From contig OY970235.1 of NCBI GenBank assembly GCA_963714145.1, positions 2,961,722 to 3,025,721 of the forward strand: 64,000 nt of DNA. The letters are read 5' to 3'. The position numbers were made by a program, and so were the translations under genes. How positions within the stretch are numbered: the first letter of the stretch is position 1; the number at the start of each line of letters is the position of its first letter. Shown here piece by piece: positions 1-64,000 of the stretch. The stretch is from an uncultured Actinomycetota bacterium (GTDB lineage Bacteria > Actinomycetota > Actinomycetes > Mycobacteriales > CADCTP01). The notes under the pieces were generated by a model. That model ran no database searches. It saw only the letters and a list, made by a program, of their open reading frames with translations, and had not been told where the DNA came from.

Positions 1-825
1 GGTCAGCTCCGCGCAGGTCATCGCGCCGGACCGGCAGAGCACCAGATCGGCGGCGGCGTAGGCGAGATCCATCCGCTCCAGGTACGGCACCACCAGGTAC
101 GGCGGCGCGCCGGGGCGGCTCGGCACGGTGACCGTGTTCTTCGTCCCGGCGGCGTGCAGTACCTGGACGCCGGCCGCGGCCAGCGCTTCGGCGGCACCGG
201 CGGCGGCCTGGTTCAGCGTGCGGGCGCCCTGCGAGCCGCCGAACACGAGCAGCAGCGGGGCATCCGGGTCAAGTCCGAAATGGACCCGGGCCGCGGCCCG
301 GCCGGCCTCTCTATCCAATGTGGACACAGCGCGGCGGAGCGGGATGCCGATCGGCCGGGCGTGCGGCAGCTGGATGTTGTCCGCGCCGGTGGCCACGTAC
401 GAGGTGAGCCGGGCGCCGAGGCGGTTGGCCAGCCCGGGCCGCGCGTTCGCCTCGTGCACGACGATCGGCGTCCCCCGGCGGCGGGCGGCCAGGTACGCCG
501 GTACCGAGACGTAGCCGCCGAAGCCGACCACGACATCCGCGCCGATCCGGTCGAGCACCTCGACGGTGGCCCGCACGGCGCCGCGCACCCGCAGCGGCAC
601 CCGCAGCAGGTCCGGGGTGGGCCGGCGCGGCATCGGCACGGCCGGCACAAGTTCCAGCGGGTACCCCCGGGCCGGCACCAGCGTGGTCTCCAGCCCGCGG
701 CTGGTGCCCAGCGCGGTGATCGCCATGTCCGGGTCCAGCCGCCGCAGCGCGTCCGCCGTCGCCAGCGCCGGCTCGATGTGCCCACCGGTCCCGCCGCCGG
801 CCAGCACCACCCGCACCCCGGTCAC
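1..825 (-). CDS. murG: MurG, undecaprenyl-PP-MurNAc-pentapeptide GlcNAc transferase (3' end runs off the left edge)
   Basis: Absent from the ORF track because it is truncated. My reverse translation gives [22 protein letters not shown] at the 5' end and ...[33 protein letters not shown] at position 1. It lies directly downstream of ftsW, as in dcw clusters. The start is GTG 825; in-frame GTGs at 816, 855 and 885 are also possible. Confidence 0.9.
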
Positions 826-958
826 CGGCCACCCCGCCCCGTCATCGGCGCCCACCCAGCCGCCGCCGGACCGGCCGCCTCCCACCCAGCCGCCGCCGGA
901 CCGGCCGGCAGCCCCGGCCTGGCCAGCAGCCTCAGCCCGGCCAGGGCGCTCTGCCCGC

Positions 959-2761
959 TCATCGGGTGGTCCGCCGGGCCCGGTTGGCGGCGCGGTGCGG
1001 TGCCGGCAGGCCGAGCAGCCGGGACGGCCAGCCGCGCCGGCTGGCCAGGTGCGCGGCCGCGGCGGGCTCGTGCCGGGCGAACGAGGCGAGCATGCCGAGC
1101 GCGAACAGGGTCACCACCAGCGAGGTGCCGCCGAACGAGATCAGCGGCAGCGGGATGCCGGTGACCGGTAGCAGGCCGGTCACGTAGCCCATGTTGATCA
1201 CGGCCTGGCCCGCGATCCAGGTGGTGATCGCCGCCGCCGCGAGCCGGGCGAACGGGTCGACCGACCGCCGGGCGATCCGGATGCCGGCGTACGCCAGCGT
1301 GGTGAACAGCAGGATGACGACCAGGCACCCGAGCAGTCCCAACTCCTCGCCGAGGATGGCGAAGATGTAGTCGGTGTGCGCCTCCGGCAGCAGCCCCCAC
1401 TTCATCTTGCTCTGCCCCAGCCCGACGCCGAACCATCCCCCGCTGGACAGCGAGTAGAGGCCCTGCACGGCCTGGAATCCCTTGTCCGAGGCGTCCTTGG
1501 ACGGGCTGAGGAACGCGGTCAGCCGGGCCAGCCGGTACGGCTCCAGGAAGATCAGCGCGACCACCGCGGCGCCGGCGAACCCGGTCAGCAGCGCGAAGAA
1601 CCGGGCCGGCACCCCGACTGTCCACAGCAGACCGAACAGCACCAGGCCGAGGCAGAGCGTGCTGCCCAGGTCCGGCTCGAGCATCACCAGCCCGGCCATC
1701 AGCACGGTCACCGGCAGCAGCGGCAGCGCCAGGTGCCGGGGCCGGCTGAGCAGTTTGTGCTTGCGCACCAGCAGGTCCGCGCCCCAGAGCGCGAGCGCCA
1801 GCTTCGCCGGCTCGGACGGCTGCAGCTGCAGCGGGCCCAGGTCGATCCACCGGCGCACGTTCCGGATGTCCTCGCCGACGCCGGGCACCAGCACCGCGAG
1901 CAGCAACAGGATGGTGATCAGCAGCGCCGGATAGGCCAGCGCGCGGTGCCCGCGCGGGGAGAGCCGCAGCCCCAGCCAGAACGCCGGCAACCCGAACCCG
2001 ACCCAGGTCAGCTGCCGGGCGAACACCCCGTACGTGCTGCCCAGGTTCTCGTAGGACTCGACCATCGACGCGGACAGCACCATCACCAGCCCGATGGCCA
2101 GCAGCAGCCCGCCGCTGGCCAGCACCAGCTGCAGCGAGGTGAGCGGCCGGTCCAGCAGCGCGGCGAGCGCCGCCGCCCGGGACGGCTCGGCCGCGCCGGC
2201 CACCGCCTTCGGCGCGGCGGCCTCGAGCCCGGTGGCCTTGGCAGCCGTGGCCTTGCGCGGCGCGGTGGCCTTGGCGGCTGCCCGGGCGCCGGCGGCGGTA
2301 CGGGCGGCCGAACCGGCCGCCTTGCGCGGGGCGGCCGCTGTCCTGGCTACTCCCCGGGCGCCGGCAGCCGCGGCGCCCGCGGTGATCCGGGCGGCCGAAC
2401 CGGCCGCCTTCCGGGGTGCCGCCGCCGTCTTCGCCACGACCCGCCCAGCCGCGCGGGCGCCGGCCTGCCGCGCCGTCGGGGTCCCGTCCGCCGACACCCG
2501 CCGGGCACCGGACGCCCGGGCCGCGGACTCACGGGCCGCGGACTCACGGGCGGACTCACGGGCCGCGGACTCACGGGAGTCACCGGCCGCGGAACCGCGA
2601 CCGGCCGCGCCCCGGGGGGTGGCCCGGCCGGCGGAGTCGCGGGCGGCGGCGTCACGAGTGGCCCCGGCCGCACGGGCGGTGTCCGTCGCAGGTGGACGGC
2701 GGACCGGCCGGCGGGGCGGTGTCGGCTCCGGGCTGGCCGCCGCGGCGGCGCTGGCGCTCAT
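959..2761 (-). CDS. ftsW: FtsW, SEDS-family peptidoglycan polymerase/lipid II flippase with a long low-complexity N-terminal extension
   Basis: Track ORF 959..2761. The C-terminal ~400 aa form a polytopic SEDS core ([21 protein letters not shown]..., [18 protein letters not shown]). The start overlaps the murD stop (ATGA at 2758-2761). The first ~190 aa are Ala/Arg/Pro-rich repeats. Confidence 0.9.
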
Positions 2762-4149
2762 GCCGATTCCAGGGCGTGCACGGCCGCGGCGAAGGCGTCG
2801 CCGCGGGCGGCGTAGTCGGTGAACATGTCCATCGACGCGGCGGCGGGGGCGAGCAGCACGGTGTCGCCGGGCTGTGCCAGCCCGGCTGCCGCGCGTACCG
2901 CCTCACCCATGGCCTCATGGTCGGTCCTACTGACCTCGACGACCGGTAGATCCGGGGCGTGTCGGCCGATTGCGGCACGGATAGCGTCCCGGTCGGCGCC
3001 GAGCAGCACCGCGCCGGCGAGTCTGGAGTGGACGGCGGCAACCAGGTCGTCCACCGGCGCGCCCTTGAGCAGCCCGCCGGCCACCCAGACCACCCGCGGG
3101 TAGCCGGCCAGCGAGGCGGCCGCGGCGTGCGGGTTGGTGGCCTTGGAATCGTCCACGTAGGACACTCCGGCGACCGCGGCCACCGGCGCGTTGCGGTGCC
3201 GCTCCGGGACGAAGCCGCGCAGCCCGGCCCGGATCGCGGCCGGCGCCAGCCCGTACGCCCGGGCCAGCGCGGCGGCGGCGAGCGCGTTGGCCACCTGGTG
3301 CGGCAGCGCCGGCGGCCCGTCCGGCAGGATGTCGGCCACCGCGGCCAGCACCACCCCGTCCCCGGGATCGGCGCCGAAGGCGCGGTCGAGCAGTACCCCG
3401 GCCCGGACGCCGAGCTGTGCCGGCGCCGGTTCGCCCAGCGTGAAGCCGGCCCGGCGCGGGTTCCCGGCGGCCAGCGCGGTGACGGCCGGGTCGTCGGCGT
3501 TGTAGACGGCGACCGGGTCACCGGCGTAGACGCGGGCCTTCGCGGCGGCGTAGCCGTCGTAGCCGCCGTGCCAGTCCAGGTGATCGGGCGCGAGGTTGAG
3601 CAGGGCCGCGGCGAACGGCCGCACCGACGGCGACCAGTACAGCTGGAAGCTGGACAGCTCCACCGCGAGCACCTGGTACGGCGGGTCGGCGAGCACCGCG
3701 TCCAGCACCGGCAGGCCGACATTGCCGGTGGCCACCGCACGCAGCCCGGCCGCGCGCAGCATCGCCTCCAGCATCCGGACCGTGGTGGTCTTCCCGTTGG
3801 TTCCGGTCAGCGCCAGCCAGGGCGCCGGGTCGGGCCCGCGCAGCCGCCAGGCCAGCTCGACCTCGCCGATCACCTCGATGCCGGCGGCGGCCGCGGCGGC
3901 CAGCAGCGGGGCGTCCGGCCGCCACCCCGGCGAGGTGACCACCAGGTCGGTCCCGGCCGGCAGTGCACCGTCCGGCGAGATCGCGGCCCCGGCCGCGGCG
4001 AGCGCCGCGGTCCGGTCGGCGGACCGGTCGGCCACCGTCACCGCGGCTCCCAGCCCGAGCAGCGCCCGCGCCGCCGCGGCCCCGGACGCGCCGGCGCCGG
4101 CCACGAGCACGGATCTGCCGCGATACCCGGCCAGCTCAGCGGCAGCCAT
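2758..4149 (-). CDS. murD: MurD, UDP-MurNAc-L-Ala--D-Glu ligase
   Basis: Track ORF 2758..4203. It has a Rossmann motif (GRSVLVAGAGASGAAAAR) and a P-loop (GTNGKTTT). ATG 4149 sits one nt after the mraY stop (4151-4153), so I prefer it to the longest-ORF start at 4203. Confidence 0.9.
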   Translation of the reverse strand: MAAAELAGYRGRSVLVAGAGASGAAAARALLGLGAAVTVADRSADRTAALAAAGAAISPDGALPAGTDLVVTSPGWRPDAPLLAAAAAAGIEVIGEVELAWRLRGPDPAPWLALTGTNGKTTTVRMLEAMLRAAGLRAVATGNVGLPVLDAVLADPPYQVLAVELSSFQLYWSPSVRPFAAALLNLAPDHLDWHGGYDGYAAAKARVYAGDPVAVYNADDPAVTALAAGNPRRAGFTLGEPAPAQLGVRAGVLLDRAFGADPGDGVVLAAVADILPDGPPALPHQVANALAAAALARAYGLAPAAIRAGLRGFVPERHRNAPVAAVAGVSYVDDSKATNPHAAAASLAGYPRVVWVAGGLLKGAPVDDLVAAVHSRLAGAVLLGADRDAIRAAIGRHAPDLPVVEVSRTDHEAMGEAVRAAAGLAQPGDTVLLAPAAASMDMFTDYAARGDAFAAAVHALESA

Positions 4150-4150
4150 C

Positions 4151-5233
4151 TCAGCCCGGCAGCCCGTACGAGATGAACTCCGCGTAGAACAGTCCGAGTC
4201 CAAAAGCGACGGCCAGCCCGGCGATGATCCAGAACCGCACGATGACGGTGGTCTCCGCCCAGCCGGCCAGCTCGAAGTGGTGATGGATCGGGGCCATGTT
4301 GAACAGCCGCCGGCGTTTCCACTTGAAGACGCCGACCTGCAGCATCACCGAGAGCGTCTCCACCACGAACAGCCCGCCGAGGACGACCAGCAGCAGCTCG
4401 GTCTTGGACGTGATCGCGATGCCGGCGAGCAGCCCGCCGAGCGCCAGCGAGCCGGTGTCGCCCATGAAGATGCGGGCCGGCGCGGCGTTCCACCAGAGGA
4501 AGCCGAAGCAGGCGGCCATCGCGGCGGCGGTCAGCAGGGCCACGTCCAGCGGGTCGCGCACCTGGTAGCAGCCGGCCCGGGCCACCGCCTCGCAGGCGTT
4601 GCGGAACTGGTAGAACGAGATGACCGTGTACGCCGCGAACACCATCGCCGAACTGCCGGCGGCCAGCCCGTCCAGCCCGTCGGTGAGGTTGACCGCGTTG
4701 GACGTGCCGCTGATCACCACGTACGCGAACACCACGAAGAAGATCGCGCCGAGGCTGATCTGCGGGATGTCCCGCACGTACGACAGGTGCTTGGACGCCG
4801 GGGTGAGCCCGCTGTCGTCCCGGAACCGCAGCGCCAGCACGGCGAACGAGACGCCGACGAACAGCTGGCCGCCGAACTTCGCGGTCGCGTTCAGGCCCAG
4901 GCTGCGCTGCTTGCGGATCTTGATGAAGTCGTCCAGGAAGCCGACGACGCCGAGCCCGGTGAACAGGTAGAGCAGCAGCAGCCCGGTGGCGGTGGGGCCA
5001 CGGTCGGACTGGCTGGCCGTGGTCAGGTGCGCGGCCAGGTAGCCGAGCAGCGTGGCCAGGATGATGACCGTGCCGCCCATCGTCGGGGTGCCGCGCTTGG
5101 CCTGGTGCGACTGCGGGCCGTCGTCCCGGATCTCCTGGCCGAACCCGCGGCGGCGGAACAGCCGCACCGCCAGCGGCGTGGCGAGGATCGAGACCAACAG
5201 CGAGACCAGCGCGGCGACCAGGACCGACTTCAC
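4151..5233 (-). CDS. mraY: MraY, phospho-MurNAc-pentapeptide translocase
   Basis: This is the 3' 360 codons of track ORF 4151..6772; the rest of that ORF is an open-frame run-through. Motifs: [47 protein letters not shown] 5231-5233 overlaps the murF TGA (GTGA). Confidence 0.92.
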
Positions 5234-6630
5234 CGGGCGCCCCCGGCCGCCGGTTCGGCCAGCAGCGCCTCGGCGATCCGTTCCAGGCCGGCCGCCCGGG
5301 AGGCCTTCACCAGCACCACATCTCCCGGACGCACGTCCCGCCGCAACAGGCGCACCGCCGCTCCGACGTCGGGCACCTGTACCGACTCCCCTTTCCATGA
5401 TCCGTCCGCCGCCGCCGCCGCGTGCACCGGCGCCGCCTCCGGGCCGACCACCACCAGCCGGTCCACGCCGAGCCCGGTGGCGTACCGGCCGAGCGCGCCG
5501 TGCTCGGCGTCCGCGCCGGCGCCCAGCTCGGCCATCTGCCCGAGCACCGCCCAGCACCGCCGGGCCCGCGCCATCGTCCGCAGCGCGGTCAGCGCCGCCC
5601 GCATCGACTCCGGGTTGGCGTTGTAGGCGTCGTTGACGACCAGCACGCCGTCCGGCCGCTCGGTGACCTCCATCCGCCACCGGGACAGCGGCTTCGCCGC
5701 CGCCAACCCGGCGCCGACGTCCGCGAGCGGCAGGCCCAGCTCCAGCGCGATCGCCGCGGCGGCAAGCGAGTTCGACACCTGGTGCGCCCCGTACAGTCCA
5801 AGTTGGACGGTCACCGCGCCGGCCGGGGTGACCAGCCGGAACCCGGGCCGGCCGGCCTCGTCCAGCCGGACCTCGTCGGCCCGGATCGTGGCGGCCGCGG
5901 ACGTGCCGAACGGCACCACCCGCGCCGCGGTGCGGGCCGCCATCGCCGCGACCAGCGGATCGTCCGCGTTCAGCACCGCGACGCCGTCGGCCGGCAGTGC
6001 CTCGATCAGCTCGCCCTTGGCGGTCGCGATCGCGTCCCGGCTGCCGAACTTGCCCAGGTGCGCGCTGCCCACGTTCAGTACCGCGGCGATCCGCGGCGCG
6101 GCGATCCGGGCCAGCGCGGCGATGTGCCCGATCCCGCGCGCGCTGTACTCCAGCACCAGGTACCGGGTGTCCACAGTGGACCGAAGCACGGTGTACGGGT
6201 GGCCCAGCTCGTTGTTGAACGAGCCCGGCGGGGCCACCGTGGGGCCGAGCCGGCTCAGCAGCTGGGCGATCAGGTCCTTTGTGGACGTCTTGCCGCTGGA
6301 GCCGGTGACGCCGGCCACCACCAGCCCGGGCAACCGGGCCAGCACCGCGCTGGCCAGCGAGCCGAGCGCGGCCTGCACGTCCGGTACGACCACCGCCGGC
6401 ACGCCGACCGGGTGCGCCGCCAGCACCCCGACCGCACCGGCCGCAACGGCCCCGGCCGCGTGCTCGTGCCCGTCCACCCGCTCGCCGCGCAGCGCGACGA
6501 ACAGTCCACCGGGGACGATCCGGCGCGAGTCCAGCTCCACATCGGCGCTGACCCGGACCGCCGGATCGGGCGCGTCGGCCAGCGTGCCGCCGACCGCGGC
6601 CGCGATCTCGGCCAGGCTCAGCGGGATCAC
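5230..6630 (-). CDS. murF: MurF, UDP-MurNAc-tripeptide--D-Ala-D-Ala ligase
   Basis: Track ORF 5230..6630. N-terminus [16 protein letters not shown]-loop [13 protein letters not shown]. The GTG start overlaps the murE stop (GTGA at 6627-6630). Confidence 0.92.
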
Positions 6631-8327
6631 TGCCCCGCCTCCCCACTGCTGGCATCCCCGCCACCGGTGCCAGCCCCGACCTGGCTGGCCGCCGGGCCAC
6701 CGCTGGCCGCCGGGCCACCGCTGGCCGCCGGGCCACCGCTGGCCGCCGGGCCACCGCTGGCCGCCGGGCCACCGCTGGCGGCCGGGCGCCGGGCTGGAAC
6801 GGGATCGCTGGCGGCGCCGGGGGCGGCCGCTTCGATCGCCGCGCGCAGCACGGCCCGGTCGTCGAAGGGCAGCACCACGCCGCCGACCTGCTGGCCCGGC
6901 TCGTGCCCCTTGCCGGCGATCACCACGGTGTCGCCGGGCCGGGCCGCCGCCACCGCCGCGAAGATGGCCGCCCGCCGGTCACCGACCTCGATCACCTCGC
7001 CGCGCTCGCCGGCCGGCACCGCCTCGGCGCCGGCCCGCATCGCCGCCCGGATCGCGGCCGGGTCCTCCGAGCGCGGGTTGTCGTCGGTCACGATCAGCAG
7101 GTCGGAGCCACGGGCGGCGGCGTCGCCCATCAGCGGCCGCTTGCCCCGGTCCCGGTCGCCGCCGCAGCCGAGCACGGTGATCACCCGCCCGGCCGTGCCG
7201 GGGCGGACCGCGGCCAGCAGCCGGGCCACCGGGTCCGGCGCGTGCGCGTAGTCGACCAGCGCCGCGTACGGCTGGCCGGCGTCCACCGGCTCCATCCGGC
7301 CGGGCACCACGGTGTCGGCCACGCCCTTGGCCGCGTCGGCGACGTCCACCCCGACCGCGGCCAGGGTGGCGATCGCCAGCAACGCGTTCGCCAGGTTGAA
7401 CGGGCCGGGCAGCCGGGTCGACGCGAGCAGGTCCAGCCGGCCCGGGCCGAGCACCCGGAACCGCTGCCCGCCGGCCGGATCGGGCTGCACGCCGGCCGCC
7501 CGCCAGGCGGCGGCCGGGTCACCCAGGCTGGACACCGTCACCGTGGCCGGCGTGACCAGCCGGCGGCCCCAGGCGTCGTCGACGTTGACCACCTCGCGCT
7601 CGGCCCGGCCGTCGAACAGCCGGGCCTTGGCGGCGAAGTAGTCGGCCATGTCGGCGTGGAAGTCCAGGTGGTCCTGGGAGAGGTTGGTGAACGCGCCGGC
7701 GGCGAACCGGGTGCCGTCGACCCGGCCCAGGGCCAGACCGTGGCTGGACACCTCCATCGCAACCGCGGTCACCGCCCGCTCACGCATCGTGGCCAGGGTG
7801 GCCTGCAGGTCCGGCGCCTCCGGGGTGGTGCTGGTGCTCGGCACCGCCTCGCCGGCGATCCGGGTCTCGACGGTGCCGATCAACCCGGTACGCAGCCCAG
7901 CCTGTCGCAGCCCGTGCTCGAGCAGGTACGCGGTGGTGGTCTTGCCGTTCGTGCCGGTGACGCCGATCACCCGCATCGCCGCCGACGGCTCGCCGTACAC
8001 GTACCCGGCGACCCGGCCGAGCACGTCCCGTGGTCGGTCGACCACCAGGACGGGCAGACCGGTGGCCAGCGCCGCGTCCCGGCCGACCGGGTCGGTCAGG
8101 ATGGCGGCCGCGCCGGCCGCCACCGCGCCGGGCAGGAAACTCACCCCGTGCGCGTTCGCCCCGGGCAGCGCGGCGAACAGGTCACCGGGCCGGACCGCCC
8201 GGGAGTTCAGCGTCACCCCGGTAACCGCGCCGTCAGCCGACGGCGCGGGCAGATCCAGGGCGCGAGCCAGGCCCCCGAGGCGGCACGGGGTGAGCTGGAG
8301 GGGCCGCAGCGCCGGGGTCGCGGACAC
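6627..8327 (-). CDS. murE: MurE, UDP-MurNAc-L-Ala-D-Glu--meso-DAP ligase with a hexapeptide-repeat C-terminal tail
   Basis: Track ORF 6627..8555. Motifs: [39 protein letters not shown]. The start is uncertain. GTG 8327 ([11 protein letters not shown]...) gives a normal-length N-terminus, whereas the longest-ORF start at 8555 would overlap ftsI. Confidence 0.85.
6685..6792. repeat. 18-bp tandem repeat (ctggccgccgggccaccg), 5 perfect copies plus 1 variant, inside the murE 3' end
   Basis: Read directly from the sequence: copies start at 6685, 6703, 6721, 6739 and 6757, with a variant at 6775. On the minus strand it encodes (PAASGG)n. Confidence 0.95.
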
Positions 8328-8517
8328 GGCAGGCAAGGCTACCGGTGCCCCGTCCCGGGCCCGGCTCCGGCCGCCCCCAGAGCCGATTCCACCGTCGAAC
8401 GCACCGCTGATCGGACCGCCAACGGCCGGGCCGGGCCGACCGCCCGGCCCAGGCTGGCCTGCCCCAGCCGGCCCAGCACCGAGCGCCGGGCCGGCCGCGG
8501 GGAACGCAGGCTCACGA

Positions 8518-11505
8518 TCAGTTCCAGTCGAGCGGGGCGATCGGGCGGCCGGCACCGGTCGGTGGGATACCCGCCTTGCCGAGCGCGTACGTCGCGATCA
8601 TGTGGAACAGCGGTGCGGCGACGGCGCCGCCGTGCAGGCCGCCCTTGGCGTCGTCCACCATGATCGCGATCGCGAACCGGGGCGCGCCGGCCGGCACCAC
8701 ACCGGCGAACGTGGCCCAGTAGCGGTCGGAGTAGCAGCCGCACTTCGGGTCCGGCTTCTGCGCCGTGCCGGTCTTGCCGGCCACCCCGTAGCCGTCGATC
8801 GCCGCGGTGGTGCCGGTGCCGCCGGTCTCGGTCACCGTCTCCAGCATCGACCGGACGGTCCGCGAGGTCGCCTGGCTGACCACCCGGGTCGGCTGCGGCG
8901 CGGCCGGTGCGCTCGTCCGGCCGTCCGGACCGGTCACCCCGGCGATGATCCGCGGCGGCACCCGCACCCCGTCGTTGCCGATCGCCTGGTACATCGAGGC
9001 CAACTGCAACGCGGTCATCGAGACACCCTGCCCGATCGGCAGGTTCCCGAACGTGCTGCCGGACCAGTCCGCCGGCTTCGGCAGCAGCCCGCCGCTCTCC
9101 CCGGGCAGCTGGACGCCGGTCCGGCTGCCGATGCCGAACCTGGTCAGGTAGTCGTAGAAGGCACTCGGGCCGACCTGCTTCGCGATCATCAGCGTGCCCA
9201 CATTGCTGGACTGCGCCAGCACCCCGGTCGCGGTCCACTTCGCCGGGCCGTGCACCCAGGCGTCGTGGATGACCCGGTCGGCCACCTGGATGCTGCCCGG
9301 CACGGTCAGGCGCGTGTCCGGCTTGATCACCCCGCGGTCCAGCGCGGCGGCGAACGTCACCACCTTGTTCGCCGACCCGGGTTCGAAGACGCTCTGCACG
9401 GCCGGGTTGCCGTACTGGCGCGGGTCCGGCATGGCCGGCTTGTGCGGGTCGACCACCGCGGCGGACGCCATCGCGAGCACCTGCCCGGTCCGCACGTCCA
9501 GCACCACCGCCTGCCCGTCCAGCGCGTGCGTCTGCCGGACCGCGTTGGTCAACGCCTGCTGCGCGGTGTACTGCAGGTCCTCGTCCAGGGTCAGCCGGAC
9601 GCTCGAACCGGGGACCGCCGGGGTCTCCCGCCGCTCGCCGCCCGGGATCTCCTCGCCGGCGCTGCCCGCCTCGGCCACGATCTCACCCGGCTTGCCGGAC
9701 AGCGTGTCGTTGTACTTCAACTCGATCCCGGCCAGGCCGGTGCCGTCCCGCCCGGTGAAGCCGAGGACGGCGGCGCCGGTGTTGCTCGGGTAGAGCCGCT
9801 GGGTGGTGTCCTCGGTGCTGATGCCGGGCAGCTTCAGCGCCACGATCCGGGCCGCGTTCGTCGGGGTCACGTCGCGGGCCAGCACCGAGTAGCGGGTGCC
9901 GGCCTTTCGCAGCTTCGGCTCCAGCGTCGCCGCCGGCTGGGCGAGCAGCGGCGCCAGCGCCGCCGCCGTCGCCTCCGCGTGGTCCCGGGCCAGCTTCGGG
10001 TCGGCGAACACCAGCCGGGACGCCACCGAGTACGCCAGCACCCGCCCGTCCCGGTCCACGATCCGGCCCCGGTCGGCCGGGATCACCGTCGCCTCCGCGT
10101 TCGGCTTGAGCGCCGCGTTCTCGTACTGCGGGCCGTCCAGCGCCTGCAACTGCACCAGCCGCCCGCCGAGCACCACCAGCAGCGTGCACATCGCCGCGAA
10201 CCCGGCCGTCAACCGCCGCCCCGGGTCGCCCAGCCGGACGATCCGCACCCCCGGCCGCCGCGGTGGCCGCCCGCCGCCACCACCGGCCCGCACCTGGCCC
10301 CGCGGGCGGCCCGCCGCCGGCGCCCGCCCACCCGCCGGCGCGGTTGCCCGGCCAGGCTGGCCGGACGCTGCCGCCGTGCGGCCGGAGCCGGCCACGCTCG
10401 CAGCCGCCACGGCTGCCGCCCGACCCGAGCCGGAGCCGCCGCGGCCCGAAGCTGCGGCCGTCTCTCGGTCCGACGCCACGGTCGGCGTCCGGCCCGAGGC
10501 CACGCCGGTACGGCCAGCGCCACTCGCTGACCGCCCCGAAGCCGCGGCCGCCCCTCGGTCCGACGCCACGGTCGACGTCCGGCCCGAGGCCACGGCGGTA
10601 CGGCCAGCACCGTTCTCTGACCGCCCTGAAGCCGCGGCCGTCCCTCGGTCCGATGCTGCGGTCGGCGTCCGGCCCGGGGCCACGTCGGTACGGCCAGCGC
10701 CACTCGCCGACCGCCCCGAAACCGCGGCCGTCCGGCCGGCGTCGGCGGTCGCCGCACGAGTTCCGCCGGACGACCGGCCAGCGCCGGTCGGTGCCGTGCT
10801 CCGAGCCGCGCCGGCGGCTGCACTTGCTGTGGACGTACGGCCGGAGCCGGCGGCCGCCGGCCGGGCGCCAGCGGGGACCGTGCTCGCCGCGGCCGCCCGA
10901 CCGCTGCCAGCGGTAGCGCGTCCGGCGCTGCTCGCCGGGCGGGCCGGAACCGACCGGCTGGGACCGGCGGCCGGCGCCGACCGCGTTCCGCCGAGCGAGC
11001 CGGCCGACGCGGTCGCGGCTGAGCCGGCCGACCTCGCCGCTGGACCCGCCGCACCGGCCGCTGCCGACGCGGTCGCGGCGCGGCCGGAGCCGTACTGACC
11101 AGCCGATCCGGCCGCCGTCCGGCCGCGGGCCGGTACACCGGCCCGCGCCGCGTCGATCCCGGCCGGGGTGGCCCGGCCCGCGGGCGCTGCCGTTCCGCGG
11201 GCGGGAGTCGCCGGCGCTCCGGCCGCACGCGGCCCGGTCGCCGCGCCGCTCGGGCCGCGGCCGGCAATGCCCGCCGCCCGGGCCGACCGCCCGCTGGTCG
11301 ACTGCCCGCCGGTCGACTGCCCGCTGGTCGACTGCCCGCTGGCCGGGCGCGCCGCGGGGATGGCTGCGCCGGTCCGACCGGTGGCCGGCCCGCTGCTGGC
11401 GGTACTCCGACCGGCCCGGACCGGATCGGCGCCGGTACGGGCGCGCGCGGCGGCGGCCGGCGTGCCGGCGGCGGAGCGGAAACGGGGGTCGGAGGTAGTC
11501 GTCAT
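8518..11505 (-). CDS. ftsI: FtsI/PbpB, class B penicillin-binding transpeptidase with a ~418-aa low-complexity cytoplasmic N-terminal extension
   Basis: Track ORF 8518..11505. It has a TM segment (LTAGFAAMCTLLVVLGG) and the transpeptidase motifs SANK, SSN and KTGT. ATG 11505 overlaps the stop of the upstream ftsL-like gene (ATGA), which supports the long N-terminus as genuine. Confidence 0.9.
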   Translation of the reverse strand: MTTTSDPRFRSAAGTPAAAARARTGADPVRAGRSTASSGPATGRTGAAIPAARPASGQSTSGQSTGGQSTSGRSARAAGIAGRGPSGAATGPRAAGAPATPARGTAAPAGRATPAGIDAARAGVPARGRTAAGSAGQYGSGRAATASAAAGAAGPAARSAGSAATASAGSLGGTRSAPAAGPSRSVPARPASSAGRATAGSGRAAAASTVPAGARPAAAGSGRTSTASAAAGAARSTAPTGAGRSSGGTRAATADAGRTAAVSGRSASGAGRTDVAPGRTPTAASDRGTAAASGRSENGAGRTAVASGRTSTVASDRGAAAASGRSASGAGRTGVASGRTPTVASDRETAAASGRGGSGSGRAAAVAAASVAGSGRTAAASGQPGRATAPAGGRAPAAGRPRGQVRAGGGGGRPPRRPGVRIVRLGDPGRRLTAGFAAMCTLLVVLGGRLVQLQALDGPQYENAALKPNAEATVIPADRGRIVDRDGRVLAYSVASRLVFADPKLARDHAEATAAALAPLLAQPAATLEPKLRKAGTRYSVLARDVTPTNAARIVALKLPGISTEDTTQRLYPSNTGAAVLGFTGRDGTGLAGIELKYNDTLSGKPGEIVAEAGSAGEEIPGGERRETPAVPGSSVRLTLDEDLQYTAQQALTNAVRQTHALDGQAVVLDVRTGQVLAMASAAVVDPHKPAMPDPRQYGNPAVQSVFEPGSANKVVTFAAALDRGVIKPDTRLTVPGSIQVADRVIHDAWVHGPAKWTATGVLAQSSNVGTLMIAKQVGPSAFYDYLTRFGIGSRTGVQLPGESGGLLPKPADWSGSTFGNLPIGQGVSMTALQLASMYQAIGNDGVRVPPRIIAGVTGPDGRTSAPAAPQPTRVVSQATSRTVRSMLETVTETGGTGTTAAIDGYGVAGKTGTAQKPDPKCGCYSDRYWATFAGVVPAGAPRFAIAIMVDDAKGGLHGGAVAAPLFHMIATYALGKAGIPPTGAGRPIAPLDWN
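10451..10720. repeat. 90-bp tandem repeat x3 inside the ftsI 5' region
   Basis: Unit heads (gcYgcggccgNcYctcggtccga) occur at 10451, 10541 and 10631, with a partial fourth at 10721. The repeat encodes ~30-aa units such as GRSASGAGRT.VA.GRT.T.ASDR..AAAS. Confidence 0.9.
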
Positions 11506-12920
11506 CGGTGCTGTCCCGGGGTAGGCGTCTGGGTGGGGTTTGGCTGGTTCGCCGGGTCCGGCTGCTGGCCCGGCAGCGGCTGGTTGCCCGGCAGCGCCGC
11601 GGTGGGCGTCGGGGACGGCGTCGGCGGCGGGGGTGGTGCGGTGGCCGGCACCGCGGTCCCGGCGATGCGCGCCCGGCCGTCCTTGTCGATGATCAGGAAG
11701 CCACGCTGCCCGCTCGGGACGAGCCCGAGCCGGCTGGCCGCACTGGCCAGTGCCCCGGGCGCCTCCAGCGCCGAGATCTCCCGGGCCAGTTCCTGCTCGC
11801 GCAGCGAGAGATCGCTGTTCTGCTTCTGCAGCCGCCGCTGTGCGAACGAGTTCGCCGCCAGCACCGAGTTGAGCAGCAGCAGCGCGATCAGCCCGAGGCC
11901 GAGCACCCCGACCATCAGCACCACGAACGGCGTGCGCGGCGCCGACGACCGGGACCCGCCGACCAGGCTGACCAGCGGCCCACCCGGCACCGCACCGTCC
12001 AGCTGCGACGCCGCGGCCCGGCCCCGGCCGGCGCCGGCCGCACTGTCCGCCCGCGCCGCCGGCCCGGTCGGCTCGCCGGCACCCGCCACGGCCGCCGCCC
12101 GGCGCCGGCCACCGGCCGGCACCGACCCACCGTCCGCCGCCGGCGCGGACACTCGCCGGGCCCGCGAACCGTCCGGCCGGCCGACCCCGGGGTCGCCACG
12201 CCGGGACCGGCGCGGCGCTGCCGCCGGCTCCGGCTCGATGCCAGCCTCGACCGGCGACCGCCGAACAGCGCCGGACACCGCCGCCCCGTCCGCGTCCGCC
12301 GCCGGCATGCGCCGCCGGGCCCGCGAACCCACGCCGTCCGGTAGTTGCCCGTCGGCGGGCGGACGGCGGGGCGCCGGAACCGGGTCGCTGTCGACCGGCC
12401 GCCGCCGGGGTGACCGGGTGGCGGCGGTCCGCCCGCGGGTCGCGTCGCCGGGCCGGCCGGAATCCCGCTCGGCCGCGCCGGCCGGCTCGCGCCGACCCGG
12501 GACGTCCACGGGTGGTCGCCGCCCGGCACGCCGGGCGGCGGAGGCCGACTCCGGCTCCGGCCGGGCAGCCGGCTCGGTGGCCCGGCGCCGGCCCGGCGAA
12601 CCAGCGGCGGGCACCTGGCCGGGCGGTTCGGTACGGGCAGGTTCGCGGCCGGCTGCCTGGCCACCAGTTGCCCCGTCCGGCCCCGCGGTCCGCTGGCGGC
12701 CGGCAGCCGGCGCGCGCCGGGCGGCGGTCGGGTCGGTCGGCCGGCCGGTCCGGGTGGCCGCGGCCGGTGGCTGGGCACGGTGGTCCGGCGCCGGGGTGTT
12801 CGCGCCGGGCCGGACGGTGGCGGGATCGCGTCCGGCGGCGGCGCTCATGCCCGTACCCCGCTGCCGTCCAGCCCTCGTCCCGTGGACCGTCCCGCCGTCG
12901 CCACCGACCGCCCCGGCCAC
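11502..12920 (-). CDS. FtsL-like septation protein (single TM plus coiled coil) with a long Arg/Ala/Pro-rich N-terminus
   Basis: Track ORF 11502..12920. A TM segment (FVVLMVGVLGLGLIALLLL) is followed by QRRLQKQNSDLSLREQELAREISALE. Its position between rsmH and ftsI is canonical for ftsL. In-frame ATG 12848 is an alternative start. Confidence 0.7.
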   Translation of the reverse strand: MAGAVGGDGGTVHGTRAGRQRGTGMSAAAGRDPATVRPGANTPAPDHRAQPPAAATRTGRPTDPTAARRAPAAGRQRTAGPDGATGGQAAGREPARTEPPGQVPAAGSPGRRRATEPAARPEPESASAARRAGRRPPVDVPGRREPAGAAERDSGRPGDATRGRTAATRSPRRRPVDSDPVPAPRRPPADGQLPDGVGSRARRRMPAADADGAAVSGAVRRSPVEAGIEPEPAAAPRRSRRGDPGVGRPDGSRARRVSAPAADGGSVPAGGRRRAAAVAGAGEPTGPAARADSAAGAGRGRAAASQLDGAVPGGPLVSLVGGSRSSAPRTPFVVLMVGVLGLGLIALLLLNSVLAANSFAQRRLQKQNSDLSLREQELAREISALEAPGALASAASRLGLVPSGQRGFLIIDKDGRARIAGTAVPATAPPPPPTPSPTPTAALPGNQPLPGQQPDPANQPNPTQTPTPGQHR

Positions 12921-13083
12921 CTGCCGGCCGGAGCCGGACCGACCGGCCGGGCCGGCCGCGTCCCGCTCCTGCCGGCTCCGCCCCGGTGGCCGCCCCGGGC
13001 AGGGCGGGCGGCGCGCTGGTCAGCGTCCGGACCCGGCCCGAGGCGCCACGCGCGCTGGGTCATTGGCTCGCTCGCGAGCTCGC

Positions 13084-14043
13084 TCATGCCGCGCCCCCGG
13101 CGATCCGGATGCGCTCAGCCGCGCGGAGCCGGGCCGAGGCGGACCTCGGGTTGGCGGCGAGCTCCGCGTCGGTCGGGGCCTCGGCGCCGCGGGTGAGCAG
13201 GCGCAGTTCCGGGCCGTGCCCGGGCAGGGGCACCGGCAGGCCGGGCGGGGTGGTGTCCCGGGCGCGGTCGGTGAGGGCCTGCTTGACCAGCCGGTCCTCG
13301 AGCGACTGGTAGCTGAGCACGACGATGCGGCCACCGAGGCGGAGCGCCTCGATGGCGGCCGGCAGCGCGCCGCGCAGCGCGTCCAGCTCGTGGTTGACCT
13401 CGATCCGCAGCGCCTGGAAGGTCCGCTTGGCCGGGTGCCCCCCGGTGCGCCGGGTCGCCGCCGGGATCGAGTCGCGGACCAGCTCGGCCAGCCGCGCCGT
13501 GGACGTGAACGGCGCCCTGGCCCGCTCCCGGACGATCGCCGCGGCGATCCGGCCGGCGAACCGCTCCTCGCCGTATTCCCGCAGCACCCGGGCCAGCTGC
13601 CCGGCCGGGTATTCGTTCACCACGTCGGCGGCGGTCGGCCCGGTGGTCGGGTCCATCCGCATGTCCAGCGGCGCGTCCTGAGCGTACGCGAAGCCGCGCC
13701 GCGCCTCGTCCAGCTGGAGCGAGGAGACGCCGAGGTCGAACAGCACCCCGTCGACACCGGTCAGGCCCAGCCCGGCGAGCACGTCCGGCAGCTCGTCGTA
13801 GACCGCGTGCACCAGCCGCAGCCGGTCCGCGTACGGCTCCAGCCGGGCCCCGCCACGGCGCAGCGCCTCCGGGTCGCGGTCCAGGCCGACCAGGGTCAGC
13901 TCCGGGTGCGCGGCGAGCAGCGCCTCGGCGTGCCCGCCAAGGCCGAGGGTCGCGTCGACGACCACCGCCGGGTGGTCGACCACCGCGGGGGCCAGCAGGC
14001 CGAGGACCCGCTCGGTCAGCACCGGGACGTGGCCGCTCGCCAT
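13084..14043 (-). CDS. rsmH: RsmH (MraW), 16S rRNA m4C1402 methyltransferase
   Basis: This is the 3' 319 codons of track ORF 13084..14193. Motifs: [38 protein letters not shown] chose ATG 14043 because the longer ORF only adds Gly/Arg-rich sequence. Confidence 0.9.
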
Positions 14044-14311
14044 CACGGACCCCCTCTCGACTCCTCGATATCGCCGGCGTGTCGCCCCCCGCGAGGCGGC
14101 CTCGAGGACGAGCGCAGGGCCCGCCCCGTACCTGCTGCTTGATCTCCCGCCCGTACCGCCAGGTCCCCGCCCGCTCCCCCGCGGACCGCTCACCTGGCAC
14201 CGGGGAAGGTGCGCCAGGGTGGCGGTCCAGCGTTTCCGCGCCGCTGGTGCGTCACGCGGAGCGGGAGGAGACCTCGCCGTACGGACAGCTCCGTGCCTCG
14301 ATCCGAGCCGG

Positions 14312-14743
14312 TCAGAGCACCCCGGGCAGCACCTCCTCCTCCAGGTCGGCGAACGCCTGCTCCCGGTCGGCCAGGTAGGTCTCCCAGGCGGCGGTGTCCC
14401 AGATCTCCAGCCGCGTGTTCGCGCCGATGACCACGCAGTCCTTGGTCAGCCCGGCGTACTGGCGCAACTGGGTCGGGATGGTGACGCGGCCCTGCCGATC
14501 CGGGATCTCGTGCGAGGCGCTGGCGAAGAAGACCCGGCTGTAGTCACGCACTGTCTTCTGGGTGACCGGCGCCTGTGACAGCGCCTCGGTGACCCGACGG
14601 AACTCCTGGATCGGGAACACGAACAGACAGCGTTCCTGCCCTTTCGTGATCACGAGCCCCTCCGCCAACTCGTCCCGGAACCGGGCCGGCAGGAAGAGCC
14701 GGCCCTTCTCGTCGAGCCGGGGCGAGTGCGTACCGAGAAACAC
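14312..14743 (-). CDS. mraZ: MraZ, dcw-cluster transcriptional regulator
   Basis: This is the last 143 codons of track ORF 14312..15049: [26 protein letters not shown]...[15 protein letters not shown] (two SpoVT/AbrB-like halves). GTG 14741-14743 gives the canonical 143-aa length. Confidence 0.92.
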
Positions 14744-14790
14744 CCGGCACCACCTCCGCTCGACCCGGTGGCCACGACCCCCCGTCGTTC

Positions 14791-14830
14791 TCCACCGCGC
14801 GCCACCATACCCCACTTTCCCCCACCCACA
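14791..14830 (-). promoter_or_regulatory. Candidate MraZ operator: GTGGN boxes at exact 10-bp phasing, ending 48 nt upstream of the mraZ start
   Basis: The minus-strand sense reads TGTGG GTGGG ggaaa GTGGG gtatg GTGGC gcgcg GTGGA. On the plus strand, CCAC occurs at 14792, 14802, 14812 and 14822. The 5-nt box plus 5-nt spacer layout matches the direct repeats reported for E. coli MraZ. Confidence 0.55.
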
Positions 14831-15056
14831 ACCGTGAAATCGCCTCCCGCGCTCCACTTGGTGCCCATTCGCGCAGGTCAGCAGGTGGAGCCGCAGTGGG
14901 GCGCCGCCACGCCCCCCGCCGTCGAATTGAGTGCCCCCACTCCGCTCCACCGCCGGCACCGGCCCAGTACTGCCGGAACTGACAGCCCGAGTGGGGAAAC
15001 GTGGAGCGAATGACGGGCCCCGGACGCCGGGCAACGACACCCAACCCACCGCCGAC

Positions 15057-15330
15057 GGCTTCGCCTCGCGGGTGACGGCTCCGCCCCGCAGGTGGCGGCT
15101 CCGCGTCCCGGGTGGCGGCTTCGCCCCGCGGGTGACGGCTCCGCCTCGCAGGTGGTGGCTTTGTGTCCCGGGTGAGGGCTGAGCGCCATCACCGGCGTAC
15201 CCGTACTCGTCACCGACCAGCGGTCGACGTCACCGACGCACCGAAGCCGTCACCCGCACCCGCGACGGCATCACCACCGGGCGAAAGTCATCACTCGCCT
15301 GCGGAAAGCGTCACCACAAGGCGGGAGCCG
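15057..15330. repeat. Thirteen 20-bp-phased units in two opposed arrays (6 x GGTGR, then 7 x TCAC(C)), dyad centre near 15182
   Basis: GGTG occurs at 15071, 15091, 15111, 15131, 15151 and 15171 (exactly 20 bp apart; the units form two 60-bp super-repeats). TCAC occurs at 15189, 15210, 15230, 15250, 15271, 15291 and 15311. The array lies in the intergenic region between the small CDS 15603-15845 and mraZ. Confidence 0.85.
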
Positions 15331-15553
15331 CGCAGGCCGATGCAATCGCGCGCGGGCGGGCAACCGCACCCGCGCCGGACGGCGTCATCCAGGGCGGGCC
15401 GAACCATCGACCGCCGCTCGGCCCATCCGGCCGCACAGCCCGTCCGGCCGCGCTCCCGCGGCCACGCGAGTGCCGCACGCGCCTCGGCCGGCGCAACAGA
15501 GAACCGGGGGTTTCGGGTGGGCAACTCTCGGGAAGAGGTTGAGACCAAATGGC

Positions 15554-15579
15554 GCGGGGCCGGCACTGGCCGGCCCCGC
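15554..15579 (-). terminator. Perfect 11-bp GC hairpin (gcggggccggc-actg-gccggccccgc) 24 nt downstream of the 15603 stop
   Basis: Stem 15554-15564 pairs with 15569-15579 around a 4-nt loop. On the minus strand it is followed by CCATTTGGTCTC, which is only a weak U-tract. Confidence 0.55.
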
Positions 15580-15602
15580 AGGGAGTGCGTGTTGTGTCGG
15601 TC

Positions 15603-15845
15603 TTAGGCTCTTGCGGTGCCCTCGACGCTTACGGAGGCGACTGCACCCTTCCGGTTGGCCCGAACCCGGACGGGCGTATCCGGCGCGAGTCCGGCGGCCA
15701 TGGCCTGCCGCAGGAAGCCAGCAAGTTCGTCCAGGGTCATACCATCCCGAAGCTCAGCAGTTGCGGTAATCGTGCGCCGCGTGGTGACCTCGAGCCCACC
15801 GGAGTTGGCGGGCACGACGGAACCAGTCCGATCAGCGGCGGACAT
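15603..15845 (-). CDS. Small hypothetical protein (80 aa)
   Basis: ATG 15845 within track ORF 15603..15917 is preceded by GGAGGAG with a 6-nt spacer. The product is MSAADRTGSVVPANSGGLEVTTRRTITATAELRDGMTLDELAGFLRQAMAAGL.... It has its own hairpin terminator. I recognise no family. Confidence 0.6.
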   Translation of the reverse strand: MSAADRTGSVVPANSGGLEVTTRRTITATAELRDGMTLDELAGFLRQAMAAGLAPDTPVRVRANRKGAVASVSVEGTARA

Positions 15846-16059
15846 GTGTTCTCCTCCAGGTGAGTGCCGAACTGGGTGCGCGACGTGCGCCGCGCCGGCA
15901 CCTTGCCGCGCGGTCACGCTGTGGTCGCCGCGTCAGTCCAGGCGAGGTGGTGCGGGTGTGCCGCGTCGTAGCTGGCGTGCGTCCCGGTGGCCATCTCGCA
16001 GTCAGGATCCCGGCGGCCGCGGAATCGGTCAAGCCGGCTGGCCGCTGCCGGCGTCCGGT

Positions 16060-17049
16060 TCAGGCTCGAAGTACCCCGACGACCGTATGCCGGAACCGTT
16101 CGGGCACCACCCGGTCGACTACCAGCCGGTCCAGCCACTGGCCGGCAGCCTCCAGACCGCGCCAGGGCACCCGGCGGGCCAGCTCGCGGCGCCGGCCGTG
16201 GGTCACGTACGAGGCGGTCAGCACCAGGGTGGAGAGCAGGTCCGCAGTGGTCAGGGCGGCCTCCGCGAACCCGGCGGCGCGGGCCGTGGCGGCCAGCCCG
16301 GCCGGGGTGAAGACGTGCAGGTTCGCGGCCATCGAGGCGACCTCCCAGAAGTCCTCCTCGGCGGTCAGCGGCCGGCGCAGCGCCGTGAGCAGGCCACCGA
16401 CCAGCGGGGTCGCGGCCCGTTCGACGGCCGGGGTCGGCTCAGACGTGATCACCACCGCACCGCCCGGCCGCAGCACCCGGCGCCACTCGGCGAGCGCCGC
16501 CGGCACGTCCGGCAGGTGATGCAGGACACCCCGGCTGACCACGATGTCCACGCTGCCGGCGGCCAGCGGCAGCCGGGTCGCGTCGGCCTGCAGCAGCGGC
16601 CAGGCACCGGCTGCCCGGGCCCGCCCCAGCATCCCGCCGGACAGATCCACCCCGAGCACCGCATACTCCCCGCCGCCCCGGCCGGCGCCGCCCGCCTGAC
16701 CACCGGCTCGCCGGCCGGCCTCGCCGCGCCAGCCGCGCTCGCGAAGCCGACCGGCCTCGCCGAGCCGGCCGCCCTCGCCGAGCCAGCTGCGCCAGCCGGG
16801 CGGCCGGACGCCCCGGCGGGCGGCGGGCTGGGCCGCGCGGCGCAGGCCGGCGGCCTGCCAGCCGGTGCCGCAGCCCGGGTCCAGGACGATCTCGCCGGGG
16901 CGCAGCGGGCGGCCGAGCAGCCGCTGCACCTCGGCCCGCGCCTGCCGGGCGGATCGGGCGTCATGCACGATTGCGAACCGCTCGTCGTAGTAAGCGCATT
17001 CGTGGTCGTGGAACACCCGGTTTACCCGTACCGCCTCGGCGGCGTCCAT
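16060..17049 (-). CDS. Class I SAM-dependent methyltransferase with a repeat insertion after motif I
   Basis: Track ORF 16060..17127; I chose ATG 17049 (MDAAEAVRVNRVF...). Motif I is VLDPGCGTG, followed later by VLGVDLSGGML...VDIVVSRGVLHHL...RVLRPGG. Confidence 0.75.
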   Translation of the reverse strand: MDAAEAVRVNRVFHDHECAYYDERFAIVHDARSARQARAEVQRLLGRPLRPGEIVLDPGCGTGWQAAGLRRAAQPAARRGVRPPGWRSWLGEGGRLGEAGRLRERGWRGEAGRRAGGQAGGAGRGGGEYAVLGVDLSGGMLGRARAAGAWPLLQADATRLPLAAGSVDIVVSRGVLHHLPDVPAALAEWRRVLRPGGAVVITSEPTPAVERAATPLVGGLLTALRRPLTAEEDFWEVASMAANLHVFTPAGLAATARAAGFAEAALTTADLLSTLVLTASYVTHGRRRELARRVPWRGLEAAGQWLDRLVVDRVVPERFRHTVVGVLRA

Positions 17050-17307
17050 CAGTGCTGTTCTCCTCGCCCGTCCCGGCCCGGCCGGCACGACAGGGCCGGG
17101 CGTCGCAGCAGACGCATCAGGTGTCACATCGGTAACGGCCGCAACGTGAGGCGGCGGTCATTTGTCAGACTGGACGGTACGGGTACGCCGCCGGCGGACC
17201 AGACGGAGTCCACGCGTGCACTGAGCCGGGGAATCCGAACAGTCATCCGGACGTTAGACGCGCGCAGGCGCCCTGCCTGCGCACCTGGGTCGGGCTAGGA
17301 GGATCGG

Positions 17308-18375
17308 GTGGCGCTGCAGGACGCGAACAGAGGGGTACCCCCGGGCGGTGAGCATCCCAACGGGAGTAACCCCGCTGGATACCGGACGGATGAGGCGGTC
17401 CCGCTGGAGCAGGTGGCGCAGGCCTGTGCGCGGATCGGGGCCAACATCGAGCGGGTCATCGATGGCAAGCCGGAGATCGTCCGGTTGGCGCTGGTTGTGC
17501 TGCTCGCCGAGGGCCACCTGCTGATCGAGGATGTGCCCGGCGTCGGCAAGACCAAGCTGGCCAAGGCGCTGGCCCGGTCGATCGACTGCTCGGTGCGCCG
17601 GATCCAGTTCACCCCCGACCTGCTGCCCTCGGATGTCACCGGGGTCAGCGTCTACAACCAGGAGACCCGGGACTTCGAGTTCAAGCCCGGCGCGGTCTTC
17701 GCCAACCTGGTGGTCGGGGACGAGATCAACCGGGCCTCGCCGAAGACGCAGTCCGCGCTGCTGGAGTGCATGGAGGAGCGCCAGGTCACCGTCGACGGCG
17801 TGACCTACGTGCTGGAGGCCCCGTTCATGGTGGTCGCCACCCAGAACCCGATCGAGATGGAAGGCACCTACCCGCTGCCGGAGGCGCAGCGGGACCGGTT
17901 CACCGCCCGCATCTCGATGGGCTACCCGGACCAGGCCGCCGAGATGATCATGCTGGCCGACCACGCCGGGCGCGACCCGCTGGAGTTGCTGCAGCCGGTG
18001 TCCACGGCGCTGGAGGTGCGCAACCTGATCGATGCGGTGCACCGCATCCACGTCTCGGACGCGGTCCGCCGGTACGCGGTCGACCTGGTCAACGCCACCC
18101 GCCGCTCCCCCGACCTGCGGCTCGGCGCCTCGCCGCGATCGACCCTGCAACTGCTGCGGACGGCCAAGGCGCATGCCGCGCTGGACGGGCGGAACTACGC
18201 CCTGCCGGACGACCTGCAGCGGCTGGCGTTGCCGGTGCTGTCGCACCGGGTGCTGCCGACGGCCGAGGCGCAGCTGTCCCGGCGGTCCCCCGAGGTGATC
18301 GTCGGCGAGATCATCCGGCGGGTGCCGGTGCCCCGCTCGGTGGAGTCCCCACCGGTGCGTACCTCCGGGGCCTGA
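17308..18375 (+). CDS. moxR: MoxR-family AAA+ ATPase
   Basis: Track ORF 17308..18375. Walker A is EDVPGVGKTKLAKALA and Walker B is VVGDEINRASPKTQSALLE; ATQNPIEMEGTYPLPEAQRDRF is also present. An AGGAGG SD precedes the GTG start. Confidence 0.9.
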   Translation: MALQDANRGVPPGGEHPNGSNPAGYRTDEAVPLEQVAQACARIGANIERVIDGKPEIVRLALVVLLAEGHLLIEDVPGVGKTKLAKALARSIDCSVRRIQFTPDLLPSDVTGVSVYNQETRDFEFKPGAVFANLVVGDEINRASPKTQSALLECMEERQVTVDGVTYVLEAPFMVVATQNPIEMEGTYPLPEAQRDRFTARISMGYPDQAAEMIMLADHAGRDPLELLQPVSTALEVRNLIDAVHRIHVSDAVRRYAVDLVNATRRSPDLRLGASPRSTLQLLRTAKAHAALDGRNYALPDDLQRLALPVLSHRVLPTAEAQLSRRSPEVIVGEIIRRVPVPRSVESPPVRTSGA

Positions 18376-18378
18376 GTC

Positions 18379-19671
18379 GTGCGCGACGCGCTGTCCGGGC
18401 TGACCACGCGCGGGCGTTGCCTGCTCGCGGCGGGCGGCGCCGCGGCGCTGTGCGCGATCATCCTCGGCGAGCGTGACCTGCTCCGGGTCGCCTTCTTCCT
18501 GATCGCGCTGCCGCTGGTCGCGGCGGCGGTGGTGGCCCGCACCCGGTACCGGCTGTCCTGCGCCCGGTCGCTGGCGCCGGCCCGGGTGCCGGCCGGCCAG
18601 CCGGCCGAGGTGATCCTCCGGCTGGACAATGTCTCGTTCCTGCCGACCGGCCTGCTGCTGCTCGAGGACGAGGTGCCCTACACCCTGGGCGGCCGGCCCC
18701 GGTTCACGGTCGACCGGATCGGCCCGGGCCAGCACCGCACCGTCCGCTACCCGGTCCGGTCGGACGCGCGCGGCCGGTACCGGATCGGCCCGCTGCGGCT
18801 GCGGCTGGCCGACCCGTTCGGCCTGGTCGAGCTGACCCGCTCGTTCACCGCGGTGGACCGGCTGACCGTGGTCCCGGCCACCCAGCCGCTGCCGCCGGTG
18901 CGGCTCGGCGGCGCGTGGGATTCCGGCGGCGAGAGCGTCAGCCGGACGGTGGCCATCCGTGGCGACGACGACGCGGCCACCCGCGAGTACCGGCACGGCG
19001 ACGACCTGCGCAAGGTGCACTGGCGCTCGACCGCCCGGGTCGGCAAGTTGATGGTCCGGCGCGAGGAGCGGCCCTGGCAGAGCCGGGCCACCCTGCTGCT
19101 GGACACCCGGCTGCGGGCGCACCGCGGCGACGGGCCCGGCTCGAGCTTCGAATGGGCGATCAGCGCGGTCGCCAGCATCGGCGTGCACGCGGCCCGGCAG
19201 GGCTACGCGGTACGCCTGCTCACCGACTCGGGGCCGACCGTGGCCGCCGCCGACCTGGGCGACGAGGGCGTACTGCTCGACTACCTGGCCGAGGTCACCG
19301 GCTCCCGGCACGACGGGCTGGATCCGGCCATCTCCGCGCTGCGCGGGGTGGAGGGCATCGGCACCCTGATCGCGGTGCTCGGCCTGCTCGACCCGGAGCA
19401 GGCCGCCGCACTGGCCGGCGCGCGTACCCCGTCGGACACCTCGGTGGCGATCCTGGTCGACGCGACCAGCTGGATGACGCTGGCGCCGCGGGCCCGGTCC
19501 GAGGCCGACGCGGCCTACGACGCGGCCGCCGAGATCCTGACCCGGGGCGGCTGGCGGGTGCTGCGGGCCCGGCACGGGGCGCTGCTGCCGCGGCTGTGGC
19601 CGGGCGCCGGCGGGCAGTCCGGCCCGATCGACTGGGCGCCGCAGCCCGGCAACCCGGTCGGCACCCGATGA
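18379..19671 (+). CDS. DUF58 family protein (MoxR partner)
   Basis: Track ORF 18379..19671. It has two N-terminal TM helices and the DUF58 signature region REYRHGDDLRKVHWRSTAR. It starts 3 nt after the moxR stop. Confidence 0.85.
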   Translation: MRDALSGLTTRGRCLLAAGGAAALCAIILGERDLLRVAFFLIALPLVAAAVVARTRYRLSCARSLAPARVPAGQPAEVILRLDNVSFLPTGLLLLEDEVPYTLGGRPRFTVDRIGPGQHRTVRYPVRSDARGRYRIGPLRLRLADPFGLVELTRSFTAVDRLTVVPATQPLPPVRLGGAWDSGGESVSRTVAIRGDDDAATREYRHGDDLRKVHWRSTARVGKLMVRREERPWQSRATLLLDTRLRAHRGDGPGSSFEWAISAVASIGVHAARQGYAVRLLTDSGPTVAAADLGDEGVLLDYLAEVTGSRHDGLDPAISALRGVEGIGTLIAVLGLLDPEQAAALAGARTPSDTSVAILVDATSWMTLAPRARSEADAAYDAAAEILTRGGWRVLRARHGALLPRLWPGAGGQSGPIDWAPQPGNPVGTR

Positions 19672-19807
19672 GCTCTTACCCAACGGGCTGGCCCGGGGCC
19701 AGCCGATGAGCCGGCCCTGGTGAGCCGGCAGCCGACCGACCGGCACCTGCGCCGGCAGCCAGTGCGAGACGGCGCCGCGGCCAGCGCGCCGGGGATGGGG
19801 TGACGCG

Positions 19808-22213
19808 GTGCGGACCAGCACCCGGATGACGTTCGCGGCCGGCTGGGCCACCGCCCTCGGCGCGGTCCCGCTCGGCGCCGTTTTCGATGACTGGCGCTGG
19901 CTCTGGTACACCTGGGCCGCGATCGCCGCGGTGGTCGCCGCGCACCTGGCCGTCCGCAGCACCCGGCTGCCGGCGTTCCTGGCCCCGGTCGCCGGGCTGG
20001 CCGGCCTGCTCATCTACGTCACCCTCGTGTTCACCGGCGGCGACGCGCTGTTCGGGCTGCTACCGACGCCGACCAGCCTGCGGGCGCTGTACGACAACGT
20101 GCACGCCGGCCTGATCGCGGTACACGACCTGGCCGCCCCGGTGGACACCCGGCCCGAGCTGATCCTGCTGGCCGCGGGCGCGGTCGGGCTGCTCACCGTC
20201 GTGATCGACGTGATCGCGGTGATGCTGCGCCGGCCGGCGGCGGCCGGGCTGGCCCTGCTCGGCCTGTACGCGGTGCCGACCGCGGTCGCCCGGGACGGCG
20301 TGAAGTGGCCGCTGTTCGTGGTCGGCGCGCTGGGCTACCTGGTGCTGCTGATGGCCGAGGGACGGGACCGGCTGCTCCGCTGGGGCCGGCCGATCGGCGG
20401 CGGCGACGTCGTGCCGCCCGGGCAGAACCCGACCCGCACGGCCCTGGACGAGGAGACCCCGCTGCCGCTGACCGGGCAGCGCATCGGCGCGGCGGCGCTG
20501 GCGATCGCGGTGATCGCGCCGCTGTTCGTCCCCGGGCTGACCGGGCACGCGCTGTCCGACCTGGCCCGCACCGGCAGCGGGGACGGCACCGGCACTGGCC
20601 CCGGGCAGATCGCGATCAACCCGTTCACCCAGCTCTCCGACCGGCTCAAGCAGCCCACCCCGACCCGGCTGTTCCAGGTCAGCTCCACCCTGCCGGACCT
20701 GTACAACCTCCGGCTGATGACGCTGAACACCTACACCTCCCGGGGCTGGGAGGGGCGCAACCTGAACGCCGGCAACTCCGCACTCGGCCGGATGCCGGTG
20801 CCGAACTACGAGGCCGACCAGTCCGGCACCGCGTCCCCGTACCACGTCACGATCGCGGTGGACGCCGCGTACAGCGGCGATGTGCTGCCGACCGCCTTCT
20901 ATCCGAACGCGATCGACGGCCTTACCGCCGACTGGCACTACGACAGCGTGAGCGGGGTGGTGCAGAACCCGCGGTCGCGGGCGAACAGCCAGCGCTACAC
21001 GATCGACGGCTTCAACGCGGTGCCGACGCAGGCCCAGGTGGAGGGGGCCAGCGGCGAGATCCCGGCCGAGGTGCAGCAGCGCTGGGGCGGCGTCTCCAGC
21101 GTGCCGGACGAGGTGAAGCGGACCGTCGAGAGCATCACCAAGGACAAGAACACCCCGTACCAGCGGGCCCTGGCGCTGAACAACTTCTTCCGGGACGGCA
21201 CCCACGGCTTCCAGTACTCCACCCAGACCCAGCCCGGCAACAGCGGCAGCGCGCTGGTCGACTTCCTGCGCAACAAGCGCGGGTTCTGCGAGCAGTACGC
21301 GTCCGCGATGGGCATCATGCTGCGGGTCGCCGGCATCCCGTCCCGGGTGGTCATCGGGTTCCTGCACCCCAGCAGCGGCAACGGCAAGTGGGACGTGACC
21401 AGCAGCGACGCGCACGCCTGGGTCGAGGGCTACTTCCCCGGCGTCGGCTGGGCCCCGTTCGACCCGACCCCGCGGAACTACAGCGACCGGATCGACCCCG
21501 CGTACGCCCCCGGCCCGGCGCCCTCCGCGTCGCCGACGACCAGCGGCAGCAGCAGCGACAGCACCGCCAGCGCCGGGCCGCAGACCGGCAAGCTGGACAC
21601 CAGCGTCCCGTCCGCCGGGGGTGGTGACAGCGACGGCCCGTCCGGGCTGCTGACCCCGCGCACCGCGATCATCTCGCTGGTCGTACTACTGGTGCTGGTA
21701 CTGCTGCTCACCCCGGCGGTGGGCCGGCTGGCGGCCCGACGGCGACGGCTGCGGGTGGCGGTCGGCGCCGATCCGCGGGCCGCCGCGGTGGCCGGCTGGG
21801 ACGAGATCCTCAGTACCGCGATCGACTACGGGATACTGATGCCGGCGAACGAGACACCCCGCGGCACCGCCCGCCGGCTCGCCCGGGACCTCACCGACAG
21901 CCAGCCGGCGGTGGCCGGGCTGCGGCTGCTGGCGCTTGCCGAGGAACGGGCCCGGTACGCGCCGGAGGCCGGGGTGGACGGCGATCTGCCGACGGCGGTC
22001 CGGGCGGTCCGGCAGGGGCTGCGCGGGCTGGCGCGGTCGCGGCGCCGGCTGCGTGCCCGGCTGTTCCCGCCGTCCACCGTGCAGGCGATCCTGGTCGGCA
22101 TGTCCCGACGGTCCGGGCAGGCATCCACCGCGGCCGGCCGGGTCACCGACGAGATCAGCCGCGCGCTGCGCCGGTCCCGCCGGCTGACCCCACGCCGCAC
22201 CGAACAGCCCTGA
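19808..22213 (+). CDS. Transglutaminase-domain polytopic membrane protein (TgpA-like)
   Basis: Track ORF 19808..22213. The N-terminus is multi-TM. The core carries a Cys/His/Asp context: FCEQYASAMGIMLRVAGIPSRVVIGF...DAHAWVEGYFPGVGWAPFDPTP. A C-terminal TM follows. Confidence 0.85.
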   Translation: MRTSTRMTFAAGWATALGAVPLGAVFDDWRWLWYTWAAIAAVVAAHLAVRSTRLPAFLAPVAGLAGLLIYVTLVFTGGDALFGLLPTPTSLRALYDNVHAGLIAVHDLAAPVDTRPELILLAAGAVGLLTVVIDVIAVMLRRPAAAGLALLGLYAVPTAVARDGVKWPLFVVGALGYLVLLMAEGRDRLLRWGRPIGGGDVVPPGQNPTRTALDEETPLPLTGQRIGAAALAIAVIAPLFVPGLTGHALSDLARTGSGDGTGTGPGQIAINPFTQLSDRLKQPTPTRLFQVSSTLPDLYNLRLMTLNTYTSRGWEGRNLNAGNSALGRMPVPNYEADQSGTASPYHVTIAVDAAYSGDVLPTAFYPNAIDGLTADWHYDSVSGVVQNPRSRANSQRYTIDGFNAVPTQAQVEGASGEIPAEVQQRWGGVSSVPDEVKRTVESITKDKNTPYQRALALNNFFRDGTHGFQYSTQTQPGNSGSALVDFLRNKRGFCEQYASAMGIMLRVAGIPSRVVIGFLHPSSGNGKWDVTSSDAHAWVEGYFPGVGWAPFDPTPRNYSDRIDPAYAPGPAPSASPTTSGSSSDSTASAGPQTGKLDTSVPSAGGGDSDGPSGLLTPRTAIISLVVLLVLVLLLTPAVGRLAARRRRLRVAVGADPRAAAVAGWDEILSTAIDYGILMPANETPRGTARRLARDLTDSQPAVAGLRLLALAEERARYAPEAGVDGDLPTAVRAVRQGLRGLARSRRRLRARLFPPSTVQAILVGMSRRSGQASTAAGRVTDEISRALRRSRRLTPRRTEQP

Positions 22214-22420
22214 CCGCAGCGGCCGCGAACGGACCTGGGCTCACCTGCTCGCACGGTGGGACGGCCGAGGAACCGGCGGCGTCCGCGCTGGCGTACGGAG
22301 GCGCGCCGGTGGCGCCACCACCAAGCCCGGTGGCATGCCCGGGGAGGTCGCAGCCGCCCGGCCGGCGGCTGTGCCGCTGAGACGGCGGCAGGGCCGGCGG
22401 GACGGGCGGGTCTGGACATG

Positions 22421-22451
22421 CCACCGGCCTGCCCTCTGGGCAGGCCGGTGG
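22421..22451. terminator. Bidirectional hairpin between the convergent transglutaminase and DUF3040 genes
   Basis: ccaccggcctgccc-tct-gggcaggccggtgg forms 13-14 bp of perfect stem. Confidence 0.5.
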
Positions 22452-22489
22452 ATGTAGCCGGAGCCGAGCCGGGGTGCGGCCCGGGAGGC

Positions 22490-22879
22490 TCAGCGTTCGT
22501 CGAAGCGGCGGCGGAAGCGCTCTTCCATCCGCTGCAGCAGCGAGGCTCGACGCTGCTTGCGACGCGGGGCACTGCGCTCGCTGCCGGCGACGCGCAGATC
22601 GGGACGGCCGGCCAGGCGCTTGTACTGGGATGCGGCGAAACCGCTGGAGGCCAGCATCACACAGAAGCCGGCCACGCCGAGCGGGATGTTCTGCGCCATG
22701 ACGCCGGCCAGCATCGCGATCATGCCCAAAACAAGAAGGACCAGGGCGCGCCGGACTCGACGACGAGCATGGGTGCGGAGGTCCGTCGAGCTCACGGTCG
22801 AGGCAAACTTCGGGTCCTCGGCATACAGCGCACGCTCGATCTGCTCAAGCAAGCGCTGCTCGTGGTCCGAGAGCGGCAC
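22490..22879 (-). CDS. DUF3040 membrane protein (Rv2169c-like)
   Basis: GTG 22879 lies within track ORF 22490..23038 and is preceded by an AGGAGGGG SD. The product reads VPLSDHEQRLLEQIERALYAEDPKFA and then has two TM helices. Confidence 0.85.
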   Translation of the reverse strand: MPLSDHEQRLLEQIERALYAEDPKFASTVSSTDLRTHARRRVRRALVLLVLGMIAMLAGVMAQNIPLGVAGFCVMLASSGFAASQYKRLAGRPDLRVAGSERSAPRRKQRRASLLQRMEERFRRRFDER

Positions 22880-22989
22880 GGCGCCCCTCCTGACGGTGCA
22901 CCCCCGCGGACGCCTCCGCCGGGGAACGGCTAAGACAGCCGCAGCGCGACTGCCGTACCGAGGATACGAGCCTGCGGTGAAAGGGGAAA

Positions 22990-23016
22990 GGCGGAGGGGT
23001 ACCAACCCCGTCCGCC
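22990..23016 (-). terminator. Hairpin plus T-rich tail downstream of dinB
   Basis: The minus-strand sense reads GGCGGACGGGGT-TGGT-ACCCCTCCGCC (one bulge), followed by TTTCCCCTTTCAC. It begins 19 nt after the dinB stop. Confidence 0.5.
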
Positions 23017-23034
23017 TGCTTGATCCAGATCTCG

Positions 23035-24336
23035 TCACTCCTCCACCGGAGGGCGGAGACGGCCCCGATGAGACCCGAACGCGGCCCCCAAATGTCCGGT
23101 GCGGTCACTTTCCTCGGCGGGCCGGACCAGGGCCGCCGGCCGCACCGCCCCGGCACCGTACCGCTCGGCTGCCTGGTCGACGGCACGGTCGGCGTCCCGC
23201 CAGCCGTGCTCCCGGTCACCCAGCCGCAGTTGCGCCGGCGTGCTGCTGGCCGGCGCGATGCCTTCCACCCGGACCCCGACCAGCCGGATCCGGGCCTGAT
23301 CGAGCCCGAGAGCGGCGTAGAGGGCCCGGGCCGTCTGGTAGATCTCCCGGCCGGCGTCGGTGCCGGTACCCAGGGTCCGGGCCCGGGTGATCGTGCTGAA
23401 ATCGGCGAACCGGACCTTGATGCTGACGGTGCGGCCGACCTGCCCCGTGGCCCGCAGCCGCCCCGCGGTCCGCTCGGACAGCCGGAGCAGCTCGCGGCCG
23501 ATGACAGCCGGGTCGGCCACGTCGGTGTCGAACGTCTCCTCGGCGCCGATGGACTTGTCCGGCTCGTGCGGCACCACCCGGCGGTCGTCCCGGCCGGCGG
23601 CCAGCGCGGCCAGGTGGTCGGCGACGGCCGCGCCCACGGCCCGGCGCAGCGCGGCCCGCGGCGTCGCGGCAAGATCCCCGACGGTACGCAGGCCGAGCCG
23701 GTGCAGCGCCTCGCCGGTGCGCTCACCGACGCCCCAGAGCGCACCGACCGGCAGCGGGTGCAGGAAGGCGGTCACCCCGCCGGCCGGGACCACCAGCAGG
23801 CCGTCCGGCTTGCAACGCGCGGACGCGAGCTTGGCCAGGAACTTGGTCGGCGCCACCCCGACCGAGCAGGTGATGCCCTGCTCGTCGGCGACCCGGGCGC
23901 GGATCCATTCACCGATCTGGGCCGGCCGGCCGAGCCGGCGGCGGGCGCCGGCCACATCCAGGAAGGCCTCGTCCAGGGAGAGCGGCTCGACCAGCGGGGT
24001 GATCGACCGGAACACCGCCATCACCCCGGCGGACGCCTCCGCGTAGCTGGCCATGTCCGGCGGGATCACCACCGCCTGCGGGCACTGGCGCACCGCCCGG
24101 GCCATCGGCATCGCGCTGTGCACCCCGAACGCGCGTGCCTCGTAGGTGGCTGAGAGCACCACCGCCCGGGCGCCGCCGCCGACGATCATCGGCCGGCCGC
24201 GCAGCTCGGGGCGGCGCCGCACCTCCACGCTGGCGTAGAAGGCGTCCATGTCGACGTGCAGGATCGGGCAGCCGGTGTCGTCACCGGGCGGCCCGGACGG
24301 CGGCCCGGGCCGGTCGAGCTGCTGGCTGCGCCCCAT
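23035..24336 (-). CDS. dinB: DNA polymerase IV (Y-family)
   Basis: Track ORF 23035..24582; I chose ATG 24336 (GGGAGGGG SD). Motifs: ILHVDMDAFYASVE, SLDEAFLDV, GITCSVGVAPTKFLAK. Confidence 0.9.
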   Translation of the reverse strand: MGRSQQLDRPGPPSGPPGDDTGCPILHVDMDAFYASVEVRRRPELRGRPMIVGGGARAVVLSATYEARAFGVHSAMPMARAVRQCPQAVVIPPDMASYAEASAGVMAVFRSITPLVEPLSLDEAFLDVAGARRRLGRPAQIGEWIRARVADEQGITCSVGVAPTKFLAKLASARCKPDGLLVVPAGGVTAFLHPLPVGALWGVGERTGEALHRLGLRTVGDLAATPRAALRRAVGAAVADHLAALAAGRDDRRVVPHEPDKSIGAEETFDTDVADPAVIGRELLRLSERTAGRLRATGQVGRTVSIKVRFADFSTITRARTLGTGTDAGREIYQTARALYAALGLDQARIRLVGVRVEGIAPASSTPAQLRLGDREHGWRDADRAVDQAAERYGAGAVRPAALVRPAEESDRTGHLGAAFGSHRGRLRPPVEE

Positions 24337-24430
24337 AGCCCCTCCCGTCCCGTCGGCCACCTTCCGGCAGTGAACCACCCCGCACCGACAATTCCGCCGG
24401 ACGCACCGCGGCAAAACCGCCAGCAGACGC

Positions 24431-24656
24431 ACCGTGGGGTCCGCGGGGGCTCGGTCCCCGCGGCCAGCATGCCGGGCGACCCGGCGAGCGCTACCCGCGA
24501 GCAGGGTGCGCCCAAGCCCGGCCCCCGCGGCCAGCATGCCGGGCGACCCGGCGAGCGCTATCCGCGAGCAGAGTGCGCCCAAGCCCGGCCCCCGCGGCCA
24601 GCATGCCGGGCGACCCGGCGAGCGCTATCCGCGAGCAGGGTGCGCCTGAGCCCGGC
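24431..24656. repeat. Hairpin-headed intergenic repeat: a 25-bp head followed by a 67-bp unit x3
   Basis: Unit starts (ccccgcggccagcatgccgggcgacccggcgagcgctaYccgcgagcagRgtgcgcc...) are at 24456, 24523 and 24590. The head hairpin ccgcgggg/ccccgcgg spans 24441-24463. The third copy supplies the last codons of the methyltransferase 24625..25392. Confidence 0.9.
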
Positions 24657-25392
24657 GGGCCAGGAGGTGCAGCTGGGTGGCGATGTCGCGGTAGGGCGGG
24701 ATGGCGGCGACCGCGAGCTCCAGGGCGCGCAGCGCGTCGGCGACGCCAGGGACGGCCTCCAGCGCACCCGGCAGCAGGTCGGCCACCACCCGGACCCCGT
24801 GCACCGACTCGACCGTCAGCCCGGCGGCCACGATCAGGGCGCTGACCTCAGCGGTGTCGAACCGGCGCAGCGCGCTGTCGGCTTCACTCCAGCGGCCGGC
24901 CGGGTCGGTCAGCGCGCGCAACGCGTCCGCCGGATGGCCGCCGAGCGCCCGGGACAGCACGGTGGCCGCCCGGCCGGCCACCAGCACGCTGGCGCAGCCG
25001 CCCGGCCGGACCGCGCCGGCGACCGTGGCCAGCGTCTTCGCCGGGTCGTCCACCATTTCCAGCAGCTGGTGGCAGAGCACCAGGTCGTACCCGGCCGGCG
25101 GCAGCTCGCCGGCCAACCCGTCCACATCGCCGCAGATCGCCGAGACCCGGTCGGCCACGCCCACCTCGACGGCCCGGCGCTGCAGGGTGGCCAGCGCGTC
25201 CGGGCTGGCATCGACCACGGTGACCCGGTGCCCCAGCTCGGCCAGCGGCACCGCGAACACCCCGCTGCCGCCACCGAGGTCGAGCACCGTGGTGCCGTCC
25301 GCGTCGACGGCACGGCGGCTCAACTCGTTCCGCAGCACTTCCCAGACCACGGCCGTACGCGGTGAGACGTGCGCCCGCCCGCCCTCCGTCAA
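24625..25392 (-). CDS. Class I SAM-dependent methyltransferase
   Basis: Track ORF 24625..25392 (TTG start; an internal GTG is possible). Motif I is VLDLGGGSGVFAVPLAELG, followed by DLVLCHQLLEMVDDP...VRPGG. Confidence 0.75.
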   Translation of the reverse strand: MTEGGRAHVSPRTAVVWEVLRNELSRRAVDADGTTVLDLGGGSGVFAVPLAELGHRVTVVDASPDALATLQRRAVEVGVADRVSAICGDVDGLAGELPPAGYDLVLCHQLLEMVDDPAKTLATVAGAVRPGGCASVLVAGRAATVLSRALGGHPADALRALTDPAGRWSEADSALRRFDTAEVSALIVAAGLTVESVHGVRVVADLLPGALEAVPGVADALRALELAVAAIPPYRDIATQLHLLARRAQAHPARG

Positions 25393-25458
25393 GGCCCACC
25401 ACTCCTCGCCGTTCGGCTCCCGACCTCCGGTCGCCCCGAACGAGCCTAGTCGGCGCCG

Positions 25459-25923
25459 TCAGCCGGCGAGCGCGGCGAGCCGCGGGCCGGGCAGCAGGCC
25501 GAGCGTGGTCTCCACCAGGGCCAGGAACGTCTGCACGTCGCGAACCAGGTCGTCGGCTTCCCGGCCGGACACCGCGTGCTGCACGCCGGCCTCGGCGGCG
25601 GCCCGCTTGCCTGCGCCGGCGGCGAAGAACGCGGCCCACTCCCCCAGCTCCGGCGCCACCGCGGTGAGCAGCACCCAGGCACTGGTCGGCCGGCGGCGGC
25701 GCCCGCGCGGATCGGCGGCCTGCGCCCGGGCCGCCAGCACCGCGGCCGAGGCGCGCAGCGCGGCCAGGTGCGCGGCGGCGTACCGGTCGGGCGCGGCCGG
25801 CAGCGCGGCGGCTTCCTGGAGGCCACGCCGGGCCTGCTCGAGCAGGGTGACCGCGGCCGGGGCGACCGGGGCGCCGAGCTGCGGCGGCCGGGACCGGCGT
25901 GACACGGTAGTCATGACGCTCAT
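25459..25923 (-). CDS. HEPN-like helical protein (resembles what I recall as the SAV_6107 family)
   Basis: ATG 25923 lies within track ORF 25459..26034 and overlaps the stop of the upstream gene (ATGA at 25920-25923). The product contains DRYAAAHLAALRA (an R-x4-H motif) and ...EWAAFFAAGAGKRAAAEAG...READDLVRDVQTFLALVE. Confidence 0.55.
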   Translation of the reverse strand: MSVMTTVSRRSRPPQLGAPVAPAAVTLLEQARRGLQEAAALPAAPDRYAAAHLAALRASAAVLAARAQAADPRGRRRRPTSAWVLLTAVAPELGEWAAFFAAGAGKRAAAEAGVQHAVSGREADDLVRDVQTFLALVETTLGLLPGPRLAALAG

Positions 25924-26333
25924 AGCTGATCTTCCTCCACCCGGGTCGCCAGCCACCGGGACTCCTCCCGGTCGTGGCACAGGTCGAACACCAGCACCGC
26001 CGAGTTGCGACCGGCCGCGGCCGCCACCCGCCACACCTCACGGTCGGCCGCGCCGACGACCGCCGACCGACCGGCCGGCTGCCGCCGCGGCAACACGTCA
26101 GGCACCTGCCAGCCGCCCGGGCCGCTACCGGCGGAACCGCCACCAGCGGCACCGCCGACCGGCGCGCTGGCACCGGCGTACGCCTGGACCGGCGCGGCCC
26201 ACCGCCACCGGCTCGGCTCCACCCAGCGCGCGAGCACCTCGCGGACCACGTACAGCCGGGCACGCAGCAGGAACTGCTCCGGCGCCGCACCGCGCCGCAC
26301 CACCTCGACGGGCTCGTCGTGGATCCCCGGCAT
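25920..26333 (-). CDS. Small conserved hypothetical protein, translationally coupled to the HEPN-like gene
   Basis: ATG 26333 (GGGGAG SD) lies within track ORF 25920..26444. The product is MPGIHDEPVEVVRRGAAPEQFLLRARLYVVREVLARWVE...VWRVAAAAGRNSAVLVFDLCHD. It may be a DUF6504-type protein, but I cannot verify this. Confidence 0.55.
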   Translation of the reverse strand: MPGIHDEPVEVVRRGAAPEQFLLRARLYVVREVLARWVEPSRWRWAAPVQAYAGASAPVGGAAGGGSAGSGPGGWQVPDVLPRRQPAGRSAVVGAADREVWRVAAAAGRNSAVLVFDLCHDREESRWLATRVEEDQL

Positions 26334-26558
26334 CGCTCCCCGCCACCCCTTTGTCACCCGAGGCCTCTCGCCGGGCGGACCGGGGGTCGAGTTCCGCCCA
26401 CCCGGCGAGAGGCGTTCCGATCGCTCGAACAGGTGTTCGAACAATGAGGAGAGACTACACCGGGAGACCGACAGAAAGGCAACGCCGAACTGACCGTCCG
26501 GCGTGTCGAAGTGAACGGGTGGCCGGACGTTGCGGCATGCGGTCCGCGACCCGGCCGC

Positions 26559-26650
26559 ACCGTGGGGTCCGCGGGGGCTCGGCCCCCGCGGTCAGCATGA
26601 CGGACGCCACGGCGAGCGCTATCCGCGAGCAAGGTGCACCCAGGCCCGTG
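26559..26650. repeat. Solo copy of the 24431-type repeat (head hairpin plus one unit)
   Basis: caccgtggggtccgcgggggctcggcccccgcggtcagcatgacggacgccacggcgagcgctatccgcgagcaaggtgcaccc. The hairpin at 26569-26591 has a 9-bp stem. It has the same orientation as the 24431 element and again lies just 3' of a minus-strand gene (cysG stop at 26661). Confidence 0.85.
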
Positions 26651-26660
26651 GCCGGTCCGG

Positions 26661-27992
26661 CTACGCCGGTGCTGACCACAGGTCGGCGCGCAGCCGGACC
26701 ACCTCGCCCACCACGACCACCGCGGGCGGCCGCAGCCCGGCCCGGGTGACCTCGGCGGCGACCGTGCCCAGGGTGGCGACCAGCACCTGCTGGTCGGCCC
26801 GGGTCGCGTTGCGGATCACCGCGACCGGGGTGCCGGCCGGCCGGCCGCGCTTGACCAACTCGGTGGCCACCGCGGCCAACTGGTCCAGCGCCATCAGCAG
26901 CACCAGCGTGGCCGGCCCGTCGGCGAGCGCCTGCCAGTCGACGGTGGAGCCGGGACGGGTCGGGTCCAGGTGACCGGAGACGACGGCGAAGTCGGCGGCC
27001 AGGCCGCGGTGGGTGACCGGGATGCCGGCGGCGGCCGGGCCGGCCAGCGCCGAGCTGATCCCGGGCACCACCTCCACCGGGACGCCGGCGGCCACGCAGG
27101 CGGCCACCTCCTCACCACCGCGGCCGAAGACGAACGGGTCGCCGCCCTTGAGCCGGACCACCCGCTTGCCGGCCCGGGCCCGGTCGACCAGCAACGCGTT
27201 GATCTGCTCCTGGGTGGCGCCCTCGCCGTGCGGCGCCTTACCCATGCCGACCACCTCGACGGCCGGGTCCAGCTCGGCCAGCAGCGCCTGCGGGGCCAGC
27301 CGGTCGACCACCACGACGTCCGCCTCGGCCAGCAGCCGCCGGCCCCGGACGGTGATCAGTTCCGGGTCGCCCGGGCCGCCACCGACCAGCGCGACGGAGC
27401 CCACTGGGCCGACCACGCCGCCCGCCAGGCCCGCGACGGAGGCCACTGGTCCGGTCGCCGGCTCGGCCACGGCGCCCGTGGCCGGATCCGCCGCTGAGCC
27501 CGCCTGGCCGGCCACCGGACCCCCGCTCGACGGGCGGCGGTGCCGGACCGGCAGCTGCCCGGCCGCCAGCAGGGACATCACCGCGTCCCGCAGCGCCACC
27601 GCCCGGGCCGGGTCGCCATCGGCGTTCACCGCCACGGTGAGCCCGCCGGAGCGGGCCGTCGCCGGCGTCCGGGCGGTGCCGCCGGCCGCCGCGTCGGCCC
27701 GGACGCAGGGCACCCGGTGCCGTTCCGCCTCGGCCGCCACCGCGGCGTTCACCGCGGGGTCGTCGGTGCAGGCGTGGGCCAGCCAGGCGCCGGCCAAGTC
27801 GCCGTCGGCGTACCGGCGCCGGTGCACGGCGACCCCGAGTGCGGCCAGCGCGGGCAGCACCGACGGGGCGATCACGTGCACCAGCGCGCCGGCCTCGACC
27901 AGGCCACCGGCCCGGCGCAGGGCCACCGCGCCGCCGCCGACCACGACGACCCGGCGACCGGTGAGATCGAGCAGCAGCGGGTAGCCAGTCAC
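26661..27992 (-). CDS. cysG: Siroheme synthase (precorrin-2 dehydrogenase/ferrochelatase domain fused to uroporphyrinogen-III C-methyltransferase)
   Basis: Track ORF 26661..27992. The N-terminal Rossmann motif is RRVVVVGGGAVALRR. The C-terminal SUMT domain has LVGGGPGDPELITVRG and VVRLKGGDPFVFGRGGEE. Confidence 0.85.
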   Translation of the reverse strand: MTGYPLLLDLTGRRVVVVGGGAVALRRAGGLVEAGALVHVIAPSVLPALAALGVAVHRRRYADGDLAGAWLAHACTDDPAVNAAVAAEAERHRVPCVRADAAAGGTARTPATARSGGLTVAVNADGDPARAVALRDAVMSLLAAGQLPVRHRRPSSGGPVAGQAGSAADPATGAVAEPATGPVASVAGLAGGVVGPVGSVALVGGGPGDPELITVRGRRLLAEADVVVVDRLAPQALLAELDPAVEVVGMGKAPHGEGATQEQINALLVDRARAGKRVVRLKGGDPFVFGRGGEEVAACVAAGVPVEVVPGISSALAGPAAAGIPVTHRGLAADFAVVSGHLDPTRPGSTVDWQALADGPATLVLLMALDQLAAVATELVKRGRPAGTPVAVIRNATRADQQVLVATLGTVAAEVTRAGLRPPAVVVVGEVVRLRADLWSAPA

Positions 27993-27999
27993 CGGTACA

Positions 28000-28902
28000 T
28001 CATCCGGTCAGCAGCCCCCGGCGGCGCAAGACCGACCGCTCCAGCGGGGAGAACAGCAGCTGGTCGATCGCGATCCCGACCAGCAGGATCGCGATGATCA
28101 TGCCGAACACCAGGGAGATGTCGCTCAGGTCCCGCCCGGTCTCCAGCAGCTGGCCGAGCCCGGTGCCGAGCCGGGGTGACTGGGCGATCAGTTCGGCGGC
28201 CATCAGCGACCGCCAGGCGAACGCCCAGCCCTGTTTCAGCCCGCCCAGGCAGGCCGGCAGCGCGGCCGGCAGCACGATGTGCCAGGCCGCGCGCAGCCCG
28301 CGGGCACCGAGCACCCGGCCCACCCGGTGGTAGGTGGGCGGGATCTGGTCGATGCCGGAGATCGTGCCGACCGCGATCGACGGCACCGCGCCCATCAGCA
28401 CGACGAAGTAGATCGTCGCCGGGCTGAGCGCGAACCAGACGATGGCGGCTGGCACCCAGGCCACCGAGGGCAGCGTCTGCAGCCCGGAGAGCAGCGGCCG
28501 CAGCGCCGCCCGCAGCGGCCAGACCCGGGCCACCAGCAGGCCGAGCGGCAGGCCGATGGCGATCGCGATGGCGAAGCCGAGCAGCCCGCGGGAGACGCTG
28601 AGCCAGACCGCGTGCTGCAGCGTCCCGTCCTGCCACTGCTCGCGCAGCGAGCCCCAGACGTCGCCGATCGACGGCAGCGTGTACCGCGGCTTCACCTTGG
28701 CCCAGACCAGGATCTGCCAGGCCAGCAGGATCAGCCCGATCGCGACCAGCGGCGGCAGCACGCTCCGGGCCAGCCGCTGGCCGACCGACCGGTGGTCCGG
28801 GTCGACCGCGGTGAGCTCGTCCAGCCCCCGCTCCAGCGAGTCCAGGCTCTGGTCGGGCGCCGGGTCGGCGCTCACGCCGCCGACCGGGCCGTCAGCGGGC
28901 AT
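28000..28902 (-). CDS. ABC transporter permease, NitT/TauT (sulfonate/nitrate/taurine) type
   Basis: Track ORF 28000..28902. It is a polytopic protein with a conserved permease loop region (...GARGLRAAWHIVLPAALPA...). It sits in an operon with the ATPase and the binding protein. Confidence 0.8.
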   Translation of the reverse strand: MPADGPVGGVSADPAPDQSLDSLERGLDELTAVDPDHRSVGQRLARSVLPPLVAIGLILLAWQILVWAKVKPRYTLPSIGDVWGSLREQWQDGTLQHAVWLSVSRGLLGFAIAIAIGLPLGLLVARVWPLRAALRPLLSGLQTLPSVAWVPAAIVWFALSPATIYFVVLMGAVPSIAVGTISGIDQIPPTYHRVGRVLGARGLRAAWHIVLPAALPACLGGLKQGWAFAWRSLMAAELIAQSPRLGTGLGQLLETGRDLSDISLVFGMIIAILLVGIAIDQLLFSPLERSVLRRRGLLTG

Positions 28903-29707
28903 GGCGCCGGATCTCGTCCCGCAGCTGGTCGGTGATCTCGGCGGCCACCTCGGCCACGTCCAGCGCCTCGATGCCGCGCGGGCCCTCCGGCGCGACGTCC
29001 CACTCCCGGATGATCCGGCCGGGCCGGGACGACATCAGCACCACCCGCTGGCCGAGCCGGACCGCCTCGTGCACGTTGTGCGTGACGAAGACGACGCTGA
29101 CCCCGGTCTCCCGCCAGACCCGGGCCAGCTCCTCGTGCAGCACGTCGCGGGTGATCGCGTCCAGCGCGGCGAACGGCTCGTCCATCAGCAGCACCGGGGA
29201 GCGCTGCGCCAGCGCCCGGGCCAGCGCCACCCGCTGCCGCATCCCACCGGACAGCTGGTGCGGCCGCTGCTGGCCGACGCCGTCGAGCCGGACCAGGCGG
29301 AGCAGCTCCAGCGCCTGCGCCCGGCGCTCGGCCCGCGGCACGCCGCGCAGCCGGAGCGCCAGCTCGACGTTGCCGGCGGCGGTCAGCCAGGGCAGCAGCG
29401 CCGAGTCCTGGAACATCAGCGCCGGCCGGTCGCCGGCCACCGACAGCGTGCCGGCGGTCGGCTTCTCCAGCCCGGCCAGCAGCGCCAGCAGGGTCGACTT
29501 GCCGCAGCCGGACGCGCCGATCAGGCAGACGAACTCGCCCGGCGCCACGGTCAGGCTGACCTCCTCCAGCACCGCCGGGCCGCGGCCGAACCGCTTGACC
29601 AGGTGTTCCACCCGCACCGCGGGTGTGCCGGCCGGGACCTCCGCCGCGGCCCGAACGGCCTCGGTCTGCATCGCCGCCGGCACCGTCCGCATCGCCGTCA
29701 TGCTCAC
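28892..29707 (-). CDS. ABC transporter ATP-binding protein
   Basis: This is the 3' part of track ORF 28892..30169. Walker A is GASGCGKST, the ABC signature is LSGGMRQR, and Walker B is LLMDEPF. GTG 29707 overlaps the binding-protein stop (GTGA); ATG 29701 is an alternative start. Confidence 0.88.
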   Translation of the reverse strand: MSMTAMRTVPAAMQTEAVRAAAEVPAGTPAVRVEHLVKRFGRGPAVLEEVSLTVAPGEFVCLIGASGCGKSTLLALLAGLEKPTAGTLSVAGDRPALMFQDSALLPWLTAAGNVELALRLRGVPRAERRAQALELLRLVRLDGVGQQRPHQLSGGMRQRVALARALAQRSPVLLMDEPFAALDAITRDVLHEELARVWRETGVSVVFVTHNVHEAVRLGQRVVLMSSRPGRIIREWDVAPEGPRGIEALDVAEVAAEITDQLRDEIRRHAR

Positions 29708-30798
29708 CCGCCACCCTTCCCCAGGCCCGCGTCGTCGATCTTGGCGCCGCCCCGGGCGGCCAGCACCTCGCTGAGCAGCTTCAGGTCGTAGATTCCCTTG
29801 AGGTCGACGGCCTTCAGCAGGCCGGCGCCGACCGCGTCGTCCGCGGACTTCTTCAGCGAAGACGCCACCGGGTCGTTGGTGATCTCGATGTTCGACCAGG
29901 CCCGGTCGAGCACGTTGTCCTTCAGCGCCTTCTTGGTGATCCGCTTGATCTCCGCGTTCACCGTGGTCTTCGCCGCCGCGGTGTTCGCCGCGATCCAGTC
30001 GGTGGTGTCGACCTGGCCCTCCAGCAGCGCCTTCACCGTCTCCGGGTACTTGTCCAGGAACTGGCTGCGGACGATCAGGTGGGTGGTGACGAACTTGCCG
30101 CCGGGCCACAGCGTCTTCTCGTCCACCAGCACCTTGCCGCCGCCGTCGAGCACCAGCCGGGACGCCCACGGCTCCGGCACCCAGCCGCCGTCGATCTTCT
30201 TGTCCTGGAACAGCTGCAGCGTGGTCGCGTTGTCGGTCGGCTCGACCTGGACGTCACCCTGCTCGCTCTGGCTGGACGGGGTCAGCCCGTTCTTCTTGAG
30301 CCAGGCCCGCAGCGCCACGTCCTGGGTGTTGCCCAGCTGCGGCGTGGCCAGCCGCTTGCCCTTGAGGTCGGCGACGCTGTTGATGCCGGGCTGGACGACC
30401 AGCGAGGCGCCACCGGAGGTGGCCCCGGCGATGATCCGGATCTCGCCGTGGCTCTTCGCCCAGGCGTTGATCGCCGGGTTCGGGCCGAGGTAACCGGCGT
30501 CCAGGCCGCCGGCGAACAGCGCCTCCACCTCGGCCGGCCCGGCGTTGAAGGTCTGCGTCTCCAGCGCGGTGGAACCCAGCCGCTTGGTGTAGAAGCCCTT
30601 GGCCACGCCGACCAGCGGGGTGGCGTGGGTGACGTTCGGGAAGTAGCCGAGCCGGATCTTGGCGGCGGTGCCGGGCGAGGCGCCGGCGGCGGTGTCGTCG
30701 CCGCCGCCGCAGGCGGCCAGCCCGCCGAGGACGGCGAGCGCGGTGGTGGCCAACGCGGCAAGGCGGAACCGGGATGGACGGGGGCGGTCGGTAGTCAT
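29704..30798 (-). CDS. ABC substrate-binding lipoprotein, NitT/TauT type
   Basis: Track ORF 29704..30798. It has a signal peptide and lipobox (LAVLGGLAACGGG) and a periplasmic binding fold typical of sulfonate/taurine binders. Confidence 0.8.
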   Translation of the reverse strand: MTTDRPRPSRFRLAALATTALAVLGGLAACGGGDDTAAGASPGTAAKIRLGYFPNVTHATPLVGVAKGFYTKRLGSTALETQTFNAGPAEVEALFAGGLDAGYLGPNPAINAWAKSHGEIRIIAGATSGGASLVVQPGINSVADLKGKRLATPQLGNTQDVALRAWLKKNGLTPSSQSEQGDVQVEPTDNATTLQLFQDKKIDGGWVPEPWASRLVLDGGGKVLVDEKTLWPGGKFVTTHLIVRSQFLDKYPETVKALLEGQVDTTDWIAANTAAAKTTVNAEIKRITKKALKDNVLDRAWSNIEITNDPVASSLKKSADDAVGAGLLKAVDLKGIYDLKLLSEVLAARGGAKIDDAGLGKGGG

Positions 30799-30834
30799 CG
30801 CGCAAGGTCTCCCAGCGGAAGGGTTAGCGGGGGA

Positions 30835-32133
30835 TCAGTCAGTGCCGGGTGGACATCGCTGCTCGGTCACCATGCCGGCGCCCGCGCTGGCGCCGGTCAG
30901 CTCATCGACCAGCAGCAGCCCGCCGGTGCGCCGGCTGGCCGCGTACGGGTCGACCACCAGTGGCTCGGCGGTCCGCAGCGTGACCGTGCCGATGTCGTTC
31001 AGCGCCAGCGTGCCGGCCGGCCGGGACTCGCCGGTGGTCACGTCCAGCACGCTGGTCACCTCGGTGACGACCGCGCGGACGTCCCGGGTGGCCTGCCGCA
31101 GCCGCCAGCGCGAGCCGGCGGCCAGTGGTTCGGTGGCCAGCCAGCAGACCGTGGCGGTGATCTCCCGGGTCACCGCCGGCGGCCGGCCGGCGCCGGTCAG
31201 CAGGTCACCGCGGGAGATGTCCAGGTCGTCGGCCAGCCGGAGCACCACCGAGCGGCCGGCGGCGGCCTCGTCCAGCGGGCCGTCGTAGGTGTCGATGCCG
31301 ACCACCGTGGTGCTCGCCCCGGCCGGCAGTACGGTGACCGCGTCGCCGACCCGCACGGTGCCGGCGGCGACCCGGCCGGAGTAGCCGCGGTAGTCCGGGT
31401 ACGCCGCGGTCCGCGGCCGCACCACCAGCTGCACCGGGAACCGCCAGCCCAGCGCCGGGTCGTCGGTGCCGGGCACCGGCAGCGTCTCCAGCAGCTCCAG
31501 CAGCGGCGGGCCGGCGTACCAGCCGGTGTTCGCCGACCGGTCCACCACGTTGTCACCGAGCAGCGCCGAGATCGGCACCGCCGACCAGGACCGCACCCCG
31601 CGCCGGTCGGCCAGCGCGGCGAAGTCGGCCAGGATCGTGTCGAACACGTCCTCGGACCAGCCGACCAGGTCCATCTTGTTCACCGCGAGCACCAGGTGCC
31701 CGACGCCCAGCAGCGCGGCGATCGTGGCGTGCCGGCGGGATTGCTCGATCAGGCCGGCCCGGGCGTCCACCAGCACGACGGCCACGTCCGCGGTGGACGC
31801 GCCGGTCACCATGTTGCGGGTGTACTGCACGTGCCCCGGCGTGTCGGCGAGCACGAACGAGCGGTGCGCGGTGGCGAAGTACCGGTACGCCACGTCGATC
31901 GTGATGCCCTGTTCCCGCTCCGCGCGCAGGCCGTCCACCAGCAGCGCGAGGTCGGCGTCCGGGTAGCCGCGGCGGCGGCTGGCGTCCTGCACCGCGGTGA
32001 GCTGGTCGGCCAGCACCGCCTTGGCGTCGTACAGCAGCCGGCCGATCAGCGTGCTCTTGCCGTCGTCCACCGAGCCCGCGGTGGCTACCCGCAGCAGCCG
32101 GGACTGCTCCACGCCCGGGATCACGGCGGTCAT
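30835..32133 (-). CDS. cysN: Sulfate adenylyltransferase subunit 1 (GTPase)
   Basis: Track ORF 30835..32133. G-motifs are GSVDDGKST, DTPGH and NKMD. Confidence 0.9.
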   Translation of the reverse strand: MTAVIPGVEQSRLLRVATAGSVDDGKSTLIGRLLYDAKAVLADQLTAVQDASRRRGYPDADLALLVDGLRAEREQGITIDVAYRYFATAHRSFVLADTPGHVQYTRNMVTGASTADVAVVLVDARAGLIEQSRRHATIAALLGVGHLVLAVNKMDLVGWSEDVFDTILADFAALADRRGVRSWSAVPISALLGDNVVDRSANTGWYAGPPLLELLETLPVPGTDDPALGWRFPVQLVVRPRTAAYPDYRGYSGRVAAGTVRVGDAVTVLPAGASTTVVGIDTYDGPLDEAAAGRSVVLRLADDLDISRGDLLTGAGRPPAVTREITATVCWLATEPLAAGSRWRLRQATRDVRAVVTEVTSVLDVTTGESRPAGTLALNDIGTVTLRTAEPLVVDPYAASRRTGGLLLVDELTGASAGAGMVTEQRCPPGTD

Positions 32134-33044
32134 CAGAAGTACCCCTCGCGCTTGCGGTCCTCCATCGCGGCCTCGCTGGCCCGGTCATCGGCCCGGGTGG
32201 CGCCGCGCTCGGTGATCGTGGAGACCGCGGTCTCGGTCACCACCTCGTCCACGGTGGCCGCGCCGGACCGCACCGCGCCGGTGCAGGTGGCGTCGCCGAC
32301 CGTGCGGTAGCGGACGGTCTCCCGGCGGACCACCTCGCCGGCCCGCGGCTGGGTCCACTCGGTGACCGCGAGCAGCATGCCGTCCCGCTCGAACACGTCC
32401 CGGCCGTGCGCGTAGTAGATCGACGGCACCTCGATCCGCTCGGCCCGGATGTAGCGCCAGATGTCCAGCTCGGTCCAGTTCGACAGCGGGAAGACGCGGA
32501 CGTGCTCGCCCGGCGCGTGCCGGCCGTTGTAGAGGTCCCAGAGCTCGGGGCGCTGGTTGCGCGGGTTCCACTGGCCGAACTCGTCCCGGACCGAGAAGAC
32601 CCGCTCCTTGGCCCGGGCCCGCTCCTCGTCCCGGCGGGCGCCGCCGAGCACCGCGTCGAACCGGTGCGTGGCGATGCCGTCCAGCAGCGTCACCGTCTGC
32701 AGCGGGTTGCGGGACTGCCCGGCCCGCTCCCGCACCCGGCCGGTGTCGATCGACGCCTGGACGCTGGCCACGACCAGCTGGACGTCCAGCTCGGCCACCC
32801 GCCGGTCCCGGAACTCGATCACCTCGGGGAAGTTGTGACCGGTGTCGATGTGCATCACCGGGAACGGGACGCGGGCCGGCCAGAGCGCCTTCTCGGCCAA
32901 CCGGAGCAGCACGATCGAGTCCTTGCCGCCGCTGAACAGCAGCACCGGCCGCTCGAACGTGGCCACCACCTCGCGCAGGATGTGCACCGACTCGTCTTCA
33001 AGATCGGTCAACGACGTGCGCTCGACTCCCAGCAGGGTCGTCAT
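32133..33044 (-). CDS. cysD: Sulfate adenylyltransferase subunit 2
   Basis: This is the 3' 303 codons of track ORF 32133..33434. Motifs: MTTLLGVERTSLTDLEDESVHILREV, LLFSGGKDS. ATG 33044 overlaps the cysC stop (ATGA), and the stop shares one nt with the cysN ATG. Confidence 0.9.
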   Translation of the reverse strand: MTTLLGVERTSLTDLEDESVHILREVVATFERPVLLFSGGKDSIVLLRLAEKALWPARVPFPVMHIDTGHNFPEVIEFRDRRVAELDVQLVVASVQASIDTGRVRERAGQSRNPLQTVTLLDGIATHRFDAVLGGARRDEERARAKERVFSVRDEFGQWNPRNQRPELWDLYNGRHAPGEHVRVFPLSNWTELDIWRYIRAERIEVPSIYYAHGRDVFERDGMLLAVTEWTQPRAGEVVRRETVRYRTVGDATCTGAVRSGAATVDEVVTETAVSTITERGATRADDRASEAAMEDRKREGYF

Positions 33045-33715
33045 GCCAGCCCCCGTTCGGTGAGGGCGGCGAGGACGGCCGCGGCGGTCTGGTCGACGGT
33101 GCCGGTGGTCTCGACCCGCAGTTCGGGCGCGGCCGGCGGCTCGTACGGGTCGTCCACTCCGGTCAGGCCGGTCAGCTCGCCGGCCCGCTGCCGGGCGTAC
33201 AGGCCCTTCACGTCCCGGGCCGCGCACTCCCGCACCGGGGTGGCCACGTGCACCTCCAGGAACGCCACGCCGGCCGCGGCGTGCCGGGCCCGGACGGCGT
33301 CCCGGGCGGCGGCGTACGGCGAGATCACCGGCGCCAGCGCGATCACCCCGTGCTTGGCCAGCAGCGCGGCGACGAAACCGATCCGGGTCACGTTGGTGTC
33401 CCGGTCGGCGCGGGAGAAGCCGAGGTCCGCGCACAGCGACTCGCGGACCACGTCGCCGTCCAGCACCTCGACCCGGCGGCCGCGGCGGGTCAGCTCGGCG
33501 GCGACGGCCCGGGCCACGGTGGTCTTGCCGGCGCTGGGCAGCCCGGTCAGCCAGACGGTGCCGCCCGGTTGGTCGGCCGGCGCGCCGGCAGAATCCGCCG
33601 GCGCGTCGGCCTGGTCAGCCGGATCCGCCGGCTGTTGGCCGGTGGTCGGCAGGGTGGTCGCGGTGGTCACGGACGCTCCCGTCGGTGGATGCAGCGGGCG
33701 GGGTGCCAGGCGCAT
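33041..33715 (-). CDS. cysC: Adenylylsulfate (APS) kinase
   Basis: Track ORF 33041..33715. P-loop GLPSAGKTT, then VLDGDVVRESL. In-frame GTG 33670 with a GGGAG SD is an equally plausible start. Confidence 0.85.
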   Translation of the reverse strand: MRLAPRPLHPPTGASVTTATTLPTTGQQPADPADQADAPADSAGAPADQPGGTVWLTGLPSAGKTTVARAVAAELTRRGRRVEVLDGDVVRESLCADLGFSRADRDTNVTRIGFVAALLAKHGVIALAPVISPYAAARDAVRARHAAAGVAFLEVHVATPVRECAARDVKGLYARQRAGELTGLTGVDDPYEPPAAPELRVETTGTVDQTAAAVLAALTERGLA

Positions 33716-34127
33716 CCGGTCGGGAGCGGGGAGTAAGCCGCACCAGGCCGGTTAGCCCGGCCGGGTCGACGAGGTTTCAGCGTGTCGCTGTCTGGGTGGT
33801 CGACCCGGTCACCGGGGGCGACACACCATGCTGGAGACGCGCAGCAGATCAACGTGCAGGCGCGCAACGAGTCCAGCTGAATACAGCATGCTAGAAATCC
33901 TGACACAGGCAGCCGGTCGCGTCGAGCGACTCCGGCCACTACCCGCCGCCCACCGGCCGCATCCGGTCGCCCCTGACTCCGCCGCTGTGCGATTCTGGAT
34001 GCCGTGACGTCCGCTGGCGTACCGCTGGTGGCCCGGCTGCACATCGACCTGCAGCGGGTCGGCAGTGCGGCATGTCCGGAACTGCGCGCATAACCGGCAT
34101 CCCGTCGTATCGGAAGGACCTCCGCGC

Positions 34128-35783
34128 ATGCCGCGCACCGGACCGGGCGTTGGGCAGGGCCAGTGGGCCCTGGGCTACCGCGAGCCGCTGAACCCGAACG
34201 AGCGGACGAAGAAGGACGACGACCCGCTCAACGTCAAGCGGCGCATCCTCGACATCTACCAGCACACCGGCTTCGCCGGCATCGACCCGGCCGACCTGCG
34301 CGGCCGTTTCCGCTGGTACGGCCTCTACACCCAGCGGGCGGCCGGCATCCCCGGCGGCCGCACCGCGGTGCTGGAACCCGAAGAGCTCGAAGACGAGTAC
34401 TTCATGCTCCGGGTCCGGATCGACGGCGGGCTGCTGTCCAGCGAGCAGCTGCGGGTGGTGGCCGGGATCGCCACCGAGTTCGGCCGGGACGTGGCCGATA
34501 TCACAGATCGGCAGAACGTCCAGCTGCACTGGATCCGGATCGAGGACGTGCCGGAGATCTGGCGCCGGCTGGACGCGGTCGGCCTGGACACCACCGAGGC
34601 CTGCGGCGACACCCCGCGCGTCATCCTCGGCTGCCCGCTGGCCGGGGTGGCCGCCGACGAGGTGCTGGACGCGACCGCGGCGCTGCACGCGGTGCGCGAG
34701 CGCTACATCGGCGACCCGGCGTTCTCCAACCTGCCGCGCAAGTACAAGACCTCGATCTCCGGCTGCGCCCGGCACTGCACCAACCACGAGATCAACGACG
34801 TCTCGTTCGTCGGCGTCCCCGGCCCGGACGGCACCCCCGGCTACGACCTCTGGGTCGGCGGCGGGCTGTCCACCAACCCGCGGTTCGCGGTCCGGCTCGG
34901 CGCGTTCGTGGAGCCGGACCGGGTCGCCCCGGTCTGGGCCGGGGTCACCTCGGTGTTCCGGGACTACGGCTACCGCCGGTCCCGGATCCACGCCCGGCTG
35001 AAGTTCCTGCTCGCCGACTGGGGCCCGGAGCGGTTCCGCGAGGTGCTGGAGAAGGAGTACCTGGAGGCGCCGCTGCCGGACGGCCCGCCGCCGGCCGCGT
35101 ACAGCGGGCCGCGCGGTCACGCCGGCGTGACCGCGCAGGCCGACGGCCGGTCGGCGGTCGGCTTCGCGCTGCGGGCCGGCCGGACCAGCGGCGCCCAGCT
35201 GTCCCGGGTGGCCGAGCTGGCCGACGGGTACGCCGGCAGCCGGATCCGGACCACCGCGCAGCAGCAGCTGGTGATCACCGACGTGCCGGCCGACCGGGTC
35301 GAGCCGCTGGCCGGCGCGCTGGCCGCGGAGAACCTGCCGGTGCGCCCGTCCGCGTTCCGGGCCGGCACGATGGCCTGCACCGGCATCGAGTTCTGCAAGC
35401 TCGCGATCGTCGAGACGAAGGTCCGGGCCGAGGAGCTGTACGCCGAACTGGAGCGGCGGCTGCCGGACTTCGACACCCCGGTCACGATCAACCTGAACGG
35501 CTGCCCCAACTCGTGCGCCCGGTTCCAGGTCGCCGACATCGGCTTCAAGGGCTCGGTCGCCCGCGGCCCGGACGGCGGCGACGTCGAGGTCTACCAGGTG
35601 CACCTCGGCGGCCACCTCGGCGGCGACGCGGCGCTGGGGCGCAAGTTCCGCGGCCTCAAGGTGGACGCCGACCACGCCGCCGACTACATCGAGCGGGTGC
35701 TGCGCGGCTACCAGTCGCGCCGCGAGCCGGGCGAGGCGTTCGCCGGCTACGTCGCCCGCGCCGACGAAGCCTGGCTCAGGTGA
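34128..35783 (+). CDS. Ferredoxin-dependent sulfite reductase (NirA/SirA type, siroheme plus 4Fe-4S)
   Basis: Track ORF 34065..35783; I chose ATG 34128 (GGAAGGA SD). Cluster cysteines are in MACTGIEFCKLA...NGCPNSCAR. Confidence 0.88.
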   Translation: MPRTGPGVGQGQWALGYREPLNPNERTKKDDDPLNVKRRILDIYQHTGFAGIDPADLRGRFRWYGLYTQRAAGIPGGRTAVLEPEELEDEYFMLRVRIDGGLLSSEQLRVVAGIATEFGRDVADITDRQNVQLHWIRIEDVPEIWRRLDAVGLDTTEACGDTPRVILGCPLAGVAADEVLDATAALHAVRERYIGDPAFSNLPRKYKTSISGCARHCTNHEINDVSFVGVPGPDGTPGYDLWVGGGLSTNPRFAVRLGAFVEPDRVAPVWAGVTSVFRDYGYRRSRIHARLKFLLADWGPERFREVLEKEYLEAPLPDGPPPAAYSGPRGHAGVTAQADGRSAVGFALRAGRTSGAQLSRVAELADGYAGSRIRTTAQQQLVITDVPADRVEPLAGALAAENLPVRPSAFRAGTMACTGIEFCKLAIVETKVRAEELYAELERRLPDFDTPVTINLNGCPNSCARFQVADIGFKGSVARGPDGGDVEVYQVHLGGHLGGDAALGRKFRGLKVDADHAADYIERVLRGYQSRREPGEAFAGYVARADEAWLR

Positions 35784-35854
35784 GCTCCGCTCACCGGGAG
35801 ACTCAGTGAGCGGACACCAGCCGATGCGGTCGGCCTTGCGCACCGGGAGGGATA

Positions 35855-36079
35855 GTGGCGCACGCTCCGCCGTTCTACTGCCCGTACTGCGGGGATGAGG
35901 ATCTGCGGCCGTTCGGGGAGAAGCACGGCGACTGGCGCTGCGGCGCCTGCCGGCGCGTCTTCACGCTGCGCTTCGTCGGGCTGGCGCGGCCGGACGGGAC
36001 GGCGGTGACCGGCGACGCGCCGGCCGGCGGGTCGGTGGCCGGCATAGTCGCGGAGGTCGACGGGTTGGGCCGGACATGA
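35855..36079 (+). CDS. Small Zn-ribbon protein (CPYC...CGAC) between the sulfite reductase gene and cysH
   Basis: Track ORF 35855..36079: MAHAPPFYCPYCGDEDLRPFGEKHGDWRCGACRRVFTLRF. A GGGAGGG SD precedes the start. A small gene occupies this position in other actinomycete cys clusters, as far as I recall. Confidence 0.6.
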   Translation: MAHAPPFYCPYCGDEDLRPFGEKHGDWRCGACRRVFTLRFVGLARPDGTAVTGDAPAGGSVAGIVAEVDGLGRT

Positions 36080-36234
36080 GCGAGCTTGCGAGCGAATCAG
36101 GCAGCACGGTGCGCTCGTGTCTCATGACGGGTCCGAGCGCCAGCGAGGAGCCGGCATGAGCGAGCTTGCGAGCGAATCAGGGAGCACAGTGCGCTCGTGT
36201 CTCATGACGGGTCCGAGCGCCAGCGAGGAGCCGG
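36075..36234 (+). repeat. 80-bp tandem duplication (78/80 identical), each unit carrying an SD, an ATG and an overlapping TGA
   Basis: The units span 36075-36154 and 36155-36234, and the head CATGAGC recurs at 36235. See the first finding for the mini-ORF relay. Confidence 0.95.
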
Positions 36235-36235
36235 C

Positions 36236-36940
36236 ATGAGCATTGCGGTGACCGAGCAACCCCGGCTGGCCGCGCTGGCCGCCGAGGCCAACGCCAGGCT
36301 GGGCCGGGCGCACCCGCTGGACGTGCTGCGCTGGGCCGCGGACGAGTTCGGCGACGGGCTGTGCGTGGCCTCGTCGATGGGCGACGCGGTGCTGCCACAC
36401 CTGGCCTCCCGGGCCCGCCCCGGCATCCCGATCATCTTCCTCGACACCGGCTACCACTTCGCCGAGACCATCGGCATGCGGGACGCGGTGGCGGCCACCC
36501 TGCCGGTGACCGTGCTCAGCATCCAGCCCCGGCGGACCGTCGCCGAGCAGGACACCGACGAGGGCCCGCGGCTGTTCGAGCGCGACCCGGACCGCTGCTG
36601 CGCGCTGCGCAAGGTGGCCCCGCTGGCCGGCGCGCTGGCCCCGTACACGGCCTGGGCGGCCGGGTTGCGCCGGGACGAGAGCGAGACCCGGCGGAACATC
36701 GGCGTGGTGGAGTGGGACGCCAAGCACGGCCTGGTGAAGCTGAACCCGCTGGCGAACTGGACCGAGGACGACGTGCAGGCCTACATCGCCGAGCACGGCG
36801 TGCTGGTCAACCCGCTGCACTACGACGGGTACGAGTCGATCGGCTGCGCGCCGTGCACCGCCCGGACGGCCGGCGGCGCCGACGCGCGGGCCGGGCGCTG
36901 GGCCGGCAGCACCAAGACGGAGTGCGGCCTGCACGTCTGA
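36236..36940 (+). CDS. cysH: APS/PAPS reductase (Fe-S type CysH)
   Basis: Track ORF 36197..36940. I prefer ATG 36236 (GAGGAG SD, 6-nt spacer). Cysteines are CCALRKV plus C-terminal GCAPCT, and the protein ends in ECGLH. Confidence 0.9.
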   Translation: MSIAVTEQPRLAALAAEANARLGRAHPLDVLRWAADEFGDGLCVASSMGDAVLPHLASRARPGIPIIFLDTGYHFAETIGMRDAVAATLPVTVLSIQPRRTVAEQDTDEGPRLFERDPDRCCALRKVAPLAGALAPYTAWAAGLRRDESETRRNIGVVEWDAKHGLVKLNPLANWTEDDVQAYIAEHGVLVNPLHYDGYESIGCAPCTARTAGGADARAGRWAGSTKTECGLHV

Positions 36941-36984
36941 GCCCGGCCGGGGCCGGAGTCGGGGTGGGCGACCCGGAACGGAGA

Positions 36985-37029
36985 GTCTGTCGGGTCCCGA
37001 CCCTGGCGGAGGCCGGGAACCCGACAGAC
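36985..37029 (+). terminator. Hairpin followed by a T-rich stretch downstream of cysH, between convergent genes
   Basis: gtctgtcgggtcccg...cgggaacccgacagac forms ~15 bp of stem with one bulge, followed by cgatcgtttgtt. Confidence 0.45.
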
Positions 37030-37048
37030 CGATCGTTTGTTCCCCAGA

Positions 37049-38674
37049 TCAGGCAGGTATCAACCCTGGCCGGCCGGCTTCGACCGCGAACGAGACGGCC
37101 GTCCGGACTGGAGCGTCCCGGACCGCGATCGTGTCCACCACGCGCAGGTCGGTCTGCCAGGCGTGCCGGTCGACCGTGCAGCGCAGGTAGCCGTGCTTCT
37201 GCCCGTCGAAGTACTTCACGTGCGGGTTGAAGAACGGGTTGGCGGCCCGGATCGGCCCGTCGAACGCGGCCGGGAAGTCCGAGCTGATCGAGGTGGCGGT
37301 GAACTCCACGGCGACCGTCGGCGAGGCCGGGTCGTCGAAGTTCAGCTTCAGGTCGGAGAACCAGGACGAGTGGATGTCGCCGGCGAGCACCACCGGGTTG
37401 GCGATCCGGCGGGCGGCCAGGAACTGCAGCAGCCGGGTGCGCTGCGGCTGGTAGCCGTCCCACTGGTCCAGGTTCACGATCGACGGCGGGACGGTCGACC
37501 CGGTCGGGTTCGGGAACCGGGTCTGGCTCATCATGACCTGCTGCGCGATCACGTTCCAGCGGGCCCGGGACCGGGTCAGGTTGCCGTCCAGCCACTGTTC
37601 CTGGGCGCCGCCGGTGAGCGTGCCGGCGGTGTTGCCGTCGCCGAACTGCTCCAGGCCGAGGTCACTCGGGAAGCCGCCGGGCTGGTCGGTGCGGTACTGC
37701 CGGGTGTCCAGCACCGAGACCCGGGCGAGCGAGCCGAGGTCGAACCGGCGGTAGATCCGGAAGTCCGGTGAGCCGAGCCGGTAGTGCGCCCGGATCGGCA
37801 TGTGCTCGAAGTACGCCTGGTAGGCGTGTGCCCGCTGCCGGGCGAACTGCGCCGGGTCCTGGTGCTTGGCGCCGGTGTCGTCGATCTCGTCGATCAGGGC
37901 GGCGTAGTTGTTCTCCACCTCGTGGTCGTCCCAGGTGACGATCCACGGGAACGCGGCGTGTGCGGCCTGCAGCGCCGGGTCGCCCTTGTACTGGGCGTGC
38001 CGGTTGCGGTAGTCGGCCAGGGTCTGCAGCTGGTCCACGCCGGGGGTGTCCGGGGTGGTGTGCCGCCGGTCCGGGTAGACGCTGTCCGGGTCGTACTCGT
38101 AGATGTAGTCGCCGAGGTGGAAGACCAGGTCCAGGTCCTCGTCGGCCAGCCCCCAGTACGTCGGCCAGTAGCCGTTCTGGAAGTCCTGGCAGTTGACCAC
38201 GCCGAGGCGCAGCCGATGCGGGTCGGCCCAGGGGGCGGGGGCGGTACGGGTGCGGCCGACCGGGCTGATCTGCCGACCGGCGCGGAACCGGTAGAAGTAG
38301 TCCCGGGCCGGGGCCAGGCCGCGGGCGTCGACGTGCACCGAGTGCGCCAGCTCGGGCCGGGCCAGCGCGGTGCCGTGCCGGGCCAGCCGACGGAACTGCG
38401 GGTCGTGCGCGACCTGCCACTCCACCTCGATCGGCCGGGAGCCGAGCGAGCGGGCGTCCTGCGGGTCGCCGGTCAGCCGGGTCCAGAGGATCACCGAGTC
38501 GCACAGCGGGTCGCCGCTGGCCACGCCGAGCTGGAATCGCGCCGGCACGTCCGGGTGCGACGGCCGGCTGCTGGCGGCCGGCGCCGCGCCGGCGACCCCG
38601 CCCAGCGCGGTCACCCCGGCCAGCGTCGCCGCGCCGGTCAGGAAGGTTCTGCGGGCCACGTCCTGCTCGACCAT
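37049..38674 (-). CDS. phoD: PhoD-family alkaline phosphatase/phosphodiesterase, Tat-exported
   Basis: This is the 3' 541 codons of track ORF 37049..39328. ATG 38674 follows GGAGGAGGAGGA. It has a twin-arginine signal (RRTFLTGAATLAGV) and GVASGDP...HLGDYIYEY...WDDHEV. Confidence 0.88.
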   Translation of the reverse strand: MVEQDVARRTFLTGAATLAGVTALGGVAGAAPAASSRPSHPDVPARFQLGVASGDPLCDSVILWTRLTGDPQDARSLGSRPIEVEWQVAHDPQFRRLARHGTALARPELAHSVHVDARGLAPARDYFYRFRAGRQISPVGRTRTAPAPWADPHRLRLGVVNCQDFQNGYWPTYWGLADEDLDLVFHLGDYIYEYDPDSVYPDRRHTTPDTPGVDQLQTLADYRNRHAQYKGDPALQAAHAAFPWIVTWDDHEVENNYAALIDEIDDTGAKHQDPAQFARQRAHAYQAYFEHMPIRAHYRLGSPDFRIYRRFDLGSLARVSVLDTRQYRTDQPGGFPSDLGLEQFGDGNTAGTLTGGAQEQWLDGNLTRSRARWNVIAQQVMMSQTRFPNPTGSTVPPSIVNLDQWDGYQPQRTRLLQFLAARRIANPVVLAGDIHSSWFSDLKLNFDDPASPTVAVEFTATSISSDFPAAFDGPIRAANPFFNPHVKYFDGQKHGYLRCTVDRHAWQTDLRVVDTIAVRDAPVRTAVSFAVEAGRPGLIPA

Positions 38675-38918
38675 TCCGTCCTCCTCCTCCGCCGGGCACC
38701 AGTGCCCGGCCGGACCCGCCGATTCCACCAGCCGGACGGGCAGCCGCGCGGTTAAATGTGCGCGAAGGTTATGCCGGTCATCCGTTCGCGCCGACCGTGT
38801 CCGGTTCCGGCCGGCCCAGGCCCAGCCGGGGCCAACCCAACCGGCCCGGGCCCGACCCGGCCGGCCCGGCCCGAAACCCGGCGGCGGGCGGCCGGCCAGG
38901 GCGTTAGCATCACCGGCC

Positions 38919-39401
38919 GTGACCCAGGCACCGCATCCCAACGTCCAGCGGGTGGCCGACGAGCTGACCAGGCACGGCGCCGGTGGCACCGTCCAGCAGC
39001 TGGCCGAGACCGCCCGTACCGCGGAAATGGCCGCCGCCCAGCTCGGCGTCGAGGTCGGCGCGATCGTCAAGTCGCTGGTCTTCCTCGCCGACGGCGAACC
39101 GGTCCTGGTGCTGACCAGCGGCGCCCACCAGGTCGACACCACCCGGGTCGCCGGCACGCTCGGCGTGGCCGCACTGCGCCGGGCCGACGCGGACACCGTC
39201 CGCGCCGCCACCGGCCAGTCCATCGGTGGCGTCGCCCCGCTCGGCCACCCGGCCCCGCTGCGCACCGTGGTCGACGTCGCCCTGGCCGACCACCCGGTGG
39301 TCTGGGCCGCCGGCGGCCACCCGCACACCGTCTTCCCGACCAGCTACGCCGAGCTGCTCACGCTCACCGCCGGCACGCCCGCTGAGGTCGCCGCACCCTG
39401 A
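38919..39401 (+). CDS. YbaK/EbsC-type aminoacyl-tRNA deacylase domain protein
   Basis: This is the last 160 codons of track ORF 38370..39401 (GTG 38919): ...AIVKSLVFLADGEPVLVLTSGAHQVD...GGVAPLGHP... Confidence 0.7.
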   Translation: MTQAPHPNVQRVADELTRHGAGGTVQQLAETARTAEMAAAQLGVEVGAIVKSLVFLADGEPVLVLTSGAHQVDTTRVAGTLGVAALRRADADTVRAATGQSIGGVAPLGHPAPLRTVVDVALADHPVVWAAGGHPHTVFPTSYAELLTLTAGTPAEVAAP

Positions 39402-39409
39402 CCACAGGG

Positions 39410-39509
39410 TGCCGATCTGTCGGCGGGCCGATCTGCCGGCTTGTCGGCATTCCGGCTGCCGGCCCGTTCCCGGTCAATCGGCCGATCTGTCGGCTTTCGA
39501 TCTGCCCGG
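39410..39509. promoter_or_regulatory. Operator-like array: four copies of a GCCGATCTGYCGGC-type palindrome in two pairs
   Basis: Copies are at 39410-39423 (GCCGATCTGTCGGC), 39426-39439 (GCCGATCTGCCGGC), 39480-39493 (GCCGATCTGTCGGC) and 39495-39508 (degenerate TTCGATCTGCCCGG). The array lies 126-225 bp upstream of ATG 39635. Confidence 0.45.
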
Positions 39510-39634
39510 GCGCGGTGTGCTGGCGTCCGGCCCGGGTTCCGGCGGGCCGGTGCCGGTGTGCCGGCCGGAGCGCGTCCGCGGGCGGGCGGGTCGGCCCCGA
39601 TCGGGTCACGGGTGCACCCTCTACCCTGCTCCGC

Positions 39635-40453
39635 ATGACCGTGCGGCCCGGGTGGGGCGAGCCAGCGCCGGCGCTGGTGACGTTGCACCTGTGGCGGGTG
39701 CCCGGCTGGCGGGTGCCGGCGGCGGTGGCCCGGATGGGGCTGGACCGGCGGGCCGTGCGGCGCGCGCCCGGGGTCCGCTTCGCCAAGCTGCTCGGCACCG
39801 GGCGGGGGCAGACGTTCACCCTGCGGGACGCGGAACCACGACGCTGGGGCCTGCTGGCCGCCTGGGCCGACGCTGGCGCGGCGGCCAGCTTCGAACGCTC
39901 GGTGACGGTCCACCGGTGGCACCGGCTGGCCGAGGAGACCTGGCGGGTGGAGCTGCGGCCGCTGTCCAGCCGCGGCCGCTGGTCCGGCCGCGAGCCGTTC
40001 GGGCCGAGCCGGGCCGGCCTGGGCACTGCCGGCCGGCCGGGCGCGGACGGATCAGACGCGGGCCGGCCCGGCGCCGGCGGGCGGCCGGTCGGGATCGGCG
40101 GCGGGCAGCCGGGGCGGTGGACCGGGGTGGTGGCGGCGGTGACCCGGGCCCGGCTGGTGCCGTGGCGGGCGGCGCGGTTCTGGCGCGCGGTGCCGGCGGT
40201 CTCGGCGGACCTGCGCGGCGCGGCCGGGCTGCGGCTCGCGGTCGGGATCGGGGAGGCACCGGTCGGGCTGCAGGGCACGTTCAGCGTGTGGGAGTCGGCC
40301 CGGGCGCTGCGGTCGTTCGCCTACGCCGGGGCCGCGCACGCGGCGGCGGTCCGGCGGACCCCGGTGGAAGGCTGGTACGCGGAGGAGTTGTTCGCCCGGT
40401 TCGCCGTGCTGTCCGCGACCGGCACCGTCGACGGTAGGGACCCGCTGGCATGA
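39635..40453 (+). CDS. Conserved protein resembling those annotated as spheroidene monooxygenase (CrtA-like) in actinobacterial carotenoid loci
   Basis: ATG 39635 lies within track ORF 39515..40453. Sequence: ALVTLHLWRVPGWRVPAAVARMGLDRRAVRRAPGVRFAKLLGTG...WESARALRSFAY. The assignment comes from my memory of similar annotations and is not verified. Confidence 0.5.
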   Translation: MTVRPGWGEPAPALVTLHLWRVPGWRVPAAVARMGLDRRAVRRAPGVRFAKLLGTGRGQTFTLRDAEPRRWGLLAAWADAGAAASFERSVTVHRWHRLAEETWRVELRPLSSRGRWSGREPFGPSRAGLGTAGRPGADGSDAGRPGAGGRPVGIGGGQPGRWTGVVAAVTRARLVPWRAARFWRAVPAVSADLRGAAGLRLAVGIGEAPVGLQGTFSVWESARALRSFAYAGAAHAAAVRRTPVEGWYAEELFARFAVLSATGTVDGRDPLA

Positions 40454-41019
40454 GGATCGTGGAGTGGTCGCCGGCGGACCTGCGGGGCCGGCTCGGCGAG
40501 GCGATGGGCCTGTACGCGGAGGCGATGGGCTACCCGCCGGAGGCCGGCCAGCACCGCGCCGGGTTCGCGGTGGCGCACACCCGGCGGCCCGGATTCCGGT
40601 CGACCGCGGCCGTGTTCGGCCCGGAGCCCGGACAGCTGGCCGGTTTCGGCTACGGCTACGCGACCTCGCCGGGCCAGTGGTGGCATGACCAGGTCCGCGC
40701 GGCGCTGTCGCCGAGCCTGGCCGACGAGTGGCTGGCCGGCTGCTTCGAGCTGTCTGAGCTGCACGTCCGGCCGCGGTACCAGGGGCAGGGGCTGGGCCGG
40801 GCGCTGCTGACCACGCTGGTGGACGGGCTGCCCCAGCAGACGGTGCTGCTGTCCACGCCAGAGGGCGACACCCGGGCCTGGCGGCTGTACCGGTCGCTCG
40901 GCTTCGTCGACCTGGTCCGGCACCACCTGTTCCCCGGCGACAGCCGGCCGTTCGCCGTGCTCGGCGTCCGCCTGCCGCTGCTCGCCGCCGCGCCGACCGG
41001 GCCTACCGGGACGCAGTGA
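40450..41019 (+). CDS. GNAT-family N-acetyltransferase (Rv2170-like position)
   Basis: Track ORF 40450..41019. The acetyl-CoA motif is RPRYQGQGLGRALL. The start overlaps the preceding gene's stop (ATGA). Confidence 0.8.
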   Translation: MRIVEWSPADLRGRLGEAMGLYAEAMGYPPEAGQHRAGFAVAHTRRPGFRSTAAVFGPEPGQLAGFGYGYATSPGQWWHDQVRAALSPSLADEWLAGCFELSELHVRPRYQGQGLGRALLTTLVDGLPQQTVLLSTPEGDTRAWRLYRSLGFVDLVRHHLFPGDSRPFAVLGVRLPLLAAAPTGPTGTQ

Positions 41020-41915
41020 CCCGGGCCCGGCCCGGGCCGCGGACCCGCCCGGTGCTGGTGCTGGCGGCGGCGACCGTGCTGGCCCAGATCGGCTACCCGC
41101 TCCTGCACGGCGCCGCCCGGGACCGGCTCACCATCGCGGTGGTGCTGCTGTTCGCGGCGACGTCGCTGGGGCACGCGGCGGTCAGCCGGGGGCCGCGGAC
41201 GGCGGCGCTGGTGCTGCTCGTCTTCGGCGGCGGTGGGCTGCTGGTCGAGGCGGTGGGTACCGGCACCGGCTGGCCGTTCGGCGACTACGCCTACACCGGC
41301 ACGCTCGGGGTGCGGGTGCTCGGCGTGCCGCTGCTGATCCCGCTGGGTTGGGTGCTGCTCGGTTGGCCCGCGTACCTGGTCGGGGTTCGGCTGACCCGGC
41401 CCGGCGCGCGGGTGGCCCGGGTGCTGGTCGCCGGCTGGGCGCTGGCCGCCTGGGATCTCTTCCTCGACCCGCAGATGGTCGCCGCCGGGCACTGGCACTG
41501 GGCCGACCCGGGCCCGGCGCTGCCCGGCGTGCCGGCGGTGCCGCTGACCAACTACGCCGGCTGGCTGCTGGTCTCGGTGCTCCTGATGGCACTGCTGGAC
41601 GTGCTGGTCGGCGCCCGTCCGGACCCGACCGACCTGCTGCCGTACGGCCTCTACCTGTGGACGTACGCCTCCTCGGTGCTCGGCCAGGCGGCCTTCCTCG
41701 GGCTGCCGCACTCCGCGTTCTGGGGCGGCCTCGGCATGGGCACCGTCGCCGTCCCGCTCGCGCTCAGCCTGCGCCCGCCGGCACCCCCGCCGCCCGGCCG
41801 GCCCCAGCTGCCCATCCGGACCCGGCCGCCCGACCGAACCCGGCCCATCCGGACCCGGCTGCCCATCCGGACCCGGCTGCCGGGCCGGGCGCGGCTGCCG
41901 GGCCGGGCGCGATGA
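41016..41915 (+). CDS. Carotenoid biosynthesis membrane protein (DUF422/CruF-like hydratase family)
   Basis: Track ORF 41016..41915. It is multi-TM, with GWPFGDYAYT...LAAWDLFLDPQMVAAGHWHW. The start overlaps the GNAT stop (GTGA), and the C-terminal tail is repetitive. Confidence 0.6.
   Translation: MTRARPGPRTRPVLVLAAATVLAQIGYPLLHGAARDRLTIAVVLLFAATSLGHAAVSRGPRTAALVLLVFGGGGLLVEAVGTGTGWPFGDYAYTGTLGVRVLGVPLLIPLGWVLLGWPAYLVGVRLTRPGARVARVLVAGWALAAWDLFLDPQMVAAGHWHWADPGPALPGVPAVPLTNYAGWLLVSVLLMALLDVLVGARPDPTDLLPYGLYLWTYASSVLGQAAFLGLPHSAFWGGLGMGTVAVPLALSLRPPAPPPPGRPQLPIRTRPPDRTRPIRTRLPIRTRLPGRARLPGRAR
41808..41912. repeat. ~18-bp tandem units at the 3' end of the CruF-like gene
   Basis: ctgcccatccggacccgg-type units lie at 41808 and 41859 (plus a 15-nt version at 41844). 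ctgccgggccgggcgcgg occurs twice, at 41877 and 41895. The repeat encodes LPIRTRPPDRTRPIRTRLPIRTRLPGRARLPGRAR. Confidence 0.85.
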
Positions 41916-43087
41916 GGCCGCCCGGTGCGGCGGCCCGGCGGGTCTGGCGGGGGGCGGTGCTGGCCGGGTCGGTGGGGGCGGCGGCCGGTGCGGTGCACGC
42001 GGCGGTGAACGGGCGGCTGCTGCGCCGGCCGGTGGCCGACCCGCCGGCCGACCCGGCCGCAGTCTCGGTGCTGCTGCCGGCGCGGAACGAGGCGCACCAG
42101 CTGGAGCCGTGCCTGCGCTCGCTGCTCGGCCAGGCCGGGCTGGCCCGGATGGAGCTGCTGGTGCTGGACGACGGCTCCACCGACGGCACCGGCGGGCTGG
42201 CCCGGCAGATCACCGCCGGCTCGCCCCGGGCCCGGGTCCTCGACGGGCGGCCGCCGCCGGCCGGCTGGCTCGGCAAGCCGCACGCCTGCCAGCAACTCGC
42301 CGACGCGGCCAGCCCGGACAGCGACGTGCTGCTGTTCGTGGACGCGGACGTGGTGCTGGCCCCGCACGCGGTGGCCGCGACCGTCGACCTGCTCCGGCGG
42401 CACCGGCTCGACCTGGTCTCGCCGTACCCGCGGCAACGGGCCGGGACCTCGGCCGAGCGGCTGGTACAGCCGCTGCTGCAATGGTCCTGGCTGACGTTCC
42501 TGCCGCTGCGGCTGGCCGAGACGGCGGCCCGGCCCAGCCTGGCCACGGCGAACGGCCAGCTGCTGGCCGTCGGCCGGGCGGCCTACCAGGCCGCCGGCGG
42601 GCACGCGGCGGTACGGGCCGAGGTGCTGGACGACGTGGCGCTGGCCCGGGCGGTGCGGCGGGCCGGCGGCCGGGGTGGCATGGCCGACGGCACGGCGCTG
42701 GCCACCTGCCGGATGTACCGCGGCTGGCCGGAGCTGCGGGACGGCTACACGAAGTCGCTCTGGTCGGCGTTCGGCTCACCGGCCGGCGCGACGGCCACCA
42801 CGGCCCTGCTCGCGGTGATCTACATCCTGCCCGCGGTGGCCGCGGCGACCGGGTCCGCGGTGGGCCTGGCCGGTTACGCTGCGGGAGTGACCGGCCGCGT
42901 GCTCACCGCCCACCGCACCGGCGGCCGGCCCTGGCCGGACGCGCTGGCACACCCCGCCTCGATCGCCGCCCTCGGCTGGCTCACCGCCCGCTCGCACCGG
43001 GCCAGGGCGGCCGGCACGCTGCGCTGGAAAGGCCGCCCGGTCGGCAATGGTGGCCGGATGAGCCGGCTGAGCCTGGTGGCCGGATGA
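41912..43087 (+). CDS. Family 2 glycosyltransferase (carotenoid glycosyltransferase candidate)
   Basis: ATG 41912 overlaps the upstream stop (ATGA). Motifs: VSVLLPARNE, LLVLDDGSTDGT, FVDADV. C-terminal TM helices are present. Confidence 0.72.
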   Translation: MRPPGAAARRVWRGAVLAGSVGAAAGAVHAAVNGRLLRRPVADPPADPAAVSVLLPARNEAHQLEPCLRSLLGQAGLARMELLVLDDGSTDGTGGLARQITAGSPRARVLDGRPPPAGWLGKPHACQQLADAASPDSDVLLFVDADVVLAPHAVAATVDLLRRHRLDLVSPYPRQRAGTSAERLVQPLLQWSWLTFLPLRLAETAARPSLATANGQLLAVGRAAYQAAGGHAAVRAEVLDDVALARAVRRAGGRGGMADGTALATCRMYRGWPELRDGYTKSLWSAFGSPAGATATTALLAVIYILPAVAAATGSAVGLAGYAAGVTGRVLTAHRTGGRPWPDALAHPASIAALGWLTARSHRARAAGTLRWKGRPVGNGGRMSRLSLVAG

Positions 43088-44571
43088 GCCGGGTGGTCGT
43101 GGTCGGCGCCGGCGTGGGTGGGCTGGCGGCCGCGGCCCGGTTGGCCGCGTCCGGGCATTCGGTCACGGTGTGTGAACAGGCACCGGTGGTCGGCGGCAAG
43201 CTGGGCGTGCTGGCGCGGACCACCGAGGCCGGCACGTTCCGGTTCGACACCGGCCCGTCGCTGCTGACCATGCCGCAGGTGTTCGAGGACCTGTTCCGGG
43301 AGACCGGCGAGCCGATGGGCTCGGTGCTCGACCTGCAGCGGCTGGATCCGATCGCCCGCTACCGGTTCGCCGACGGCACCCGGCTGGACACCACCGCCGA
43401 CCTGGACGTGCTCGAAGCCCGGCTGGACGCGGCGTTCGGCCCGGGCAGCGGCCGGGACTGGCGCCAGCTGACCCAGCGCGCCGAGCGGATCTGGCAGGCC
43501 GTCCGCGGTCCCTTCCTGACCTCGGCCATCGGCGGGCTGGCCGATCTGGCCCGGCAGGCGGTCCGGGTGCGCGACCTGGCCGCCATCGCGCCGGGCCGGA
43601 CGCTGCGCCAGTTCGGCATCCGGTACCTCCGGGACCCGCGGCTGCGCCAACTGCTGGACCGGTACGCCACCTACACCGGCTCCGACCCGCGCCGGGCGCC
43701 CGCGACGCTGGCCGTGGTGCCGTACGTGGAGCAGCGGTTCGGTGGCTGGTACCTGCGCGGCGGGCTGCACACGCTGGGCGGCGCGCTGGCCGACCGGGTG
43801 CGGTCCTGCGGCGGCACGGTCCGGACCGGTGCGGACGTGACGCACATCCAGACCGACGGCGGCCGGGCCAGCGGGGTGGTGCTGGCCGACGGCAGCCGGC
43901 TGCCGGCCGATGTGGTGGTGGCCAACGCCGACGCCCGGCACGTCTACCGGGACCTGCTGCCCGAGCCGCGGCTGCTCCGCCGGGCGCGGCGGGTCACCCC
44001 GTCGCTGTCGGCATTCGTGCTGCTGCTCGGGATCCGCGGCCGGACGCCCGGGCTGGCCCACCACAACGTGCTGTTCCCCAGCTCGTACGACCTGGAGTTC
44101 GACGCGGTCTTCGGCAACCCGGCCGCCCCGGTCGCCGACCCGACCATCTACATCAGCTGCCCGGACGACCCGGCGATCCGTCCGGACGGGCACGAAGCCT
44201 GGTACGTGCTGGTCAACGCCCCCCGGCACGGCCGCGGCCCGGGCGCGGTGGACTGGGACTCCCCCGGCCTGGCCGAGTCCTACGCCGACCGGCTGCACGG
44301 CCTGCTGGCCCGGCGCGGTCTGCCGGTGGCCGACCGGATCCTGTTCCAGGAGATCATCACGCCGGCCGACCTGGCCCGGTCCACCCGGGCGCCGGGCGGC
44401 GCGATCTACGGCGCCTCGTCCAACGGCGCGCGCTCGGCCTACCTGCGCCCGGCCAACCGGTCCCCGGTGCCGGGCCTCTACCTGGTCGGCGGCTCCGCCC
44501 ACCCCGGCGGTGGCCTCCCGCTGGTCGCCCTCTCCGGCCAGATCGTCGCCGGCCTCATCGGCCCCGCCTGA
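43084..44571 (+). CDS. Phytoene-desaturase-family FAD oxidoreductase (CrtD-like tailoring desaturase candidate)
   Basis: ATG 43084 overlaps the upstream stop (ATGA). Motifs: VVVVGAGVGGLAAAARLA and the C-terminal LYLVGGSAHPGGGLP. Confidence 0.8.
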   Translation: MSRVVVVGAGVGGLAAAARLAASGHSVTVCEQAPVVGGKLGVLARTTEAGTFRFDTGPSLLTMPQVFEDLFRETGEPMGSVLDLQRLDPIARYRFADGTRLDTTADLDVLEARLDAAFGPGSGRDWRQLTQRAERIWQAVRGPFLTSAIGGLADLARQAVRVRDLAAIAPGRTLRQFGIRYLRDPRLRQLLDRYATYTGSDPRRAPATLAVVPYVEQRFGGWYLRGGLHTLGGALADRVRSCGGTVRTGADVTHIQTDGGRASGVVLADGSRLPADVVVANADARHVYRDLLPEPRLLRRARRVTPSLSAFVLLLGIRGRTPGLAHHNVLFPSSYDLEFDAVFGNPAAPVADPTIYISCPDDPAIRPDGHEAWYVLVNAPRHGRGPGAVDWDSPGLAESYADRLHGLLARRGLPVADRILFQEIITPADLARSTRAPGGAIYGASSNGARSAYLRPANRSPVPGLYLVGGSAHPGGGLPLVALSGQIVAGLIGPA

Positions 44572-44604
44572 ACAACCCAGCCTGGACTCCCGGCGCAGCC
44601 GTGC

Positions 44605-45357
44605 TCACTCGGGCAGGCGGCGGCGGGCGACGAGCAGCAACTGGGCGAGGGCGACGGCGCCCAGGCCGGCCCAGGCGGCCGCGCCGGTGGCGGCGATCGC
44701 GTCCGCCCGGGCGGTGAAGACACCGCAGCCGAGCAGCAGGAACGCGGTCAGGATGAACCGGGTCGGGCGTTCGAAGACGGTCAGCACGGCGATGTCGGTC
44801 AGCCCGACCGCGCCGGCCCGGGCCCGGGCGTACTCGGGCAGCCAGGCCAGCGCCACGCCGGCCGCGCACAGCCAGCCGGGCGCGCCCAGCGGCCAGAGCG
44901 CGGCCACGATCGCCGCCTCGGCCACCCGGTCGGCGACCGAGTCGAGCACCGCGCCGAACCGGCTGGCCCGGCCGGCCAGTACGGCCACCGCCCCGTCCAG
45001 CCCGTCCAGCAGGCCGGCGGCGACCAGCGGCGCGATCGCCAGCACCGGCCACCGGCCGCCCGCCGCCGCGACGGCGGGCACCGCCAGGCTGGCCAGCAGC
45101 CCCCACCCGGTCAGCGCGTCCGGCCCGATCCCGCGCCGGGCCAGCGGCGCCGCCAGCGCGTGCATCAGCCGCAGCCAGCGGCCGGTGAAGGCGGTGCCGG
45201 CCGGGTCGTAGCCGCCGTGCAGCGCCGCCCAGCGCCGGGCGTGCTCGGCCCGGCCCGGTACCGGTGCGGCCGGCGCCCGGGCGGTCCGGACGGTCAGCAG
45301 CAGCAGCGCGAGCCCGGCCAGGCCGAACCCCACGGCGATCAGGGCAGGAACGCCCAC
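44605..45357 (-). CDS. CDP-alcohol phosphatidyltransferase family protein
   Basis: This is the 3' part of track ORF 44605..46041. The signature is DGLDGAVAVLAGRASRFGAVLDSVADR. The start is uncertain; GTG 45357 would overlap the upstream gene by 19 nt. Confidence 0.75.
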   Translation of the reverse strand: MGVPALIAVGFGLAGLALLLLTVRTARAPAAPVPGRAEHARRWAALHGGYDPAGTAFTGRWLRLMHALAAPLARRGIGPDALTGWGLLASLAVPAVAAAGGRWPVLAIAPLVAAGLLDGLDGAVAVLAGRASRFGAVLDSVADRVAEAAIVAALWPLGAPGWLCAAGVALAWLPEYARARAGAVGLTDIAVLTVFERPTRFILTAFLLLGCGVFTARADAIAATGAAAWAGLGAVALAQLLLVARRRLPE

Positions 45358-45965
45358 TCCACTTCGATGCTGACCCGGACCGTCTCGGTGCCCGGTTCCA
45401 GCGGCATGCTGCTCATGCTCAACGACACCGCGTGCATCATCGGGACTGGTCCGGAACCGGTCTCCCGCATCCGCAGCACCGGCCCGAGGGTGCGGCCGGC
45501 CAGGCTGGCGAGCTGGCCGGCCTTGGCCCGGGCGTCCTGCCAGGCCTGCACCCGGGCCCACTCGTCCACCAGCCGGGTGTCGGACAGCGCGAACGCCAGC
45601 CCGTACAGCCGGGCCGCGTCGCCGCCGGCCGCCACCGCCTCGCTGACCAGCGCACCGGCCACCGGGAGGTTGCGCAGCCGGGCGGTCAGCCGCTGGTTGG
45701 CCGTGTATCCGGTCACGTCGCCGTCCTCGTCCAGCATCGAGCGGATCGAGGCGGAGCCGGTGTTCAGGTCGAGGTCGCTGACGCCGCCGGCGCGCAGTTT
45801 GGCGATCACGTCCGCCATCGCCCGGACCGCGCCGTCCAGCGCCTCGGTGACCGAGTCGGCCCGCAGTTCGGCGCCGAAGGTGGCTACCAGCAGGTTCGGC
45901 GCGGCTTCGGCGGAGCCGGTGCCGATCACGGTGATCGTCTCGGTGAGGACGGCCGGATCGCCCAT
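45339..45965 (-). CDS. SIMPL-domain (DUF541) protein
   Basis: ATG 45965 lies within track ORF 45339..46034: MGDPAVLTETITVIGTGSAEAAPNLLVATFGAE...TVRVSIEVEWAF. It starts 2 nt after the metF stop. Confidence 0.55.
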   Translation of the reverse strand: MGDPAVLTETITVIGTGSAEAAPNLLVATFGAELRADSVTEALDGAVRAMADVIAKLRAGGVSDLDLNTGSASIRSMLDEDGDVTGYTANQRLTARLRNLPVAGALVSEAVAAGGDAARLYGLAFALSDTRLVDEWARVQAWQDARAKAGQLASLAGRTLGPVLRMRETGSGPVPMMHAVSLSMSSMPLEPGTETVRVSIEVEWAFLP

Positions 45966-45967
45966 CG

Positions 45968-46909
45968 TCAGCGACCGGCAGCCGGAGCGGCGGGCGCCAG
46001 CGGGGTGCGCTGGCCCAGGTCGAGGTTGGCCCACACCTCACGCGTCGCCGTGGACCGGTTCAGCGTGTAGAAGTGGATCCCCGGGACGCCCTCGGCGAGC
46101 AGCCGCTGGCACAGCGCGCTGGCGTGCTCCACGCCCACCCTGCGGACCGCGGCCGGATCGTCCTCCACCGCGTAGAGCTGGGCGGCCAGGTCGGCCGGGA
46201 ACGCCGCCCCGGACAGCTCTGCCGAGCGCTGGATGCCGCGCACGTTGATGATCGGCATGATGCCGGCGATGATCGGGGTGTCGCAGCCCAGCGCGCTGAC
46301 CCGGTCCCGCATCCGCAGGTAGTCCTCGGCCCGGAAGAACATCTGGGTGATCGCGAAGTCGGCGCCGGCCCGGCACTTGCGGACCAGGAACTCGACGTCG
46401 GTGTCGATGTCCGGCGAGCGCGGGTGCTTCTCCGGGAACGCGGCCACCCCGACGCAGTAGTCGCCGTGCGCCTTCACCAGCCGGACCAGTTCCTCGGCGT
46501 ACGCGACCCCGTCCGGGTGCTGCACCCAGTCGCCGTTCGGGTCGCCGGCCGGGTCGCCGCGCAGTGCGAGCACGTTGCGGACCCCGGCGCCGGCCAGCCG
46601 GCCGACGATGTGCCGCAGCTCGGCCACCGAGTGGTTCACCGCGGTCAGGTGCGCCATCGGCAGCAGCGTGGTGTCGGTGGCGATCCGCTCGGTGATCGCG
46701 ACCGTCCGGTCCCGGGTGGAGCCGCCGGCCCCGTAGGTCACCGAGACGAACGAGGGGCGCAGCGGCTCCAACTGCCGGATCGCCTGCCAGAGCAGCCGCT
46801 CCCCGTCGTCCGTCTTCGGCGGGAAGAACTCGAAGGAGACGGTCGGCCGGCCGGCGGCCAGCCGGTCGCGCACGGTCGCGGTCGCTGGCCGCCGGGCGGG
46901 CACACTCAT
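45968..46909 (-). CDS. metF: Methylenetetrahydrofolate reductase
   Basis: ATG 46909 lies within track ORF 45968..47062. Motifs: [29 protein letters not shown]. Confidence 0.9.
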
Positions 46910-46919
46910 GCCGGCAAGA

Positions 46920-48551
46920 CTAGGGCCTCCGGCCCGATCCTTGGTCGACACCGCCCGCCGGCCCCCCGCCCGCGACACCGGCCGCCGGGACACCGGCCAC
47001 GACACCGGCCGATAGGACACCGGCCGCTGGGATGGCGCCCACAACACCGGCTGATGGGACACCGGCCGCTTGGGCGGCGCCAGCCGGGGCGGCGCCAGCC
47101 GGGGCGGCGCCAGCCGGGGCGGCGCCAGCCGGGGCGGCGCCAGCCGGGGCGGCGCCAGCCGGGGCGGCGCCAGCCGGGGCGGCGCCAGCTGGGACGGTGT
47201 CCCGGCGGCGCTGGCCGGCCCGGGCCGCGGCCAGCGCCAGTGCGGCCAGCCCGGCCAGCAGGTAGGCGTTGCCGAGCAGCAACTGGACGCCGTGCTCGCG
47301 GTACTCGATGTCGCCGCCGTGCGGCACCCACCAGATCGGGCCGAGCGCGAACACCGCGAGCCAGCCGGCGAGCCGGGCCAACCGGGCCCCGGTGGGCCGG
47401 CGCAATGCGGCGGCGACCGCGACGACCGTCCCCGGCAGCACCCAGACCCAGTGGTGGCTCCACGAGATCGGGGACAGCAGCAGCCCGGTCAGCGCGCACA
47501 CCGACACGCCGGTCAGCTCCTGGCCGGCCCGGTACGCGGCCGCGGCCGCGTACAGCCCGGAGCAGCCGACCAGCAACGCGGCCGGCAGCCAGAGCCCGCC
47601 CTGGTGGACGCCCTGCAGCAGCCGGCTGGCCGTCCCGTAGAGCGACTGGTTGCCGGCGTAGGCGACGCCGCCGACGTGCTCGGGGTTCAGCCAGAGCTTG
47701 GCCCAGTACTTCGCGGACGCCTCCGGCAGCACCAGCCGGCCCACCGCGGCGGTACCCAGGAACGCGCCGAACGCGGTGGCCGTGGCCCGGCGCCGGCCGG
47801 TGACCAGCAGGTAGACCGCGAAGATCCCGGGGGTCAGCTTCAGCCCGGCCGCGACGCCGATCAGCACGCCGCGCGGCAACCGCGGGCAGCGGCCGGTGAA
47901 GTCGGCCAGCACCAGCGCCACCAGCAGCAGGTTGACCTGGCCGAAGCCGAGGGTGCCGCGGACCGGCTCCAGCCAGGCCGCCACCGCCACCGCGACCAGC
48001 AGCACCGGGCTGCGCAACCAGTCCGCCCAGCCGGACCGGCCCACGGCCCCGACCGGTCGCCCCGGCCCGACCCTCGTGGCCCAGCCGGCCGCAAGCCCGC
48101 CACGCCCAACCGTCCCGGCCCGGACGCCGGCCGGTCCGGCGACCCGCCCGGGTGGCCGGTAGCCGACCTGCTCCAGGCACATGACCAGGACCGCGCCCAG
48201 GCAGGCCAGCCAGGCCAGCGCGACGGCGATCTGGGCGACCGGCCAGGCCACGGCGGCGAACGGGGCGAACAGCAGCGCCGCGAACGGCGGGTAGGTGAAC
48301 GGAAGCTGGCTGCCGGCCGGGTGCGCCGAGTACAGCGGCTGGCCGTGCAGCACGGCGGCGCCGCCGGCCCGGTACACCTGCAGGTCGATCATGTTGAACC
48401 GGTCCGGCCAGAGCACGGCCAGCAGCACCAGCGTGCCCACCGAGGCGACCAGCGCCGCGCCGGCCAGCGGCCGGGCGAGCCCGGGCCGGCCGAGCCGGGC
48501 GGCGCGCCATGGCCGGGACGGAACGAGCGGGCCAGCAAGGTTGGTCGCCAC
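46920..48551 (-). CDS. GT87/DUF2029-type polyprenyl-phosphate-mannose-dependent glycosyltransferase with a repetitive C-terminal tail
   Basis: This is the 3' part of track ORF 46920..50303; the upstream part of that ORF is antisense to crtI. Motifs: [10 protein letters not shown]...[16 protein letters not shown]. It is polytopic. I chose GTG 48551 (GGGGAG SD); GTG 48560 is an alternative. Confidence 0.7.
47072..47191. repeat. 15-bp tandem repeat (gggcggcgccagccg) x8 inside the GT87 gene 3' end
   Basis: Copies start every 15 nt from 47072 to 47177. On the minus strand the repeat encodes (PAGAA)8. More degenerate gacaccggccgc units continue to ~46960. Confidence 0.95.
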
Positions 48552-48713
48552 CGCGGGCACTCCCCTGGGTCGGGCGGCGGTGCCGGGCACCCCCGCGTCA
48601 CCCGGGAAGACACCACCGGATTGCCCAGCGTTGCGCCGACTTCGGCGGACCCCGCCGGCACGGCGCGGTCGGGCCCGGATGCGGCAGGTCAGGCGGCTGC
48701 CTATGGTCGGCCG

Positions 48714-50204
48714 ATGCGCACCGTGACCGGGCCGACCGACCGGGTGGTGATCGTCGGCGCCGGCCTCGGCGGCCTGTCGGCGGCGCTGCGGCTGGCCGGC
48801 GCCGGTCGCGAGGTGACCGTGCTGGAGCGGGGGCCGGTGCCCGGTGGCCGGGCCGGCCGGCTCGAACTGGACGGCTACCGCTTCGACACCGGCCCGACCG
48901 TGCTGACCATGCCGCGGCTGATCGCGGACGCGTTCAACTCGGTCGGTGAGGAGCTGGCCGACTGGCTCGACCTGCGGCCGGTGCGGCCGCTCTACCGCGC
49001 GCACTACCCGGACGGCTCGACCCTGGACGTGCACGCGGACGTGGACGAGATGGCAGCCGAGGTGGCCCGGGTCTGTGGTCCGGCCGAGGCGGCCGGCTAC
49101 CGCCGGTTCGTCGACTACGTCACCGCCCTGTACCGGCTGGAGATGCGCCACTTCATCGACCGCAACCTGGACTCGCCGGTCGACCTGCTCAACCTGAACC
49201 TGCTCCGGCTGGCCCGGCTCGGCGGGTTCGGCCGGCTGGCCGGCCGGGTCGACCGCTACCTGCGCGACCCGCGCACCCGCCGGGTGTTCTCGTTCCAGGC
49301 CATGTACGCGGGCCTCTCGCCGTACCAGGCGCTGGCGATCTACGCGGTGATCGCCTACATGGACTCGGTGGCCGGCGTGTACTTCCCGCGCGGCGGCATG
49401 CACGCGGTGCCGCTGGCGCTGGCCGCCGCGGCCGAGAAGCACGGCGTCCGGTTCCGCTACCGGACCGAGGTGACCGCGGTGGAGGTGCGCGACGGCCGGG
49501 CCCGGGCGGTGCGCACCGCCGCGGGTGAGCGCATCCCGGCCGACGTGGTCGTGCTCAACCCGGACCTGCCGGTGGCCTACCGGGACCTGCTGCCCGGCCC
49601 GGCGCCGCGCCGGCTGGACCGGCTGCGGTACTCGCCGTCCTGCGTGCTGCTGCACGTCGGCTCGCGGGCCGGCTACTCCCGGATCGCGCACCACAACATC
49701 CACTTCGGCCGGGCCTGGGCCGGGGTGTTCCGGGACGTGATCGACCGCGGCCGGCTGATGACCGACCCGTCGTTGCTGGTCACCAGCCCGAGCCGGGCCG
49801 ACCCGGAGCTGGCGCCGCCCGGCCGGCACACCTACTACGTGCTGCTGCCCACCCCGAACCTGGGTTCGGGGCTGGATTGGGACGCGATCGGCCCGCGCTA
49901 CCGGGACGAGATATTGGTCACTCTGGACCGCCGCGGCTACCGGGATTTCGGCGCCGGCATCGAGGTCGAGCGGATGGTCACGCCGGCCGATTGGCGGGCG
50001 GCCGGGATGGCCCTGGGCACGCCGTTCGCGGCGGCGCACACGCTGCGCCAGACCGGGCCGTTCCGGCCGCCGAACCTGGCGCCCGGGCTGGAGAACGTGG
50101 TGTTCTGCGGGTCCGGGACGCAGCCGGGGGTGGGCGTTCCGATGGTGCTGGTTTCCGGCCGGCTGGCGGCGGAGAGGATCACCGGGCCGGTTACGCTGCG
50201 GTAG
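48714..50204 (+). CDS. crtI: Phytoene desaturase
   Basis: ATG 48714 lies within track ORF 47070..50204. Motifs: VVIVGAGLGGLSAALRLA, YRFDTGPTVLTMP and the C-terminal VVFCGSGTQPGVGVPMV. Confidence 0.9.
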   Translation: MRTVTGPTDRVVIVGAGLGGLSAALRLAGAGREVTVLERGPVPGGRAGRLELDGYRFDTGPTVLTMPRLIADAFNSVGEELADWLDLRPVRPLYRAHYPDGSTLDVHADVDEMAAEVARVCGPAEAAGYRRFVDYVTALYRLEMRHFIDRNLDSPVDLLNLNLLRLARLGGFGRLAGRVDRYLRDPRTRRVFSFQAMYAGLSPYQALAIYAVIAYMDSVAGVYFPRGGMHAVPLALAAAAEKHGVRFRYRTEVTAVEVRDGRARAVRTAAGERIPADVVVLNPDLPVAYRDLLPGPAPRRLDRLRYSPSCVLLHVGSRAGYSRIAHHNIHFGRAWAGVFRDVIDRGRLMTDPSLLVTSPSRADPELAPPGRHTYYVLLPTPNLGSGLDWDAIGPRYRDEILVTLDRRGYRDFGAGIEVERMVTPADWRAAGMALGTPFAAAHTLRQTGPFRPPNLAPGLENVVFCGSGTQPGVGVPMVLVSGRLAAERITGPVTLR

Positions 50205-50389
50205 GCATTGTGCCGGTGACTTTGTGTGCTCGTCACATCTGTCCCGAGAAACCCGTCTGCCCCGAGGGTCATGTTCTGTATCACTAATGCAGACACAAAA
50301 CATAATGTGCAGGGTTATTGCTCGGAGAAACGGTAATCTTTGCTGCTGTGCCGTCCACTGTAGAGCCAGCGCTGGTCACTCTTCGCTCT

Positions 50390-51877
50390 ATGTTGGAGCG
50401 CTTGCGCGCGCTCACACAGCGTACGTTCCTGGACCGGTTCCGCATGTTGGGATTGGCCGGCTCGCTGGCGCTGGCGCTGGGTGGCTGCGCCGCCGGGGCG
50501 CTACCGGGCAACGACCCGTTCGCCCGGCTGCCGGTGGTGCACCAGTTGCGCGAGGCGCCGGCGGTCGCCCTGGTCGTCGCCTACGGCGGGCTGGCGCTGC
50601 TGGTGGTGGCCTGGCTGTTCCTCGGCCGGCTGGTGAACGCCCCGGGCGGGCCGAGCCGGCGCTCGCTGGTGCTCACCCTGCTGGTCTGGTCGGCGCCGCT
50701 GTGCCTGGCCCCGCCGATGTTCAGCCGGGACGTCTACAGCTACGCGGCCCAGGGCTGGCAGGTCGAGCAGCACGCCAGCCCGTACTTCTGGGGCCCGGCC
50801 GCGGTGCCCGGCCCGTTCCTGAACGACGTCGGCGACATGTGGCGCTGGACGCACGCGCCGTACGGGCCGGTGTTCCTGCAACTGGCCCGGCTGACGGTCG
50901 GCCTCGGCGGCGGGCACGTCGTGCCGACCGTGCTCGGGCTGCGGCTGATCGCGCTGGTCGGCGTGGGCCTGATGGTGTGGTACGTGCCGCGGCTGGCCCA
51001 GCACTGCGGCGTCGCCCCGAACCGGGCGCTCTGGCTCGGCGTGCTTAACCCGCTGGTACTGCTGCACTTCGTCTCCGGTGCGCACAACGACGCGCTGCTG
51101 GTCGGCCTGATGGTGGCCGGTCTGGTGCTGGTGCTGGAGCGGCACCAGATTCTCGGGGTGGCGGTCTGCGCGCTGGCGGTGCTGGTCAAGGCGCCGGCCG
51201 CGCTGGCGCTGCTGTTCCTGGTGCCGGTCTGGGCCGGGATGATGTTCGGCCGGGCCCGGCTGCTGCGCGCGACGGTCGCCGTCGGGGCGGTCAGCGCCGC
51301 GGTGATCGCCGCGGCGACCTGGCTGACCGGCCTCGGCTACGGCTGGATCGGCGCGCTGAACACCCCGGGCGCGGTGCGCAACTGGCTGTCGATCACCACC
51401 GCGCTGGGCGAGGCCGGTGGCACGCTGACCAAGATGGTCGGCCTGGGCGACTACACCGACCGGTCGATCTCGCTGTTCCGCGGCGCCGGCGGCGTGCTCG
51501 CGCTGGTGCTCTGCATGGTGCTGCTGACCCGGGCCGGCCAGCAGCGGCGCGGGCCGGTCGCGGTCGGCGCGCTGGGTATGGCGCTGTCCGCGGTGGTGCT
51601 GTTCAGCCCGGTCGTGCAGCCCTGGTACCTGCTCTGGGGTTTCGTGCTGATCGCCGCGAGCGTGACCAACCCGGGCCTCCGGCGCGCGGTGATCGCGTTC
51701 TCGGCGCTGCTGTCGGTGCTGCTGATGCCCAAGGGCGGCACGGTGGACGTGAGCGCGATCGTGCAGGCGGTGCTCGCCGGGCTGGCGGTGGCCGGCTCGG
51801 CCGCGCTGTTCGAGCTGCTGCCCGGCCGGGCGGCCCCGGAGCCGGCGGCCGCCATATCTGGGAACATGGAGGCGTGA
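50390..51877 (+). CDS. MptA/MptB-like GT-C polyprenyl-phosphate-mannose-dependent mannosyltransferase (paralog 1)
   Basis: Track ORF 50318..51877 has a TTG start; I prefer ATG 50390. The signature is FSRDVYSYAAQGWQVEQHASPYFWGPAAVPGPFLNDVGDMWRWTHAPYGPVFL. It is polytopic. Confidence 0.65.
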   Translation: MLERLRALTQRTFLDRFRMLGLAGSLALALGGCAAGALPGNDPFARLPVVHQLREAPAVALVVAYGGLALLVVAWLFLGRLVNAPGGPSRRSLVLTLLVWSAPLCLAPPMFSRDVYSYAAQGWQVEQHASPYFWGPAAVPGPFLNDVGDMWRWTHAPYGPVFLQLARLTVGLGGGHVVPTVLGLRLIALVGVGLMVWYVPRLAQHCGVAPNRALWLGVLNPLVLLHFVSGAHNDALLVGLMVAGLVLVLERHQILGVAVCALAVLVKAPAALALLFLVPVWAGMMFGRARLLRATVAVGAVSAAVIAAATWLTGLGYGWIGALNTPGAVRNWLSITTALGEAGGTLTKMVGLGDYTDRSISLFRGAGGVLALVLCMVLLTRAGQQRRGPVAVGALGMALSAVVLFSPVVQPWYLLWGFVLIAASVTNPGLRRAVIAFSALLSVLLMPKGGTVDVSAIVQAVLAGLAVAGSAALFELLPGRAAPEPAAAISGNMEA

Positions 51878-53628
51878 CCGCCACGGTTCCAGCGGGGCGT
51901 ATCGCGGCCCCGCCGCCGGCTGCCACCGATCACCTCCGGCACGTCGTGCTGGCCGGCCTCGCCGGGTCCGGGCTGATGGTGCTGGGCTCGCTCGGTTGCG
52001 GCGCGCTGCCGGTCTACGACCCGGTGAAGCGCATCCCGGTGCTGTCGGTGCTGCGCCAGGGCGTCGGCGAGACGATCGCGCTCACCCTGGTCTACACCGG
52101 CCTGGCCACGCTGGCGCTGGCCTGGCTCTACCTGGGCCGGGCGGTGCGCCGCCGGGAGCCGGGCACCGAGGAGTCCCGGCTGCTGCGGATCGGCGCGCTC
52201 TGGGCCGCCCCGCTGCTGTTCGCCGTCCCGCTGTTCAGCCGCGACCTGTACTCCTACGCCGCGCAGGCGCAGATCACGCACGCCGGGCTGGACCCGTACA
52301 CGCACGGCCCGGCGTCGCTGCCCGGCCCGTTCCTGGACGAGATCGACCGGATGTGGGTGGACACACCCGCCCCGTACGGCCCGCTCTGGCTCACCCTGGG
52401 CCGGCTGGCCGCGATGGTCACCCGCGACCATGTGGTGATCACCGTCTTCTGCATGCGGCTGCTGGCGCTGGCCGGCGTGCTGCTGATGGCGCGCTACCTG
52501 CCCCGGCTGGCGATCGCGCACGGGGTCGACCCGCGCGGCGCGCTCTGGCTCGGCCTGCTCAACCCGCTGGTGCTGGCCCACTTCGTCGCCGGCGGGCACA
52601 ACGACGCGCTGATGCTCGGGCTGGTCATCGCCGGCGTGACGATCGCGGTGGAGGCCACCGACGAGCGCTGGCTGGCCATCGGCGTGGTCATCACCAGCTG
52701 CGCGGTCCTGGTGAAGGCGCCGGCGCTGCTCGCGGTCGGCTTCCTGGCCGTGGTGTGGGCGCGCCGGCTGACCGGCCGGGCGGTACTGCTGCGGGCCAGC
52801 GTCCGGGTCGGCGCGGTGGCCCTGGGCACCGCCGCCGCGGTGACGCTGGCCAGCGGGCTCGGCTTCGGTTGGGTGAAGCAGCTGAACACGCCCGGCCAGG
52901 TGGTGACCTGGCTGTCCATCCCGACCGGGTTGGGCCTGCTCACCGACTGGATCCGGGGCGCGCAGAACTTCATCACCTCGGAAGACACCGTGATCTCGGT
53001 GTTCCGGCTGGTCTTCCAGGGGATCACGGTGCTGGTCGTGCTCTGGCTCTGGCTGCGGGCCAAGCGCTTCGGTGTGATCGCCGCGCTGGCCCTGGCGCTG
53101 CTCGCGCTGGTCCTGCTCGGTCCGGTGGTGCAGCCCTGGTACATGGTCTGGCCGCTGGCGCTGGCCGCGGCGGTCCGGCTGCCGCACCGGGTCTGGCTGC
53201 TGGCGGCCGGCGCCAGCGTCTGGCTGGCCATGATGATCACCCCGCAGGGCGAGAACCTGTTCCTCGAGATCGCCCCGACGCTGGCCACCGGGCTGGCCGG
53301 CGCGGTGGCCGCGTACGCGGTACTCAGCCACGAGCACGGCCGGCAGCCGCTGGGCGGGCCGCCGCTGGCGCCGGCCCTGCTCGACCTGCCGACGCCGGCC
53401 GCCACCCCGCTCACCGCCGCCGGGCGGACCGCCGCCGCGCCGGGCAGCCCGCTGGCCACCGGACGTCCGCTGCTGGGCCGGCCGACCAGCCTGCCGATCA
53501 GCGGCCAGCTGAACAACGGCCCGCCGGACGACGGCCCGGTCGACAACGGCCCGGCGGGCCGGCTCGGCGAGACGGTGCGCGACGCCGCCGGCGGCACACC
53601 GCTGCCGGCCGTCGGTTCGAGCGGGTGA
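51874..53628 (+). CDS. MptA/MptB-like GT-C mannosyltransferase (paralog 2)
   Basis: Track ORF 51874..53628. The start overlaps the paralog 1 stop (GTGA). The signature is FSRDLYSYAAQAQITHAGLDPYTHGPASLPGPFLDEIDRMWVDTPAPYGPLWL. Confidence 0.65.
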   Translation: MTATVPAGRIAAPPPAATDHLRHVVLAGLAGSGLMVLGSLGCGALPVYDPVKRIPVLSVLRQGVGETIALTLVYTGLATLALAWLYLGRAVRRREPGTEESRLLRIGALWAAPLLFAVPLFSRDLYSYAAQAQITHAGLDPYTHGPASLPGPFLDEIDRMWVDTPAPYGPLWLTLGRLAAMVTRDHVVITVFCMRLLALAGVLLMARYLPRLAIAHGVDPRGALWLGLLNPLVLAHFVAGGHNDALMLGLVIAGVTIAVEATDERWLAIGVVITSCAVLVKAPALLAVGFLAVVWARRLTGRAVLLRASVRVGAVALGTAAAVTLASGLGFGWVKQLNTPGQVVTWLSIPTGLGLLTDWIRGAQNFITSEDTVISVFRLVFQGITVLVVLWLWLRAKRFGVIAALALALLALVLLGPVVQPWYMVWPLALAAAVRLPHRVWLLAAGASVWLAMMITPQGENLFLEIAPTLATGLAGAVAAYAVLSHEHGRQPLGGPPLAPALLDLPTPAATPLTAAGRTAAAPGSPLATGRPLLGRPTSLPISGQLNNGPPDDGPVDNGPAGRLGETVRDAAGGTPLPAVGSSG

Positions 53629-54551
53629 GCCGTGCCGAGCTGGCCGCAGCCGGCATCACCGACCCGCCGCTGCGCACCGCGTACGAGCGCTGCCGGCGGC
53701 TGAACGCCGCGCACGGCAAGACGTACTACCTGGCCACGCTGCTGCTGCCGCCGGCCAAGCGACCGTACGTGCACGCGCTGTACGGCTTCGCCCGGTACGC
53801 CGACGAGATCGTGGACGACGCCGGCTCCGAGCTGACCGACGAGGAGAAGGCCGGCTGGCTGGACGGGTGGGGCGACCGGTTCGTCGCCGCGGTGCGGGCC
53901 GGCCGGCGGCCGGACCATCCGGTGGGCGTGGCCGCCGCGGACACCATCCGCCGCTGGGACATCCCGGTCGCCCACTTCGAGGACTTCCTCGCCTCGATGC
54001 GGATGGACCTCACCGTCCGCGAGTACCAGGACTACGACGACCTGATGAAGTACATGTGGGGCTCCGCGGCGGTGATCGGGCTGCAGATGCTGCCGGTACT
54101 CGAGCCGGTCGTCGAACGGGACGTGGCCCAGCCGTACGCGGTTGACCTCGGGGTGGCGTTCCAGCTGTCCAACTTCATCCGGGACGTCGGCGAGGACCTC
54201 CGCCGCGGCCGGATCTACCTGCCGATGGCCGACCTGGCCCACTTCGGCGTGGACCGGGACCGGCTGGCCCGGTGCGTGGTGGACGGCCCGATCCGCCGCC
54301 TGCTGGCGTACGAGATCGCCCGGACCCGGGAGCTGTACCGGTCGGCCGAGCCGGGCATCCGGCTGCTGCACCCGACCAGCCGGGACTGCATCAGCACCGC
54401 GCTGCGGCTCTACCGCGGCATCCTGGACGCGGTCGAGCGGGCCGACTACCAGGTGCTGGACCGGCGCCAGTCGGTCGGCCCCGGGCGCCGGGCCGCGGTC
54501 GCCGGCCCCGGCCTGGCCCGGGCCTTCGCGGCCCGCCGCCGCTGCCGCTAG
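53625..54551 (+). CDS. crtB: Phytoene synthase
   Basis: GTG 53625 overlaps the stop of the preceding membrane protein (GTGA). Asp-rich motifs are YADEIVDD and FIRDVGEDL. The product begins ...HGKTYYLATLLLP. Confidence 0.9.
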   Translation: MSRAELAAAGITDPPLRTAYERCRRLNAAHGKTYYLATLLLPPAKRPYVHALYGFARYADEIVDDAGSELTDEEKAGWLDGWGDRFVAAVRAGRRPDHPVGVAAADTIRRWDIPVAHFEDFLASMRMDLTVREYQDYDDLMKYMWGSAAVIGLQMLPVLEPVVERDVAQPYAVDLGVAFQLSNFIRDVGEDLRRGRIYLPMADLAHFGVDRDRLARCVVDGPIRRLLAYEIARTRELYRSAEPGIRLLHPTSRDCISTALRLYRGILDAVERADYQVLDRRQSVGPGRRAAVAGPGLARAFAARRRCR

Positions 54552-54862
54552 CCGCCGTCGGGGCGGGCCGCGCCGCGGCGGCCGAGCCAGACCCAGGTCG
54601 AGAGCGTCATCGTGACCAGCGCGAAGCCGAACAGCAGGTCCTCCACCGGCGCGTAGGCCAGCCGTGGCCCGAGAATCGTCCCCGGGTCGTACCGGACGAT
54701 CCGCCGGCCGGTCAGGATGCCGTTCGTGATCAGCTGGAAGAACAGCACGATCCCGTAGGCGGTCCAGTAGATCCGCCGGCGCAGCAGCCAGGTGCGCAGC
54801 AGCGCGGTGTCGGCCAGCACCGCCAGCGCCGCGCCGGCCAGGGCCAGCTCGGTGTAGGTCAC
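54548..54862 (-). CDS. Lycopene cyclase domain protein, small subunit 2 of a heterodimeric CrtYc/CrtYd-type cyclase
   Basis: GTG 54862 overlaps the upstream subunit's stop (GTGA). It is a 104-aa, 3-TM protein: VTYTELALAGAALAVLAD...APVEDLLFGFALV. Confidence 0.7.
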   Translation of the reverse strand: MTYTELALAGAALAVLADTALLRTWLLRRRIYWTAYGIVLFFQLITNGILTGRRIVRYDPGTILGPRLAYAPVEDLLFGFALVTMTLSTWVWLGRRGAARPDGG

Positions 54863-55206
54863 GGCCGCGGCGGCCCGACCGGCTCGTCGCCGGCCGGCCA
54901 GCCCCGGACCGCCCGGACCGCCTCGAACGCCAGGATCGCGCAGGTCGGCACGACCACGAAGAACAGCGCCTCCTCCAGCGGGATCCGGCCGGGCAGCAGC
55001 ACCCCGCTGGTCTGCCCCGGGTCGTAGCTCCACTGGCCGTGCGCGATCGCGTACCAGTCCCAGAGCAGGAAGAGCGCGGCCGGCGGCAGCACCGCCAGCA
55101 GCCAGCGGCGCGGCCGCGCGTACACCCGGGTCCGCAGCCACACCTCCAGCGGCAGCGTCCCCAGCACGCATCCGGCCAGCACCGCCAGGTAGCTCAGGTG
55201 CCGCAC
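54859..55206 (-). CDS. Lycopene cyclase domain protein, small subunit 1
   Basis: Track ORF 54859..55206. It is a 115-aa protein: MRHLSYLAVLAGCVLGTLPLE...IPLEEALFFVVVP. Confidence 0.7.
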   Translation of the reverse strand: MRHLSYLAVLAGCVLGTLPLEVWLRTRVYARPRRWLLAVLPPAALFLLWDWYAIAHGQWSYDPGQTSGVLLPGRIPLEEALFFVVVPTCAILAFEAVRAVRGWPAGDEPVGPPRP

Positions 55207-55210
55207 CCGG

Positions 55211-56020
55211 TCACCCCCGCGGCGGCGCGGCGGCCAGCCGGGCGCGCAGCGAGCGGGCGGCTGCTTCCGGGTCGGCGGCCTCGGTGATCGCCCGGACCAC
55301 CACGATCCGGCGGGCGCCCGCGGCGAGCACCTGGTCCAGCCGGTCGCCGTCGATGCCGCCGATGGCGAACCAGGGCCGGTCGGTGCCGAGCCCGGCGGCG
55401 TACTCGAGCAGGCGCGGCCCGGGCGCCGGGCGGCCCGGCTTGGTCGGCGTCGGCCAGGTCGGGCCCACGCAGAAGTAGTCCACGCCCGGCTCGACCGCCG
55501 CGGCGGCCACCTCGGCCTCGGCGTGGGTGGACCGGCCGACCAGCGGCGCCGGCCCGAGGATGCGCCGGGCCACCGGCACCGGCAGGTCGTCCTGGCCGAG
55601 GTGCACCATGTCGGCCGCGCCGGCCAGGGCCAGGTCGACCCGGTCGTTCACGGCCCAGAGCGCCCCGTGCCGCCGGGCCGCGGCCGCGAACACCTCCGCG
55701 TAGCCGAGCTCCTGGCGCGCCTCCAGCCCCTTCTCGCGCAGCTGGACGATGTCCACCCCGCCGCGCAGCGCGGCGTCCAGGAACTCGGCCAGATCCCCCC
55801 GCTCCCGACGCGCGTCGGTGCACAGGTACAGCACCGCCCGGGCCAGCCGCCGCCGCAGCGCGCTGCCCGCCCCGGCCACCGGCGGCTCCGCCCCGGCCCG
55901 GCCGGCCGCCGTCCTCGGGCCGGCCGATGGGCCGGCCGCCGGGTCGGCCGACGGGTCGGCGCCCGGCCCGGCGCCGGCCGGCGCACCGGCAGCAGCCGGC
56001 TCAGCCACCGGCTCAGCCAC
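55211..56020 (-). CDS. thiE: Thiamine-phosphate synthase
   Basis: Track ORF 55211..56020. Motifs: LYLCTD...VDIVQLREK...VHLGQDDL...GRSTH...[15 protein letters not shown]...FAIGGI. The ~55-aa Ala/Pro-rich N-terminus makes the start uncertain. Confidence 0.85.
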
Positions 56021-56216
56021 CGGCTACCGCGCGGACCAGCTCCAGCCGGTCGCCCTCGCCCAGCACCACGCCGTCCAGCTCGGAGCGGAGCAGGGCGGTG
56101 CCGTTCAGTTCGACCACCACCGAGCCGGCGCGCAGCCCCAGATCGGTGAGCAGCCCGGGCAGCGTGGCATCGGCCGCGACCTCGCGCGGCCGGCCGTTCA
56201 CGGTCACCGTCGGCAT
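56013..56216 (-). CDS. thiS: Sulfur-carrier protein ThiS
   Basis: Track ORF 56013..56216. It is 67 aa: [13 protein letters not shown]...VELNG...[13 protein letters not shown], with a C-terminal GG. Confidence 0.85.
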
Positions 56217-56277
56217 GCCTGCGACCCTACCCGCGGGCCCCGGCCGGGCTGGTCGGAAGGCTGCCCGGCCGGCACGG

Positions 56278-56613
56278 TCAGAAGGCGAGTGCCTGGGCCC
56301 GGCGTTTGACCTCGCGGCTCCGGTCGCCGCGCAGGGCCTCCACCGGGGTGCCCGGCAGCGTGTCGTCTGCGGTGTGCAGCCAGCGCACCGACTCCTCGGG
56401 CGAGTAGCCGGCGTCGCGCAGCACGGTGAGCACCCCGGACAGGTGCTTCACCACGACGCCGTCGAGCAGGAAGCTGGCCGGCACCCGGAGCACTCCGTCC
56501 ACCCGGACCGCGGCCAGGCTGCCGTCGCGCAGCAGTTGGTGCACCCGGGTGAGCGGGATGCCGAGGCGCTCCGCCACCTCAGGCACGGTCAGCCAGTCGA
56601 TCGTCTCGGTCAC
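56278..56613 (-). CDS. Rv2175c-like winged-helix DNA-binding protein
   Basis: Track ORF 56278..56613: WLTVPEVAERLGIPLTRVHQLLRDGSLAAVR...VVKHLSGVLTVLRDAGYSPEE..REVKRRAQALAF. It aligns by eye with my recollection of M. tuberculosis Rv2175c and has the same neighbourhood as pknL. Confidence 0.75.
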   Translation of the reverse strand: MTETIDWLTVPEVAERLGIPLTRVHQLLRDGSLAAVRVDGVLRVPASFLLDGVVVKHLSGVLTVLRDAGYSPEESVRWLHTADDTLPGTPVEALRGDRSREVKRRAQALAF

Positions 56614-56637
56614 GCCGTCCAGTGTCCCGTACCGCGC

Positions 56638-57615
56638 TCACCAGCTGCCAGACGCCCCGCCACCGCCGGACGATCCGCCACTGGACGAGCCACCGCCGGA
56701 GTCACCCCCACCGGAGCCTCCGCCGGAGCTCCCGCCCGAAGTCCCGGCCGAGCGCTTGCCGGCGCCGGTGACGTGGCTGCCGGACGAGCCGGTGTGGTGC
56801 GGACGATCGGTGCTGACCGCGTCGCCGGACAGGTTCATGCTGGCCCAGAAGCCGGTCCGGCGGGCCCACCAGGGTCGCTCGCGGTCCGGCAGATCGTCCG
56901 GGACGCCGCGGGTCGCCTTCATCCGCCGGGCGTAGCTGCCGATGCCGACCACCACGATCAGGCCGACGAACGCGAGGCCGAGCAGCCAGCCGCTGCCCGG
57001 GCCGGCCGGGTCCGGATCCGGGATGGGCAGCGGCAGCGAGTACGACGGGCCCGGGGCGGAGCCGGCCACGTCCGGCGAGCCGGCCGCGTCCGCCAGCGCG
57101 TTGCTCTCGGTCACCTCGTGGCTCAGCGCCCGGCGGATGTGGTCCAGCCCGGCCAGCACGGCGTCCCGGGTGCGGCCCTCCTCGAGCAGCGGGTTGATCG
57201 TGCCGTCGACGATGTCGTCGGCGGCGCCGGCGGAGAACCGGTCGGTCAGCCCGCTACCGGTGACGATGCGCGGGTGGTGGTCGGCGACCGCGATCACCAG
57301 CAGCACGCCGTTGTCCCGGGTCCGCTTGCCGACGCCCCAGACGTTGAACAGCCCGTTGCCCCAGGCCTCGATCGGCTGCCCGCCGGTGGTCCGGACCACG
57401 GCGACCACGATCTCGTCCCCGCTGGCCGCCCGGTCGGCGCGCAGCACCTGGGCGATCCGGGTGCAGGTGGCGGTGCCGAGCGCGGCCGCCTGGTCTACGC
57501 AGACCCCCGCCTTCGGGTAGGGCGCGGGTGCCGCCGCCCGGGCGGTGGCCGCGCCGGTAGCCAGCAGGAGCAGCGCACTGGCAAGCACTACGCCGCCGCG
57601 CTGGGCGATGCGCAT
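56638..57615 (-). CDS. TPM-domain (DUF477) secreted/membrane protein with a Gly/Ser-rich tail
   Basis: Track ORF 56638..57615. It has a signal peptide, a TPM core (EIVVAVVRTTGGQPIE...DNGVLLVIAVADHHPRIVTGSG), a TM segment and a (G/S)n C-terminus. Confidence 0.7.
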   Translation of the reverse strand: MRIAQRGGVVLASALLLLATGAATARAAAPAPYPKAGVCVDQAAALGTATCTRIAQVLRADRAASGDEIVVAVVRTTGGQPIEAWGNGLFNVWGVGKRTRDNGVLLVIAVADHHPRIVTGSGLTDRFSAGAADDIVDGTINPLLEEGRTRDAVLAGLDHIRRALSHEVTESNALADAAGSPDVAGSAPGPSYSLPLPIPDPDPAGPGSGWLLGLAFVGLIVVVGIGSYARRMKATRGVPDDLPDRERPWWARRTGFWASMNLSGDAVSTDRPHHTGSSGSHVTGAGKRSAGTSGGSSGGGSGGGDSGGGSSSGGSSGGGGASGSW

Positions 57616-57673
57616 GGCCCCTCCCCAGGGTCACCTGGTGCCGGTTCGGACGGCCCCGCCGCGGTGCCGGTTC

Positions 57674-58900
57674 CTAAGCATCCCCCACCTGGACACCAGG
57701 CTCCGCAACGGCGTCCCGGACCGCTACCGCCGGGTCGGCCAGCAGGCCCGGGTCCATCGGCCGGCCGGCGTCGATCGCCCGGCGCGCCTGGACGACGTCC
57801 CGCGGCCGGTCGACCGACAGGAAGCCGGTCAGCCGCCCGGCGGCGTCCAGCCAGCCGGCCGCCCAGGACCGGCCGGTCGGGTCGCCGCGCCAGACCGCCG
57901 GCGGCCCGTCCCGCCAACCGGCCCATTGCAGGAAACGGCCGAACTGCTCCGACCAGATGTACGGCACCGGGTCGTAGGCCGCGTCCGCGTCGCCGAGCAG
58001 TACCGCGGCGGCCACCTTGGGCGCGCGCAGCGCGTCGTCCCAGTGCTCGGTGCGGACCCGCCGACCCAGCCGCGGCGACCACCGGGCCGCGCAGTCGCCG
58101 ACCGCGTAGACACCGGGCAGCGAGGCCCGGCAGTGCTCGTCCACCAGCACTCCCCCGCTGGCCGGGTCGACGTCCACCCCGGAGCCGACCAGCCAGCCCA
58201 GCTCCGGCCGGACCCCGATGCCTTCCACCACCACGTCCGCCGGCAGGTACTCGCCATCGGCCAGCGTCACCCCGGAACCATCCACAGTGGACACCGCTAC
58301 GCCGGTGCGGAGCACCGCGCCGGCCTCGGCGTACCACGGTGCGGCGTACCCGCCGACCTCCGGCCCCAGCGCCACGACCAGCGGCGTGGCGGCGGCCTCC
58401 AGCACGGTGACCGCGGCGCCGTGCCGGCGGGCGGCGGTGACCACCTCGGCGCCGATCCAGCCGGCGCCGACCACGATCACGTTCACCCCCGGCGCGAACG
58501 CCGCGTGCAGCCGGGCCGCGTCGTCCAGGGTGCGCAGCACCAGCGCGGCGCCGTCGCCGGGCAGCCGGCGCGGCACGGCGCCGGTGGCCAGCACCAGCGC
58601 GTCCCAGGGCAGGTCGCCGGCGGTGGTGCACAGCAGGCCCGGTTCCAGGCCGGTCGCGGTCACGCCGAACCGGGCCTCGGCGCCGACATACCAGTCCGGG
58701 TCCAGCGGGCTGCCGGCCTGCTCGCCCAGCAGCACCGCCTTGGACAGCGGCGGCCGGTCGTACGGCGGGTGCGGCTCGGCACCGACCAGTACCAGTTCGC
58801 CGCGGTAGCCGCCGGACCGCAGTTCCTGGCAGGTCCGCGCGCCGGCCAGCCCGGCGCCGACCACCACCACCCGATCAATTCCCCCCAACCGACTAACCAC
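57674..58900 (-). CDS. FAD/NAD(P)-dependent oxidoreductase (ferredoxin reductase family)
   Basis: Track ORF 57674..58900. It has two Rossmann motifs (VVVVGAGLAGARTC and VIVVGAGWIGAEV) and YAVGDCA. Confidence 0.8.
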   Translation of the reverse strand: MVSRLGGIDRVVVVGAGLAGARTCQELRSGGYRGELVLVGAEPHPPYDRPPLSKAVLLGEQAGSPLDPDWYVGAEARFGVTATGLEPGLLCTTAGDLPWDALVLATGAVPRRLPGDGAALVLRTLDDAARLHAAFAPGVNVIVVGAGWIGAEVVTAARRHGAAVTVLEAAATPLVVALGPEVGGYAAPWYAEAGAVLRTGVAVSTVDGSGVTLADGEYLPADVVVEGIGVRPELGWLVGSGVDVDPASGGVLVDEHCRASLPGVYAVGDCAARWSPRLGRRVRTEHWDDALRAPKVAAAVLLGDADAAYDPVPYIWSEQFGRFLQWAGWRDGPPAVWRGDPTGRSWAAGWLDAAGRLTGFLSVDRPRDVVQARRAIDAGRPMDPGLLADPAVAVRDAVAEPGVQVGDA

Positions 58901-59426
58901 CCTTCGGTTCCTCGAACGTGAAGTTTCCCTTCTTGTCCTGGATGGTGACGACCAGTTTGCGCGGGGCCCCGTTGGCCGGCGTGGCCACGCAGTCGAGCTT
59001 CCCGGGCGGGTCGAACACCCGCACCGCCTCGTCGCCGCAGTCCACCGTGTACGGCTGGCCGCCCTTCTGCGAGACCAGCGGGCCCATCGCCTTCTCCAGC
59101 TGGTCGAGCGGGATCACCGCCTGGTCGCTGGTCACCGTGAACCGGCCGCCGTCGGCCCGGTCGACCCGGATCCGCACCGGCAGGCCCTCCACCTTGAGCG
59201 AGCAGAACCCGGGCTTGTCCGGCTGCGGATCCAGGGTGTCCGGGCAGGCCGACGGCGTCACCTGCAGGCCGCCGAACGTCTTCGGCAGCTGCTCGTCGAT
59301 GACCCGGCTGACCTCGGCGCCGGTCAGCGCCTTCGGCGGCGGCGGGCCCTTGGCCTTCTTCGAGCAGCCGCTGGCCGCCAGCGCAGCCAGCAGCCCGACG
59401 ATCAGCCAGCGGGTGGTCGGACGCAC
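58893..59426 (-). CDS. Lipoprotein (DUF4333-like)
   Basis: GTG 59426 lies within track ORF 58893..59573: VRPTTRWLIVGLLAALAASGCS (lipobox), followed by a Cys-containing soluble domain. Confidence 0.6.
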   Translation of the reverse strand: MRPTTRWLIVGLLAALAASGCSKKAKGPPPPKALTGAEVSRVIDEQLPKTFGGLQVTPSACPDTLDPQPDKPGFCSLKVEGLPVRIRVDRADGGRFTVTSDQAVIPLDQLEKAMGPLVSQKGGQPYTVDCGDEAVRVFDPPGKLDCVATPANGAPRKLVVTIQDKKGNFTFEEPKGG

Positions 59427-59442
59427 GCCGGAAGGGTACGGG

Positions 59443-60582
59443 TCACTGGTTCGCGGCGTCGTACAGCGGGAAGGCGTCCTTCCAGACCGGCTCGTAGCCG
59501 GCGGCCACCAGCATCGCGGCCACCTCGGCCGGCGACCGTTCGTCGGAGATGCTGAACTGCTCGGTCGCCTCACCCGGCCGCGAGTAGCCGCCCGGTTCGG
59601 TGGACGAGCCGGCCGACAGCTGGGTGACCGCGATCCGGACCAACCCGTCCCGCAGCACCGCCGGCTCCCGGGTGGACAGCACGATCCCGGCCTCCGGCTC
59701 GTACAGCCGCAGCGCCGCCATCGCCTGCACGTACTCCGGGTCGGGCACCGGCACCAGCGGCTGGTAGCCGGCCGCGGACGGCTTGATCCGGGGCAGCGAG
59801 ACGCTCACCTCGGTCCGCCAGAACGCGCGCACCAGGAACCCGGCGTGCGCGGCCACCGCGAGCACCTCCGACCGCCAGTCGGCGGCCAGCCCCAGCAACG
59901 CGCCGACGCCGAGCCGGCGGACCCCGGCCGCGCCGGCCAGCTCGGTCGAGTTCAGCCGCCGGTCGTAGTCCCGCTTCCAGCCGGCCTGGTGCACCTCGGC
60001 GTAGCGGGCCCGGTCGTAGGTCTCCTGGTAGTGCACCACGCCTTCCAGGCCGGCCCCGACCAGCCGCGCGTACGTGCCGTCCGACCAGGTCTGCGTCTCG
60101 ATCGACAGGGACGGGACGTACGGCCGGAGCCGGGCCACCACGTCCGCCAGGTAGTCGGCGGAGACCTCGACCCGGTGCTCGCCGGAGACCAGCAGCAGGT
60201 GCCGGAAGCCGCGGCCGGTGAGCAGCCGGGCCTCCTGCTCGACCTCGTCGGTGGTCAGGGTGCGCCGGGCGATCGGCAGGCCCTTGGCGAACCCGCAGTA
60301 CGTGCAGGTGGACAGGCAGGCGTTGGAGACGTACAGCGGCGCGTACAGCCGGACCGCCCGGCCGAACCTGCGCAGCGTGACGGCGCGGGCCGCCTGGGCC
60401 AGCTCCTCCAGCCGGGCGGTCGCCGCGGGCGAGAGCAGCGCGGCCAGATCGGTCAGGTCGCGCTGCTCGTGCCGCAGCGCGGCAGTGACGTCCGCGTCGG
60501 TGGCGGTGCCGGCGTGGGCGGACAGGGCCGGCAGATCGAGCCGGTCCAGCTCCCGCGCGAACCGCCCCTTAGGCGCGCTCAG
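59443..60582 (-). CDS. thiH: 2-iminoacetate synthase ThiH (radical SAM tyrosine lyase); probable CTG start
   Basis: Track ORF 59443..60141 is only the C-terminal 232 aa. The same frame is open up to TAG 60607-60609 and encodes LLSPAATARLEELAQAA...PLYVSNACLSTCTYCGF (a CxxxCxxC motif). It aligns along its full length with my recollection of E. coli ThiH. There is no ATG, GTG or TTG in frame upstream of 60141. CTG 60582 follows an AGGGAG SD with a 5-nt spacer. Confidence 0.8.
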   Translation of the reverse strand: MSAPKGRFARELDRLDLPALSAHAGTATDADVTAALRHEQRDLTDLAALLSPAATARLEELAQAARAVTLRRFGRAVRLYAPLYVSNACLSTCTYCGFAKGLPIARRTLTTDEVEQEARLLTGRGFRHLLLVSGEHRVEVSADYLADVVARLRPYVPSLSIETQTWSDGTYARLVGAGLEGVVHYQETYDRARYAEVHQAGWKRDYDRRLNSTELAGAAGVRRLGVGALLGLAADWRSEVLAVAAHAGFLVRAFWRTEVSVSLPRIKPSAAGYQPLVPVPDPEYVQAMAALRLYEPEAGIVLSTREPAVLRDGLVRIAVTQLSAGSSTEPGGYSRPGEATEQFSISDERSPAEVAAMLVAAGYEPVWKDAFPLYDAANQ

Positions 60583-60643
60583 AGTCTCTCCCTCGCATTC
60601 ACAGTGCTAGCCAGTTCGCGGCGCTCCGCGCCAGACGCTGTGC

Positions 60644-61432
60644 TCACGCTGGTACGGCGCCGAGGAAGCCGGTGAGCGGGCTGGAGGCCTCGGCCTCGGT
60701 GGCGCCGCGGACGGTGCCGCGGCCGGCCAGCCAGCCGAGCCGGCCGGCCTCGGTGGCCAGCGCGAACGCGCGGGCCATCGTGACCGGGTCGCGGGCGACC
60801 GCGATCGCCGTGTTCACCAGCACCGCGTCGGCGCCGATCTCCATCGCCTCGGCCGCGTCGCTGGGCACGCCGAGGCCCGCGTCCACCACCACCGGGACGC
60901 CGGCCTGGGCCACGATCGCCTCGATCGCGTCCCGGGTGCGCAGGCCGCGGTTGGAGCCGATCCAGGCGCCCAGCGGCATCACCGTGGCGCAGCCGGCCTC
61001 CTCCAGCCGCCGGCACAGCACCGGGTCGGCCGAGCAGTACGGCAGCACGGTGAAGCCGTCCGCGACCAGCCGCTGGGCGGCCAGCAGGGTCTCCACCGGG
61101 TCCGGGGCCAGCGTGCGCGGGTCCGGCGTGACCTCGAGCTTGACCAGGTCGGTGCCGGTGCCGGCGCGGCCCAGCCGGGCCAGCCGGACCGCCTCGTCCG
61201 CGTCCACCGCGCCGGAGGTGTTCGGTAGCAGCGTCACCCCGGCCGGGATGAAGTCGAGGATGTCGCCCTCGCCGACCAGGTCCAGGTCGACCCGGCGCAG
61301 CGCCACGGTGACGATCTCGGCCCGGCTGGCCCGGACCGCTTCGGCCATGATCTGGTGTGCGGCGAACTTCCCGGTGCCGATCAGCAGCCGGCTGCCGAAC
61401 TCACGGGTGCCGATGACCAGCGGATCTGGCAT
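60644..61432 (-). CDS. thiG: Thiazole synthase
   Basis: Track ORF 60644..61432. Motifs: LLIGTGKF..., [39 protein letters not shown]. Confidence 0.92.
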
Positions 61433-61435
61433 CTC

Positions 61436-61540
61436 ACTCCCCTCGCGGGCATTACCCCGATCGGGTTCTACGGGTCGCCGGCAGGGCTACTGGCCGGCCT
61501 CTCAGCCCGCCTCCCGCGGGCTCCCCGGTTCCTGACGCTC
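61436..61540 (-). promoter_or_regulatory. TPP (THI-box) riboswitch in the thiG-thiH leader
   Basis: The minus-strand sense reads ...GGGGAGCCCGCGGGAGGCGGGCUGAGAGGCCGGCCAGUAGCCCUGCCGGCGACCCGUAGAACCCGAUCGGGGUAAUGCCCGCGAGGGGAGUGAGAUG. It carries the invariant CUGAGA and the ACC..GAACC.GAUC.GG.UAAU.CC.GCG.GGGA core. The 3' GGGGAG doubles as the thiG SD. Confidence 0.85.
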
Positions 61541-61678
61541 CCATCCTAGCCCGGCCGGCCGACCCCCCGCGGCCGTCACCTCTTCAGCCACAAGATTCCC
61601 ACCAGTACCACTTGTCACAGCGTAGTCAAGCTGACACGCTGCGTGATCAATATCGGTCGCCGCTACGGGGAGGCAGCC

Positions 61679-62620
61679 ATGTCCGACGACGGCGCATGCC
61701 CGCCGCCGGAGGGATCCGCGCGGCACCGACCCGCCGGACAGCTCCGGCGGCTGCTCCGGGTCGCCACCGTGCCGCTGGTGCTGGCGCTGGTGATGACCGC
61801 CAGCTCGCCGGGGGTGATCCGGATCCGGCCCGGCGACACGCTCTGGGAGATCGCCCAGCGGCACGGCACCACGGTGGCCGTGCTGAAGCGGCTCAACCAC
61901 CTGCCCAGCGACCTGATCTACGCCGGCCGGCCGCTGCTGATCCCGGGCCCGCCGGCCCCGGCGCCGGTGACCCGGCTGGTGCGGTACCGGGTCCGGCCCG
62001 GCGACACGGTGACCGCGATCGCGGCCCGCTACCGGCTGCGGGTCGCCGCCATCGTCGCCGCCAACCACCTCAACCGGCGCGCCACCATCCGGATCGGTCA
62101 GCCGCTCACGTTGCCGCTGCCGGCCCGGAAACCGGCCCGGCGGCCGGCGGCACCGACCCGGCACTACCCGGCCACGGTCACCGCGATGGCGGCCCGGCAC
62201 CGGCAGTTGCTGGCGCACCGCCGGATGCCGTCCAGGCTGGCCGTCCAGCAGAAGATCCGGCGGACCGCCCGGGCCGTCCACCTGGACCCGGCACTGGCCC
62301 TGGCGGTGGCGCAGCAGGAGTCCGGGTTCCAGCAGCGGGTGGTCAGCCCGGCGGACGCGATCGGCGTCATGCAGGTGCTGCCGTCCACCGGCCGCTGGCT
62401 GGGCCGCGAGGTGCTCGGCCGCCCGCTCGACCTGCTCGACGCCGACGACAACATCCTCGCCGGCGTCTCGCTGCTGGCCCTGCTGACCAGGGCCGCGCCG
62501 CTGCCCCAGGCCGTCGCCGGCTACTACCAGGGGCTGGCCTCGGTCCGCCGCAACGGCATGTACCCCGACACCCGCCGCTACGTCGGCAACATCCTGCGGC
62601 TGCGCACCCGCTGGCGCTGA
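61679..62620 (+). CDS. Secreted LysM x2 plus lytic transglycosylase (SLT) domain protein
   Basis: ATG 61679 (GGGGAGG SD) lies within track ORF 61643..62620. It has two LysM repeats (IRPGDTLWEIAQRHGTTVAVLKRLN and VRPGDTVTAIAARYRLRVAAIVAAN). The SLT catalytic region is AVAQQESGFQQ...GVMQV. Confidence 0.78.
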   Translation: MSDDGACPPPEGSARHRPAGQLRRLLRVATVPLVLALVMTASSPGVIRIRPGDTLWEIAQRHGTTVAVLKRLNHLPSDLIYAGRPLLIPGPPAPAPVTRLVRYRVRPGDTVTAIAARYRLRVAAIVAANHLNRRATIRIGQPLTLPLPARKPARRPAAPTRHYPATVTAMAARHRQLLAHRRMPSRLAVQQKIRRTARAVHLDPALALAVAQQESGFQQRVVSPADAIGVMQVLPSTGRWLGREVLGRPLDLLDADDNILAGVSLLALLTRAAPLPQAVAGYYQGLASVRRNGMYPDTRRYVGNILRLRTRWR

Positions 62621-62707
62621 AGTCCGGTGGTCGACCAGCGCCGGGACGGCGGCACCGGGCGGCACCGGGCCTGGTACCCCGCCGCGGCGGCGGCCGCGGC
62701 CCGGGAT

Positions 62708-64000
62708 ATGGCAACTATTGGGGGAGGGAAACGGCCGGGTGGGTCCGTAGACTCGCTCGACGTGGAGACGGCTGTGGCCGACCCGCTCACGGGGCAGGTG
62801 CTCGATCGGCGTTACCAGGTCGGGGGCCGGATCGCGCGCGGCGGCATGTCAGTGGTGTACGCCGGAGTCGACCTCCGGCTGGATCGCCAGGTCGCGATCA
62901 AGGTGATGGACGCCACACTGGCCCGCGACCCGGCGTTCGTCGACCGGTTCACCCGGGAGGCGAAGTCGGCGGCCAAGCTCGGGCACCCGAACGCGGTCGC
63001 CGTGTACGACCAGGGCGCCGACGGCGGGCACGTGTTCCTGGTGATGGAACTGGTCCGCGGCCGGACCCTGCGCGACCTGCTGGCCGAGCGCGGCCCGCTG
63101 CCGCCGGACACCGCGGTCTCGCTGCTGGAGCCGGTGCTGGCGGTGCTCGCCGCGGCGCACCGGTCCGGCCTGGTGCACCGGGACGTGAAGCCGGAGAACG
63201 TGCTGCTCTCCGACGACGGCGTGGTCAAGGTGGCCGACTTCGGGCTGGCCCGGGCGGTGGCCGCGGCCAGCACCAGCACCCAGTCCGGGGTGGTCTTCGG
63301 CACCGCCGGCTACCTGGCCCCGGAGCAGGTCGCGCAGGGCCGGGCCGACCAGCGTTCGGACGTCTACTCCGCCGGCATCCTGCTGTACGAGCTGCTCACC
63401 GGGGTCGTGCCGTACCACGGCGACTCCGCGGTGGCGATCGCCTACCGGCACGTGCACGAGGACGTACCGGCGCCGTCGGTGGCCGTCCCCGGCATCCCGG
63501 CCCCGCTGGACGCGCTGGTGCTGCGGGCCACCCGGCGTGACCCGGCCGCCCGGCCCGCCGACGCGGGCGCGTTCCTGGCCCAGCTGGGCGCGGTCCGCGC
63601 CGAACTGGGGCTGCGCCGGGTGCAGCTGCCGATCCGCACCGGCCGGCTGCCGCGTCCGCTGCCCGGGCCGGCCGGGCTGGCCGTCCCGACCGGGCGGGCC
63701 GGCACGCCGCTCGGTGCCGACTGGATCGCCGGGCGGCGCCACGGCGAGCACAACGTGACCGCGGCGCTGCCCCGGCTGGCCGGCGGCCCGCCGAGCCCCG
63801 CGCCCGCCGACCGCCCCGGCGCCCGGCCGCGGACCAACCGGGAGCAGCGGGCGCACCGCCGGCGGCTGATCGTCGGGCTGATCGCGGTGCTGCTGCTCGG
63901 CGCGACGGCCGCCGGCGCGGCCTGGTGGTACGGCAGCGGCCGGTTCGTCTCGGTGCCGCCGCTGTCCGGGCTGACCAAGCAGGAGGTGATCAACCAGGCC
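62708..64000 (+). CDS. Hanks-type Ser/Thr protein kinase (PknL-like by synteny), runs off the right edge
   Basis: Absent from the ORF track because it is truncated. My translation gives YQVGGRIARGGMSVVYAG...AIKV, HRDVKPENVLL, DFGLA and GTAGYLAPEQ, then a TM segment (LIVGLIAVLLLGATAAGAAWW) and the start of an extracellular domain. ATG 62708 and in-frame GTG 62762 are both possible starts. Confidence 0.88.
   Translation, partial: MATIGGGKRPGGSVDSLDVETAVADPLTGQVLDRRYQVGGRIARGGMSVVYAGVDLRLDRQVAIKVMDATLARDPAFVDRFTREAKSAAKLGHPNAVAVYDQGADGGHVFLVMELVRGRTLRDLLAERGPLPPDTAVSLLEPVLAVLAAAHRSGLVHRDVKPENVLLSDDGVVKVADFGLARAVAAASTSTQSGVVFGTAGYLAPEQVAQGRADQRSDVYSAGILLYELLTGVVPYHGDSAVAIAYRHVHEDVPAPSVAVPGIPAPLDALVLRATRRDPAARPADAGAFLAQLGAVRAELGLRRVQLPIRTGRLPRPLPGPAGLAVPTGRAGTPLGADWIAGRRHGEHNVTAALPRLAGGPPSPAPADRPGARPRTNREQRAHRRRLIVGLIAVLLLGATAAGAAWWYGSGRFVSVPPLSGLTKQEVINQA

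Follow-up and report, generated by a model that had tools for sequence, protein, structure and literature searches.

Short tandem sites that are read by proteins have been described for plasmids, e.g., the 19- to 22-bp iterons of P1, F, R6K, and pPS10, which are read by Rep proteins, and the parC centromere of pSK41, whose 20-bp tandem repeats are bound by ParR. Rep proteins and ParR are precedents for the reading of 17- to 22-bp tandem units at two helical turns. Another kind of tandem array is represented by the promoter-region VNTRs, or minisatellites, of bacteria, such as the MIRU-VNTR loci of mycobacteria. For the cell-division genes themselves, the boxes of MraZ are GTG(G/T) motifs that occur in three or four copies with a separation of 6 nt (PMC12957436), and the sites of MtrA are composed of two half-sites of the form n-G-T-n-A-C-c, 4 to 5 nt apart (PMC5650626, PMC6265350). 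The array upstream of mraZ that is presented here, from an uncultured actinobacterium, can be regarded as a variant on known kinds, namely, phased binding-site arrays and promoter-region VNTRs. Its pattern is real and non-random, and its two-arm architecture is unusual.

The window, i.e., the whole 64-kb stretch of DNA that was analyzed, has a G+C content of 75.6%. The array lies in an 859-bp gap (14744 to 15602; 73% G+C, 27% A+T, and without an AT-rich tract) between mraZ, which is followed downstream by rsmH, and a conserved gene for an 80-aa protein (Table 1). The surrounding genes encode this 80-aa protein, a class I methyltransferase, a MoxR ATPase, a DUF58 protein, and MraZ and RsmH. On the plus strand, GGTG occurs at positions 15071, 15091, 15111, 15131, 15151, and 15171, in exact 20-bp steps and with A, G, G, A, G, and A as the fifth base. 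The motif TCAC follows at 15189, 15210, 15230, 15250, 15271, 15291, and 15311 (six TCACC and one TCACT), and the whole gap contains no TCAC other than these seven. A single 20-bp unit, GTCACCCGCGAGGCGAAGCC, underlies both arms in opposed orientations. In the mraZ-proximal arm, three types of unit make up a 60-bp super-repeat that is present twice; for 15056 to 15174, Tandem Repeats Finder reported a period of 20 bp with 5.2 to 6.3 copies and a period of 60 bp with 2.0 copies at 89% identity, and a separate repeat search agreed with this result. The mraZ-distal arm represents the proximal unit inverted and is far more degenerate, with an invariant core of C-R-TCAC-C (GGTGAYG in the sense of mraZ). 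The repeat search found inverted matches between the arms of 27 to 30 nt with 77 to 78% complementarity, and when the outermost unit of one arm is compared with that of the other, 14 of 20 positions agree. GTGG is the core type in 3 of the 13 units and GTGA in the other 10, including all seven of the distal arm, and the spacers are 16 nt long. Altogether, the array measures 273 bp and is located 314 to 587 bp upstream of mraZ. The preliminary description of the locus, with six GGTG motifs at 20 bp and seven TCAC motifs at 20 to 21 bp, was correct to the base; its two 60-bp super-repeats are borne out by Tandem Repeats Finder, its two example units were found at 15229 to 15248 (plus strand) and as the reverse complement of 15057 to 15076, and the distance of 310 to 590 bp that it gave agrees with ours.

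Table 1. Features of the mraZ upstream region, with positions counted from the first base of the window
Feature	Position	Strand	Details
mraZ	14312-14743	minus	143 aa, GTG start; from ORF and translation; PF02381 matched on the identical protein
Canonical MraZ operator	14792-14825	minus	four GTGG boxes with an exact 10-bp period, at -82, -72, -62, and -52
Putative dcw promoter, Pmra	14804-14831	minus	TTGTGG (14826-14831), N16, TATGGT (14804-14809); overlaps the operator
mraZ-proximal arm	15057-15180	plus	six head-to-tail 20-bp units, GGCTTCGCCnCGCGGGTGAC on the plus strand, GTCACCCGCGAGGCGAAGCC in mraZ sense
Polarity flip, dyad center	15172-15193		GTGAGGGCTGAGCGCCATCACC = GGTGA-N12-TCACC
mraZ-distal arm	15181-15329	plus	seven degenerate units with spacings of 21, 20, 20, 21, 20, and 20 bp
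Second tandem repeat of the spacer	15413-15451		17 bp x 2.3 (Tandem Repeats Finder)
GC-rich, terminator-like hairpin	15552-15578	minus	GCGGGGCCGGC-loop-GCCGGCCCCGC, directly after the 80-aa gene; read from the sequence
80-aa gene, conserved	15603-15845	minus	co-oriented with mraZ; far boundary of the gap

The hairpin behind the 80-aa gene was left unscored in a terminator scan because it has no T tail. The region in which it is located (-844 to -772 relative to mraZ) is conserved in the related contigs L167 and L170 according to blastn, and it is the sole portion of the distal gap that can be aligned across lineages. The 80-aa gene was called in L081, L082, L165 to L167, L170, and L172, and it was observed upstream of mraZ on all sufficiently long contigs of close relatives (MraZ identity of ≥88%) except L191. 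Searches of the protein against Pfam and NCBIfam gave no match above threshold. Its candidacy as the cognate binder of the array is not supported, since it is kept in relatives that lack the array, and it belongs to no recognizable DNA-binding family. In the interval between mraZ and rsmH, a subthreshold match to the mraW RNA motif (RF01746) was noted at 14183 to 14228 on the minus strand (30.5 bits versus a gathering threshold of 50; E = 0.0018).

With plasmid iterons the array shares the head-to-tail units of about 20 bp, i.e., two helical turns and within the 17- to 22-bp range of tandem units, as well as sets of four to seven units, the possibility of opposed sets, and a short conserved core in each unit. 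Unlike plasmid iterons, it is chromosomal, adjoins the dcw cluster, has no adjacent rep or par gene, and, in a gap with 73% G+C, lacks an AT-rich unwinding region. A search of plasmid and phage records revealed no similarity to the array, save a chance match of 72 bp inside a peptidase gene. The likeness to VNTRs consists in the intergenic position, a copy number that is polymorphic in close strains, and units that evolve in concert, whereas the inverted, degenerate arm with its invariant core and retained phasing distinguishes the array from simple slippage VNTRs. GTG direct repeats upstream of mraZ, including GGTGG in three units, are reminiscent of the MraZ-binding repeats (PMC12957436), but the array has a period of 20 instead of 10 bp, a predominance of GTGA in its cores, and units in two opposed sets, and it is not conserved in relatives. 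MtrA, a cell-division regulator in actinobacteria, has a half-site into which GTCACC fits; however, GTCACC is found in 6 of the 13 array cores only, and paired half-sites are absent from the gap. GT.AC-N5-7-GT.AC had no match on either strand of the gap, and neither the direct-repeat layouts of GlnR and PhoP nor the palindromes of BldM and CRP were present there. None of the known regulator site architectures compared here fits the array.

Iteron-like units that start with GTCACC were observed on fourteen phage contigs from IMG/VR (L177 to L190) as tandem repeats of 10 or 20 bp, e.g., eight copies of GTCACCGTTT and five copies of GTCACCCGTGACGCCACTTT, several of them at contig ends. They are unrelated in sequence to the array, and since the scan that brought them up, in which viral contigs were searched for GTCACC four times with 20-bp spacing, had no control 6-mer, no conclusion is drawn from it.

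The array stands out from its genomic background. The pattern GTCACC-N14-GTCACC-N14-RTCAC has one match in the window versus 0.00 expected, and chains of at least five identical 5-mers at distances of 19 to 21 bp were found at the array only, across all 64 kb, and in none of 20 shuffles. A second copy is absent from the window and, outside the orthologous site, from about 2 Mb of related loci. A match to the unit at 62948 with three mismatches lies inside a kinase gene and was dismissed as chance. Nor do TCACC pairs point to a regulon within the window, where just two other pairs are present, one in the dcw gene region (7519) and one inside a readable ORF (52418). Tandem Repeats Finder returned 47 rows for the 64 kb, so the genome is rich in tandem repeats; two well-preserved ones are a 67-bp repeat with 3.1 copies (24452 to 24656; 95% identity) and an 80-bp repeat with 2.2 copies (36069 to 36241; 96% identity); these are not coding repeats because their periods are not multiples of three. 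A literature search found no description of tandem repeats near mraZ, its matches being due to the author name Mrazek.

In the preliminary description, MraZ was named as an obvious candidate binder, and the dcw promoter was placed in the gap that contains the array. The choice of MraZ is not supported, and both the canonical operator and the likely promoter lie much closer to mraZ. The stretch from -88 to -47 in the sense of mraZ reads TTGTGGGTGGGGGAAAGTGGGGTATGGTGGCGCGCGGTGGAG and includes all four GTGG boxes of a canonical MraZ operator, and three consecutive GTG[GT]-N6 units occur nowhere else in the gap. Three or more MraZ boxes near the mraZ start (within 150 bp) characterize 159 of the 160 related loci, and 143 have four, while the upstream regions of the same 160 loci, taken from genomes and metagenomes, contained no match to the box pattern further upstream (0 in 196,648 bp). 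The sequence GTGGGGTA(T/C)nGT is kept across relatives. Since a consensus promoter scan of the gap returned nothing, Pmra is a prediction from conservation. The operator is conserved and is overlapped by the promoter-like TTGTGG-N16-TATGGT, and therefore the dcw promoter is most likely situated about 50 to 90 bp upstream of mraZ, outside the array and its vicinity. The likely dcw promoter and the MraZ operator of this lineage are thereby relocated to 14792 to 14831, and the array is dropped from that role.

As an MraZ operator, the array was rejected with respect to box sequence, as 10 of the 13 cores are GTGA and not GTG(G/T), to spacing, which is 20 to 21 bp instead of 10 bp, and to position, far upstream of mraZ and in a region where most relatives have no array. 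MraZ is a poor candidate for the binder for the same reasons: the cores are predominantly GTGA, the spacers are 16 nt long, and the array lies 230 to 500 bp upstream of the operator. Between the operator and the array, two-box modules of GTGGAG or GTGGGG with a spacing of 10 to 11 bp were observed in both orientations, i.e., at about 14851 to 14858, 14885 to 14901 (plus), 14933 to 14951 (minus), and 14981 to 14996 (plus). Motifs of the CGCTCCAC type are found at the same place in L084, L085, L167, L169, and L170. These modules may be auxiliary MraZ sites.

The strongest indication of constraint comes from the distal arm. When its seven units are aligned on TCAC, each of these four bases is present in 7/7 units, as is the C at position -2, and the C that follows the motif is present in 6/7. 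In the non-core columns, the mean pairwise identity is 0.41, compared with about 0.31 expected from composition. Turnover of the core at the non-core rate predicts about 15 changed sites among 35, whereas a single one was observed; by our own calculation, which allows for the choice of columns, the probability of one change in 35 core sites is about 1e-7, on a base of seven units that in effect represent one lineage. All of the approximately eight differences between the distal arms of the window and contig L081 lie outside the TCACC cores, which is weak evidence when taken alone (P ~0.1). The proximal arm, which is younger, shows no contrast between core and spacer. An invariant core amid nearly randomized spacers argues for a constraint that probably acts on the core, and the fit to a protein-binding array, which had been proposed before, is strengthened by the retained phasing and the diverged spacers of the degenerate arm.

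The nearest labeled relatives are metagenome-assembled genomes designated Mycobacteriales bacterium or Pseudonocardia sp. A comparable 20-bp chain was found in none of 80 genome loci with 74 to 85% identical MraZ proteins (Streptosporangiales and Mycobacteriales MAGs) and in none of 80 metagenome loci with MraZ identities of 73 to 92%, by which the array is ruled out as a conserved feature of the dcw cluster. Closer relationships were covered by a graded series of contigs with identical or 95 to 99% identical MraZ, ordered by their distance in the 432 nucleotides of mraZ. The array of the window is present in L081 to L083, L165, and L166 (0 to 4 differences), with a nearly identical distal arm. 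L084 (6 to 8 differences), which encodes an MraZ protein identical to that of the window, has at least seven 21-bp units, all with GGTGAC or GATGAC in the sense of mraZ and without a flip; the best-conserved portion of its units is CCCGCGCG and not the core. In L167 (18 to 20 differences; 99% identical MraZ), the gap of 661 bp has no array and at most one GTCACC remnant. The contig of L169 (27 to 29 differences, i.e., about 6.5%) starts inside an array with GGGTGAC-N11-GTCACC followed by three GTCACC at 20 bp, in the position and orientation of the proximal arm in the window. An irregular, unphased cluster of GTGAGC is present in L192 (31 differences). No array was detected in L170, L172, L175, and L176 (34 to 49 differences), the first three of which have full gaps of 422 to 455 bp, while the contig of L176 covers just 231 bp upstream of mraZ. 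In L086 and L100 (50 to 55 differences), the gap is only about 225 bp long.

Even the closest strains differ in the structure of the array. The proximal arm has six units in the window, L081, L165, and L166 and five in L082 and L083, which is exactly one 20-bp unit fewer, and the distal arm of L081 has lost 1 bp compared with that of the window. The proximal units are homogenized in the L081 group to four nearly identical copies of GTCACCCGCGAGGCGAAGCC, with GGTGAC in place of the GGTGG-type units, whereas the window has the 60-bp super-repeat of three unit types. An extra 12-bp duplication near the 17-bp repeat is present in L081 to L083. A coding repeat is excluded by indels between nearly identical strains, one of 20 bp and one of 1 bp, and the three ORFs that cross the region belong to no Pfam family, in agreement with the noncoding nature that had been assumed for the array. 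Across lineages, merely the promoter side (-305 to -1) and the hairpin region can be aligned, and the middle of the gap is hypervariable. By the touchstone of conservation in relatives, which the preliminary description had set, the array fails in part: L167, L170, L172, and L175 have none and L084 has units of a single orientation, but both phasing and flip are kept in L169. Since L169 shares core, period, and flip, the array must predate the divergence of L169 from the window; it has outlasted the species level, while the sequence of its units turned over. Conversely, it is missing in four relatives with 95 to 99% identical MraZ and the same promoter block, so any function must be dispensable. 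Judged from these contigs, the array is a structurally fluid accessory element that is restricted to a single lineage, a narrow group of soil actinobacteria.

The best explanation, which we hold tentatively and with slightly less than even confidence, is a lineage-specific, iteron-like array of variable copy number for a putative DNA-binding protein. The 13 iteron-like 20-bp units form two head-to-head sets in a hypervariable spacer, which is bounded by the hairpin after the 80-aa gene and by the conserved block of Pmra and MraZ operator. Most likely they would serve as a landing pad with multiple sites, in which each CRTCACC (GGTGAYG) core would accommodate one copy of a putative sequence-specific protein. 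With one core per two helical turns, the protein copies would line up along approximately the same side of the double helix, and each arm would nucleate a protein row, the two rows being oppositely oriented. Units would be gained, lost, and homogenized through slippage during replication or through unequal recombination. An influence on mraZ could be exerted only from a distance, e.g., by looping or by insulation from the upstream gene. In any case the array is an accessory element, distinct from both the dcw promoter and the canonical MraZ operator. From the pattern of conservation we infer that a putative protein may bind, and an effect on transcription is likewise a prediction. Counterevidence comes from L084, in which another part of the unit is better conserved than the core, from the unphased cluster of L192, and from the minisatellite-like behavior of the proximal arm.

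The main rival of a binding array is a neutral minisatellite, i.e., a by-product of slippage and inverted duplication in a repeat-prone genome with 75.6% G+C, for which neither a binder nor a role in dcw expression would be needed. This explanation is serious, if somewhat unlikely in our judgment, as copy-number polymorphism and concerted evolution, the hallmarks of VNTRs, were both found between close strains: five versus six units and a homogenized proximal arm accompany no more than 4 differences in 432 mraZ nucleotides. It is also favored by the spacer from -772 to -305, which cannot be aligned between lineages and harbors other, unrelated repeats (17 bp and 12 bp, and in L085 24 bp and 16 bp), by the lack of the array in L167, L170, L172, and L175, by the many tandem repeats of the window, the noncoding 67-bp and 80-bp repeats among them, and by the different repeats 230 to 450 bp upstream of mraZ in many unrelated actinobacteria. 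Uniform neutral decay, however, fails to account for an invariant core of 5 to 7 bp at a spacing of 20 to 21 bp when all other columns are nearly random, nor does it readily explain why L169 retains core, period, and flip at a nucleotide divergence of about 6.5% in mraZ. A conserved core with variable flanks and no present-day function could alternatively be left behind by a mobile element. The transposon ends of the Tn7, Mu, and Tn402 families carry several transposase-binding sites of roughly 20 bp each, and a MITE-like remnant with such ends, whose cores would have been required when it inserted, would match the two inverted arms of 20-bp sites within 273 bp, the similarity of the outermost units (14/20), and the status of the array as a lineage-specific extra compared with the gaps of 225 to 455 bp in other relatives. 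Nevertheless, this origin is improbable, given that the array is a single copy in the window and that about 2 Mb of related loci have none away from the orthologous position, that neither TGT/ACA termini nor a convincing target-site duplication is seen, and that plasmid or phage records show no similarity. The relatives offer no empty site that could be aligned. To our knowledge, six or seven sites per end also exceed those of known transposon elements, and the arrays of L169 and L084 at the same locus fit vertical descent.

Two further explanations were considered. MraZ oligomers might occupy the GGTGR cores as an auxiliary array and loop to the main operator; GGTGG in three of the six proximal-arm cores, the two-box GTGGAG/GTGGGG modules between operator and array, and the persistence of MraZ binding at high concentration with lengthened spacers (PMC12957436) are in line with this proposal. 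We assign it little probability because of the GTGA cores, which include all seven of the distal arm, the spacers of 16 instead of 6 nt, and a separate four-box operator that is kept in 159 of 160 relatives, whereas the array is not. In addition, 99% identical MraZ occurs without any array in L167 and identical MraZ with a single-orientation array in L084, and in the L081 group GGTGAC has taken the place of the GGTGG-type units. In a long mraZ leader or in read-through RNA, the arms might also pair to give an extended, imperfect hairpin, and the fold is moderately better than that of shuffled sequences (z = -3.5 in the sense of mraZ and -2.7 on the other strand). A structured RNA is nonetheless very improbable: the arms are complementary at just 77 to 78% over 27 to 30 nt, the minimum-energy structure makes up 0.0001 to 0.001 of the ensemble, and no Rfam match was obtained for 14744 to 15602 (Rfam 15; E ≤ 1). 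Changes in unit number are confined to one arm and would break the register of pairing, the single orientation in L084 permits no hairpin, and the likely promoter is downstream of the array. The disfavor into which RNA structure had been put from the outset thus seems justified.

If the array is read by a protein, as preferred above, it would represent a chromosomal, iteron-like control element of variable copy number that precedes the cell-division operon most conserved among bacteria, and it would illustrate how, within a genus, regulatory DNA can be rebuilt while the MraZ operator downstream of it stays fixed. A bolder version, which we consider unlikely, envisages a lineage-specific nucleoprotein complex on the opposed arrays upstream of the dcw operon, with a putative binder that reads GGTGAYG once per two helical turns and a unit number that acts as a heritable rheostat on the cell-division genes. 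The complex might communicate with the MraZ operator via the intervening GTGGAG/GTGGGG modules, and the gain or loss of units through slippage would alter the expression of these genes. If the array is neutral, it could still be used as a VNTR strain marker, and it would account for breaks of metagenome assemblies at this locus. The contigs of L084 and L169 indeed terminate in or near the array, which is therefore likely to break short-read assemblies.

Tandem repeats of other kinds were also observed upstream of mraZ. L085 has unrelated repeats in the equivalent position, i.e., five copies of a 24-bp unit and 3.8 copies of a 16-bp unit, and tandem repeats with periods of 10 to 35 bp are located about 230 to 450 bp upstream of mraZ in many unrelated actinobacteria, with L047, L051, L055, L108, L128, L130, and L163 among the loci that, like L085 and others, have repeats of their own.

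Follow-up and report, generated by a model that had tools for sequence, protein, structure and literature searches.

Mycobacterial interspersed repetitive units (MIRUs), which are said to go back to Supply et al. in 1997, have been used in tuberculosis strain typing for 25 years. To our knowledge, neither their means of movement nor the reason for their position on start codons is known as yet. Their design, in which small ORFs in operon spacers are tied to the stop and start codons of the flanking genes, has been described (PMC12548453, PMC3184786). In the senX3-regX3 operon of M. tuberculosis, the senX3 stop codon overlaps the start of the first unit as ATGA; two 77-nt units follow, each with a 25-codon ORF that ends in an overlap with the following ATG, and a third unit is fused in frame to regX3. 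The RegX3 protein of M. tuberculosis is called at 245-277 aa instead of 227.

Other short elements are built differently. What defines REP/BIME, ERIC and Correia-type repeats and MITEs is a palindrome or terminal inverted repeats; these elements are found in either orientation and have no reading frame tied to their neighbours. Rickettsia palindromic elements (RPE), also palindromic, insert in frame inside protein-coding genes. A leader peptide is conserved along with the operon under its control, and regulatory codons are enriched in it.

Within the 64,000-nt stretch of DNA analysed here (the window), two tandem units (36075-36154 and 36155-36234) lie between a gene for a Zn-ribbon-like protein and cysH, on the same strand as both, in an operon layout predicted from sequence (Table 1). 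We conclude that they are very probably tandem copies of a small, dispersed repeat of the insertion type, a MIRU-like "relay" element. Direct comparison of the units upheld the preliminary description of the locus in its structural points: identity is 78/80, the only two differences (36102 C versus 36182 G, and 36108 G versus 36188 A) are synonymous, and both mini-ORFs encode the same peptide, MSELASESGSTVRSCLMTGPSASEEPA, with one Cys and two Met codons each. ATGA junctions are present at 36076, 36156 and 36236, forming a chain of overlapping stops and starts from the Zn-ribbon gene through the mini-ORFs to cysH, in which each unit supplies a Shine-Dalgarno-like GAGGAG and an ATG. Tandem Repeats Finder delimited the repeat at 36069-36241 (period 80, 2.2 copies, score 323, 96% matches), and a 26-nt head pattern matched twice, against 0 expected in shuffles. 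Mini-ORF 1 itself is preceded by no good Shine-Dalgarno motif, the closest GGAGG lying about 20 nt 5' of it. The array is predicted to fold slightly better than shuffled sequences (z = -2.4), with predicted hairpins covering a start codon and GGAG, and the predicted fold of its antisense strand is no better than that of shuffles (z = -1.0). Such hairpins, if they form, could let the array modulate cysH translation beyond a mere relay.

Table 1. Coordinates of the array, its host operon and the second family member in the window.
Feature	Coordinates	Strand	Description	Basis
sulfite/nitrite reductase (sirA-like) ORF	34065..35783	+	opens the operon segment	Pfam NIR_SIR 6e-56, NIR_SIR_ferr 5e-38
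74-aa Cys4 zinc-ribbon-like protein	35855..36079	+	TGA 36077-36079 overlaps mini-ORF 1 ATG 36076-36078	ORF list and translation
whole repeated stretch	36069..36241	+	x-unit-x-unit-x, x = GCCGG(A)CATGAGC; inserted array plus duplicated junction	Tandem Repeats Finder; empty-site relatives
unit 1 / mini-ORF 1	36076..36159	+	27 codons plus TGA; head ATGAGCGAGCTTGCGAGCGAATCA; stop overlaps next ATG (ATGA)	
GAGGAG, SD-like motif, unit 1 tail	36145..36150	+	5 nt 5' of ATG 36156	
unit 2 / mini-ORF 2	36156..36239	+	27 codons plus TGA; stop overlaps cysH ATG (ATGA)	
GAGGAG, SD-like motif, unit 2 tail	36225..36230	+	5 nt 5' of cysH ATG 36236	
cysH (phosphoadenylyl-sulfate reductase)	36236..36940	+	234 aa	Pfam PAPS_reduct 1e-45
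decayed family member, longer (~119-nt) subfamily	12968..13087	-	ATG overlaps rsmH stop, ATGA 13087-13084	
rsmH-like ORF	13084..14193	-	putative identity	ORF list with translation; earlier reader's label and dcw-cluster context

The interval from sirA to cysH contains neither a promoter-like nor a terminator-like site. The sirA-like gene is called as 551 aa in strain L001, and gene calls are also available in L004. The 74-aa Cys4 protein had no Pfam match; its gene is kept between sirA and cysH in the relatives L007 and the P0001 contig. Because CysH homologues are 234 aa long and begin with MS, the ATG at 36236 is confirmed as the cysH start. The closest named relatives of this CysH belong to Jatrophihabitantaceae or Mycobacteriales metagenome-assembled genomes.

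The head of the unit also recurs at the rsmH stop, as previously noticed (13068-13091 on the minus strand; 23/24 identical, blastn-short E 9e-6), where it scores E 1e-6 with the family model introduced below. The terminal ATG of this second element is mutated to AGG, so that its ORF continues to 80 codons. The adjoining rsmH-like ORF has an mraZ-like ORF upstream and an FtsI-like ORF downstream. The window's own genome carries two family loci within 64 kb.

Orthologous spacers, to which the preliminary description had pointed as informative, do vary in unit copy number (0, 2 or at least 3). The insert is absent from the same junction on the P0001 contig (CysH 95% identical) and in L007 (85%), where the Zn-ribbon gene and cysH overlap directly by 4 nt at a native junction reading ACATGAGC; in P0001 the Zn-ribbon protein ends DGLTRT and CysH begins MSIAV. 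At the filled site, CATGAGC flanks the array on either side. The empty site of P0001 may reflect precise loss or independent insertions in the filled lineages, both being compatible with the sequences. At 90% CysH identity, a different element occupies the cysH junction; the element found there in L006 (GCA_039648995.1) is 119 nt long and 83% identical (99/119) to the window's rsmH-site sequence.

Strains with the same CysH and Zn-ribbon proteins differ in copy number, with two units in the window and L001 and at least three in L129/L130 and L005. Metagenome contigs break within the array. The internal junction is variable as well, an 80-nt unit giving an ATGA overlap and an 81-nt unit an in-frame fusion; in L001, an 81-nt and an 80-nt unit are read together as a single 54-codon ORF. 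The arithmetic by which a unit of 80 suits an ATGA relay holds, but the length is not conserved at the locus, since near-identical strains have 81-nt internal units. A metagenome scan specific to the 80-nt variant matched this cysH locus only and yielded no "master copy"; the variant may have arrived by transposition or by conversion from another copy.

The 24-nt head defines a family whose members lie at unrelated gene junctions in 20 or more actinobacterial genera, which supports the suspicion that the unit is a genome-wide element rather than a cys-specific device. In the GTDB species genomes, the head pattern matched more than 120 stretches at the least, a collection in which head conservation is partly a matter of ascertainment because the collecting pattern already contained ATGA and the head, and in which diverged copies were missed. 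An nhmmer model of the family built only from other genomes recovered unit 1 at E 8e-15 and unit 2 at E 2e-15. Among the matches listed, there were 139 head matches, 96 of which opened an ORF of 19-35 codons; these mini-ORFs ended in xTGA in 95 of 96 cases (79 ATGA and 16 GTGA). The 117 arrays among the matches listed comprised 98 single, 15 double and 4 triple arrays, and the relay was unbroken in 71 of the 74 with xTGA at both ends. The same 74 complete arrays, all from other genomes, were preceded by an ORF of at least 60 codons in 54 cases and followed by one in 66.

Members are nearly always co-oriented with the flanking genes, each extending from the stop of the gene before it to the start of the gene after it. 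The flanking ORFs are real genes: 8/8 downstream ORFs tested had Pfam domains from near residue 1, and 2/2 upstream ORFs had domains that end at the element. The genes downstream are unrelated to one another (short-chain dehydrogenase, ABC ATPase, hemA, holB, deoA and others). Periods of 65, 74, 77 and 80 nt occur, with 77 nt as the main class and a few longer variants such as the 119-nt L006 element, and tandem junctions are either overlaps ([25,25], [26,26], [26,26,22]) or in-frame fusions ([51], [52]). In some members the mini-ORF runs on into downstream ORFs of 229-532 codons as an N-terminal extension. Several genomes hold multiple copies; among the matches listed, Actinoplanes regularis had them on 6 contigs and Kutzneria sp. 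CA-103260 at 3 loci. None of the 120 family loci listed is from Mycobacterium.

What the family conserves is an open frame and not a peptide. Full-length profile matches had a length that is a multiple of 3 in 79/83 and an open frame 0 in 80/83. Beyond MSELASES the peptides are hypervariable, and neither Cys nor Met is conserved. Substitutions between close copies showed no third-position excess, with differences at third, second and first codon positions in ratios of 191:154:188 and 204:289:403. In about 90% of tails, GAGG lies 8-11 nt 5' of the terminal start. RNA structure is not shared across the family: RNAalifold on 42 elements gave a consensus of -3.2 kcal/mol with 0 compensatory pairs, and subfamilies differ in local hairpins, such as GTCCGC-GAAT-GCGGAC. 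A search of Rfam 15 with 35700-36500 at E <= 10 returned sub-threshold matches only, the best being a chance match to sul1 (22 bits, where the gathering score is 36.2).

In most aspects of design, these elements resemble MIRUs. Both have units of 40-100 bp, often head to tail and variable in copy number; both sit between co-oriented operon genes, with mini-ORF starts and stops that overlap the neighbours' stops and starts; both mix overlap junctions with in-frame fusions within arrays; in both, filled and empty sites differ by short direct repeats; and the main class of the relay family shares the 77-nt period. They differ in sequence, however. The family profile gave only E ~1 on the M. tuberculosis senX3-regX3 array, which amounts to no detectable similarity, and its best match on M. 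avium MIRU292 was on the wrong strand (E 0.46), with only an 11-mer, GAGCGCAGCGA, in common. The head motif is ATGAGCGAGCTTGCGAGCGAATCA in the relay family and ATGACCTGCGCCGACGACGATGCA in MIRUs, internal junctions are 4-nt overlaps (ATGA) as opposed to the 1-nt overlap (TGATG) of M. tuberculosis, and the hosts are non-mycobacterial actinobacteria, whereas those of MIRUs are Mycobacterium. Because the profile finds no similarity to MIRU sequences, we file the array as a MIRU-like variant and not as a member. We considered tail homology with MIRU292 through the shared 11-mer and do not claim it, since nhmmer was unsupportive and M. tuberculosis has the motif in a different position relative to ATGA. 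We also dropped a suspected placement of MIRU locus 24 in the sirA-cysH region of M. tuberculosis, as no paper was found that ties MIRU24 to Rv2391-Rv2394.

Resemblance to the palindromic elements is looser. REP/BIME, ERIC and Correia-type repeats and MITEs are likewise short, dispersed and non-autonomous, lie in operon spacers and are sometimes clustered and co-transcribed. In the relay family, by contrast, neither a conserved palindrome nor a covarying stem was found, the motifs at head and tail lie in direct rather than inverted orientation, the elements follow the flanking genes in strand, and the frame is conserved. RPE are comparable as small repeats that survive in gene-dense genomes by keeping a frame open, but relay elements go to stop/start overlaps between neighbouring genes and as a rule stay mini-ORFs of their own.

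A unit opens with the near-invariant head, in which the TGA of the ATGA serves as the stop of the upstream gene. About 22-27 codons of open frame follow, and the amino acids they encode can vary freely; towards the 3' end there is a GAGG/GGAG ribosome-binding motif, and the unit closes with xTGA (x = A or G), whose stop overlaps the downstream start. For the history of the locus, these observations suggest the following model. At the ancestral junction, the Zn-ribbon stop would have overlapped the cysH start directly, and a single unit would have been mobilised into exactly this junction, leaving CATGAGC on either side. The array could then have grown as the 12-13-nt junction repeats GCCGG(A)CATGAGC recombined, either by slippage or unequally. 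A crossover on one side of the extra A would create the 80-nt unit with an internal ATGA overlap seen in the window, and one on the other side the 81-nt, in-frame-fused unit of the sister strains; with either, the translation chain would remain unbroken. Ribosomes ending the Zn-ribbon ORF would re-initiate at mini-ORF 1, terminate at ATGA, re-initiate at mini-ORF 2 and then again at cysH, assisted by the GAGGAG that each unit has in its tail. That the mini-ORFs are translated and that ribosomes re-initiate is deduced here from the geometry of the junctions. An unbroken ribosome relay of this kind would make the insert nearly neutral for cysH expression, and we propose that the element is tolerated because coupling is kept, with no part in sulfur sensing.

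The preliminary description had offered another function, in which the mini-ORFs are tandem leader peptides, a dedicated device that gates cysH translation by the supply of sulfur amino acids. Leader-peptide attenuators and regulatory uORFs likewise place a short, translationally linked ORF immediately 5' of a biosynthetic gene, and the array has several of the expected attributes: it is directly 5' of cysH, one Cys and two Met occur in each peptide, the units differ only synonymously, and hairpins are predicted over start codons and GGAG. A leader peptide should nevertheless accompany its operon, whereas the cysH insert is missing at 95% and 85% CysH identity and gives way to another element at 90%, strains that share one CysH sequence differ in its copy number and junction type, and the same element precedes unrelated genes in many genera. 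The free variation of Cys and Met in the family, the lack of any codon-position signature of peptide selection, and the failure to find a terminator-like or conserved alternative structure also speak against such a device, which we consider extremely improbable. The two synonymous differences, earlier called suggestive, carry no weight because the family shows no third-position excess. The other suggestion made at that point, a repeat element that happens to preserve coupling, was right about the repeat element but not about "happens": coupling is kept systematically across the complete arrays. Members do occupy many unrelated sites, but among the matches listed almost always in the orientation of the flanking genes.

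Accounts that dispense with a dispersed element, or with its frame, fare little better. Were the array a purely local tandem duplication (minisatellite) of the junction, its relay would be a by-product of the duplicated ATGA. The same 12-13-nt junction repeat does flank and separate the units, copy number is strain-variable, and the exact 80-nt variant was found at this locus only; yet a profile made without this genome recognises the unit (E 1e-15), and elements at unrelated loci have the same head, tail and length class. Local duplication, which is highly unlikely as a complete account, would explain the passage from one unit to two to four but not the origin of the unit. We think it just as unlikely that gene conversion or a template switch placed an ectopic copy of the 5'-terminal part of the gene after rsmH at the cysH junction. 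Near-identity of the heads at the two sites and the similarity of the L006 insert to the rsmH-site sequence over 119 nt would fit such an event, but the sequence at rsmH belongs to the family too, its start lying on the rsmH stop, and the same head is widespread in other genomes and genera; both sites are therefore copies of an element and not a source and its copy. Somewhat less improbable, though still unlikely as the main explanation, is a cis-acting RNA or DNA element (an mRNA stabiliser, or a processing or protein-binding site, REP/BIME- or Correia-like) whose frame is incidental. Strong nucleotide conservation of head and tail without conservation of the peptide, the subfamily hairpins and the fold of the array favour it; a family-wide consensus structure, compensatory pairs and an Rfam match were not found, and an incidental frame would not produce lengths divisible by 3 and stop/start overlaps at the frequencies observed. 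A cis-acting role can coexist with the relay explanation.

Further sequence and literature searches were negative. Neither blastn of the array against plasmids and phages nor blastn of a MIRU292 dimer against plasmids gave a match. The family head matched viral contigs 4 times, in each case in an ordinary gene that merely begins MSELA, and the MIRU core pattern matched viral contigs 0 times. No paper was found that contains the head, its reverse complement or MSELASES, and literature searches for MIRU-like elements outside mycobacteria gave nothing relevant, one candidate being a match to the name "Actinosynnema mirum".

It is quite possible, although we would stop short of calling it probable, that the relay elements constitute a previously undescribed, pan-actinobacterial family of mobile mini-ORFs, with a near-invariant 24-nt head, specific to ATGA overlaps and selected only for ribosome flow. 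Members are found from Acidimicrobiia to Pseudonocardiaceae, Micromonosporaceae, Treboniaceae, Nocardioidaceae and Nocardiaceae. Such a family would either share an ancient origin with MIRUs or have arrived at the same design independently. The presence of two subfamilies at the same cysH junction in sister lineages would point to targeted insertion. If the wider reading is true, the breadth of the family would let the mobilising machinery be sought by phyletic co-occurrence.

For the locus itself the outcome is a deflationary one, in that the array does not act as a sulfur sensor. A family distinct in sequence from MIRUs that has their design over many actinobacterial orders can, however, be compared with them for co-occurring genes, target junctions and fusion frequency. 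In annotation, the mini-ORFs should not be called genes, nor should cysH be extended into them; arrays of this kind are a hazard in that metagenome assemblies break at them and gene callers add spurious N-terminal extensions, of which the overlong M. tuberculosis RegX3 calls are an example. The array alleles at the cysH junction, with two or at least three units, overlapped or fused, provide a natural test of the range of a termination-reinitiation relay.

Tandem Repeats Finder placed the repeat between the Zn-ribbon gene and cysH at 36069-36241, with a period of 80 and 2.2 copies, so that the junction GCCGG(A)CATGAGC is present three times in the repeat. The arrangement reported in the preliminary description proved accurate in each respect: the two units are identical at 78 of 80 positions, differing only at 36102/36182 (C/G) and 36108/36188 (G/A), both 27-codon ORFs encode the identical product MSELASESGSTVRSCLMTGPSASEEPA, and ATGA occurs at 36076, 36156 and 36236. 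As CysH homologues are 234 aa long and begin with MS, the ATG at 36236 is the real cysH start. In a window of 75.6% G+C, the interval from sirA to cysH contains no promoter-like or terminator-like site. The position of a Zn-ribbon protein between sirA and cysH is conserved in relatives; the 70-aa protein of a relative without the insert (P0124) is named 'transposase-like protein' in JGI/IMG, and the copy in the window is hypothetical in NCBI. This name is probably an artefact of weak similarity, and we saw no link between the Zn-ribbon protein and the repeat.

Features at the cysH locus and other repeats in the window
Feature	Coordinates	Strand	Remarks
Sulfite/nitrite reductase ORF (sirA)	34065-35783		NIR_SIR (Pfam)
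Cys4 (Zn-ribbon) ORF	35855-36079		74 aa; no Pfam match
Array unit 1	36075-36154		80 nt
Array unit 2	36155-36234		80 nt
PAPS-reductase gene (cysH)	36236-36940		Pfam
Element copy at rsmH stop	12968-13087	-	terminal ATG lost, AGG at 12970-12968
Three tandem 67-nt units	24452-24656		region 24428-24656; TRF, 95% matches
93-nt copy of the 67-nt-unit repeat	26556-26648		89% identical; 2.1 kb away
Five or six tandem 20-nt units (CGGCTYCGCCYCGCRGGTGR)	15036-15180		immediately upstream of MraZ-like ORF 14312-15049(-)
90-nt tandem repeat, 3.2 copies	10445-10733		within long FtsI/PBP-like ORF 8518-11505(-)

Near-identical strains were recovered through exact matches to the window's proteins, and their junctions differ. 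The MAG GCA_035544115.1 (L001) has an 81-nt unit with the junction CCGGACATGA followed by an 80-nt unit, an arrangement that fuses both mini-ORFs into one 54-codon ORF whose end is still the cysH ATGA. Three metagenome contigs of the same locus (L002, L003 and L005) break within the array; another (L129) carries two complete 81-nt units and the beginning of a third, and its partner contig (L130) starts within a unit and has one more ahead of cysH, implying at least three units in that population. Two more distant relatives have no insert: in the contig encoding P0001 (CysH 95% identical), the gene for the 70-aa Zn-ribbon protein shares 4 nt with cysH, and in L007 (CysH 85% identical) the junction reads ACGTGA. 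P0001 begins with MSIAV, as does the window's CysH, and the Zn-ribbon protein of the empty-site relative ends in DGLTRT, giving ACATGAGC as the native junction; in the filled site, CATGAGC flanks the insert on both sides. The insert-free junction of these relatives shows the ancestral state; the array has been inserted into it and is a repeat whose unit number varies. Unit copy number across orthologous sulfite reductase-cysH spacers, a comparison that had been proposed as a check, indeed varies (0, 2 and at least 3).

The same junction holds another element, of a 119-nt subfamily, in the MAG GCA_039648995.1 (L006, 239-361; CysH 90% identical), where the terminal ATGA is now ATGG and the mini-ORF extends 14 nt into cysH. 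The P0001 lineage, intermediate in CysH identity with respect to the window and L006, has an empty junction; either insertion took place twice, or an element inserted once was remodelled and, in that lineage, precisely lost. Upstream, with the Zn-ribbon genes of both strains aligned, the L001 sirA stop falls one base off the window's ORF end; the sirA/Zn-ribbon spacer, 71 nt long, thus seems to differ between the two strains by a 1-nt indel, and in L007 sirA and the Zn-ribbon gene share 4 nt instead.

Scanning GTDB species genomes with the head ATGAGCGAGCTNGCGANCGA matched more than 120 stretches, a lower bound. Hosts among the matches listed include Pseudonocardia, Kutzneria, Actinophytocola, Amycolatopsis, Actinokineospora, Kibdelosporangium, Sciscionella, Actinoplanes, Catenuloplanes, Trebonia, Geodermatophilus, Nocardioides, Kribbella, Marmoricola, Nocardia, Rhodococcus rhodnii, one Streptomyces assembly, Acidimicrobiia and many Actinomycetota MAGs. 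Among these matches, 96 of 139 heads open an ORF of 19-35 codons, of which 95 end in an overlap (ATGA in 79, GTGA in 16), and the period from one ATG to the next clusters at 77 nt (26 aa), 74 nt (25 aa) and 65 nt (22 aa); the window's unit of 80 nt (27 aa) is the main 77-nt class plus one codon. An nhmmer profile built from 87 elements found both units in the window (E 8e-15 and 2e-15) and the head at the rsmH site (E 1e-6), with no further match in the window. Over the matched loci listed, it delimited 117 arrays: 98 single, 15 double and 4 triple. The stop/start relay first described at cysH is real and systematic: 74 arrays have xTGA at both ends, and in 71 of these the chain is unbroken, each stop overlapping a start. 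ORFs of at least 60 codons end on the head's TGA upstream of 54 of these 74 complete arrays and lie downstream of 66. Tandem junctions in the family include overlaps ([25,25], [26,26], [22,22] and [26,26,22]) and in-frame fusions ([51], [52]), and both forms also occur at the cysH locus. In eight loci (L024, L025, L031, L060, L064, L091, L117 and L124) the head leads directly into an ORF of 229-532 codons, and the overlap of stop and start at the end of the element is missing; in part these copies seem to have turned into N-terminal extensions (MSELASE...) of the protein encoded downstream, or the start may be one that the proteins share by chance. The sole Streptomyces match among those listed (L030, 6066-6223; 'Streptomyces sp. 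MN03-5084-2B') is a tandem pair nearly identical to the Amycolatopsis copies L018 (5316-5396) and L021; the assembly could be mislabelled or contaminated, or the pair could have been transferred horizontally.

The preliminary description weighed tandem leader peptides gating cysH against a genome-wide element that happens to preserve coupling. The two differences between the units are synonymous, as noted there, but their weight as a hint of selection on the peptide does not hold: differences between closely related family copies (3rd:2nd:1st position, 191:154:188 and 204:289:403) are spread evenly over codon positions, and the peptide is not under purifying selection. What the family conserves is the frame, with a length divisible by three in 79 of 83 full-length profile matches and an open mini-ORF in 80, as well as GAGG, which about 90% of elements carry 8-11 nt ahead of the terminal start. 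Nor do the neighbours point to sulfur metabolism. All eight downstream ORFs tested are genuine genes, with domains starting near residue 1 (short-chain dehydrogenase, GMC oxidoreductase, ABC ATPase, thymidine phosphorylase-type protein, DUF6084, DNA polymerase III delta', enolase-superfamily enzyme and glutamyl-tRNA reductase), the two ORFs tested upstream are genuine as well (ABC ATPase and cytidine deaminase), and none of these ten is sulfur-related. Cys-specific leader peptides are thus rejected, given an insert missing in relatives, variable copy number, non-sulfur neighbours and an unselected peptide; the family's presence at many unrelated junctions with its ATGA/GTGA ends kept supports the genome-wide element instead. 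RNAalifold found no family-wide structure (-3.2 kcal/mol, 0 compensatory pairs) and Rfam no match; local hairpins differ between subfamilies, and in the window variant the head is predicted to pair with an internal CTCATG, and GGAG with an upstream UCC (z = -2.4).

Mycobacterial interspersed repetitive units (MIRUs) are 40-100-bp units present in 40-50 copies per genome within operons, with ORFs that overlap the neighbouring genes; their filled sites carry tetranucleotide direct repeats (PMC3184786). In the M. tuberculosis senX3-regX3 spacer (L135, CP012506.2), the senX3 stop overlaps the ATG of the first unit as ATGA, two 77-nt units each form a 25-codon ORF (MTCADDDAERSDEVGAPPACGGEWR) ending in a stop that overlaps the ATG after it, and a third is fused in frame to regX3. 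The relay element shares this design, the 77-nt period and the mixture of overlap and fusion junctions. However, its profile scores E ~1 on the senX3-regX3 array and has no significant match in the MIRU292 unit of M. avium (sequence from PMC7977185), its head motif is unlike the MIRU head, and its hosts among the matches listed are non-mycobacteria. The element works like a MIRU and fails family membership on sequence; we therefore file it as MIRU-like rather than as a demonstrated member, and the cysH locus is one polymorphic array of it. Public gene calls for M. tuberculosis RegX3 (P0125-P0134) give 227, 245, 248, 256, 262, 277 and more residues; the 256-aa call in L135 (1356-1590) results from the in-frame fusion of the last MIRU unit to regX3, and MIRU-type arrays thus yield inconsistent annotated N-termini.

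Such an element would be tolerated at stop/start overlaps by rebuilding the overlap on both its sides. The upstream gene would still end in TGA, now within the element's ATGA, a short frame, arbitrary in sequence, would carry the ribosome across, and the downstream gene would keep an ATG or GTG start overlapping a stop while gaining a GAGG just upstream. We infer that the mini-ORFs are translated by termination-reinitiation and that for cysH the insert is nearly neutral. G (86%) and C (64%) directly after the terminal ATGA suggest a preferred target resembling ATGAG(C). Single units may become several through misaligned recombination between the 12-13-nt junction repeats: exchange on one side of the single extra A would give CCGGCATGA, 80 nt and a stop/start overlap, and on the other side CCGGACATGA, 81 nt and an in-frame fusion, the chain staying intact with either. 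The single locus is ordinary, and the family behind it is moderately interesting and apparently little described; we found neither the head sequence nor such elements outside mycobacteria in the open-access literature, and an earlier description is possible.

The head at the rsmH stop, mentioned in the preliminary description, lies at 13068-13091 on the minus strand (23/24 identical) and is the only other similarity within the window. Alignment of the unit, the L006 insert and the window from 13087 to 12968 (minus strand) showed a common head CATGAGCGAGCTYGCGAKCGA and tail GGAGCCGGCAKG, with 83% identity (99/119) between the L006 insert and the rsmH-site sequence. Loss of the terminal ATG in this copy extends its ORF to 80 codons, as far as 12845; this ORF overlaps the start region of a long FtsL-like ORF (11502-12920) in a different frame.

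Other repeats in the window are of different kinds. The 67-nt array and its 93-nt copy bracket a region with ORFs 24701-26749(+) and 24884-26290(-); the unit, which contains a G+C-rich palindrome (CCGCGGGG...CCCCGCGG), is not matched by the relay family profile and is unrelated to the relay element. The operon that encodes MraZ is preceded by direct repeats to which the protein binds, and by analogy the 20-nt units could be candidate MraZ operator repeats. The 90-nt repeat encodes a repeated 30-residue segment rich in Gly, Arg, Thr, Ala and Ser in the N-terminal part of the FtsI/PBP-like ORF.
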